Shown: one piece after another, positions 1 to 37,923 of the stretch | Numbering within the stretch: position 1 is the first letter of the stretch | Layout of the letters: each line of letters begins with the position of its first letter | Origin: a virus | UHGV virus genome: UHGV-0060191 | Reading direction: 5' to 3' (one strand) | DNA length: 37,923 bases | Notes under the pieces: model-generated | What the model was told of the DNA's origin: nothing | Database searches by the model: none | The model's input: the letters and a program-made list of their open reading frames with translations, nothing else | Translations under genes and position numbers: made by a program

Positions 1-2189
1 TTCTCTACGGCGTTTGCAACCTTGAAGTACAGCTGCACATCATCAGGTAGAGTTGTGTCTACTATGATGCCTGATTTTGACGGGTCTGTTGTTAAACCTA
101 ATGACGAATTATAAGGCCAGCTCGAGGGTTGTCCGGCTAATGGGGTACCAGCAGGAGTGCCATATAAACCCGCGTTGGTTTGGTTATAATTTGCTGCTGT
201 GGTTGAATATCCCAAGCCGAAATAGTCAACCCCATTTTTTAGCCCTATTGTTATGCCATTCCCCTTGCACCCAGCATTGTTCGCCAAAAGAGCAGCGGAA
301 AGCCTTAACGGAGTCCTAAACCTCATTGCGTCTTGATAAACAATCCAATACTCGGAGTAGTCTGTACCCTCTTCCATAGTAGTGGAGTCTATTACTTTTA
401 TTTCCCAGATATTATCGGTTAAGGCTTGTACAAGTTTGTTATAGCAAGAAGTGTATATGCCTCCGCTGTCTTGTTGTTCACCGGCTTTGAGCCAGCTGGG
501 GTTGTTCGGCTTGAAATTGAAATACTGTCCTGTAAACAACGGCACAGTGTCATTTTCTGTTGTAGTAACATCCACAACATCCGAAGCCGCACTTTGCACT
601 TTTACATTGCCGACTACAATGTACAAAAGTTTCTTTGTTGCATAAGGCTGTACTGTGTCGGAGTTGCCGTAGACGGGGTTGGAAAGTGAAGCGTCAAGGC
701 TCCAATTTCTCATACGTGCTAAGTTTACGCTTCCTTGCCACATAGCACCTGAATGTATAGTATCTATCTTCAGAGCCCCTGTTGCTACGCCTTCTGAAAT
801 ATCAGCGGTCATTGTGCCGGTGATATTCGGCAGCCCGGCTTCTACATAATCGCCTGTTTCGTCAGTGTTTACAGTGTACTGTGAACGTGTGCCTCTGGGT
901 AAAAAGATTCTTTCATTTTCTGTATCTACGCCGTAAAACCACGCCTCACCGCGTTGAGAAAAGATTTCATCAACAGTGGCTTTGTCTGCGATGTCGTAGA
1001 AGATGTGTCCGTTAGGGTTCTTTGTGGCTACCGAGGCACCGCTCCAGATACGCTGGCCGTTGCTTTCTATATAACATTCTTTCAAATCCACAGAGCCTTT
1101 AAATGGGTTGAAGATAGTGACTGCATTATCTTTGCCTGTACCTATAACTGCCTCTTTTATATCGTACAGTTCGTCAACCTGTTTTGTATCATCAAGCAAT
1201 ACCGTGCCATTTGCCAAAGACATAGTCACGTGCAATGTATTATTGGTTTTGGAATAAACTACTTTGACAATATAATCTGTTTCCGGTTGAGCAGATGTTC
1301 CAAAAGGATACTGCCAAACACCAAGGCCACCATTAAAAATTACATTAAGATTATTACTTTCTAAGTTTACTAAACAAAAATAATATTGAGATGGCCCGCT
1401 CGCTGTAGGACATGCAAAAATTTCTTGCTCGCCTGATATGTCAGCGCCTGTTTTGATTTTGAATTGAAAATCAAAATCCTCGTCAGTGGGGAAAGTCAAA
1501 GTGGTTGCATAGCTGCTCGTGCTAAACCCGCTCACCACTCCGTTGTTTACTAAAGGAGAGCCCACTACTTCAACATTGTTTTTCAAAGCCAAAAGAGTGT
1601 TGCCTTCTGTGCTTTTTTGCGCCACGCACTCGTTGTAAAAATCAGGGTAGCCGTAGCGAGAACCGGCAACAGGTTCCTTGTACACGTACGTGCCTAAAAG
1701 CCCGAAGCCCATTGACTCCTCAAAGCTCAAGATGTGGTCTTTTTCTACCACGTCGAAGAGGGAGAAGCCAGAGCCTGCTGTATCTCTTATTACATCTTTA
1801 CCAGCCTCGGTTATGTTTGAAAGGTCTTTGTCGGCATTATTTCCGCCAGGTGTTCCGTTTGTTATCTTTGTGACTCTGCCTTTTTTATCTACTGTAATAC
1901 TATCGGGATAAACATAAGTGTCCTCTGTAACCCCGCTATTCGGGAGTCTTTCGGGGTTTAATATTCCTGACGTTATATTATCAGCATTTGATGCATCAAC
2001 GGATAATAATTTATTATCTGTACCGAGCTTGATACCGTTGTTTTCATCATTTGAAACTAAGTCCTTTATGAAATTCGATATTTTTTCTTTTCTTAACTGG
2101 TTGTGTTGTGAATCTGTAATAACCATAATTTCATCATCATTTGATGATTCTGTTATATCAGGTAATTCACCTACTAGTTGTTTATCCAT
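1..2189 (-). CDS. Tail fibre / receptor-binding protein, 5' part (continues across the origin at 37923; 852 aa total)
   Basis: Not in the ORF track. Hand translation from ATG 2189 (GGAG RBS) gives MDKQLVGELPDITES... open to base 1, with collar/fibre-type motifs GDYVEAGLPNITG and NPVYGNSDTVQP; reads ...VANAVEN|LDMLNAGE into the 37554..37916 frame. Confidence 0.85.
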   Translation of the reverse strand, partial: MDKQLVGELPDITESSNDDEIMVITDSQHNQLRKEKISNFIKDLVSNDENNGIKLGTDNKLLSVDASNADNITSGILNPERLPNSGVTEDTYVYPDSITVDKKGRVTKITNGTPGGNNADKDLSNITEAGKDVIRDTAGSGFSLFDVVEKDHILSFEESMGFGLLGTYVYKEPVAGSRYGYPDFYNECVAQKSTEGNTLLALKNNVEVVGSPLVNNGVVSGFSTSSYATTLTFPTDEDFDFQFKIKTGADISGEQEIFACPTASGPSQYYFCLVNLESNNLNVIFNGGLGVWQYPFGTSAQPETDYIVKVVYSKTNNTLHVTMSLANGTVLLDDTKQVDELYDIKEAVIGTGKDNAVTIFNPFKGSVDLKECYIESNGQRIWSGASVATKNPNGHIFYDIADKATVDEIFSQRGEAWFYGVDTENERIFLPRGTRSQYTVNTDETGDYVEAGLPNITGTMTADISEGVATGALKIDTIHSGAMWQGSVNLARMRNWSLDASLSNPVYGNSDTVQPYATKKLLYIVVGNVKVQSAASDVVDVTTTENDTVPLFTGQYFNFKPNNPSWLKAGEQQDSGGIYTSCYNKLVQALTDNIWEIKVIDSTTMEEGTDYSEYWIVYQDAMRFRTPLRLSAALLANNAGCKGNGITIGLKNGVDYFGLGYSTTAANYNQTNAGLYGTPAGTPLAGQPSSWPYNSSLGLTTDPSKSGIIVDTTLPDDVQLYFKVANAVE

Positions 2190-2203
2190 TATGTAAACTC
2201 CTT

Positions 2204-2228
2204 AAAAAGCCCCCTAGAAAAGGGGGCT
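2204..2228 (-). terminator. Intrinsic terminator after major capsid gene
   Basis: Minus strand AGCCCCCT-TTTCT-AGGGGGCT followed by TTTT. Confidence 0.85.
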
Positions 2229-2235
2229 AAACTAA

Positions 2236-3192
2236 TTATATTGTAGCTTTCGGTTGCAATACAGCGAACGGATAACGTGTGCTGCTTGTTGCGTTTTTAC
2301 GAGTAATTGGGTTAGCAATTTGTACAGCTAATCTCATTACGCAGCGTAATGCTACCATGTCTTGTTGTGCAAGGTTGTATGCAATAGTGCCATCAGTGTT
2401 TTGGATGATAGCCTGGTCTAAGACTTTATATGTCATATCCTGACGTAGAGAATAAACAGCTTTAGTAAAATCGCCTGCAACCATAAGAGCTTTTGTTGCA
2501 TCAAAAACACCTTGGTTGTCATATTCTATTGGTCTACCTATCATTGTAGATGGGACACTTGATGTTAAACTAGGCATATATAAGAGCTGATTGTTTTTAT
2601 CTCTTAAATCTCTAAGTCTGGCCTCCATTGTGCCATCGGCAAAAAATCCGTTCACTCTGTAACCGTCTGACTCGACCAAATCCATAAGTCCGTTTAATCC
2701 TATGATATCTGAGGCCAAGTCTGTATTTGTACCTATTTCAATTTTGTTTTCTGCGGCAATAGCGGCAGGAACGATTGCCTCGGGCCAAGAAGTAGGTTTA
2801 TTTGTACCGTTTAAAATAGCTGCATCAATAGCAACCCCAAATGCTTCTTCAATTTGGGGTCTTAATTCTCCCCATATATCGTAAGAGGAATCATCCAAAA
2901 CAGACTCAGGGATAGGTACAATTACTGCGAGCTCTTCAGCAGTCAAAGTGATTTTATCCCATTCTGAATTTGTTGTTTTTTTCTGGTCTGTGTCACCATT
3001 CAAGAAATATGCGCTCGGCAATGCTGACAAAACAGGTAAGACTCTTTGTTTTGCTGACATATTGGGTAATCTTCTCATTAATGGTAATAGTTTCGAACGT
3101 TGCGGAACATTCTGTATAATTTCTCTGGAATATTCTATAGGAATTAACGCATCTGCGTTAGTACGTGAAATAATGTTTACATCTGTTGCCAT
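2236..3192 (-). CDS. Major capsid protein (HK97 fold)
   Basis: 318 aa with ALIPIEYSREII, LTAEELAVIVPIPESVLDDS and NLAQQDMVALRCVMR; follows the scaffold gene. Confidence 0.93.
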   Translation of the reverse strand: MATDVNIISRTNADALIPIEYSREIIQNVPQRSKLLPLMRRLPNMSAKQRVLPVLSALPSAYFLNGDTDQKKTTNSEWDKITLTAEELAVIVPIPESVLDDSSYDIWGELRPQIEEAFGVAIDAAILNGTNKPTSWPEAIVPAAIAAENKIEIGTNTDLASDIIGLNGLMDLVESDGYRVNGFFADGTMEARLRDLRDKNNQLLYMPSLTSSVPSTMIGRPIEYDNQGVFDATKALMVAGDFTKAVYSLRQDMTYKVLDQAIIQNTDGTIAYNLAQQDMVALRCVMRLAVQIANPITRKNATSSTRYPFAVLQPKATI

Positions 3193-3204
3193 AATTAAAT
3201 CTCC

Positions 3205-3741
3205 TTATCTACCGAGTGCTGCTCTAATTGCATTGTTTGCACCGGCATTTTTTTGTTGAACTGTTTCTGTAGGTTGTGGAACTGCCCCTTTTTTCTTGAG
3301 TTCTTCTGTTTTGAAGCTTTCAAGAGCTGCTTGTACGCTTTCATTAGTTCTTGACTTCAACAAATTTGCAAACTTCTCTGCTTGTATTTTCACGTCTTGT
3401 TCGTCTACAATTTCAATAAACTCATCAGGGTTCAGACCGATTTCTTTAAATGCTTGACGGAATGTTTCTTTACGTTCAAATGTTGCCGCTTGATTTTTGT
3501 AATATTCAAGCTGTTCTTCTGCCGTTTTAGAGGATAATGTCAATTTTTCTTTTTCTTTTAAATATTCTGCAATTTTCCTGTCCTGCCCGGCACGTTCTTT
3601 TTTCAGCATTCCCACTTGAACTTTCATTTCTTCAAGCTGTTTTTCGATGTCATTTCCGCCATCTTGAGGTTGTCCGTCAGTGCCTGCTGTGCCGTTTTGA
3701 ACGTCAGAAGCAGCAACACCGCCGTTTTGTGGTTGTGTCAT
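3205..3741 (-). CDS. Capsid scaffolding protein
   Basis: 178 aa charged coiled coil with low-complexity N-terminus and C-terminal NNAIRAALGR, directly upstream of the capsid gene. Confidence 0.8.
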   Translation of the reverse strand: MTQPQNGGVAASDVQNGTAGTDGQPQDGGNDIEKQLEEMKVQVGMLKKERAGQDRKIAEYLKEKEKLTLSSKTAEEQLEYYKNQAATFERKETFRQAFKEIGLNPDEFIEIVDEQDVKIQAEKFANLLKSRTNESVQAALESFKTEELKKKGAVPQPTETVQQKNAGANNAIRAALGR

Positions 3742-3785
3742 AATTTTCTCTCCTTTGAATATGTTACAAAGCCCTTTTGAAAGGG

Positions 3786-3814
3786 TTTAAATACTTTTTA
3801 AAATAGGGTATAAT
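3786..3814 (+). promoter_or_regulatory. Sigma70-type promoter antisense to the late operon
   Basis: TTTAAA(3786-3791)-17 nt-TATAAT(3809-3814), with no plus-strand ORF downstream. Confidence 0.65.
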
Positions 3815-3820
3815 GTATTT

Positions 3821-3905
3821 GATAGTCTGATACGGTAAATCTCCCATCCGGGCCAACTGGCGACAGAGGGGTGCGGGAGTCCTCATAATCAGGCTATTAT
3901 TTTTT
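3821..3905 (+). ncRNA. Candidate structured small RNA convergent on the MuF-nuclease gene
   Basis: GC-rich island. 11-bp closing stem GATAGTCTGAT/ATCAGGCTATT (two G-U), inner CTCCC/GGGAG and GCC/GGC stems, then a T-run; starts 6 nt after TATAAT. Confidence 0.62.
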
Positions 3906-5222
3906 GCTATGGTTATCAAAATACATTGACAAAAAGTAATTTTCGTTTTTATTTTTAGTAGTTTTTAAAGCTATTAGTAAATTTTGACCATTGATTTTTT
4001 TCTCAATTATTAAATTACCTTTATTAAAATAGCTTTTATCTGCACTGTTTATATAAGAAACAATTTTTTTGTACATTTTAAAACTAATTTCGGGGTGTTT
4101 TGCCTGGTTTTTAACAAAGTTATCAAAAGATAATCTTAATTCGTTAGTGTCACTTCCCAACAAATTCTTAATACTATTGTTGATTTTCCCGCTTACAAAA
4201 TAATGTTTCCTTAATTCTTTATCAAAATTATCTCTTAAATATTCGGTTGTAATTTTGCCAACAGGCATACTATTCCGCAATGCGGTGGCTACACCTTTTG
4301 TTTGCTCATAGAATTGTCTAAAATCAGATACTTTAGCTTTATTTTGCTCTTTAAGTTCTTTTGCGTATTTTGGATTATCTAAGAAAACAACGTATTGTGT
4401 TTCACGGTCATTGATTGCATATTGCGCAGCTGCCTCGCCAAGCTTACAACGTTTGCCGTCAGGATAGAGAAAACGTCCTTTTTCATCGGATATCTGACCG
4501 TTCATCATAGCTGATTGTGTGCGTGTGCGGCTGTCAAGAACAGCAAGAAGCTTTAAGCGTTTGTCATCTCTTTCGACTGCCGAGAAAATCTCGTGAGTTC
4601 TCAATGAAGCCATACGCATTGTTTCTGTTCTTGCAATGCGGTAGGTTTGATATATATGTCCATTTCTGTGAGAAAATTTACCATTTATAATGAGCTCTTT
4701 TGCTTTTGGCGTTATAAGTCCGTCTTTATTTCGAAAGCCCATTATAATATCGATTTTCTTTTGCACTGCCTGAATACTGGAGCCGTTTTCAAAACTTTTT
4801 GCAATAGCTTGTGTTACTTGATTTGCCATAAGCTTTGAACGCTTTAAAACAGATTTTTCTGCAAGTATTCTATTTGTTATCTCAAATGCCTGTGTGTTTG
4901 GTAAAACAGACACAACAGCGGGAATGTATTTTATAGGCTCGCCGAGTGTCTGTGAAGCAAAATCATACTCAATAACCCCACATTCATTGTAATTGTCAAG
5001 TATATTGCCTTTTAAACCAATAAACATTTCATTGTATTTTTTAACAATATAGGCTTCAAGCTCTTTATAAATCTGTTTATCTTCCTTCAACTCTAAAAGC
5101 TTTGAAAAAACATATTTTCTGACCTCTTGAAAATCAGTAATACATTTTGCCTGAGCTTCTGCGATAAGTTCGTTGTACCGTTTTCTCAATGCTTTTAGTT
5201 GTTTAGGGGTCGGTTCTTTCAT
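3897..5222 (-). CDS. MuF/SPP1 gp7-like minor head protein with C-terminal putative BECR-fold (PBECR-like) nuclease domain
   Basis: RIARTETMR and AVLDSRTR MuF motifs, located after the portal; AT-richer C-terminal extension with KHPEI...Y and ALKTTKNKNENYFLSMY. Confidence 0.8.
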   Translation of the reverse strand: MKEPTPKQLKALRKRYNELIAEAQAKCITDFQEVRKYVFSKLLELKEDKQIYKELEAYIVKKYNEMFIGLKGNILDNYNECGVIEYDFASQTLGEPIKYIPAVVSVLPNTQAFEITNRILAEKSVLKRSKLMANQVTQAIAKSFENGSSIQAVQKKIDIIMGFRNKDGLITPKAKELIINGKFSHRNGHIYQTYRIARTETMRMASLRTHEIFSAVERDDKRLKLLAVLDSRTRTQSAMMNGQISDEKGRFLYPDGKRCKLGEAAAQYAINDRETQYVVFLDNPKYAKELKEQNKAKVSDFRQFYEQTKGVATALRNSMPVGKITTEYLRDNFDKELRKHYFVSGKINNSIKNLLGSDTNELRLSFDNFVKNQAKHPEISFKMYKKIVSYINSADKSYFNKGNLIIEKKINGQNLLIALKTTKNKNENYFLSMYFDNHSKK

Positions 5223-6511
5223 CAGATTTCACTTGTTAAAGTTTCGTAGCTTTCTGTTTCAGCTTCTTGCACCAGTTCTTCTGCTTTTTTCTCGTCATAT
5301 CCTGCTTTTATAAATATTTCTTTTTGTGGCAGTTTGCCGCCTGCTGCAAGCATATCTTTTAACCATGTCATTACATCTTTTGGAATATTACGTTTGAAAT
5401 CATAATTTATGTCTTCTGTTGAAAAATCAGCAACGCTCTTTATATCCAAGCCTGTCCAATAGGATTTTAAGAGTCTGTCAAGGTATTCAAGGGATATTTT
5501 CCACTCTGCCTCTGTATCTTTGCAGTCTTCTTCCATATTTCGATACATCTGTGAGATTTGGAAAGCTGTCGCGTTTTGAAGATTTGATACTGCTTCAGGG
5601 TCAACAGATGATGACACAATCCATATACCGGACCAGGTTTTTTGAACAATAAATTTTATAAATTCAGGGTTGATATCTTTGGTAATAAAATGTGCATCTG
5701 CGTCTGCTCCACCTGTAAAGACACCTGATTTTTGCATTTCTGCTTTTATTTTATCATCTATATTCCCCATATTTTTAAGCAGGAGATATGCAGCTCTAAA
5801 AGTTGCTGCTTCTGTAATATTGTCAGATATCAAACGGTCATATGCGTCCATTAAACCAACAGCCAGCTCTGCATTTCCTTGTTTATTGTCATTATTTGAC
5901 CATTCAACAAGGGGAATTCCAATAAAACCGTGTGGCTTTGTTTCAACCAAGACCTGATAAGAATTGCCGCTTTTTGAAGCCAGCCACTCAGTGACATTTA
6001 AAGAATCATATTCCCAAATGTGTCTTCTTTCGTCTATGTCGTAGTATACATAAGCTTTTATCGGTTCATTATCATGGTTATAAACCACTTTACCCTGCCA
6101 CGCAGGAATTTGTTTTATTCTTGCTCTGTTCTGCTCATCAAGATAGCAGAGAGAATATGTGTTGCCCCATCCTGTACAGGAAAACATAAGTCTTTTGAGA
6201 AAACTTTTAAAGTGGTTAAGATTGTCAAACTCTTTGTACTTCTCTTTGACTTCTTCTGCAATACTGTCTGTATAAGTTCTTTGTATGTCTCCTGCAAGGT
6301 ATCCTGATTTAGTTTTTTGAATTACTTGAAAGTTGTTATAAGAAACTCTAATGTTAGGGTCAGAATAAGTTGTTTTTTGTCTTGCAAAAATCGGTACCCC
6401 ATCAGCCATTAAAGCATTATGCCAATCAAAACAGCTTGCGGGTTTATTCTTTGACCTCAAGCTAAGTCGATATTTTAATTCATCATCTTTTAGTAATTCT
6501 TTATCAATCAT
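5222..6511 (-). CDS. Portal protein (SPP1 gp6-like)
   Basis: 429 aa with HGFIGIPLVEWSNN, LMDAYDRLISD, DAHFITKDIN and DINYDFKRNIP. Confidence 0.9.
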   Translation of the reverse strand: MIDKELLKDDELKYRLSLRSKNKPASCFDWHNALMADGVPIFARQKTTYSDPNIRVSYNNFQVIQKTKSGYLAGDIQRTYTDSIAEEVKEKYKEFDNLNHFKSFLKRLMFSCTGWGNTYSLCYLDEQNRARIKQIPAWQGKVVYNHDNEPIKAYVYYDIDERRHIWEYDSLNVTEWLASKSGNSYQVLVETKPHGFIGIPLVEWSNNDNKQGNAELAVGLMDAYDRLISDNITEAATFRAAYLLLKNMGNIDDKIKAEMQKSGVFTGGADADAHFITKDINPEFIKFIVQKTWSGIWIVSSSVDPEAVSNLQNATAFQISQMYRNMEEDCKDTEAEWKISLEYLDRLLKSYWTGLDIKSVADFSTEDINYDFKRNIPKDVMTWLKDMLAAGGKLPQKEIFIKAGYDEKKAEELVQEAETESYETLTSEI

Positions 6512-6512
6512 T

Positions 6513-9245
6513 TTAATAATCCCTACAAGTTATAGTTGCTGTATTATCATCGCTGTATCTGATATCTGTAATTACACAGTCATAGATTGTATCTTGCCCA
6601 AGTGTAAATAAATCTCCATCATAGTGCCATTTATCTTTTAAACCCGTGATTTCTCCTGCACCCTGTATTATGCCGGTATTAGCAACAGGTTCGATTTGAA
6701 CAATGTTTGTACGTCCGGAATTTAAAACATCATAAATGTTAATTACAGGCGACTCTGTTGTGTAATCCAATGACCTTATAATAATTTTGGCATTTTCTGG
6801 GATTTCTATATCCGAATAAAGTGTAAACCCTGTCATATTTCCGTTTTTTGTTATGACAGACTTTATAAGACCTGTGCTTTCATTTTGCATATTTGCACTA
6901 TTGCAAACATACACACGGTCAAGCATTGTCATATTTAAAGCCTCAAGGTTTACAGAAAATTCAAAATTGTTTCTTTTGGCCTGTGTACAAAGTAGTTCAT
7001 AGCTTATAGATTTTAGTACACTTGCTTTGTCTGTAATGTACTTGAGGTCTTTTTTTACAAGCAGATAGTCAGAATCTGTTGTTCCTTCTTTGATTTCTTC
7101 ATGTACTGCACCGTCATACCAGTAAACGGTTACTTCGTCTTGTGTATAGTCTTCAGAGTTAGTAAAACTTGCTCTGATTGCTTCTGTTAATCGTCCCAAA
7201 TTTGGTGTCCAGCTAAAATTCCAGGAATTATGCTGGTTAAACATACCTTTAGGTGTTTTTTCACTTCCGTCTATAGCAAATGTGTGCTTCCCGTTTAAAA
7301 GCGGAATCATGGCACCCTGACAATTTTTTAATATTTCATTTATAACATCCATTGTTTTAGTGGCTTCAGATACGATGCCATCTGCTTTGTATTCTTGCTC
7401 TTCGCACCAGTTGTAAAGCATAACCAGGCTGTCATTATCAATTAAATCAGTGCTTATAGGACGAGGATTCACTAATTCATCTGTCAACAGATAGCGAATA
7501 ATAGCAGCGGGATTTTTACTTTCCTGAACTGTAGACCAGTCTTCGCCGTTCCAAACGGGTATTCTTGCCTCCGCTACATAGTTAAACTTTTTAATTGTTC
7601 CTGACAGGCCTTTATAAGCTGTTGCTTCAAATGCAATTTGATTAACTTTAGGCAGAATGCTTTCATCAAGTACTTTCCCTTCAACATAAAATTGCACCTC
7701 TGCACAGCGAGGATAGCCTATATCAAAGTTTGTTTTATCTGCATAATCTGCTGAACGTACACGCACGGTATATTTGCCTGTTTCAGGTAAAGTAAATCCG
7801 ATAGGTCTGTAAAAAAGCTGGTCAGCTACGTTTATATCTGACGGGCTATTTACTTTGACATTTGCACCGTTTACTGTCGTGCTGGATGTGCTTAATGGTT
7901 GCTTTTCACCGTTGATGTCTCTGATATAAAGTTCCGTATTTTCTGATAACGGAATATATTCCCCATCACCTTTTTTATACATTATCTCTATTTCAGAAGT
8001 ACGGGCAGAACGTGAGCCATCGTTATTTTGATGAAACAATCCTTGAGGAAAGCTTATTATTACATCAATTTCTTTTGTATTTTCGGGGCTTGTAAGTACT
8101 ACCTCTGACACAGTGCCTGCGTATCTGTTGATAGACAGGTTTAAAGTTTCATTACGGTTCAATGTCTGGGTAACCATATTTTCAGAAACATAGAGTGAGT
8201 CCAGTTCATTTGTTGATTCTGTTGAGTTTCCTCTTGTATTGCTTAAAGGGGCATAGTTTGTAAAAACTATCTCTGTATAATTATCATCATCCGCATCATA
8301 TTTAACCGAGCCGTTATAGATATATGTATTTTCATTAACAAGAGTAAGCATTGAAGAGGTGATTGTTATATCATTAGTTAAATCAACATAATTGCCTTTT
8401 TGAACCACTCTTGTTGTCTGTCTGAACTGTTTATTAGTCCAGGCGTTTAAGTCTACATTTATAAATTTGAGCTGATAATTAACCGTAACAAAGTTGGTGT
8501 TTGTCAGTTCGTTATAATCAAAATGGGCATTTTGATTTACTTCTTCATCGGGGTTGTATGACAACTCTTCATCTATGCTCATTGCTTTTACGTTATCAAA
8601 ACCTATAAAATTAGACGAGCCGCTTGCGGTTATTATATCTAAATAGTCAATAGAATAATCTGTACGTGGTGTATCTCCCAGTTTAAAATCAGAATATACT
8701 ACATTTTTATAATTAGAAACAAAATACTGTCTGTATTTGTTCGTTGAAGCACCGTCAACGACCAGTCTGTACGGCTGCTGTCCATATGAAGGTGTTTGTT
8801 GTATTTTCCCAAACAAAACAGGAAGGCATCCGCTTGAGATATCATTGCTAGCCCCTCTAAGCTCCGGCTGCGTACTTGAGCTGTATTCTTTAGCCTGAGT
8901 TGTACCACTATGGCCACCGCCTGAAAATATAGATATTGCACCTGCGGCAACTACACCTGCTGCCAACGAAACAGCAGCTATACCTGTAACAATAGCGGCA
9001 GTTGCTGAAAAAGCACCAGCACCAAGTGTAACTAATATAGTTGCACCTATAATCTCAAATATGCCGTTTGGTCTTTCTATGACTTCTACAATATCACTAT
9101 TTTTGAGTATATGCCACGGTTTAAGCGGTTTACCGTTAATGTATGCATTTTTATAGTTTCTAAAATGAAAAAAAGCAAAATGCCAGTCCCATTTATGAAA
9201 GCTTAAAGTCTTTTTATCAAGATTTCGTCTTATTACTCTTATCAT
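6513..9245 (-). CDS. Tail tip / baseplate hub protein (lambda gpI+gpJ-like)
   Basis: 910 aa. N-terminal small domain plus Gly/Ala hydrophobic stretch (gpI-like); LPVLFGK, IDVIISFPQGL and SKNPAAIIRYLLT are gpJ-type motifs. Confidence 0.82.
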   Translation of the reverse strand: MIRVIRRNLDKKTLSFHKWDWHFAFFHFRNYKNAYINGKPLKPWHILKNSDIVEVIERPNGIFEIIGATILVTLGAGAFSATAAIVTGIAAVSLAAGVVAAGAISIFSGGGHSGTTQAKEYSSSTQPELRGASNDISSGCLPVLFGKIQQTPSYGQQPYRLVVDGASTNKYRQYFVSNYKNVVYSDFKLGDTPRTDYSIDYLDIITASGSSNFIGFDNVKAMSIDEELSYNPDEEVNQNAHFDYNELTNTNFVTVNYQLKFINVDLNAWTNKQFRQTTRVVQKGNYVDLTNDITITSSMLTLVNENTYIYNGSVKYDADDDNYTEIVFTNYAPLSNTRGNSTESTNELDSLYVSENMVTQTLNRNETLNLSINRYAGTVSEVVLTSPENTKEIDVIISFPQGLFHQNNDGSRSARTSEIEIMYKKGDGEYIPLSENTELYIRDINGEKQPLSTSSTTVNGANVKVNSPSDINVADQLFYRPIGFTLPETGKYTVRVRSADYADKTNFDIGYPRCAEVQFYVEGKVLDESILPKVNQIAFEATAYKGLSGTIKKFNYVAEARIPVWNGEDWSTVQESKNPAAIIRYLLTDELVNPRPISTDLIDNDSLVMLYNWCEEQEYKADGIVSEATKTMDVINEILKNCQGAMIPLLNGKHTFAIDGSEKTPKGMFNQHNSWNFSWTPNLGRLTEAIRASFTNSEDYTQDEVTVYWYDGAVHEEIKEGTTDSDYLLVKKDLKYITDKASVLKSISYELLCTQAKRNNFEFSVNLEALNMTMLDRVYVCNSANMQNESTGLIKSVITKNGNMTGFTLYSDIEIPENAKIIIRSLDYTTESPVINIYDVLNSGRTNIVQIEPVANTGIIQGAGEITGLKDKWHYDGDLFTLGQDTIYDCVITDIRYSDDNTATITCRDY

Positions 9246-9262
9246 TTTAAAGCCAAAATATT

Positions 9263-9595
9263 TTAAACAATAACCTCATAAAACGTTGCATATCTGGGAA
9301 TTGGACTTATTTTAACTCCCTGATTAATTGTTTTATGGATGTACTCTTTTTCGTTGATTGCATACCCTATATGCTCTATACTGCCAACACTGACATGTAC
9401 TGCAACCCCTTTTTTAGGTTTGTCTACAGTTTTGTGTTTGATATTGCTTCTTACAAAGCTTTCCTCATCTTCAAAAATCGGAATATCAGGTAAAATAATC
9501 CCGTGTTCGTCTTTGTAGATATCTTGCAATAATGTCCAGCAGTCATTTTTAAACTTTTGGTACTTGCCATTTTTGAAATATTTTAAATAATCCAT
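9263..9595 (-). CDS. NlpC/P60 tail-tip protein (gpK-like, no JAB domain)
   Basis: DCWTL...HIGY...YIH Cys-His-His triad, positioned before gpJ. Confidence 0.82.
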   Translation of the reverse strand: MDYLKYFKNGKYQKFKNDCWTLLQDIYKDEHGIILPDIPIFEDEESFVRSNIKHKTVDKPKKGVAVHVSVGSIEHIGYAINEKEYIHKTINQGVKISPIPRYATFYEVIV

Positions 9596-9605
9596 TTGCC
9601 CTCAC

Positions 9606-9634
9606 TTGACAAACCTATCAACATGACAAATAAT
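9606..9634 (+). promoter_or_regulatory. Promoter of antisense RNA, type I TA copy 1
   Basis: TTGACA(9606-9611)-17 nt-AATAAT(9629-9634); same boxes and spacing at 35742-35770. Confidence 0.75.
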
Positions 9635-9639
9635 ATTGG

Positions 9640-9753
9640 TATAGGGGCAAGCCCCAAAGAATCACTACTTCTTCGGAGCTTGACTTCACCCCCTACAGAT
9701 AAAGAATAATAATTTTTAAAGCTGCTATAATTGCCGTTATAGCGGCTTTTATT
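9640..9753 (+). ncRNA. Candidate type I antitoxin RNA, copy 1
   Basis: Runs from the promoter to a terminator hairpin AAAGCTGCTATAA/TTATAGCGGCTTT (9718-9749); antisense to the peptide ORF; ends approximate. Confidence 0.7.
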
Positions 9754-9767
9754 ATTCGATTATCCAT
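9693..9767 (-). CDS. 24-aa hydrophobic peptide, candidate type I toxin copy 1 (MDNRIIKAAITAIIAALKIIILYL)
   Basis: Strong SD AGGGGGTGA; same length and hydrophobic pattern as the paralogue at 35829..35903. Confidence 0.78.
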   Translation of the reverse strand: MDNRIIKAAITAIIAALKIIILYL

Positions 9768-9845
9768 AGTATCACCCCCTTTCAGCCATTTTCTCCACTA
9801 AATGAGTGTGCTGAGGGAGTGTTGGTTTACCCTGTATAAATATTA

Positions 9846-10316
9846 CTATAAAAACAGGTTAGGAAATGTTTGTCTGTAATAGTTAATAGTACTCATATTC
9901 ACATCAAGGTTGTGTCTGATATTTATTGTTGCTGTTATACTTTCAGGGGTTATTTGTGCTTCAAATATTTCGAATAATCCTGCTGGATATTTTTCAGCTG
10001 CTTCTGTTTCGATATTGACTATGTATAAATCAAGCAATATATTTTCATTTGAATTTATTGTTTTTCTTATCTCGTTAGCTGCAAGATTTTGAATATTTGA
10101 TAAAACGAGCTGTGTCCCCTGTGTTTCCGTCTGAGAAGGCAGGATGATGTCAAAGGGATAAGGCTGGTATATTTTGCCGTCAAGCTCCAGTGTTTTGGTG
10201 TCGTTTATAAAACAAAACGACTCTTGAAACGCACTGTGTTTAAGTTCAATAAGCATTTTGAGAGCTCGTCCGAGATACCTCGAGTATGAGTTTTTATCCA
10301 GTTCAAAACGATTCAT
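9846..10316 (-). CDS. Minor tail protein (DUF1833 / gpL-like)
   Basis: LIELKHS, FINDTKTLELDGKIYQPYPFDIILP and C-terminal TFPNLF; lies between the Dit-like and NlpC genes. Confidence 0.75.
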   Translation of the reverse strand: MNRFELDKNSYSRYLGRALKMLIELKHSAFQESFCFINDTKTLELDGKIYQPYPFDIILPSQTETQGTQLVLSNIQNLAANEIRKTINSNENILLDLYIVNIETEAAEKYPAGLFEIFEAQITPESITATINIRHNLDVNMSTINYYRQTFPNLFL

Positions 10317-10747
10317 AACGACCGCCTTGCTTGTGTCGTAAGATATTTGCCGTTTGCTACAATAGGCAGCTGATAATTTGCAGCAAGCACTCTGTCTAAA
10401 TAGAAAACCTCGCTATCAAACATTAAGGTTACATTTGTATTCCAGTATCTTGAGTTAGGGTTCCATTTAGGCTTGCCAGTGATTCTTGCAATACGTTCCT
10501 CGCCTATTCTGCAATCCATGATTTTAAACGGTATTGAGCCTTGCTTTGTATCGTATTTATACCAACTCATAAAGTCGATATATTTCTGTCTTTCAAGCGT
10601 AAAAACACACTGCACAATATCCTGTATATCTGTAAAACGTTCACGTCTATACGGAATACCTGCATCAGGAGTGACCTCAATATATCCTTCCTGAAATTCG
10701 TTCTGGAAACCGTCAAGCTTTATCTTTCCCCATTTCCACTTTTCCAT
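10313..10747 (-). CDS. Distal tail protein (gpM/Dit-like)
   Basis: Directly after tape measure; PDAGIPYRRERFT and FMSWYKYDTKQGSIPF. Confidence 0.7.
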   Translation of the reverse strand: MEKWKWGKIKLDGFQNEFQEGYIEVTPDAGIPYRRERFTDIQDIVQCVFTLERQKYIDFMSWYKYDTKQGSIPFKIMDCRIGEERIARITGKPKWNPNSRYWNTNVTLMFDSEVFYLDRVLAANYQLPIVANGKYLTTQARRSL

Positions 10748-13700
10748 TATGAAGCTTGAACTCCTCTTGAATTGTTACGTTGTAATGCTGATGAAAACCC
10801 GCTTTGTGTACGTTCGTTTCTCAATGCATTGTTTACTTTCCTGATGAATATTTCAGTGTCCCCGTCAGGTCTTTGTACAGTTTCAACACTTGCTCCTGAT
10901 TGGTTATAAATAGTAATATTAGGCTGTTGAACCTGTGCTTCAACTCCCAGTCTGCCGTCAGGAGTTCTTCTCAACGGCATAATAGCCTCTGTGCCCGCTT
11001 CACCCATTAAACCCATTCTGTTACCCTTCATAGGGAAATAGGTAGGCTTGTCAACGATACCGCCGTCAGCAAAGGCAGTAACCCTGCTTGCAAGCATTCC
11101 TGCGCTGGCTAATATGTTGGCAGTACCAATAGCGGCACCCGTCGCTGTCGCTGCTACCGGGGCAAGAACTGCACCTGCTATCGGAACTAATGCAGCCGAA
11201 TATGCAGCTTGTGCAATGGCTGCTTGTGTTAATGAAGCTGCTAATTGTCCTGCTGCTGTTGCTGCACTTGCATAACCGCTCATTGCACTTGCTATAACTC
11301 CTGATGTACCGCTCATTGCAGTAAGAGCTGCTGTTTGAGATGTGCCAATACTGGCTATACTAGCAGCTGCTTGAGGTGCTTGAGCCAAGATGTTTTTAAG
11401 TTCGTCACTGACTGCGGATATCGGAGCAGCTGCACCTGTCATTGTTCCTTGATTACCGCCAAGGATATTTGACAAAAGTCCGCCGTTTTGTGCACCTTCC
11501 TGAAATAGTTTGCTCAATCCTGATGATATCATTTGCTGAGCAATGGCTTGAATGGTGTTTAAAGCAACATTCCCGAAACGCTCGAGCGCATTCTCGCCTT
11601 GTTGTAAGGGAGTGGTGATAGCCTGTGAGAGGCTTGAAGATATGGTGCTTGAAATGTTGCTCCATGATAAGCCTACTGAATTTTGCAAAGAAGCTTGTGC
11701 TTTGTTTATTTGGTTTTGGTACTGAATAGCAAGGTTTTTAAGCTGAATTGCTGCCCGTGAGTTGCCTTGACCTTGAATAGCCAAATCCAAATATTGAGAT
11801 TGGATTCGACTTAAAGCATTTTGCTTTGCCTGAAATGGGCTTGTGATAGCAGCGCTTTTGACTTCTTCCGCTTTGTTTTGCAGTTTTGTCAATTCTTCTT
11901 TTGCGAGGTTTAAATCGTCAAGATTGACAATTTTAGCAGCGGCAAGATTGTTGACTTTTTCTTGTGCCGTTTGGATTTCAGCGTTAAGAGCCTGAAAAGG
12001 AGGCAGTACGTTCAAGTCGGTAGCTTGCTTTACTTTATCAAGTGCATTTGTAAGTTTGTTAACTTTTTGAACTTGATTATCCCAGACTTTGCCGCTTGTA
12101 ATGCCCTGTGCTGCAAGGTCGTTCAGCATTTCTTTTGCTTTTGCGGCCGCTTCGTTTAACTGAGCATATGGGCCTTTAACTTTCTCCGACTTTTTGCTGT
12201 CGTCACTGCTACCGCCAAGATTGCTGGTACTGGCTCCGAGTGAGTAATTCGAGTTATTATTATTTAAATTTTTAAGCCGTTTTTCTACATCTTTTCTTGT
12301 TTCAATTAATTTACGTATTGATTTTGTTGATTCATCATAAGCATTTGCCTCGGCTTCATATCTTTGAATATTAATTTGTCTTTGACGGTGTTGAAAAAAA
12401 GGTCCAGACATTAAAATAGCGGTTTTTTGTCTTGCTTTATATAATAATTCTTCTTTCTGAATAGCTTTGTTTAATTCTTCTGTCATTACGCTAATAGCAG
12501 AAGTTCTCTCAATTTCCGCTCTTATTAAACCTGATGTGGTATCCGACAGTTGTCCGTTTAATTTTAATTCCTGAGTTATTTGTCCGATATATGTCGGATA
12601 TTTCGAAGAAAGTTCGGTTATTATGGCTTTTAACTTATTAGTTTCATTAATAGTTAATTTTTTACTATTAAGTAATTTTGAATATTCTTGTAATTGTGAT
12701 GCAATTTTATTGGTTTCATCACTGTATGCCATTGATACTTTAACTGATGCCGATGAAAAATAGTTCACAAAAGATTGTGTTGCAATAGTAGCTTGTGTTA
12801 GATTTTGGACTAATTTCTGTGTTGCAGGCGTTAATATACTTCCCGCTGTATTGCCTAAATCAAACATTGCAGTGTTAAGTCTGTTAAGATCAGCTCTTAA
12901 TTGTGTAGAAGCGTCCAATGCACTTCCACCTAGCTCTTCTTTAAGAGCACTAGCAAAAGCAGGCAAAAATTCAGAAGATAAAACCTTTCCCTCTGATACC
13001 ATATTATAAAACTCACGGGTAGTCATTCCCATGGATTTTGCTGCGATTTCAAATGCACCTGGTAGATGGTCGCCTAGCTGTTGACGAAGCTCTTCCATTG
13101 AAACAGTGCCTTTGCCTGCAATCTGCTCTAATGCTTTAAAAGTTAATTCAACATTCGTTGCCGGCAATTGCATAGATGTAGCGGCAGTTGAAATATCACT
13201 AAATATTTGTTTTGTTTGTCCAAGTGTTAAGCCGCTTCTTAAAGCAGCAGCTTCGAAGCCTGCGAAGCTGTCAGCGGTGCCCTTGAAAGATAGTCCTAAT
13301 CTGTCTGCTTCTTTTCTGATATATGATAAGCTATCAGCCCCTACTGATTTATTGCCTGCTGCTGCATTCATTCGGTTTTCGAGTGCCTGAAAATCCATTG
13401 ATGTATTAACAGCAGATTTGCCCAGTTCTGCAAGCCTTGTAGAAATATAACCTATGCTGAATCCTGCTACAACATTATTTAAATTCAAAATAGAGGAGCC
13501 TAGCTCTTTAAATCCAGTCGCTTTGTTTACAATATTGTTTGCACTGGACATTTGCATTTGTGCATTACGCACAGTCTGAGCAAGTTTTTGAAATTCAACG
13601 CTGTTTTGCTTTCCTTGCAAAGCTAAATTTCTTAGTCTGTCTGTAGCAGCTGTTGTAACAGAGTTCAGCTGGTTGTAACCAATACCGCTTTTTTGTGCAT

Positions 13701-13932
13701 TAGCAAGTTTTTGATAAGACAAAATATTTGCATTTATTGTGTTTTGTTGTTCCTTTAATTTTGTGCGAATTTTGTCATAAACAGGTAAAGATGAATTTGC
13801 CGTCCCCTCTACTCTTTGCAAAACACGTTCATATTTGTCCGTCATTTTGCCTAATTGGTCAAAATCTCGTGATACTTTTGCAGCGTTTGAATCTATGTTT
13901 ATTATTACTTTGCCGTCTTGGTTTGACATCAT
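10747..13932 (-). CDS. Tail tape measure protein
   Basis: 1061 aa, Ala/Gln-rich and helical; QIAGKGTVSMEELRQQLGDHLPGA tape-measure domain; C-terminal FADGG...GLMGEAGTEAIMPL. Confidence 0.95.
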   Translation of the reverse strand: MMSNQDGKVIINIDSNAAKVSRDFDQLGKMTDKYERVLQRVEGTANSSLPVYDKIRTKLKEQQNTINANILSYQKLANAQKSGIGYNQLNSVTTAATDRLRNLALQGKQNSVEFQKLAQTVRNAQMQMSSANNIVNKATGFKELGSSILNLNNVVAGFSIGYISTRLAELGKSAVNTSMDFQALENRMNAAAGNKSVGADSLSYIRKEADRLGLSFKGTADSFAGFEAAALRSGLTLGQTKQIFSDISTAATSMQLPATNVELTFKALEQIAGKGTVSMEELRQQLGDHLPGAFEIAAKSMGMTTREFYNMVSEGKVLSSEFLPAFASALKEELGGSALDASTQLRADLNRLNTAMFDLGNTAGSILTPATQKLVQNLTQATIATQSFVNYFSSASVKVSMAYSDETNKIASQLQEYSKLLNSKKLTINETNKLKAIITELSSKYPTYIGQITQELKLNGQLSDTTSGLIRAEIERTSAISVMTEELNKAIQKEELLYKARQKTAILMSGPFFQHRQRQINIQRYEAEANAYDESTKSIRKLIETRKDVEKRLKNLNNNNSNYSLGASTSNLGGSSDDSKKSEKVKGPYAQLNEAAAKAKEMLNDLAAQGITSGKVWDNQVQKVNKLTNALDKVKQATDLNVLPPFQALNAEIQTAQEKVNNLAAAKIVNLDDLNLAKEELTKLQNKAEEVKSAAITSPFQAKQNALSRIQSQYLDLAIQGQGNSRAAIQLKNLAIQYQNQINKAQASLQNSVGLSWSNISSTISSSLSQAITTPLQQGENALERFGNVALNTIQAIAQQMISSGLSKLFQEGAQNGGLLSNILGGNQGTMTGAAAPISAVSDELKNILAQAPQAAASIASIGTSQTAALTAMSGTSGVIASAMSGYASAATAAGQLAASLTQAAIAQAAYSAALVPIAGAVLAPVAATATGAAIGTANILASAGMLASRVTAFADGGIVDKPTYFPMKGNRMGLMGEAGTEAIMPLRRTPDGRLGVEAQVQQPNITIYNQSGASVETVQRPDGDTEIFIRKVNNALRNERTQSGFSSALQRNNSRGVQAS

Positions 13933-13975
13933 TACCTCTGTTTTGTAAAATTCATGTATTGTTGAAGGAGTAGTT

Positions 13976-14287
13976 ATGACTTATTGTAAAAACTGTGGTT
14001 GCCAAATTAATGAACCTGCAAAATTTTGTCAGGAATGTGGGAAACCTTTAGATAAAAAAATAAACAAATGGATTGCTATTGTACTTCTTTTATTGTTTGG
14101 TTATTTAGGTTTGCATAAATTTTATTTAGGCTCAAACAAAACAGGCTTTTTGTTTTTAACTGGTGGGATTATTGCAATATTTGTTTATTTATTAAACTTA
14201 CCACCTTTAACATTGATTCCTTCATTAATTTTGGGGTGTGCATTACTTGTTGATTTGGTACTGCTTCTTATAAAAGAAAGGATTTAA
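13976..14287 (+). CDS. Zinc-ribbon + TM2-domain membrane protein (possible superinfection exclusion)
   Basis: YCKNCG...FCQECG and LFGYLGLHKFYLG TM2 motif; GGAG RBS; opposite strand to the tail operon. Confidence 0.85.
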   Translation: MTYCKNCGCQINEPAKFCQECGKPLDKKINKWIAIVLLLLFGYLGLHKFYLGSNKTGFLFLTGGIIAIFVYLLNLPPLTLIPSLILGCALLVDLVLLLIKERI

Positions 14288-14290
14288 GAC

Positions 14291-14812
14291 ATGTTTAATT
14301 TTATTAGACAATTTTTGAAAAGAACAATAAATGGAAGTGCTAAAAAAAAGATTATTGACAAACAACCTAATGTATTAAACCTTATAAACAAAATACAAAA
14401 TGATTATCTACACAAATCAGAGAAAACAAAAACTTTGATTAATAATAATAGCTTTGAAAATATACAAATAGAAAAACTACAAGAATTAAATACTAAAGAT
14501 GCAATTGTAATTAATTCATACTATTTTTATTTAATAGGAATATTTAGAGATTTATATGAATTTAGAAACAATAGAATAGCACTAGAGAAACTTATATTTA
14601 TTAATGAAATTCTATATAATAATTTAGATTTTTTTAAACAATCTTTACAAGAATTTGAATATATTCAGAACAAAGCATATAACGATGTCTTAAATCAGAA
14701 TAAAACTATTGATTTAATAAAAAAAGAAGCAAATGATTCCTTTAACAAAATAAAATTTGATCACATTTTGAACAATAGAGAAAAATTAAAATATTTAGAA
14801 AAGACTCTATAA
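14291..14812 (+). CDS. Hypothetical accessory protein
   Basis: 173-aa very AT-rich ORF starting 3 nt after the TM2 gene. Confidence 0.7.
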   Translation: MFNFIRQFLKRTINGSAKKKIIDKQPNVLNLINKIQNDYLHKSEKTKTLINNNSFENIQIEKLQELNTKDAIVINSYYFYLIGIFRDLYEFRNNRIALEKLIFINEILYNNLDFFKQSLQEFEYIQNKAYNDVLNQNKTIDLIKKEANDSFNKIKFDHILNNREKLKYLEKTL

Positions 14813-14879
14813 CATACACTTCCGCAGCATTAGAGTCTATGTTTATTATTGCCCTGCTGATTTATGCAGGTTTAACACC

Positions 14880-14908
14880 TTGACATCTGTAACCAAGTTG
14901 GTTACAAT
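14880..14908 (+). promoter_or_regulatory. higBA promoter with palindromic operator
   Basis: TTGACA-17-TACAAT overlapped by the perfect inverted repeat TGTAACCAA-G-TTGGTTACA (14888-14906). Confidence 0.85.
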
Positions 14909-14914
14909 GATAAT

Positions 14915-15193
14915 ATGATTAAATCCTTCAAACATAAAGGTTTAGAAAAGTTTTATCTTACAGGTTCAAAAAGCGGTATTCAAGAAAAACACGCTCAACG
15001 ATTAAGAGTTATATTAAACAGACTTAACCTTATGACAGATATTAAAGATATTGATTTGCCGAATCTGAATCTACATAAATTAAAAGGCGATTTAAAAGAC
15101 CACTGGTCATTAAAAGTAAATGGCAACTGGCGCATAACCTTTAAGTTTGAGGATGAAGATGTTTATATAGTTGATTATCAAGATTATCATTAA
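14915..15193 (+). CDS. higB: HigB (RelE-family) toxin
   Basis: MIKSFKHKGLEKFY...LHKLKGD...WSLKVNGNWRITF...VDYQDYH. Confidence 0.95.
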   Translation: MIKSFKHKGLEKFYLTGSKSGIQEKHAQRLRVILNRLNLMTDIKDIDLPNLNLHKLKGDLKDHWSLKVNGNWRITFKFEDEDVYIVDYQDYH

Positions 15194-15205
15194 AGAGGTA
15201 TAAAA

Positions 15206-15487
15206 ATGGAAATGTTCAATCCGCCGCATCCAGGCGAAACAATCAAAGAATTATATATGAATGATTACAATTTAACGATTGCCAAACTTGCTTTAATGCT
15301 TGGTATCAGTAGAAAACATTTATCTAATATCGTTAATTGTAAAGTGCCTATTTCAACAGAAGTAGCGTTAAAGCTTGCAAAGTGCTTTAAAACTTCTCCT
15401 GAAATATGGTTGAGAGAACAGCTTGCTTATGATTTATGGAATGCGAAACAAACGGTTAAACTTGATGATGTTCAAGAAGCTTTTTAA
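15206..15487 (+). CDS. higA: HigA HTH antitoxin
   Basis: NPPHPGE...HTH...SPEIWLREQLAYDLW, downstream of higB. Confidence 0.95.
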   Translation: MEMFNPPHPGETIKELYMNDYNLTIAKLALMLGISRKHLSNIVNCKVPISTEVALKLAKCFKTSPEIWLREQLAYDLWNAKQTVKLDDVQEAF

Positions 15488-15498
15488 CATTTGATTAA

Positions 15499-15780
15499 CT
15501 ATAGCACTCTGTTCTCTGCAAAATCAACCTCAATCAAGTATCTTATTCCGACTGCTTTCTCATAAGGAAGAGAGGCTATTTTGAGCAGCCCTGCCCTGTG
15601 CCATCTCCATAGCTCTAAAATATCGTAAAAATCACTGTCCAGATTAGCCCAAAGGTCTTTTTTCTTGCCAATGGCTGTAGGTCTTTTGACATCACCGAGG
15701 AAGATGAGCTTGTCATCTCCCCAGGCTGTCGTGTTAAAATCCCCTGTTTTGTATATCTCCCAGGCTATTTTTACTTTTTT
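15499..15780 (-). CDS. Tail assembly chaperone frameshift extension (gpT-like)
   Basis: The -1 frame entered from the slippery site at 15774-15780 reads KVKIAWEIYKTGD...; no convincing start of its own. Confidence 0.75.
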   Translation of the reverse strand, partial: KKVKIAWEIYKTGDFNTTAWGDDKLIFLGDVKRPTAIGKKKDLWANLDSDFYDILELWRWHRAGLLKIASLPYEKAVGIRYLIEVDFAENRVL

Positions 15781-16118
15781 TCGGTCTTTTCTGCCTTTTC
15801 TTTTATTCCGTAAATAGCGGATAAAAGTGCTGCACAGCAATCGCTATGGATAGCTGTAATCACATTGCTTGCACCAAGACCGATAAATTCAGCATAAGAG
15901 CTATATTCCAGTGTTTTGCCTTCTTTTTTCAAGGTCGGCTTGTTTTCAAAGCGTAAAAAACATCTTGAGGCAACTCTTGCAAAATCATTATACACTTGAT
16001 AGTCTATAATATCTGCTGCATTTGGTGTCCTGAAAACGAACTTCGGCGGATTTTCCTCATCTTTAAATTGACTCGGAATTACCACAATTTCCTCAAGATT
16101 CTGCAATTCAATTTCCAT
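15771..16118 (-). CDS. Tail assembly chaperone (gpG-like)
   Basis: Follows the major tail gene and ends in a slippery heptamer. Confidence 0.8.
   Translation of the reverse strand: MEIELQNLEEIVVIPSQFKDEENPPKFVFRTPNAADIIDYQVYNDFARVASRCFLRFENKPTLKKEGKTLEYSSYAEFIGLGASNVITAIHSDCCAALLSAIYGIKEKAEKTEKK
15774..15780 (-). other. Programmed -1 frameshift site A AAA AAG
   Basis: GAA AAA AAG TAA at the end of the gpG-like ORF, with the -1 frame open. Confidence 0.85.
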
Positions 16119-16121
16119 TTA

Positions 16122-16784
16122 TTATGCTCCTGCTGTTTCGATTTCTTTTAAGATACACGGAATCAAGTCATCATCAGGTGTATTTCTGAAATTAGCTGTG
16201 TAAGTCTGTGCATCATCTACACCGGCGCCTATGTTAAAAGAGGTAATAGTTGCAGGTGTAAAATAAGACATTATTTCACTACCTTTTTTATTTAACACAA
16301 GTCGTAAAATTAAGTTTTCTCCGTCAATTTCAGAAACCTCAACAGTATCACCTGTTTGCGCAACAATCGGAATGAATTTATTCATCAGGTACTCAGATAC
16401 ATTTAGGGTAGTAACACCTTCCAGCGACCCTGTTGCCTCTGTAAAGCCTGCTAAATATGTTCTTTGGTCGTCACAAAGAGTTGTAACATCAATCTCATCT
16501 GCTGAATACTCTACAGAAAAGCTTTGTATATCACATTTTTTCGTTAAACTAAGCGGTACAACCTCGTCACCTGTTTTTACTGTAATTGCAGCAGCACCTT
16601 TAATAACATAGCCTGGTACTATACCCTCAGGCAAGCCTGAACCTGTAGCAGCTACTTTAGAAACAATATAATAAGTGCCGGCAGTGAGTGCTGTACCTTC
16701 TTCTGTGCCTTCAAGTGGTGTACCTTTTGTAATTGCGTAAACCTCTCCGTCACGCCCTTTTAATCTTTTTCTTTCGTTTGCCAT
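16122..16784 (-). CDS. Major tail (tube) protein
   Basis: IQSFSVEYSADEIDVTTLCDDQRTYLAG tube motif; strong RBS. Confidence 0.88.
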   Translation of the reverse strand: MANERKRLKGRDGEVYAITKGTPLEGTEEGTALTAGTYYIVSKVAATGSGLPEGIVPGYVIKGAAAITVKTGDEVVPLSLTKKCDIQSFSVEYSADEIDVTTLCDDQRTYLAGFTEATGSLEGVTTLNVSEYLMNKFIPIVAQTGDTVEVSEIDGENLILRLVLNKKGSEIMSYFTPATITSFNIGAGVDDAQTYTANFRNTPDDDLIPCILKEIETAGA

Positions 16785-16802
16785 TAGTTTAATCTCCTTT
16801 GA

Positions 16803-17192
16803 TTACTTGTAATAATTTATTTCAAACGCTATTACGCTTGAATAAAGCCCGATAGAAGGCTCTATAAAACTTCTGCTTGAGTTTAACTTCACAAGACCTA
16901 TTTTGTACCCTCCCAAACTCGGTAAGTCCATCACAAACTTAAATAACTCCTGATTGATAAAATCTGCTGAACTTTGAGAGGAAGTATAGATATTCCACTG
17001 CGTAAAACTCATTCCATCCGAAAAATTATTGTCGTTGCACAAAACCTGTTGTGTTCCGTCCATCAGCAAACTATGCTGGATAATATAAGGCTGCTTTGTC
17101 TTTGGCTCAATTTCACCGTAACCAAATTTAAAATTGAAGTTTTTGACCTTAAAATTATTCTTAATGTATTCAAATAAAAGCTGTTCAAACAT
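16803..17192 (-). CDS. Tail terminator/completion protein
   Basis: Size and position between the HK97 gp10-like gene and the tube gene; QPYII and QWNIY. Confidence 0.65.
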   Translation of the reverse strand: MFEQLLFEYIKNNFKVKNFNFKFGYGEIEPKTKQPYIIQHSLLMDGTQQVLCNDNNFSDGMSFTQWNIYTSSQSSADFINQELFKFVMDLPSLGGYKIGLVKLNSSRSFIEPSIGLYSSVIAFEINYYK

Positions 17193-17598
17193 TCTTTTTT
17201 AACTCTTTTTTGAAATGTCTTGTGAACGTTCCACCGATTTCTTTTTGTACCTTTAACGCTGCATTACGCATGACAGGATTAGGCTTTCTTTCTGGTATTT
17301 TTACACTTTTGGCAAAAACATCTTTGCCGTCAACTTTAAAGTGCAAGACTTTAGCATTTTTAGCCTCAATTGTATGAGCTTTGACTCCAAACTCTATTGA
17401 GGCTGAATAATCAGCATTTGCAATAACTTGATTTTTACCGTCAAACTTTATATTGTTTCTGTAATACCCACTATCAACAGGTGCATTTTGCTTTGCTGTT
17501 CCTTCTATTTCAAATCCTGCCTCTTCTATAGCCTTTTCCGTTGCATTTTTTAATGCAAGACTGAAATCAGGCATTTCAAATTTAACTTTGCTTGCCAT
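17185..17598 (-). CDS. HK97 gp10-like neck protein
   Basis: AKQNAPVDSGYYRNNI, YSASIEFG and PNPVMRNA. Confidence 0.85.
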   Translation of the reverse strand: MASKVKFEMPDFSLALKNATEKAIEEAGFEIEGTAKQNAPVDSGYYRNNIKFDGKNQVIANADYSASIEFGVKAHTIEAKNAKVLHFKVDGKDVFAKSVKIPERKPNPVMRNAALKVQKEIGGTFTRHFKKELKKNV

Positions 17599-17761
17599 TT
17601 TCCTTAAACTCTTGGTTGTAATAGTCTTGTGTAACTAAAATCTGATACGGAGTACCTTCACAGCTTGATTCACTGTGTATCTCTTCACGGGTTAAAAATG
17701 TTTTCCCAAAAAGCTTCCAGTTTTTGATATTTGTATATGTTGTGTTTTGTGTTGATGACAT
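17582..17761 (-). CDS. 59-aa hypothetical protein (MSSTQNTTYTNIKNWKLFGKTFL...)
   Basis: Below the ORF-track cutoff; fills the gap exactly and is TAATG-coupled to the upstream gene. Confidence 0.7.
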   Translation of the reverse strand: MSSTQNTTYTNIKNWKLFGKTFLTREEIHSESSCEGTPYQILVTQDYYNQEFKENGKQS

Positions 17762-18102
17762 TACAATCCTTCTTGTGCATAAACAAGGTTATACTCTGCG
17801 TGCTGACCTCGTTTAGGTTCAATTCCTGTTATTCCATCGGGTTTAACAGGTGCACCTGCAATTTTATATTGAACTCCTTTGAGCTCTACAATATCTGTTT
17901 CTTCGAACTTAACGGAAATATCGCAAAACAAAAGAGCATCAACGTTTGTTGTGTCCTTGCCGTTGTTGTAAACTTTTGAACCTGTCGATGGTTGAATTAG
18001 TCCTTTGAAAGTTCCTTTTGTTTTCCACCCTCCGGGTTGTCCAAAATATGGCGGTGTTTCTTCAAGTATGTTTATTGTTTTGTATCTTACCTTTAAGCTC
18101 AT
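17761..18102 (-). CDS. Head closure protein (SPP1 gp16-like)
   Basis: FGQPGGWKTKGTFKGLIQP and DIVELKGVQYKI; start placed at MSLKV. Confidence 0.7.
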   Translation of the reverse strand: MSLKVRYKTINILEETPPYFGQPGGWKTKGTFKGLIQPSTGSKVYNNGKDTTNVDALLFCDISVKFEETDIVELKGVQYKIAGAPVKPDGITGIEPKRGQHAEYNLVYAQEGL

Positions 18103-18256
18103 TGGCACTTTTGCTCCATTGTTGAATATTATTTTCAAGCCTATCAATATCACTATAAATAGTTGCACTACAGGCAAAATTAGGATTTTTATTAATCAGC
18201 TCTAATGCAATTTTGCCTAATAAGTATATAGTTTCATCTGTTATATTTTTATTCAT
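18062..18256 (-). CDS. Small hypothetical protein
   Basis: Starts immediately after the adaptor stop codon. Confidence 0.55.
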   Translation of the reverse strand: MNKNITDETIYLLGKIALELINKNPNFACSATIYSDIDRLENNIQQWSKSANELKGKIQNNKHT

Positions 18257-18967
18257 TTACAAAAACCTGACTTTTTTAAAACCTTCAATCCCTAAAACAA
18301 TCTCAGCAGGATAAGCCATTGAACCGATTAAATAATCTGCCTTTGTATAACTGTAAGAACCTATATTTTCACTCTTCAAATCATCAGGTACACCACGATT
18401 GAACACATCATAAGAAATCATTTGCGAAATTATCTTTTCAATACTTTGCGGCAAACCTGATACAAAGATGTACGCTTTTTCCGTACAACTTACCAGTGAA
18501 GCATTATCAACAGTTATTGTTTCACCGTCAACGACCGTGACATAACTAAAGAAGCGGTTACGTCCGCCTACAACATGAATTAAATCACCTGTAGCAACAT
18601 TTGTAACCGGTGAAATTTTATCACCGTTAAATGTCAATGAACCGCCGCTAAATACATAATTGAAGTAATCCAAGCTGTATGGAAAGCAATCACAGAATAT
18701 AGAGCCGTTATAGTTCGGATTTTTTATATAAAAACTATTATTCAGATACGCACAAACGCTCTCAATGGTTGAATAAATAGCATTTTGGATTAAAAAATCT
18801 TCTCTTGCTTCAATCCTTTTCGCTTCGCCTTCTGTAACCTCGTAAGAATAGCCTTTTGTATATTGTGTTGATGTTTCAGCACAAAGCCATGTACCGTTTT
18901 CTTGAGGCATTTCCGCCTGGATAAAATCGTATTCGTTATTTAGTTTTACTGAAAATAAATCTATCAT
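18257..18967 (-). CDS. Head-tail adaptor (SPP1 gp15-like) with inserted domain
   Basis: VCAYLNNSF and LKSENIGSYSYTK motifs; coupled to the TerL stop. Confidence 0.75.
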   Translation of the reverse strand: MIDLFSVKLNNEYDFIQAEMPQENGTWLCAETSTQYTKGYSYEVTEGEAKRIEAREDFLIQNAIYSTIESVCAYLNNSFYIKNPNYNGSIFCDCFPYSLDYFNYVFSGGSLTFNGDKISPVTNVATGDLIHVVGGRNRFFSYVTVVDGETITVDNASLVSCTEKAYIFVSGLPQSIEKIISQMISYDVFNRGVPDDLKSENIGSYSYTKADYLIGSMAYPAEIVLGIEGFKKVRFL

Positions 18968-20133
18968 TAGAAAGGCCTTATTCCTGTTAGTCTTGTTGCC
19001 ATAAATTGCATTTCATCCTCTAATGCATAGCGTATTGCATCTATCAGGTGGTTGAACGCGTCTACTGGTTCGTCATTTATGAAATCACCATTTTTATCTC
19101 GTTTGTACTGATAGTTTTTAAACTCTGCAATGGCATTTGTGCAGCTTGGATGTATAACTATTTTTTCAAACTGCTGCATATACTTTAATCCGCTTAGAAC
19201 GCTTCCTTTACCTTTTTTAGCTGCAACAGCGTTAATCCCAAGACTCTGAAATTCCTGTACGCTTTTCGGTTCTGCGCTATCACAAATTACACGTTCTTTT
19301 GTGATATATTGCTTTACCTGTTCCGCACTGTCTTTATTCAAGAGTTTTGTTTGATAAATTTCATTGCAGATATAAAGTTTATTTTGCTCTATCGCACACT
19401 CAACAAACGCAAACGGGTCATTGGAAAAACCCCAGTCAATCCCGTAACGATATTTTGAAAACCTGTTTTTGTCAAAGTCTGCAACCTCAAAGTTTTCAAA
19501 TACAAGCCCTTCTGCGATACCTAATTCACCGAGCCCGTAAACTCTCCAAAAATTATTGTCACCCTTTCTCGCTTCAATACTATTGATTATAGTTTGTTCC
19601 AAAAAAGGGTTGTCTTTGTAGGTTGATAGTATAAGTTTTGCTTTTTCCGCTTCATCTTTAAAGATTTTTTCGTGAACCCAAAATTCATTTGTGGGGTTAT
19701 AATCAATAAAGATATTATTTCTAGTTCTGATAAGCAGCTGTTCAACAATATTGTAATGCAGATGATTTGCTTCATTCAAGTACAAATAATCACGTCTGCC
19801 GCCATGAGCTGAACCAAGCTTATCAAAAGATAAAAAAGCTATTGTTCCTTTTCCTGCGGAAAATATTTTGTCTGATGATTTATAATGCTTGTAAAAATCT
19901 ATGCCAAATTGATTACAAACAGAAGGCATATCATTTAACACACCCTGTTTCAAGTGAGGAACAGACAGCCCCACTATGTCGATTTTTACTTTATACTTTA
20001 ATGCAATTATTACAAGCAATTGAAGGATAGAAAAAGTTTTTGTGCTTGATGTCCCGCCCTGGTTAATTATGTACCTGAAATTCTCTTTTAAAGCACCCGC
20101 ATTTTTTCTAAAAACAGGTGATAACTTTAACAT
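18967..20133 (-). CDS. terL: Terminase large subunit (PBSX/SPP1 type)
   Basis: QGGTSSTKT Walker A, LYLNEA Walker B, DYNP, GIDWGFSNDP and NHLIDAIRYA. Confidence 0.96.
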   Translation of the reverse strand: MLKLSPVFRKNAGALKENFRYIINQGGTSSTKTFSILQLLVIIALKYKVKIDIVGLSVPHLKQGVLNDMPSVCNQFGIDFYKHYKSSDKIFSAGKGTIAFLSFDKLGSAHGGRRDYLYLNEANHLHYNIVEQLLIRTRNNIFIDYNPTNEFWVHEKIFKDEAEKAKLILSTYKDNPFLEQTIINSIEARKGDNNFWRVYGLGELGIAEGLVFENFEVADFDKNRFSKYRYGIDWGFSNDPFAFVECAIEQNKLYICNEIYQTKLLNKDSAEQVKQYITKERVICDSAEPKSVQEFQSLGINAVAAKKGKGSVLSGLKYMQQFEKIVIHPSCTNAIAEFKNYQYKRDKNGDFINDEPVDAFNHLIDAIRYALEDEMQFMATRLTGIRPF

Positions 20134-20501
20134 CAGATATCCTCTATTAGTTCTTTATCTTCTTCTGAACCAACAACAACATTAATACCTTTTGCAGAGA
20201 TTTCTTGTTTATCAACAGGCTTCTCGCCTAAAGTATCTCTTATTGCAAGATATGCCGATACATCGCCTTTGGTTGCCTTTTTTATTAAAGCTGTTGTTAT
20301 GGACATATCGTTTTGTTCGCCTGTGTCCTCATCAGCAAGCAGCAATGCTATTTCAAGCAGCTCTTTTAGCTTCTTCCTCTCCCGTCTAACTTCGCCTGAT
20401 TTGATACCGCCCATTTGCGCTATTTTTCTCTGTTCTTCCTTTGTTAATTCATTAAAAGGAATTAAATTTTTATCAGTTTTACGCTTCTTTTTTTTAGCCA
20501 T
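20133..20501 (-). CDS. terS: Terminase small subunit
   Basis: NLIPF...RKIAQMGGIKSGEVRR...A.KGD..A..AIRDTLGEKP, coupled to terL; start placed at MAKKKK. Confidence 0.8.
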   Translation of the reverse strand: MAKKKKRKTDKNLIPFNELTKEEQRKIAQMGGIKSGEVRRERKKLKELLEIALLLADEDTGEQNDMSITTALIKKATKGDVSAYLAIRDTLGEKPVDKQEISAKGINVVVGSEEDKELIEDI

Positions 20502-20505
20502 AAAA

Positions 20506-20967
20506 TCACCTGATATACTGTCCTGTTTCACTGCATAACGGGCTACCCGCCATGACTTTAATCTTTATTCCCCGTCCCTGCGCAAATGCAATCCACTGCT
20601 CTAAGCATTCTCTTTGTTTTGTACGCTTTTCATCTGCACAGTCGAAGTCACATCCCGCAAAAAGAATCTCCTCATATCCTTTTAAAATCGCATAAGCTAA
20701 CATGTAACTCATTGAAGATGCAAAGTAGCGATGATTTACAATTGTCCTTCCTTCAATAGGAATCCGGCGAAGCTTATACACTTCCTCAAACGGGAAGTTG
20801 GCTTGAGTAATAATACCTTCGATTTTTTCTTGTTTGTGCAGGTCAAACCACAAATCATAACGCTTGAATTTGTCTTGATGATGGTTTAATCCCCAGACCT
20901 CATAATCAGAATCCCAGTCAAAGTTTTTTAGAGATTCGCCTACACCTAATATTGCTAATTTTTCCAT
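20506..20967 (-). CDS. Rossmann-like protein resembling Maf/DUF115 or sialyltransferase-like folds
   Basis: LAILGVGES...VWGLN...SSMSYMLAYAILKGYEEILFAGCD. Confidence 0.55.
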   Translation of the reverse strand: MEKLAILGVGESLKNFDWDSDYEVWGLNHHQDKFKRYDLWFDLHKQEKIEGIITQANFPFEEVYKLRRIPIEGRTIVNHRYFASSMSYMLAYAILKGYEEILFAGCDFDCADEKRTKQRECLEQWIAFAQGRGIKIKVMAGSPLCSETGQYIR

Positions 20968-20972
20968 AATCT

Positions 20973-21020
20973 AAAAAAAACAGAGTGAATAATATGACGA
21001 AATGAGGGATGTTCACCCTG
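20973..21020 (-). terminator. Terminator-like hairpin early in the late operon
   Basis: Minus strand CAGGGTGAACA-18 nt-TATTCACTCTG followed by T8. Confidence 0.6.
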
Positions 21021-21031
21021 AATAACTGCAT

Positions 21032-21412
21032 CTACATAGTTGAGTAGTTTGTATGTATTGTATTTAGGATTTCGTATTGTCCGTTGAAGTTTTTACGTGT
21101 TTGTTCGTAAATCGGGTTACCTTTAATATCTTTTTTGCGTGTTTTAAGAAAATCTCCGTAAAAAACGTTTTGATTTGAGAAAGAGCCTTGTTTTGTATTG
21201 TTCTTTTTGTGTTCAATTCTTCTGATAAAACGCTCTTTTTCAGTTTTTGCACGTGCACCGATAAAACACGAAGTCTTAAACATTGTCTTTGTTTTGTGAA
21301 ATATCCTTGCAACAGGTGTTTTGTTTATGCCGCAATACGCAAATTCAAGCCATTTAGAACCTAATTTATATACACAATCAGGCTCGTACAGTTCATTGTT
21401 CAGTACCAGCAA
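21032..21412 (-). CDS. Basic hypothetical protein, first gene of the late transcript
   Basis: TTG start with AGGAG SD. Confidence 0.6.
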   Translation of the reverse strand: MLVLNNELYEPDCVYKLGSKWLEFAYCGINKTPVARIFHKTKTMFKTSCFIGARAKTEKERFIRRIEHKKNNTKQGSFSNQNVFYGDFLKTRKKDIKGNPIYEQTRKNFNGQYEILNTIHTNYSTM

Positions 21413-21513
21413 AAGGACGCTCCTATCCTACCCCGTATTGTAAAAACCTCTACTGACAGCCGCCGTTATTTCAGGATATTTAAGACTGCCCCATTTTTTA
21501 CCGGGCTATTGTT

Positions 21514-21547
21514 ATTATAGCAAATTATTTTGTCCCTAAAGGGACAA
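21514..21547 (-). promoter_or_regulatory. Putative activator-dependent late promoter
   Basis: Extended -10 TGCTATAAT (21514-21522) with palindrome TTGTCCCT-AA-AGGGACAA (21530-21547) over the -35 region, just downstream of the LuxR-type gene. Confidence 0.7.
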
Positions 21548-21551
21548 GTTT

Positions 21552-21752
21552 TTAAATAATACCGTTTGATTTTGCAATGATTGCTTCGCGCACAAGGGAA
21601 GAACGATTTTTTACATTAAAGGTGTTAAATAAATGTTTTATTTTACGTTTTATGCTTCTTTCACAGTATCCTGTTTTATCCGCTATCTGCTGGTTTGTGC
21701 TGCCGCTAATCAATTCCTCTAATATATCTTTTTGTTCTTCCGTAAGCTTCAT
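21552..21752 (-). CDS. LuxR/GerE-type HTH protein, probable late activator
   Basis: LTEEQKDILEELISGSTNQQIAD...SIKRKIKHLFNTFNVKNR. Confidence 0.85.
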   Translation of the reverse strand: MKLTEEQKDILEELISGSTNQQIADKTGYCERSIKRKIKHLFNTFNVKNRSSLVREAIIAKSNGII

Positions 21753-21761
21753 AAAATCTCC

Positions 21762-22205
21762 TCAATAAGCTAAAAAATAAACCAGAGCGAGCGCGTTTTT
21801 GAACACGCCCATTTCGTTATTATTTTTGTCTAAAAACTTATATCCTTTTCGCAGCCATTCAAGATGTATTGCCGGATTGTTCAAGATAAAATCGTGCCAG
21901 TATTTTGTTTCAGTTCTTACAGGAATCAGCATACATGTTGTATTACCTTCTTGCTGTTCTTTGAATGCTTTTTCTATCCACTTTTTGCATTCATTGAATG
22001 GCGGGTTGCACCAGTTGTATTGCTCCCATTCAGCTGTGAGCCCGTCTGATTGGCCCTCTATAAAATAATTATCTGCTGGTACGTTCTTTTCAGAGCAGCA
22101 CACATCACAGCCAAATTTGTCTATGCCGAAAAACTTCAAAGCTTTTTCGTAGAGTTCCGGTGGGGTTTTGTAGTCGTTCGAATTGTATTTGTAGTTGTAT
22201 TTCAT
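21762..22205 (-). CDS. Phage DNA N6-adenine methyltransferase (Dam family, orphan)
   Basis: YKTPPELY, DVCCS, WCNPPF and MLIPVRTETKYWHD. Confidence 0.9.
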   Translation of the reverse strand: MKYNYKYNSNDYKTPPELYEKALKFFGIDKFGCDVCCSEKNVPADNYFIEGQSDGLTAEWEQYNWCNPPFNECKKWIEKAFKEQQEGNTTCMLIPVRTETKYWHDFILNNPAIHLEWLRKGYKFLDKNNNEMGVFKNALALVYFLAY

Positions 22206-22220
22206 GTTATTTAGAACCTT

Positions 22221-22421
22221 TTACAATGAAGTTAAGTAATAATTTATTGTGTTGATTGTTTTTACAGTTGCTTTGTTGTGTGCAAGCAGTGTCTGAATTG
22301 GGTATTCACTCAACCCCATGTCTAATGCGAGCTCATAGGTCGAGATTTTTCGCTGCTGTTTTAGCTTTTCAATTTTCTTTGCTATTTTTGCGGCATCTTG
22401 AGAGCTTGCGAAGACATGCAT
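22221..22421 (-). CDS. Small HTH-like protein
   Basis: ISTYELALDMGLS HTH-like pattern; translationally coupled. Confidence 0.6.
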   Translation of the reverse strand: MHVFASSQDAAKIAKKIEKLKQQRKISTYELALDMGLSEYPIQTLLAHNKATVKTINTINYYLTSL

Positions 22422-22888
22422 TATTCTTCTCCTTTCGCCTTGCGGATGATGTCGAGGATATCATCGCAAATAACCAGAGTTGAACCTGCGTACTTAATGT
22501 GTGTTTTATCTAATGTTACAATCTTCTCAATCTCATCAAGGGCTTGCTTGAGTTTTTGGTTTTCTTTTTCCAATTCTTGCAAGCAATACTCGTTTGCATC
22601 AGCATTCTTTTTAGCTAGGTTAACAACTGTTTCGTATTTAACATTTAACTCTTCGATTTCATTTGATAGCTCCTCGCACTCTGCCTTTTTGCGTTGGAGT
22701 TGTTTGTATAACTTTTCATAGTTAGAGTATTCAACAACTGGTCTAAGGTTGCATTTTTTTGAGTTTGTAGATTTAAGTTTGCAGTATCTATGCTCTAAAT
22801 CCACACAGATGGGCAGTCCAGTCTGTCCATACTTACAAATATATAGAACATCCACGCCATCAATCATTATCTGTTCGTTAGTTGTCAT
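22421..22888 (-). CDS. Hypothetical Cys-containing coiled-coil protein
   Basis: Member of the coupled early operon. Confidence 0.7.
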   Translation of the reverse strand: MTTNEQIMIDGVDVLYICKYGQTGLPICVDLEHRYCKLKSTNSKKCNLRPVVEYSNYEKLYKQLQRKKAECEELSNEIEELNVKYETVVNLAKKNADANEYCLQELEKENQKLKQALDEIEKIVTLDKTHIKYAGSTLVICDDILDIIRKAKGEE

Positions 22889-23063
22889 TGTTTATCTCTG
22901 CCTCCATTTCTGCAATTAGACTGTCAACATCTCCCATCAAGCCTGAGAAATCGTCATAAGCAATGGAATAACCTTTATCAAGCCTATCGACATTTACAGC
23001 CTTACATTCTTCAAGTGCAATTTTTAGTTTAAAAAGCTTTGCTTTGAATATTAATTTTTTCAT
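22878..23063 (-). CDS. Hypothetical protein
   Basis: GGAGGTG SD; overlaps its neighbours. Confidence 0.7.
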   Translation of the reverse strand: MKKLIFKAKLFKLKIALEECKAVNVDRLDKGYSIAYDDFSGLMGDVDSLIAEMEAEINNDN

Positions 23064-23343
23064 TGTTCACCTCCTGTACGTCTAAGATTTGCAGGATTTG
23101 CCTGGATAGCCCATTGCGTCCTAAGTGGATGCAATCTCCACAGGAAACTTCTTGTTTAAGTCTTGCTTGTTTATCCTTACAACTACAACAATTGTCAATT
23201 TCTTTCTTACACAACTCCACAATCTGCTTTATCTTGCAGTCTGTACGGTCTTTGCAAGGAATTTCATCAGGTAATTCACTATCCCAACAATTATTTGTAT
23301 AAGGCTCTATTCGAGGACAGCTTTTTACTATGTATTTACTCAT
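23029..23343 (-). CDS. Cys-rich hypothetical protein
   Basis: Multiple Cys (CCSC, CGDC); coupled overlap. Confidence 0.7.
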   Translation of the reverse strand: MSKYIVKSCPRIEPYTNNCWDSELPDEIPCKDRTDCKIKQIVELCKKEIDNCCSCKDKQARLKQEVSCGDCIHLGRNGLSRQILQILDVQEVNNEKINIQSKAF

Positions 23344-23800
23344 CTTCCAAAATCCTCTTTACTTCTGATTTGTCGAGTTCGTTTGATTTGATTAACTCTA
23401 TCGTTAACTCTGCTAAAACATTTTCAAACTTACTTGCAGCAACGAGCACTGGTTCTTTATCCATATAACATTTTTGTTCTTTGAAATATGTCACCTTTTG
23501 GAACCAAAAGTCTTCGCCTGCGCCATATGGCACTAAATGTATACTCAATTCACAGATATTCCTGCTTTTACATATCAGCTTAATCAGCTCCAGTTGCTTT
23601 GCGGGAGTGAAGGGCGGATAATATTTTATTACTCTCTTTACCTTTATATCTCCTTTTTTTAAAGCTTTAAAATAAATAGGCATATCTTCTCTTCGAGCTT
23701 CATATTCATTATTGAAAAATAAAACAATGTATCTGAATTTCTGTTTCACTCCCGCCACTTTCATCATTTGTTCTATGTGGTTAGTCATTATTAGCCTCAA
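23336..23800 (-). CDS. Hypothetical protein
   Basis: Operon member; likely start MTNHIE. Confidence 0.7.
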   Translation of the reverse strand: MRLIMTNHIEQMMKVAGVKQKFRYIVLFFNNEYEARREDMPIYFKALKKGDIKVKRVIKYYPPFTPAKQLELIKLICKSRNICELSIHLVPYGAGEDFWFQKVTYFKEQKCYMDKEPVLVAASKFENVLAELTIELIKSNELDKSEVKRILEDE

Positions 23801-24068
23801 TTCTTAAATCCTTACAAAATGTTCTTTTTTGAGTTTGAAATGGGTTATTAAAATCGCGGATAGAAACGTCAAACATTGGAGATTGTAAATTCTCTGTCGC
23901 TAAATCTTTATCCACTACATATAATCGCCCTTCGTAAATTTTTTTGTCATCACAAAAAACACTGCCTACTGATTTATCAAATCTTTTGTCAATCTTAAAA
24001 TTCACTATTATCAACAAAAATGGACTAAAGACAATTAGCAAAAAAATAATAATTACATCTTTACCCAT
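23781..24068 (-). CDS. Hypothetical membrane-anchored protein
   Basis: N-terminal hydrophobic helix. Confidence 0.65.
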   Translation of the reverse strand: MGKDVIIIFLLIVFSPFLLIIVNFKIDKRFDKSVGSVFCDDKKIYEGRLYVVDKDLATENLQSPMFDVSIRDFNNPFQTQKRTFCKDLRIEANND

Positions 24069-24109
24069 ACACCCACTCTGCCTCTCTGATTGATAGTTCT
24101 TTAGCCATC

Positions 24110-24598
24110 CTACACCCCGCTCTTAATCATCTTAATAAGACGTTCTTCGCCTATGCGCTCAATGGCTTTGACTCTGAAGTTAGAGACTAAACAATAGATT
24201 ACACCTTGTAATTTGTATACTGTACTTCTATTAAATGATAAGCAGCCTTCAGCATCGAGATAATCAATGCAATACTTGTATTGTTCAGCGTTACTCCAAT
24301 CAATAACCTCATCGCCGTTTAACTCTTCTGCCAGCGCTCTTAGCTCTGCTTTTGTCTTGAGGTTTTCAGACTGTTCTTTGGCTTCTTCTTTTGTTTGGAA
24401 GCAGTTGCCTTGAGAATATAGATATTGGTCTTCAAAGCAATTTTCCCACTTCAATTCGCCTACATGGCCAAATAAGCCTACATAATAATACTTTTCACCA
24501 CAATCAGGCTTCCACCTCTTGCCTTTCTTCTGGTTTTTCAGCTTCTCAATTTCTTTGCCGAGTTCTTCGTATTTTTGTTCTAGTTCTTGTAATTTCAT
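24110..24598 (-). CDS. Conserved-looking phage hypothetical protein
   Basis: N-terminal coiled coil, then RWKP...YYYV...GNCFQTKEEA. Confidence 0.75.
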   Translation of the reverse strand: MKLQELEQKYEELGKEIEKLKNQKKGKRWKPDCGEKYYYVGLFGHVGELKWENCFEDQYLYSQGNCFQTKEEAKEQSENLKTKAELRALAEELNGDEVIDWSNAEQYKYCIDYLDAEGCLSFNRSTVYKLQGVIYCLVSNFRVKAIERIGEERLIKMIKSGV

Positions 24599-24865
24599 TT
24601 TATCGCCTTTCTTAGTTCTACAACTGTTGTTAAATCGTGTTCTTTCAATCGTTTCATAAGCTTTTTGTATTCTTTTTCATCTTCTATCTCGCCGTATCTG
24701 TGGATGCGCTCCATTTGGAAAACAAAGTTTTTGTGATATCAATTCAACTGTTTTGCGTTTCTCCTCATGTACTTTTTTCAGATAATTATTGAGGGATATT
24801 TGAAATAATTTAAAATTCCCCAAAACAGGGTTTAAAACCTTGAAAACTTTAATAATGCTCACCAT
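24595..24865 (-). pseudogene. Small gene apparently split by a 1-nt frameshift near 24719-24722
   Basis: Upstream frame overlaps the dnaB end; downstream frame (...QMERIHRYGE...RKAIK) lacks an SD but ends ATGA-coupled to the next gene. Confidence 0.45.
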
Positions 24866-26075
24866 CGTCAAAAATCCTTTGTGCTTGTAAATCTATCCGA
24901 AGCGGCGTAACAACATTTGATTCACCGTTTCTATTCTTTGCGGTAATAAAATACAACAGCGACTGGCTTGTTTCTTTGTCGTAATATCCCGGGCGGTAAA
25001 CAAAACTGACTATATCCGCATCGTTTTCTATTTGTCCGGAATCTTTTAAGTCTGAAAGCAGAGGTGTTTTGTCTTTGCGTTCTTTTATTGCTCTGCTAAG
25101 CTGGACAAGAACAATAAAAGGTTTACCTGTTTCTTTTGCAAGCATTTTTATCGCACGGGAGTTTTCGCTGACTTTTTCATATACAGTTCTGCCGTGTTTG
25201 TTAGGGATTAGCCCTAAATAATCAATAAAAATTACATCCGCATCTGATTTTTTGCAGATTTTCCTCATCTTTTCCAAGTCTACATCCGGGTCAGTACAAA
25301 GATAGATAGGAAAGTATTTCAGATTTTCGGCTGCTTCCTGATACTTGTTCTGCTCATTCGCATTCAAGTTAAAGGCTCTAAATTTCCATGAGCCTATGCC
25401 GGTTTCAGAGCAAATAAGCCTGTTTTGTAAAGAGGCTTTCCCCATTTCGTAGCTAAAAACCAGACATTTTGTATTTCTTTCCGCCATTTTTCTAAGCAGG
25501 TTTAATGCAAAACATGTTTTGCCCATGGATGTGGCACCTGCAATAACGACATAATCACCGCCAAAGAGACTGCCTATTTTGCTATCGATTGATTTATAGC
25601 CTGTTAAAACAGCGTTTTCCTGTTTATCATAATAGTCACAGATTAAACTTTCTGCTCCGTCAGAGATGTGCACAATGCTTGATGCATCGGCACAAAAGTC
25701 TCTAACCTCCTGGATTTTTTCAAGGTCTGCTGTTGAAGAGGCCTCTTTAATGAGTCTGTCGATATAGGCATTTTGCAGCTTTTTTACAAAATACGCATAG
25801 TTTACATTGCCAACAAACTCATCATAAATCTGTTCAATTACTTTTGCCTGTTCTTCATTGCCGATTATCTCCATAATCGCAAACTTGTTAACCTCCTGAT
25901 GTGTATTTTTCAGGTGCTGGCACACCTCAAATACAGTGCGATGAAAGCTTTGAGTAAACATTTCAGGCAGCAGTGAGTTTATAATTGAATCTTTGTTCCC
26001 GAGTTTATCGCCCAGTATCATCGAGAGGATTTCTCTTTCGTATTGTTTAAGCAAAACCGTTGTAACTGTGCTCAA
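24849..26075 (-). CDS. dnaB: DnaB-like replicative helicase
   Basis: AGATSMGKT, IFIDYLGLI, QLSR, LSDLKDSGQIENDAD and AKNRNG. Confidence 0.95.
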   Translation of the reverse strand: MSTVTTVLLKQYEREILSMILGDKLGNKDSIINSLLPEMFTQSFHRTVFEVCQHLKNTHQEVNKFAIMEIIGNEEQAKVIEQIYDEFVGNVNYAYFVKKLQNAYIDRLIKEASSTADLEKIQEVRDFCADASSIVHISDGAESLICDYYDKQENAVLTGYKSIDSKIGSLFGGDYVVIAGATSMGKTCFALNLLRKMAERNTKCLVFSYEMGKASLQNRLICSETGIGSWKFRAFNLNANEQNKYQEAAENLKYFPIYLCTDPDVDLEKMRKICKKSDADVIFIDYLGLIPNKHGRTVYEKVSENSRAIKMLAKETGKPFIVLVQLSRAIKERKDKTPLLSDLKDSGQIENDADIVSFVYRPGYYDKETSQSLLYFITAKNRNGESNVVTPLRIDLQAQRIFDDGEHY

Positions 26076-26892
26076 TGTCTGTCTCCTTTGTGTTATTTTC
26101 TATTTCAACAGCGTTAAATTCGCCGTTTATAACCCTTGCAAAGTTGTTGTCTTTCAAAAGCCAGTTTGCACCCGGTTTATAGTTGATATCGTCAAACTTT
26201 ATTTCTTTCAGGCGAGCCAAAGCTACAGGCAGCAGATTTTCAAAATCTTCAATGTCTGTTAGCAGCTCTGTTATTTTGCTGCAGTCTTCACGAGTTAGAA
26301 CAGGAGCTATGCCAAAAACTTTCTTGTATTCTTCGATGAATTTTGTTTTTGTGTCATTTATGAAAGGGTCAATCTTTTTTTGTTTATTTTTTTTCTTTCC
26401 CTTTCCTCTTTCCTTTTCCCTTTCCCGATTTCTTCCGCCGGAAACCGAGTTTCTTCCGCCGGAAACTACGCAACTTTCGGGTTTCTTCCGGAACATTCCG
26501 CCGGAAACTCCAAAATACTCGCATATTTTTTCGTAGCTAAAAAGGGCATTTTGTCGTTTTCGATAAGCATCGGAAACACGCTTAACAAAATTTTCTGAAT
26601 AGATAATTTTATTATCCCAAAGGTGTTTATCAATACACTCTAACTCTGCCAATGTGTTCAAAATGCCTTTAACGCGGGTTTCCGGCATTCTGAATATGGA
26701 GTAAAAGAGTTTCCATTGACCTTCCGCTCTTAAGTCAATAGCGTGATAGTCACTTCTGCCAAGCTTTTGCAATAGCTTAACCCATACAACAAATCCGTCA
26801 TTGCCGTACATATTTTCTATTGCTTCCAAAGAATCCCCGAATTTGCAATCAAGGGGGAAGTAGTCTACAGTTGCTTTGCTTGGTCTTGCCAT
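26047..26892 (-). CDS. Replication initiator protein (DUF4373/Lin1244-like N-terminus)
   Basis: MARPSKATVDYFPLD...YGNDG N-terminus, internal iterons, NWLLKDNNFARVINGEF C-terminal motif, upstream of dnaB. Confidence 0.85.
   Translation of the reverse strand: MARPSKATVDYFPLDCKFGDSLEAIENMYGNDGFVVWVKLLQKLGRSDYHAIDLRAEGQWKLFYSIFRMPETRVKGILNTLAELECIDKHLWDNKIIYSENFVKRVSDAYRKRQNALFSYEKICEYFGVSGGMFRKKPESCVVSGGRNSVSGGRNREREKERGKGKKKNKQKKIDPFINDTKTKFIEEYKKVFGIAPVLTREDCSKITELLTDIEDFENLLPVALARLKEIKFDDINYKPGANWLLKDNNFARVINGEFNAVEIENNTKETDIEHSYNGFA
26429..26508. repeat. Iterons / probable replication origin
   Basis: TTTCTTCCGCCGGAAAC at 26429 and 26450 (21-bp period), variants at 26482 and 26496; adjacent T/pyrimidine-rich tract ~26340-26425. 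Confidence 0.85.
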
Positions 26893-27191
26893 TATTTTTC
26901 ACCTATTATTGTTTTTGTTTGAACGTCTTTCGGATGTCCGAATTTTTTAACCAATGCTATTACGTACTTTTTCATCTGGCATTTGTATCTTGTGCCTTTA
27001 AAATATTCGCTGTACTTACAGCCGTCGCACACGCAGCCTCTGTCCAGGCATTCCTTTGCCGACATTGTCCATCTTCGTAATATTGTTGGTTCTATCTGTT
27101 TTTTATACATGCTTCTGCTCTGATATCTGATAAGAAAAAGGGGCATATATTCGGGTCTGGCATGATGGATATGCCCCTGAAGATGTTCCAT
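26892..27191 (-). CDS. Cys-rich hypothetical protein
   Basis: RWTMSAKECLDRGCVCDGC...CQMK. Confidence 0.7.
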   Translation of the reverse strand: MEHLQGHIHHARPEYMPLFLIRYQSRSMYKKQIEPTILRRWTMSAKECLDRGCVCDGCKYSEYFKGTRYKCQMKKYVIALVKKFGHPKDVQTKTIIGEK

Positions 27192-27207
27192 TATCTTGGA
27201 GAAGGAG

Positions 27208-27987
27208 TTAAGAGTTAATTGTTTTTTGACAGGCCATACATAAAGTCCTGCCGAATTTTTCTGTTGAGTAATTAGCCACTTTCTCGGTTATTCCGGCACC
27301 GCAATCGTCACAGTAGAAATCTTTTGCAGCTTGTGTATCCTGCTTAATTTTGTTTACTACTGGCTGCACTGTTGGTTGGGTTTCAGAAGGCAGGTCATCA
27401 AAATCTTGAGTAAATATTTCTGAAAGACTTGCAACTGTCAATACTGCGTCAATTTGCGCACGCTTTTTTGCCATTTTAAGGATGGTGTTGGCTTTTGAAT
27501 TGGCATCAGCTTCTATCTCATATTTGTAAAAAGTACCCTTTGCTGATTCAATCTTTTTCTTTTTCAATAGTTCTTTGTCAGTTCCGGGCGGGAGGTCTTT
27601 TTCATATACAAATTCGTAAGCCCATTTTTTTTCTTTTGAGTTTGCATGGCCTAAGCCCTCGGTTATCTTTTGACCGTTCTTGAGCAGCGTACATTTTACT
27701 GTGTAAGCAAAAAAGCCTTTGTCCTCAAAACTTTCAGTGTGTTCAACAAGTTCGTAACTTGAGGTAATACTTAAAGCCATAAGAATTTTCTCCGCCCCCG
27801 GTTTTAAAAGTGTGGGTTTGTCTCCGCAGCCTTGAATTTTACCGTAATCATGGTTTTCTGTAAGTATGTTTTTTAATGTGCTTTGAAGCGTTTTAACCTT
27901 TGTAAGTGTTGCTGAAACAAGATTTACATCTAAGTCATTGATTAAAGACAGCTGCGGTATTGTTTCTACTATTGCGTTTTGTGCCAT
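27208..27987 (-). CDS. Probable single-strand annealing recombinase with C-terminal Zn finger
   Basis: Coupled to the YqaJ nuclease; KPTLLKPGAEKI, NTILKMAKKRA and SEIFTQD; CDDC...CMAC. Confidence 0.6.
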   Translation of the reverse strand: MAQNAIVETIPQLSLINDLDVNLVSATLTKVKTLQSTLKNILTENHDYGKIQGCGDKPTLLKPGAEKILMALSITSSYELVEHTESFEDKGFFAYTVKCTLLKNGQKITEGLGHANSKEKKWAYEFVYEKDLPPGTDKELLKKKKIESAKGTFYKYEIEADANSKANTILKMAKKRAQIDAVLTVASLSEIFTQDFDDLPSETQPTVQPVVNKIKQDTQAAKDFYCDDCGAGITEKVANYSTEKFGRTLCMACQKTINS

Positions 27988-28880
27988 TATTTGGTCTCCT
28001 TGTTTTTAGTAATTCTCATAACCCTTATTGATTTTTCACACATATATCGCTGTGCTAAATCAGGATTTTCATTTTTAAATGTTTCAGTGTCGATTCTTCG
28101 CTGAATTTGAGATTTCCACGTAACTTTATACTTGTCAGTGATAAGCCCGGCCTTGTCTGCAATCATTGTTTTGAGCTCTGTTTCAATTTCTCTTTTTTCT
28201 TTTTGCAATTCATCAATGTGCATTTTTATTTCTTGCAGATAAGCAACCCTTTCGTCCATTTCCTGGACCTGAACGAGGTCAGCTGTATGATGTGAATAAA
28301 TCTGTGCCAGAACCTCATCATCTTCGGGCATAATAACAGGTGGGACTCTATCTTGAACCATCTTCCAGAATTTAAGGGACTTTTCAACCATCATATTAAA
28401 GAGGTCTTTGTCAAATTCTATGGGCTTGTAATCAAACTTCTGCCCGCCTATCAAGCAAGCTATCCAGCCTGTTTTACGTCCTGTTATTCCCAGGTACCAG
28501 ATAACCTGTAAAACATACTCTTTAGGAATTTTATTCTCCCATTCTTCCAACTTATATGCAGAACAGGTTTTGCACTCCAACAATTCATCTGTACCTGTCA
28601 CAAGTCGGTCAACATGAGCAACTAAAAAAGGATAATCCGGATGGATGTATGTCTTAGGCGCCTTTCTGACTTGCTTACCTGTTTTTTCACTAAATAAATC
28701 AGCCACAAAGCCCTCAAGTCTTGTTCCCATCTCTACAGATTCATTGGTTGATAAATCGGTTTTTATCTTGCCTGTTTTCTCTGCCCATAATCTGTAAGGC
28801 GTTGACCACCGGCTCTGGCCCATAACAGCAGCTATATCTGAACCGCCAATGTAGCTCATACGTTCTTCTTGTGTAAACAT
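27987..28880 (-). CDS. YqaJ-like (lambda exonuclease family) nuclease
   Basis: ERMSYIGGSD, G.RLE, AHVDR, LLECKT and YVLQVIWY; start placed at MFTQEER. Confidence 0.92.
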   Translation of the reverse strand: MFTQEERMSYIGGSDIAAVMGQSRWSTPYRLWAEKTGKIKTDLSTNESVEMGTRLEGFVADLFSEKTGKQVRKAPKTYIHPDYPFLVAHVDRLVTGTDELLECKTCSAYKLEEWENKIPKEYVLQVIWYLGITGRKTGWIACLIGGQKFDYKPIEFDKDLFNMMVEKSLKFWKMVQDRVPPVIMPEDDEVLAQIYSHHTADLVQVQEMDERVAYLQEIKMHIDELQKEKREIETELKTMIADKAGLITDKYKVTWKSQIQRRIDTETFKNENPDLAQRYMCEKSIRVMRITKNKETK

Positions 28881-29071
28881 TAAGACACCTTCTTTACATT
28901 CTTTTGTGCCATTCGTTTGAGCCCTTCGAAAATACCTTCTTTGCAGCATTCATCCGTGTGTGAGCAATCTGATGGATAGTCTCTATGTACACAGTAACAG
29001 CAGGCTTCCTGCTCATTCATAAAATTAGTTGCTATATTCAGCATTTCTAATAAAGTTTCGTTATTGTACAT
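28880..29071 (-). CDS. Small Cys-rich protein
   Basis: MYNNETL...CCYC...C...CC; TAATG-coupled at both ends. Confidence 0.7.
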   Translation of the reverse strand: MYNNETLLEMLNIATNFMNEQEACCYCVHRDYPSDCSHTDECCKEGIFEGLKRMAQKNVKKVS

Positions 29072-29196
29072 TAGTGCACCCCCTGTAAAAGTTGCAAAAA
29101 CGGTTCTGCAGCACAAAAGAAGATATATGCCGCCACAAAGAACACAACTGTCAACAACGCGTCTATGCAGATTGATATAAATTCTTTGTTTGTCAT
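29071..29196 (-). CDS. 41-aa membrane peptide (MTNKEFISICIDALLTVVFFVAAYIFFCAAEPFLQLLQGVH)
   Basis: AGGTGA SD; fills the gap and is coupled to the next gene; absent from the ORF track. Confidence 0.7.
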   Translation of the reverse strand: MTNKEFISICIDALLTVVFFVAAYIFFCAAEPFLQLLQGVH

Positions 29197-29204
29197 GATT
29201 TCAC

Positions 29205-29435
29205 CTATGCAATCTTTATTATTTTTTGAGTAGCGAGAATTTGATTTATTTGTTTTTTAGGCAAAAGTTTACCTGTATAAAAATTTCTACAATATGTAAG
29301 CTCTAAATCGCGATATGCAGCATTAAAGTTATCAAAAAAGTTATCGAAACCTGCAGGTAGCGAGTGGGTACAAAAGCTACCATCACTTAATTGTGAAAGC
29401 CCTCTTTGGTTGAGTTTGTATAATAGTTTTATCAT
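29205..29435 (-). CDS. Hypothetical early protein
   Basis: AAGGAG SD. Confidence 0.7.
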   Translation of the reverse strand: MIKLLYKLNQRGLSQLSDGSFCTHSLPAGFDNFFDNFNAAYRDLELTYCRNFYTGKLLPKKQINQILATQKIIKIA

Positions 29436-29447
29436 GCTGTTTGCTCC

Positions 29448-29603
29448 TTATGCTGTTTGTTGTCCTAGTTCTAAATCAGCTAACTCATAAACTAATTGTG
29501 CTATTTTTTGTCTTTTCTCTTCCTCTGTATATTTTTTTTCATTAAAATATACTTTGACCCTTATACCGTCTATTTCTTTGTCTACTAAGTATTTTTTGTT
29601 CAT
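29448..29603 (-). CDS. 51-aa protein (MNKKYLVDKEIDGIRVKVYFNEKK...), possible recombination directionality factor
   Basis: Hand-translated; beta-hairpin plus helix pattern; function inferred only from position and size. Confidence 0.55.
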   Translation of the reverse strand: MNKKYLVDKEIDGIRVKVYFNEKKYTEEEKRQKIAQLVYELADLELGQQTA

Positions 29604-29729
29604 TTATTAGTTGATTTTTCTTTTTGTGACTTTTGTAAATTTTGCATTACAAATAGACCCTTTATAGGAGTCTTTTTGTTGTGTTTTTGGTAAGATATTC
29701 TTACGGAATAATTTAAGGGGAGATATCGT

Positions 29730-29879
29730 TTAAGCGATTCTCTCCTTGTTTTGTTCTAGAGGATAGTTTGTAAGAAAATTTCTAACTAATGTTGGAACAT
29801 GAAAACCTTGTTCTCTCATTAAAGCAACTTTTTCTGCCAACTCGTCCGATAACAATTTAATATGTAATGTTGTATTCAT
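29730..29879 (-). CDS. 49-aa ribbon-helix-helix-like protein in the cro position (MNTTLHIKLLSDELAEKVALMREQGFHVPTLVRNFLTNY...)
   Basis: First ORF after the divergent promoter; alternating N-terminal strand followed by two amphipathic helices. Confidence 0.65.
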   Translation of the reverse strand: MNTTLHIKLLSDELAEKVALMREQGFHVPTLVRNFLTNYPLEQNKERIA

Positions 29880-29914
29880 GAGTTAAAACCTTAACTTGTG
29901 TAACCTGTATTATC

Positions 29915-29943
29915 AATATACATAATTTGGAATAAAATGTCAA
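29915..29943 (-). promoter_or_regulatory. Early lytic promoter in the divergent switch region
   Basis: TTGACA-17-TATATT on the minus strand; related TATACA..AA.TGG-like elements on both sides of the -35 may be operators. Confidence 0.75.
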
Positions 29944-29978
29944 CCCATTTTTGTGTATAAAATATTAAGAACTGTAAA

Positions 29979-30530
29979 ATGCTCGCAGATAGATTAAAAG
30001 AAATTCGACTTAAAATAAATACAAATGCTAGTGCATTTGCTAGAGACATGGCTATTCCTCAGACAACATATATAAAATATGAAAGAGGGGAGAGAAAACC
30101 TTCTTTTGAACTCCTAGAACAGCTTGCAGAGATTTATCATGTGAATATGCATTATCTCTTCACAGGCGAAGGCCCTATGTTCCTTCCTCAAAAATCAGAG
30201 AAACAGCAAAAGTACGAACAAGCTTTTAAGGAACGCAAAACTTTCGGAAAACGTCTCAATTACTATCAAGCAGAAGAAAATCTCATGGATGATGAGATTG
30301 CAAAAATTATAGATTCCTCTGAACGCCGTGTAGAAAAACTCGGACTTGATAAAGAAGAACCCACTCTCGCCGAGCTAAAGGCACTTAAAAAACATTCAGG
30401 TATACCAATTGACCTTTGGGTTGACGGTGAGCTTACAGGCGATTCTAACACTGTTACACAAATGTTATCACCCGAAGAACAAAAAATGCTAGAATTTCTC
30501 AAGAAGGCTAAAGAGAATAAGTTGTTGTAG
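29979..30530 (+). CDS. Repressor with two XRE-type HTH domains
   Basis: RLKEIR...YIKYERGERKPS...YLFTGEG, then FGKRLNYY...IAKII...EPTL...IPIDLWV; divergent from the early operon; no S24 peptidase domain. Confidence 0.85.
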   Translation: MLADRLKEIRLKINTNASAFARDMAIPQTTYIKYERGERKPSFELLEQLAEIYHVNMHYLFTGEGPMFLPQKSEKQQKYEQAFKERKTFGKRLNYYQAEENLMDDEIAKIIDSSERRVEKLGLDKEEPTLAELKALKKHSGIPIDLWVDGELTGDSNTVTQMLSPEEQKMLEFLKKAKENKLL

Positions 30531-30679
30531 GATTTATGGTTTATTCGGATTAAAATTTGCACTAATAACTTTTGACAGACATTAACGTAGGTTTATGCAA
30601 TTATAATTTGTATACAAAATCAACTATAATTCTTTATTTTCTTGTGTTTCCGATGTATAATACAGAAAATATTGGAGTG

Positions 30680-31402
30680 ATGATGCCAAATCTAATTAAT
30701 ATTTACTGCGATGAAAGTTGCCATTTAAAAAATGATAATTCAGACTTTATGATTATTGGAGGGATAACTTGTCCTTACAATAACAGAAATCTAGTCTTTA
30801 AAGAAATAAGAAATCTCAAAAAAAGATATGGTTTAAGCGAAACTTTCGAAATAAAATGGACGAAAGTATCACAAAGCAAAGAAGAATTTTATGTTGATTT
30901 AATTAATTATTTTTGGGGCAATTGCTTTTTGAGTTTCAAAGGACTCTTAATCGATAAAAATGAAATATCCAAAACAGCTGATAACTTGGGATGGGAAGCT
31001 TTTTATTACTGCATGTATCATTTTTTATTATTGTCAATTTTCAATCCTCACTGTTCTTACAATATATATATGGATATAAAAGATACAAGAGGAGCAAAAA
31101 AAAGAAAAATAATATTCGATATTCTAGAAAGATTAAAAAATGAATTTAATTACAAAAGAGATATTGATATAGAAAAAGTGCAAGCTGTTCAATCACATGA
31201 AGTGGAACTTATACAATTAACAGATTTGATTATTGGTGCAATAGCTTATTTGAACAGAGGATTAAAAGAAAATCAAGGTAAGGTTAAAGTAATAGATATG
31301 TTGCAACAAAAAACAGGCTATCCATTAAATAGAACAACTTTTCTAAATGACCATAAATTTTATCTTTTAAAAGTTACAGATACAAAAACAAAGGAAGTCT
31401 AA
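30680..31402 (+). CDS. DUF3800-family (RNase H-like) protein
   Basis: IYCDES, EIKWTK and LIQLTDLIIGA (QxxD); GGAG SD before ATG 30680/30683. Confidence 0.85.
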   Translation: MMPNLINIYCDESCHLKNDNSDFMIIGGITCPYNNRNLVFKEIRNLKKRYGLSETFEIKWTKVSQSKEEFYVDLINYFWGNCFLSFKGLLIDKNEISKTADNLGWEAFYYCMYHFLLLSIFNPHCSYNIYMDIKDTRGAKKRKIIFDILERLKNEFNYKRDIDIEKVQAVQSHEVELIQLTDLIIGAIAYLNRGLKENQGKVKVIDMLQQKTGYPLNRTTFLNDHKFYLLKVTDTKTKEV

Positions 31403-32041
31403 ATGCCTGATAATACTCCTTTGCCAAACTGGCTTCCTCCTATTTTGAATCCAAATGAATTTCCAACAATCATTGAATTTATAAAACATCTATATTGTAT
31501 ATTTGAAAATGATTTTATGGATCCTAATAATCCACTTATATTTAATAACAAAATAGTAAAGTATTCATTATTAAAGTTATACACACGATGTGAAAAGCTT
31601 CAAGCGAAGGGCTTTTTGAATTGTCGTAATGTACATTATAATTGTACGAATTGTCCTTATGTTGAAAAAGAAGATATTTTTAACCATATTACTTGTAAGG
31701 ATTTCAACAAAAACTCAAAAAATCAAATAAGAACCCCGGGTATATTTGAAGAAGCTAGAGCTGTTCGTATACATTGGATAAAACATATAATAAACAATTA
31801 TAAGCAAATAGAAGTCTATTACTATCAAGACTTTGATGTTGCTGAAAATGCCTTAAATCATTGTTTTTGGCTTAAGGAACAAAAATATTTTGTTGTAATA
31901 AGAGAGGACAAAAAAGGAAAATTATTTTTGACAACAGCTTATTATCTTTATGACAGAAAAGGTACATCTCGAATTAGAAATGCTTATAAAAAGTATTGTA
32001 GAATCTTAAAAGAAAATACAAAAAAGACCCCAATCACATAG
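31403..32041 (+). CDS. DUF3800 partner protein, putative BECR-fold nuclease with Cys-rich insert
   Basis: Abuts the DUF3800 stop; LY.IFENDF, FNHIT, RAVRIHWIK and YFVVIRE...FLTTAY. Confidence 0.7.
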   Translation: MPDNTPLPNWLPPILNPNEFPTIIEFIKHLYCIFENDFMDPNNPLIFNNKIVKYSLLKLYTRCEKLQAKGFLNCRNVHYNCTNCPYVEKEDIFNHITCKDFNKNSKNQIRTPGIFEEARAVRIHWIKHIINNYKQIEVYYYQDFDVAENALNHCFWLKEQKYFVVIREDKKGKLFLTTAYYLYDRKGTSRIRNAYKKYCRILKENTKKTPIT

Positions 32042-32098
32042 GTTTGAGGTCTTAATATCTCATCCTGCTCTAGGCAGCCTACACATGGTAGGTGAGTA
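32020..32098 (-). ncRNA. Candidate structured small RNA convergent on the DUF3800 operon
   Basis: GC-rich island. Three-way junction CTCA/TGAG, CCTAC/GTAGG and CTGC/GCAG, then terminator AAGACCTCAA/TTGGGGTCTT plus T-run. Confidence 0.68.
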
Positions 32099-32101
32099 CT
32101 T

Positions 32102-32131
32102 ATATTATTCCCATTTTTAGGAATTTTTAAA
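32102..32131 (-). promoter_or_regulatory. Promoter for the convergent small RNA
   Basis: Minus strand TTTAAA/TTAAAA-17/18 nt-TAATAT. Confidence 0.5.
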
Positions 32132-32320
32132 CACCCTATTTGTATGAATGTTTACTAATCTTTATCATCTGATTGTATGACATAAAGTTATCATTAACAT
32201 GACATTCTATCAACTATTTAATATTTAACTAATAATTATCGTAACATTAGTATATTGGGCCTTCATAATTAAGAGCCGAAACCAAATCAATGATAATGGC
32301 TCTTAAAGTTAACTTTTATT

Positions 32321-32665
32321 TTACGGAAATATTTGCCTATAACCGTGTCTTAAATCTCTTAGCCTGAAACGATTCTTTTTATTCATTTTTCTTAAAAGCC
32401 TTTGATCAGTTGTCTCTTTTTTGAACTGGCTACCATCGTATCTGTCTATTTGCTTGCCTGATATAAGCTCTAATGATGTTGTTGTATTAGCATAGTAGTG
32501 ATACTGCATTTCAATAATTTCAAAAAAGCACTCCATAATCAGCCATGTAAAAAAGATAAAAGTAAATACCCTGCATGTGTTTGCAAAATTAAAACCTTTT
32601 CTTACTAACTCCTTGATTCTCTTACCCAGCGTAATTGTTGTTTCACTCATCTTTTCATACCTCAT
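32321..32665 (-). CDS. Hypothetical membrane protein
   Basis: One hydrophobic segment VFTFIFFTWLIMECFFEII; divergent from the integrase. Confidence 0.65.
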   Translation of the reverse strand: MRYEKMSETTITLGKRIKELVRKGFNFANTCRVFTFIFFTWLIMECFFEIIEMQYHYYANTTTSLELISGKQIDRYDGSQFKKETTDQRLLRKMNKKNRFRLRDLRHGYRQIFP

Positions 32666-32845
32666 TTAATTTTGTAACAAGCCCGGACAACAACATTATG
32701 GTTACATTTATGTAAAAGTAAAACGTTTAGAGGGGCGTTTTTATTGTTATTTAAAGTGGATATGATAAATTGTAAAAGTCAAGAAGCTAAATTATGGCAA
32801 TTTATAGCCGTACAAAGTAAAATATGTTTACATAAAGGAAGTTTT

Positions 32846-34486
32846 ATGTTTGAAACAGAAGATTTAACAGGTCAATACGTAAATATTTATATCCGTGTCA
32901 GTACTGATGAACAGGCAAAAAAAGGATATAGTATCGACATGCAGGAAGACCAATGCAGGAAATATATCGAACGTCTTAATGGCGCAGTAAATAAAGTTTA
33001 CATAGATGATGGATACTCTGGCAAAAACTTGAATCGTCCACAAATAAAACAGTTAATGGAAGATTTAAAAAGTAAGAAAAATCGCGTAACAGCAGTTGTT
33101 ACTTGGCGCTGTGACAGAATGATAAGAAGCACAGATTACTATTATCAAGTCCTAAAACCTCTTTTTGGCAAACAAGGAGTTACCCTTCTATCGGCAACAG
33201 AACCAAACGAAGGCCAAAACAACCCTTATGGGAAGTGGATGAGAAACTCTCAGATTAATAATGCTGAGTTAGAGTCGGGCTTAATCTCAATTAGAACAGT
33301 AATGAATTTACAAGAAAAAGCACGACAAGGCCACTACCCAGGTGCACGCGTTCCGGTTGGATACAAAAGAAATAAAAAACGAGAAATCATTCCTGATGAA
33401 GAAAAACTACATTATATTGAAAAAATTTTCAGATTATATTCAACAGGTGCATACTCTTTTGAAACACTTGCTGCAAAAATGCGTAAAGAAGGTTTTACAC
33501 ATAACAATAAACCTTGCTCCAAAAAGACCATAGAGAATATTTTAAGCGTTTATCAGGTATTTTATATAGGCAAATTCAACTATTCATTTAAACAGAACGA
33601 CGGAACATACATAGTCAAACTATGTGACGGTAAGCATGAACCTATCATATCATTAGCACTTTATGAAGCAGCTATGAGAGTAAAAGATAGAGCCAGCGGG
33701 CCAAAGGAAAATAAACACTCCTTTTTGTATAAGGGGCTAATAAGGTGTTCCATATCGAATAGACTACTTACACCTGAGAAACAAAGAGGTGCAAATAAAA
33801 GTGGTGAATACGAATACTATCGCTGCCACAGACCTTGTCCTGAATGCCCAAAAGACTGTAAACGGATTATAAAAAGAGAAGTAATAGACAAAGCTGTTAT
33901 AGAAGCGTTGGAAACATTAAATATTACAAAAGAGCAGCTTAAAAATTTGAAAGAAGATGTCAAAAACATACTTCACTATCAGGCGGATTATGACGAAAAA
34001 AGAAAAATACAAATTGAGGGAGACATCAAGAAATTAAAGAATCGCATTAACCAGCTCTATGATGATAAGCTTGATGGAATAATTTCAGAAAGTACGTACT
34101 TGGATAAAAAGTTAACATGGGAAAACAAACTGGAAAATTTAACACTTGAATACACAGCCTTAACCAAAACTAATATAGAATTAATAAGACGTTTTGAAAA
34201 AATGTTCGAACTCGCTGAAAACCTTACACAGAAGTATTTACAGAAGTCTGACGATAAAAAGCGAGAAATTTTAAAAATCTTATGTTCGAACTTTTTTTAT
34301 GAGGGTTCAGAGCTACGTATAGAGCTAGAAAGCGCCTTTACGGCGCTTATAAAACTTGCTCTAAATGATAAATGGGCGCATGATGGGTCAATCTTCGAAC
34401 TTTTAAAAAGTCAAAAGTTTGATTTTTTACGTTCCAAAAATACATTAATTCTTTTTGAGAAACTTGAAACTTATTTAATTGCATAA
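32846..34486 (+). CDS. int: Large serine integrase
   Basis: YIRVSTDEQ catalytic Ser, DDGYSG..LNRP, DRMIRS, recombinase domain, Zn ribbon (YYRC) and coiled coil; start placed at MFETEDL after AAGGA. Confidence 0.95.
   Translation: MFETEDLTGQYVNIYIRVSTDEQAKKGYSIDMQEDQCRKYIERLNGAVNKVYIDDGYSGKNLNRPQIKQLMEDLKSKKNRVTAVVTWRCDRMIRSTDYYYQVLKPLFGKQGVTLLSATEPNEGQNNPYGKWMRNSQINNAELESGLISIRTVMNLQEKARQGHYPGARVPVGYKRNKKREIIPDEEKLHYIEKIFRLYSTGAYSFETLAAKMRKEGFTHNNKPCSKKTIENILSVYQVFYIGKFNYSFKQNDGTYIVKLCDGKHEPIISLALYEAAMRVKDRASGPKENKHSFLYKGLIRCSISNRLLTPEKQRGANKSGEYEYYRCHRPCPECPKDCKRIIKREVIDKAVIEALETLNITKEQLKNLKEDVKNILHYQADYDEKRKIQIEGDIKKLKNRINQLYDDKLDGIISESTYLDKKLTWENKLENLTLEYTALTKTNIELIRRFEKMFELAENLTQKYLQKSDDKKREILKILCSNFFYEGSELRIELESAFTALIKLALNDKWAHDGSIFELLKSQKFDFLRSKNTLILFEKLETYLIA
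34326..34348 (-). terminator. Hairpin inside int, possible terminator for the reconstituted tRNA
   Basis: Minus strand AAGCGCC-GTAAA-GGCGCTT-TCT, ~25 nt downstream of the tRNA-like 3' end. Confidence 0.5.
34374..34400. other. Probable attP; core resembles a tRNA-His 3' end
   Basis: Minus strand CCCAT-CATGCGC-C-C fits T-stem 3' strand, acceptor strand and C73; displaced TTCGAAC at 34394-34400. Confidence 0.62.
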
Positions 34487-34521
34487 TTCTCTTTTTCTCG
34501 TATCATGCATGGCATAGGGAT

Positions 34522-34821
34522 TTGTTTATGCTTGAATGTGAAAAATTAAAATTTGAAAAAGCTGAGTTGTTAAAACAGCGTGTTAAAGAGATGTGTGCTC
34601 TTTCGTTTTTGCATATTGGAATAAATACTTTAAACGATAATATTAATATTGAGTTAAACCAAAAAGAAGCGACTCTGGAAGTTTTAAACACGTTAAAAAA
34701 TGAATTGAGTAATATATTCAACTGCACATATAGAATCCTGCCTACTCCGATTCTATCGGGCTCATATATGGATAGTCCTGTAAGAAGTCCAAAAGTTTTG
34801 TATAATTTTGAAAAGATATAA
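34522..34821 (+). CDS. Hypothetical accessory protein
   Basis: 99-aa ORF after the integrase; start uncertain. Confidence 0.55.
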   Translation: MFMLECEKLKFEKAELLKQRVKEMCALSFLHIGINTLNDNINIELNQKEATLEVLNTLKNELSNIFNCTYRILPTPILSGSYMDSPVRSPKVLYNFEKI

Positions 34822-34894
34822 ATTAATTTTAATTAATAATATACTCCTAGAAACAATAATATTATAAATTTATCCTATGAAAGGAGGTGAAAAA

Positions 34895-35194
34895 ATGATT
34901 GAATCTAATAATTTCAATTTAAAACAAATTGAAGCTATAGCTCAAGAACTGACAAACAAATATTCTTCAAATATTCAACTATATTTGGATGATAATGAAC
35001 AAGCATTTATTTTAGAATGCAATAGTGATTCTCAACTGCATAAAATAATAGAAGATGCAATAAAGGCATTGAAAGAAGCTTTTTTAGTGGAATTAAAAGC
35101 AGATTGTCCTGTTAATTTGGGAGCAACAGAGTCTGGTGAGTTAATTATAGCAAACCCTAATAGGGAAACTACTGTCACTCTAATGTGTATTTAA
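34895..35194 (+). CDS. Hypothetical accessory protein
   Basis: Perfect AAGGAGGTGA SD before MIESNN; followed by a terminator. Confidence 0.75.
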   Translation: MIESNNFNLKQIEAIAQELTNKYSSNIQLYLDDNEQAFILECNSDSQLHKIIEDAIKALKEAFLVELKADCPVNLGATESGELIIANPNRETTVTLMCI

Positions 35195-35195
35195 A

Positions 35196-35228
35196 AGAAA
35201 ACCCACTACGTTTTGTAGTGGGTTTTCT
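35196..35228. terminator. Bidirectional terminator
   Basis: AGAAAACCCACTAC-GTTTT-GTAGTGGGTTTTCT between convergent genes. Confidence 0.88.
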
Positions 35229-35243
35229 GCATCAAGTATGTGT

Positions 35244-35489
35244 TTAGTTGTACTCTTGAAATTTATCGTAAAGATTGTTAAGACGTTTTTGGTCAAATTC
35301 CGAGAGCTTTTCAAAGTTTTTAAACATAAGCTTGAAAGCATCTTCTGCAATATCTGTGGCTTTCTTTAGCCTCTTTTTATCTTTGATAATCTGCGTTTCG
35401 GACTGGTGTTCTTTGGATGTTGAGGCGTAGTCAAATATGCCTTTTATTGCGTTTGATACAGACTCAACAGCTTTTGGGACATCAAACAT
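35244..35489 (-). CDS. Hypothetical protein, last gene of the late/lysis operon
   Basis: TAATG-coupled; amphipathic N-terminus. Confidence 0.7.
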   Translation of the reverse strand: MFDVPKAVESVSNAIKGIFDYASTSKEHQSETQIIKDKKRLKKATDIAEDAFKLMFKNFEKLSEFDQKRLNNLYDKFQEYN

Positions 35490-35713
35490 TATGCTGTTGC
35501 TCCGTCTATTTTATCAATCTGTTTTAAGAGATATTCATCAAGAACCTCAAAGCCTTTGTTGATGATTGGTGTAAACATATCATCAATTTTGTTTTCAGAG
35601 GTTAAAATAGCTGTGTTTACAAGGTCTTTTGCGAATGCTACAACATCTGGTGAAATCACTTTGCAGTTTCTTTCGCAGCAGTCAAGTAATGCTTTTTTCA
35701 TTTTTTCGTCCAT
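35489..35713 (-). CDS. Hypothetical protein in the lysis region
   Basis: Start placed at MDEKMKK after AAAGGCGG. Confidence 0.7.
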   Translation of the reverse strand: MDEKMKKALLDCCERNCKVISPDVVAFAKDLVNTAILTSENKIDDMFTPIINKGFEVLDEYLLKQIDKIDGATA

Positions 35714-35741
35714 TTTTTCCGCCTTTCTAATTTTGCAAGGC

Positions 35742-35770
35742 TTGACAAACGACATAATGGGATAAATAAT
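35742..35770 (+). promoter_or_regulatory. Promoter of antisense RNA, type I TA copy 2
   Basis: TTGACA-17-AATAAT, as at 9606-9634. Confidence 0.75.
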
Positions 35771-35775
35771 ATTCA

Positions 35776-35889
35776 TGTAGGGGGAAGCCCCTAAAGAATG
35801 GCTGTTCCTTAGAGCTTCACTTCATACCCTATAACCAATAAATAACAATTTGTAAAACCGTTATAATCACCGTTATAGCGGTTTTTATT
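35776..35889 (+). ncRNA. Candidate type I antitoxin RNA, copy 2
   Basis: Ends at hairpin AAAACCGTTATAA/TTATAGCGGTTTT (35854-35885); homologous to 9640-9753; ends approximate. Confidence 0.7.
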
Positions 35890-35903
35890 ATTGTTTTGGT
35901 CAT
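35829..35903 (-). CDS. 24-aa hydrophobic peptide, candidate type I toxin copy 2 (MTKTIIKTAITVIITVLQIVIYWL)
   Basis: SD AGGGGGTGA; paralogue of 9693..9767. Confidence 0.78.
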   Translation of the reverse strand: MTKTIIKTAITVIITVLQIVIYWL

Positions 35904-35979
35904 ATTCTCACCCCCTTTCCAGCCGATTTCTCCATAAAATCGCGTGTGCCGGCGGGAGTGTGGTACTTACCCTGAAATT

Positions 35980-36008
35980 ATTTTATTTCAATTGTCATTG
36001 TCTGTCTA
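35980..36008 (-). promoter_or_regulatory. Promoter for toxin mRNA, copy 2
   Basis: TAGACA-17-TAAAAT just upstream of the conserved CAGGGTAA leader start. Confidence 0.6.
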
Positions 36009-36022
36009 CAAGCCTCTTTCTT

Positions 36023-36508
36023 TTATAACTTGTTCAAATACCATCTGATTTTGCTTCTTATAAACCCGCCGACTTCGTTGCGTTTTACGAGAGGGTACGG
36101 GGGCAGATAGATAATGTCTATCTTTCCGTGAGAGGTAGTGTCGGGGTGGTTTATTCCAAACTCGTAGTGTGTCCAAACGTTTTCAACGGGTATGTTGTAT
36201 TTTTTGCAAAGCTCGGCACAGAGCTTGAAACACGCCTCAAGTTGAACGGGTGTTATAGGATAGTTGCCACAAGAAGCAGCAGAGTTGAAGCCAGCCATAG
36301 CGCACATACTGACGCCGATTGCGCCTGTATTGCCGCCTCCTGTGTGTGCAGCATATTTGCCATCGTTGCAATTTTCGTTATCTTCGGGTTTGTATTTTCC
36401 ATTGTGTTTTTTACCTTCACCGTCAATTAAAAAGTGGTAGTGTTCAAGGTCTGTTGTGTTTGGTTGATAGGTTCCGGCTGTCCAGTGGATGATTATTTTG
36501 TTCATCAA
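36023..36508 (-). CDS. Endolysin, N-acetylmuramoyl-L-alanine amidase (Amidase_2)
   Basis: IIIHWTAG, YHFLID, AAHTGGGNTGAIGVS and VWTHYE; no cell-wall-binding domain. Confidence 0.9.
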   Translation of the reverse strand: MMNKIIIHWTAGTYQPNTTDLEHYHFLIDGEGKKHNGKYKPEDNENCNDGKYAAHTGGGNTGAIGVSMCAMAGFNSAASCGNYPITPVQLEACFKLCAELCKKYNIPVENVWTHYEFGINHPDTTSHGKIDIIYLPPYPLVKRNEVGGFIRSKIRWYLNKL

Positions 36509-36801
36509 TGACCTCTCTCCGCCTGTTCAATACGTCTTTCTATTAGTTCGGTGACTTTATCAATTTTCATATCGAGTTTCTCATCGAGCTTCTGAATTGA
36601 TTCCGTAACCGTTTTTAATGTTCCGTCAATGTGTTTTGTGCAGCTATCACAAGATTTTTCAGATACATAGTGTTCTGAAATGTATTCAATCAGCTGTGAT
36701 TTAAGTTCTGCAAGCTGTTTTGGTGTTGCAAAGACTTTGTAAGCTGCTGCAAAAGCTATCACAACTATGATTGACGGCGCATATTCGATAAATTTTTCCA
36801 T
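36505..36801 (-). CDS. Holin-like membrane protein
   Basis: Single N-terminal TM helix plus coiled coil; ATGA-coupled to the endolysin. Confidence 0.55.
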   Translation of the reverse strand: MEKFIEYAPSIIVVIAFAAAYKVFATPKQLAELKSQLIEYISEHYVSEKSCDSCTKHIDGTLKTVTESIQKLDEKLDMKIDKVTELIERRIEQAERGH

Positions 36802-37553
36802 TATTCAGTCTCTCCTGCAGTGTCTTCCTGAACCTCTTGAACACCGGTATCGGGTGTGGTTTTGTCGGGTTTATTCTCATGTTCCTCCTCAACATCCGAG
36901 GAATCCTCGGTTGTTTCTTCTGTTGGTTCTTCAGGTGCTTCTGGCTCTTGAATTACAGGTACATTGTCATAATCAATCACAATTGCATTGACTTCTTCAG
37001 CAGTGGTGCACGCTTCAATCATTGATTTGTATGTCATATAGTCTTGTACCCACAGTTTTTGAGCACGTGCAACTATAGCGAAGTAAACGGCCTGTGCTTC
37101 TTGCGCATTCAGGTAGACGGGGATATCCTCTTTTGTGTTGTATATTTGGTCTTGCGTAAAAATGCCCTGTTGAAAGCCTATGACACGCTGAAACATATCA
37201 TCTTGATTTAAAAGCTCTGTGTGAACGGTTATTGTAGCTGGGGGCTCTTCACCCTCTGTCATAGGCATAATAGGCGCCACAGGTCTGCCGTTGAATGAAA
37301 CAGTGCCGGTTTTATCTCTATATTCAAAGGCTTTGTTGCTTGCCTCGTTGAGCTTTGCTTGCTTGGCAAGAGATAGCTCTTTATTTATATATTGTTCGGT
37401 ATCTGCAAATTGATAATCGATAATGGGGCGTTGGGTTTCCAGTATTGGCAAGCCTCTGTATTGAGGCATAAATTTTAATGTATTTTCTAGTTTTGTTTTG
37501 TCTGTATCAAACAAAACTATCTTGCTATCTTTTTCTATATAATAATTAGTCAT
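36801..37553 (-). CDS. Tail fibre assembly/accessory protein (DUF4376-like) with acidic tail
   Basis: AKQAKLNE...IEACTTAEEVNAIVIDY; directly after the fibre gene. Confidence 0.7.
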   Translation of the reverse strand: MTNYYIEKDSKIVLFDTDKTKLENTLKFMPQYRGLPILETQRPIIDYQFADTEQYINKELSLAKQAKLNEASNKAFEYRDKTGTVSFNGRPVAPIMPMTEGEEPPATITVHTELLNQDDMFQRVIGFQQGIFTQDQIYNTKEDIPVYLNAQEAQAVYFAIVARAQKLWVQDYMTYKSMIEACTTAEEVNAIVIDYDNVPVIQEPEAPEEPTEETTEDSSDVEEEHENKPDKTTPDTGVQEVQEDTAGETE

Positions 37554-37923
37554 TTATTGTGCTCCTTCTGCGTATACAAAACAAAAATCGTATAATGTTC
37601 CGCCTGCACTATAGTCTACCTGTATAAAATCACCCTTTTTACCCATACACCAAACACAACAGGTATGCCCTGCTATTGGTGATATCGCAATAATATCCAG
37701 TGCATCATTTGCTCTGTTTTGCATAAACACATGTTGATTACTGGCAGTAGCGAGCTTGTTGACACATAAATAACCATCGGCTGGCAATTGGTACAATTGT
37801 CCGCTTTGACCGAGAATTAACTCTATTCGTTTAGAGCTGGGCATAGATGCGGTGGCGGCTTGGAGTTTATCTGTTTTGTTTGATAATTCCTCAAGAATCT
37901 CACCCGCGTTGAGCATATCCAGG
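37554..37923 (-). CDS. Tail fibre, 3' part (continuation of 1..2189)
   Basis: In frame across the window junction; C-terminal YQLPADGYL...KKGD...FVYAEG fibre-tip-type domain. Confidence 0.85.
   Translation of the reverse strand, partial: LDMLNAGEILEELSNKTDKLQAATASMPSSKRIELILGQSGQLYQLPADGYLCVNKLATASNQHVFMQNRANDALDIIAISPIAGHTCCVWCMGKKGDFIQVDYSAGGTLYDFCFVYAEGAQ

Follow-up and report, generated by a model that had tools for sequence, protein, structure and literature searches.

A pseudoknotted small RNA gene tail to tail with a MuF-fused PBECR3-like domain in a temperate phage: a candidate antitoxin of a predicted RNase

Introduction

How is a predicted RNase tolerated when it is built into a head protein of a temperate phage, and the place in which an immunity gene would be sought holds a small structured RNA instead? 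RNases of the PBECR type, MuF-fused and others, have been known from sequence since 2017, and both their tolerance by the producer and their role are unsettled. Fusions of PBECR domains to MuF have been described among the polyvalent proteins (Iyer et al. 2017, PMC5512222, in the part available), and the published surveys of MuF toxins presume small immunity proteins. The locus considered here belongs to the virus genome UHGV-0060191, whose 37,923 nucleotides constitute the window to which all coordinates refer. In the following, the protein, the RNA gene and the linkage between both are described, and the possible functions of the pair are then weighed.

The phage and the MuF locus

The window is a complete temperate phage genome, with genes for a serine integrase and a repressor, and a DNA search of GenBank gave no close phage relatives. 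The MuF-like ORF (3897-5222, minus strand, 441 aa) is flanked by the portal (5222-6511) and capsid (2236-3192) genes, the next minus-strand ORF after it being that at 3205-3741. The first-pass annotation had called this neighbour the scaffold gene: a gene is indeed located there, and the label of likely scaffold protein follows from its position between MuF and capsid, its product having no Pfam or PHROG match. As had also been proposed, the intergenic gap of 155 bp between both genes (3742-3896) contains an RNA gene and no ORF for an immunity protein.

The MuF-like protein and its C-terminal domain

Residues 1-295 (4338-5222, minus strand) have been assigned to a MuF-like head-morphogenesis part on the basis of gene position, a PHROG head morphogenesis match (E 2.6e-6) and a weak match to Pfam Phage_Mu_F (19.1 bits, under the cutoff of 29.6); two relatives (L037 and L072) match the same family clearly, with 75 and 90.4 bits. 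Related MuF proteins that lack the C-terminal domain are 282-311 aa long and end where residues 1-295 end. A C-terminal extension of about 120 residues had been noted previously, and by comparison with these relatives the extension is present with a size of about 146 residues.

This extension (residues 296-441 plus the stop codon, 3897-4337, minus strand) is, as judged by profile and model, a PBECR3-like domain of the BECR fold and a predicted RNase, in agreement with the BECR-like character suggested at first. Taken alone, it reaches the cutoff of 30 for Pfam PBECR3 (PF18812) with 30.8 bits (E 3.1e-7), the whole protein staying slightly under it with 28.6 bits; the profile is matched by 9 of 14 homologues at E up to 0.01, one standalone gene scoring 32.7 bits. 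The AlphaFold model of the domain is of high confidence (pLDDT 95.0, pTM 0.88) and in structural comparison it comes closest, at modest Z scores, to BrnT (Z 6.5, rmsd 2.7 over 74 aligned residues), then to CdiA-CT (Z 5.5 and 5.4) and colicin D (Z 4.6). Ranks 1-24 are taken up entirely by RelE/ParE-type chains, BrnT, CdiA-CT, colicin D and further RNases or toxin-antitoxin toxins of bacteria, and every Z lies below 8, a range which, according to the caution line of the tool itself, may reflect a common arrangement. A sequence search of the PDB with the domain returned nothing meaningful (best E 0.06).

Six residues (S70, K76, N77, H81, K125 and T127, in domain numbering) are invariant in the 14 homologues. 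The BECR active site has been described, in the available parts of PMC5512222 and of a 2026 BECR preprint, as a catalytic Lys/His on the helix that precedes the sheet, together with a C-terminal Thr/Ser, with which K76, H81 and T127 agree at the level of that description. The domain would be a toxin with RNase activity.

The small RNA gene

A small RNA gene of about 80 nt is predicted on the plus strand at 3819-3906, where the covariance model (R1) matches with 109.6 bits. It is preceded by a sigma-70-type promoter, TTTAAA-17-TATAAT (3786-3814, plus strand), which by itself means little, since promoter-like sites are found in the region at about the expected number (9 found against 8.1 expected); an equivalent element (TTGnnn/TTTAAA-16..18-TAnnnT) stands at the same place in 64 of 76 distinct relatives. 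The closing helix P1 pairs 3820-3831 with 3888-3899 over 12 bp, of which 11 (3820-3830 with 3889-3899) include the G-U pairs G3821-U3898 and U3826-G3893, and the last is U3831-A3888. Within it lie helix P2 (CUCCC 3841-3845 with GGGAG 3875-3879), hairpin P3 (GCC 3852-3854 with GGC 3859-3861, loop AACU) and a pseudoknot joining GAGG 3866-3869 to CCUC 3881-3884, all on the plus strand. The terminator U-run (3900-3905, plus strand) is read on the opposite strand as the last two Lys codons of MuF, whose stop codon is the complement of 3897-3899, so that RNA and coding sequence overlap by about 10 nt. The opposite-strand promoter, the 11-bp closing stem with its G-U pairs and inner stems, and the U-run reaching into the MuF stop region had all been recognized from the single sequence, and each of them has stood.

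Among the 76 distinct relatives, a T-run of at least four follows the RNA in 71, and promoter and T-run are both found on the plus strand in 62. Four stretches of the RNA are invariant (GGUAAAUCU, ACCG, GACAG and AUAA). Folding of the single sequence gave -28.8 kcal/mol on the plus strand, which is not significant (z -1.80, 5 of 200 shuffles as good), and -22.7 on the minus strand; that the element is more than chance is shown by the comparative evidence. Rfam 15 gave no match at gathering scores across the whole window and, at E up to 10, only chance-level ones within 3700-3960 (E 2.2-8.5), none of them to the element as a whole; neither tRNA nor tmRNA was found in the window.

Comparative support for the structure

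In 46 RNA sequences aligned to R1, 96.8% of the cells pair and 19 of the 24 base pairs show changes on both sides. None of 500 shuffles reached any of five structure measures, and slid controls paired in 35.7-52.6% of cells only. Changes on both sides affect all 12 pairs of P1 (95.9% of cells paired), three of the five of P2 (CUCGA/UCGAG, CUUGC/GCAAG and CUGGA/UCCAG; 98.3% paired) and two of the three of P3. The pseudoknot helix is absent from the covariance model, yet it covaries in two of its four pairs (GUGG/CCAC in 7 sequences, AAGG/CCUU in 2), with 98.9% of cells paired. Moreover, 63 of 1073 cells are G-U and become mismatches if read on the other strand; these cells, together with the orientation of promoter and T-run, place the RNA on the plus strand. 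The first-pass annotation had asked for a conserved structure beside homologous domains, had offered the GAGG/CCUC pairing as a possibility and had taken the G-U pairs as favouring the plus strand: covarying structure has been found in phages, prophages and chromosomes, the pseudoknot is sustained by compensatory changes, and the strand preference holds over the alignment. The alignment and flanking signals show, at the level of sequence, a plus-strand gene for a pseudoknotted RNA with promoter and terminator signals.

Of the 54 bases of the RNA core, 42-51 are retained even as amino-acid identity in the domain falls to 32%. The length of the core among relatives (53, 54, 55, 57 or 58 nt) has a bearing on the coding potential of the gap as well. 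An ORF of 51 aa with a TTG start (3764-3919, minus strand) crosses the element and was rejected, as its frame is not conserved given these lengths; that the core can be read through on the reverse strand in 55 of 62 distinct copies follows from the near identity of the sequences. Core lengths differing by non-multiples of 3, along with the compensatory changes, rule out a conserved immunity frame.

Linkage of the RNA to the RNase-like domain

Thirteen PBECR3-like genes were found in 151 genomes of one order, and 12 were testable, one being lost to a contig end. A strong R1 match, convergent at the stop codon, accompanies 11 of the 12; the twelfth has a weak match in the same place (19.3 bits, E 0.0028). 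The linked genes are MuF-fused and free-standing (136-176 aa) alike. Furthermore, the RNA accompanies each of three additional long MuF genes from a set of 400 genomes, as well as the MuF locus of the GenBank phage PP511318.1, in whose annotation a hypothetical protein has been called over it. Short-MuF loci (284-311 aa where readable), on the other hand, have it in none of seven cases. Sister phages with an LPD13-type C-terminal cassette (P0075) were sought as a further comparator and gave no locus in viral contigs or the 400 genomes, so that the seven short-MuF loci constitute the controls without the domain.

Scans of metagenomes and viral contigs with the RNA pattern yielded 70 loci, seven of them chance matches (G+C-rich and without the flanking stem). 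A convergent gene is present in 45 (32 distinct) of the remaining 63 (46 distinct), 14 (10 distinct) have none and 4 are cut off. The distance from model end to ORF end ranges from -12 to +5 nt in most loci measured. The module has been seen with at least three MuF backbones and also without any MuF, and free-standing two-gene modules occur several per genome at varied chromosomal places. The covariance model located the RNA in phages, in prophages and on chromosomes of Gastranaerophilales; of 151 genomes sampled across the phylum, only 9 had matches, all of them already in the order sample, and no other occurrence came up in the genomes searched. In the sequences sampled, the tail-to-tail linkage of RNA and domain is shown to be near-obligate across MuF families and standalone genes. 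A search for co-evolution of RNA and protein subtypes gave no simple pattern.

Copies of the RNA without a protein gene exist, and among the testable protein genes none is without the RNA. A recurrent site of orphan RNAs, their promoters intact, lies next to a HigB-like/HTH pair and a tRNA-Leu in several species-level genomes. Further settings of the motif have no RNase gene near: tandem copies that follow an HTH gene, the 5' end of one longer RNA, and an array shared with other structured units. Longer RNAs in which it is embedded match no Rfam family. Mimicry of, or pairing with, the neighbouring tRNA-Leu genes was considered and discarded, the alignment scores (10-15) being at or under the shuffle medians of 14. 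Since the motif is also found without a nearby RNase gene, its role may be broader than immunity.

An RNA antitoxin and its alternatives

The explanation we favour, at a probability of about one half, is that the small RNA is an antitoxin or immunity factor which binds and neutralises the predicted PBECR3-like RNase. The RNA would be transcribed from its host-type promoter both in lysogens, which is possible because the phage is temperate, and during infection; it would fold into the pseudoknot and occupy the RNase, probably as a pseudo-substrate, and this occupation would keep producer and lysogen safe. Cells having the RNA only would be protected against RNase arriving with incoming phage DNA. 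The action would be like that of a type III antitoxin, with a different build: one copy, convergent, with its own promoter.

The layout itself suggests a different mode of action, in which the RNA would base-pair in cis with the toxin or late-operon mRNA, at its 3' end or in its 3' UTR, as in type I systems, and triggered cleavage or interference between convergent transcripts would lower the amount of RNase made, the protein not being inhibited. The convergent genes overlap at the stop codon in the window and in relatives, and between stop codon and RNA there is no room for a separate terminator of the toxin gene. A 3'-terminal overlap is likewise a feature of type I pairs in Bacillus, and small-RNA antitoxins are known for enzyme toxins too (RalR/RalA). 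Nevertheless, an antisense RNA is complementary by construction, and it would have no need of invariant unpaired bases, of a pseudoknot that covaries or of G-U pairs fitting one strand; orphan and embedded copies have no antisense target nearby, and in the phage the toxin makes up the C-terminal portion of a structural protein in a long late operon. We regard regulation of this kind as rather unlikely to be the main function. Any toxin mRNA that ran on beyond its stop codon would match the RNA with perfect complementarity, so that antisense pairing could act alongside neutralisation of the protein.

In a dedicated ribonucleoprotein, the domain would be primarily not a toxin but a protein that binds or processes the RNA, be it as substrate, as cofactor or as guide, and the complex would have a different role, such as one within the virion or when infection begins. 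All testable protein genes have the RNA (linkage of every testable enzyme gene would be expected of a dedicated substrate or cofactor as well), the invariant residues are those of the predicted active site, and PBECR domains of injected proteins have been proposed to be RNA-binding or RNA-targeting (Iyer et al. 2017, PMC5512222, in the part available). Such a partnership is made improbable by an asymmetry that an antidote predicts and a cofactor does not, promoter-bearing orphan RNAs being kept and orphan protein genes not being found, and by the standalone modules, which lie several per genome at varied places in the manner of toxin-antitoxin pairs. More remote still is an element independent of the RNase, whether riboswitch-like, self-processing or a two-way terminator, whose adjacency would stem from shared mobility. 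It would account for the tandem, 5'-terminal and arrayed occurrences, and a junction-plus-pseudoknot core with invariant unpaired bases recalls aptamers and small ribozymes; however, distance and orientation are fixed in 12 of 12 cases despite protein divergence to about 30% identity and different gene contexts, no riboswitch or ribozyme of Rfam matches at E up to 10, and conservation of a core is not required of a simple terminator. For a switching helix, moreover, 11-12 bp of closing stem is long.

A wider form of the antitoxin reading may be put forward tentatively, as a possibility short of an even chance: a new class of RNA immunity, in which a pseudoknotted RNA would disarm a BECR RNase carried in the head and injected, and hosts would keep copies as "immunity islands". 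Phages, free toxin-antitoxin modules and hosts would then all use the RNA, and the orphan, tandem and arrayed host copies under strong promoters would be directed against the RNases of incoming phages, as an RNA counterpart of the orphan immunity genes in polymorphic toxin systems.

Comparison with known systems

The type III systems ToxIN, CptIN and TenpIN, which the predicted pair resembles, consist of an endoRNase and an adjacent pseudoknotted non-coding RNA and are linked to phages, and binding and blocking of the RNase by RNA, their mode of action, is the one proposed here by analogy (PMC8860590, PMC5772629 and PMC13682666, in the parts available). Type III antitoxins, however, are tandem repeats placed upstream in the toxin operon and processed by the toxin, whereas here the single RNA copy is convergent and downstream, with its own promoter and terminator: the single model match in the window lies downstream of the predicted toxin domain, on the strand opposite to it, and the relatives are alike in this. 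Besides, the predicted toxin is BECR/PBECR3-like and not ToxN-like, and it can be part of a virion protein. The best reading, by analogy, is that of a system type III-like in action, yet outside the ToxIN-type families.

In type I pairs of Bacillus subtilis such as txpA/RatA and bsrG/SR4, the toxin and small-RNA genes are convergent and overlap at their 3' ends, a layout shared by the present locus with its overlap of about 10 nt at the stop codon. The toxins there are membrane peptides of small size, and the RNAs, which have no such conserved pseudoknotted core, work through base-pairing; here, in place of a small hydrophobic peptide, there is an RNase-like soluble domain, either free-standing with 136-176 aa or fused to MuF.

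Another parallel is AbiF/RCd22 of a Clostridioides difficile prophage, where a structured, non-repeat RNA beside a phage-encoded toxin gene neutralises the toxin through direct contact of RNA with protein, in cis as well as in trans (PMC12373285, in the part available). It differs in its abiF-motif RNA, in its Abi_2/AbiD/F toxin, in the position of the RNA upstream of the toxin gene and in that function has been shown there and is inferred here. With the MuF polymorphic toxins the locus shares a MuF-like head protein, a swappable, putatively toxic C-terminal domain and the temperate phage (Jamet et al. 2017, PMC5576092, in the part available). Unlike these toxins and the PBECR polyvalent proteins, it has an RNA gene in the place of immunity, where a small immunity-protein ORF would follow the toxin gene; the available portions of PMC5576092 and PMC5512222 make no mention of an RNA partner.

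If the antitoxin reading is right, RNA-antitoxin biology would be extended by a new RNA family as well as a new toxin fold, in a convergent, single-copy design unlike ToxIN-type systems, and tiny RNA genes overlooked by annotation pipelines might confer immunity to virion-delivered toxins. With about 140 aa for the standalone toxin and about 80 nt for the RNA, the pair would be compact, and it would be a first handle on phage-host conflict in the Gastranaerophilales, an uncultured gut lineage.

Minor features of the region

Four RNA-library runs (Logan contigs) covered the whole 2-kb stretch in a strandless and patchy manner, which fits DNA. The one DNA match to the 155-bp gap was 40 nt long and was set aside as chance. 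Finally, a short G+C hairpin resembling a terminator (3769-3788, strand unassigned) overlaps the -35 box and lies upstream of the ribosome-binding site of the putative scaffold gene; similar hairpins are seen in two relatives (L010 and L011).

The RNA gene and its phage

The virus record (37,978 bp, with direct terminal repeats), of which the window comprises all but 55 bases, belongs to a temperate, tailed phage according to the gene content of the window, which includes a serine integrase (32744-34486), a repressor-like HTH gene (29979-30530), a RecE-like exonuclease, a DnaB-like helicase, terminase, tape measure and endolysin. The genes surrounding the RNA locus are all on the minus strand: portal (5222-6511), a 441-aa MuF-like protein (3897-5222), a 178-aa ORF without family match, which from its position is likely the scaffold (3205-3741), and major capsid (2236-3192). 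The gene order between 5222 and 20133 (minus strand) is odd, with terminase (18967-20133), neck, tape measure and tail coming before portal, MuF, scaffold and capsid; immediately upstream of the portal gene is a 910-aa protein that matches GpJ FNIII-A, and the 729-aa ORF after the capsid gene (3-2189) has no family match. A second toxin module, of the protein-based RNase type, sits amid the structural genes but on the other strand (14915-15487, plus), and consists of a 92-aa HigB/RelE-like toxin (PHROG 'toxin of TA system', E 7.3e-34) followed by a 93-aa HTH antitoxin-like gene.

In the gap behind the MuF gene, the promoter-like TTTAAA-17-TATAAT is located on the plus strand at 3786-3814, a few bases before the RNA element. 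The closing stem (P1) has 11-12 bp, pairs 3820-3831 with 3888-3899, includes two G-U pairs and is followed by six consecutive U (3900-3905). Since positions 3897-3899 are the complement of the MuF stop codon, the U-run encodes the last two lysines of the protein on the other strand. The opposite-strand promoter, the closed stem with G-U pairs and the U-run overlapping the MuF stop region, all described in the first-pass annotation, are therefore present. No tRNA, tmRNA or Rfam family match to the RNA was found, and single-sequence folding of the window RNA is unremarkable (z -1.80).

Structure and conservation of the RNA

The element is nearly unchanged, and in the same position, in phage contigs with MuF proteins 67% and 45% identical, the stem changes being compensatory. 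Its 20-base core was found in 19 species-level genomes, nearly all of them Gastranaerophilales or Melainabacteria MAGs, each copy having a TTGAAA-type promoter and the stem sequence differing between copies. A covariance model built from 22 sequences had at least one match in 21 of the 151 genomes from the order of one host genome, some with 3 or 4; a sample of 151 genomes drawn from across the phylum gave matches in 9, all already in the order sample.

In an alignment of 46 matches to this model, which is fitted to the nested helices and so favours them, standard pairs filled 96.8% of 1073 cells as against 77.5% in shuffles (G-U pairs in 63 of the 1073), changes on both sides were seen at 19 of 24 pairs, none of 500 shuffles reached any of five structure measures, and shifting each 3' partner 1-3 columns along lowered pairing to 35.7-52.6%. 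The GAGG/CCUC pseudoknot, at first noted only as possible, is absent from the model and gains support from compensatory replacements: it is swapped for GUGG/CCAC in 7 sequences and for AAGG/CCUU in 2, with 98.9% of cells paired, and extends to 5 bp in some copies (GGAGG/CCUCC, GGUGG/CCACC, GAGGG/CCCUC). Almost no variation is seen in the unpaired stretches UACGGUAAAUCU, ACCG, GACAG and AUAA. Of 76 distinct copies, 62 have both promoter and T-run, and the placement of these signals, together with the G-U pairs, establishes the strand opposite the protein gene as the functional one. Furthermore, 42-51 of 54 core bases stay identical even where domain identity is down to 32% and the MuF backbone can no longer be recognised, which argues for constraint on the RNA itself. 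No simple correspondence was observed between RNA and protein subtypes. On these comparative sequence data, the RNA is a new RNA family.

The RNase-like domain of the MuF protein

Homologues of the N-terminal ~290 residues of the MuF protein occur in several C-terminal forms: some have no extension (282-290 aa), others the PBECR3-like extension seen in the window (439-452 aa), and yet others an LPD13 domain (417 aa) or an ADP-ribosyltransferase domain (517 aa). This variety is the pattern of a putative swappable cassette. Iyer et al. 2017 (PMC5512222) described PBECR-MuF fusions, predicting RNases that enter the cell with the phage DNA.

The first-pass expectation of a BECR-like C-terminal domain agrees with two lines of evidence. 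Residues 296-441 score 30.8 bits against Pfam PBECR3 on their own (cutoff 30) and 28.6 bits as part of the whole protein, and 9 of 14 aligned homologues of the domain match at E <=0.01. Moreover, an AlphaFold model built on the 14-row alignment (mean pLDDT 95.0) was compared with 48,161 solved chains, and the highest ranks went to RNase toxins. BrnT came first (Z 6.5, rmsd 2.7 over 74 aligned residues), ahead of two CdiA-CT tRNases (Z 5.5 and 5.4), a toxin from Salmonella (Z 5.0) and colicin D (Z 4.6); RelE, ParE, YoeB and HigB types came next. All these Z scores are modest, and scores below 8 can mean a common arrangement. The RNase-like assignment thus relies on the agreement of profile and fold matches, and on neither singly. 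Domain residues S70, K76, N77, H81, K125 and T127 are invariant among the 14 homologues.

Linkage of the RNA and the nuclease domain

At 11 of the 19 genome loci, a convergent gene that ends at the RNA codes for a homologue of MuF's C-terminal domain. Identities are 30-43%, and ~99% in a near-identical copy of the window phage (L046); at 10 of the 11, the N-terminal part of the window's MuF, its portal and its capsid were not detected. Most of these homologues are free-standing genes of 136-149 aa, and that of the L037 locus is fused to a different, clearly Pfam-positive MuF type. A domain profile search retrieved 13 genes in 10 of the 151 order genomes, one of them running off a contig end. 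A strong RNA match lies tail-to-tail at the stop codon of 11 of the 12 testable genes, and the twelfth has a weak match of the right place and shape (19.3 bits, E 0.0028), so that the conserved structure anticipated beside homologous domains is found at all 12, once weakly.

Three further long MuF genes from 400 genomes all have the RNA, and it was found at none of 7 short-MuF loci, where the readable MuF ORFs (6 of 7) have 284-311 aa and the next gene follows within 75 nt in 5 of the 6. In the deposited phage PP511318.1 (L096), the RNA gene (2930-3018, minus) is overlapped by a CDS annotated as a 38-aa hypothetical protein (2950-3066). The record (35.8 kb) contains genes for terminase, portal, MuF and capsid; the family to which it is assigned is Microviridae.

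A search with a degenerate RNA pattern yielded 70 loci, 69 of them in metagenomes and one in a virus not met before; 7 were dismissed as chance matches. A convergent domain gene is present at 45 (32 distinct) of the 63 real loci (46 distinct); contig ends truncate 4 others, and the remaining 14 (10 distinct) are without a domain gene. The link between RNA and nuclease domain is very well supported.

Proposed function

The best explanation of this link, with a probability of about one half, would be that the RNA is an antitoxin for the PBECR3-like RNase. An antidote is favoured over a cofactor mainly because RNA genes without the domain protein are common, while no domain gene without the RNA was found among the testable ones; a toxin can be lost with its antidote kept, and not the reverse, so this asymmetry fits an antidote. 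The RNA would be transcribed from its own host-type promoter, fold into the pseudoknot and bind the RNase, whose active site would probably be occupied by the invariant single-stranded bases of the RNA. For the phage, this would shield the MuF fusion up to packaging and keep lysogens safe, and cells having only the RNA would be protected from RNase brought in by related phages.

Given the tail-to-tail overlap of both genes, the RNA may also have an antisense effect on the toxin mRNA, perhaps alongside protein binding. Type I pairs with 3'-overlapping genes exist, and the layout here resembles theirs; however, type I toxins are small peptides, whereas here the toxin is not one and the fold of the RNA is conserved.

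The antitoxin action proposed is that of type III antitoxins and of the abiF-motif RNA RCd22 (PMC12373285). The type III toxin fold, however, differs from that of the PBECR3-like domain, and the type III layout, with tandem repeats upstream in one operon, was looked for in this system and is not the one it has. Among MuF polymorphic toxins, a small ORF occupies the slot after 89.4% of 191 toxin genes according to Jamet et al. 2017 (PMC5576092), whereas here an RNA gene fills it, and the initial observation of a structured RNA in place of an immunity gene is upheld. Full-text literature searches, within the library used and covering main texts in part, returned no RNA partner described for a BECR or PBECR RNase. 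Judged from sequence, the system is a new architecture within a known kind, the RNA partners of RNase toxins.

Orphan RNAs and other contexts

One orphan RNA class, with promoter and fold intact, recurs across several species-level genomes (L041, 3135-3816, and the equivalent place in L033, L039 and L044), back-to-back with a gene pair made up of a toxin of HigB type (PF05015, E 8e-17) and an HTH protein, and near tRNA-Leu(GAG) or tRNA-Leu(CAG) genes. Free-standing modules occur several per genome beside ordinary housekeeping genes, as toxin-antitoxin pairs likewise do. Some standalone PBECR3-like genes adjoining intact RNAs look broken or shortened (L052, 1033-1416; L079/L094; L035; L042): the reading frame ends early after KTT, is interrupted by TAA or is down to 90-93 aa. 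At these loci the toxin appears to have decayed with the RNA retained.

The motif is also met in longer RNAs and in tandem and array contexts, for which no Rfam match was found and which would fit either a broader role of the motif or collections of protective RNAs. Two loci (L061 and L078, 1310-1690) have two tandem copies within the 3' UTR of a small HTH gene of the XRE type, with a terminator downstream and an NYN-domain (RNase-like) gene close by; L146 (391-1700) has the same NYN and HTH genes ahead of one copy with its own promoter. The viral contig L101 has two tandem copies beside P2-type tail genes. Elsewhere (L066, minus strand, ~1480-1850; L028, L069, L077, L136, L139, L152, L161), the motif, with a shorter stem and no U-run, heads a modular RNA of 300-500 nt, which in Gastranaerophilales genomes has a conserved TTGACA...GATAAT promoter just before the motif and a conserved GCGATAGC...GCTATCGC hairpin at its 3' end. 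Finally, at L073 (1300-1600), as also at L074, two tandem ~95-nt G+C-rich structured units are followed by one motif copy and a terminator, which is a predicted array of unlike small structured RNAs.
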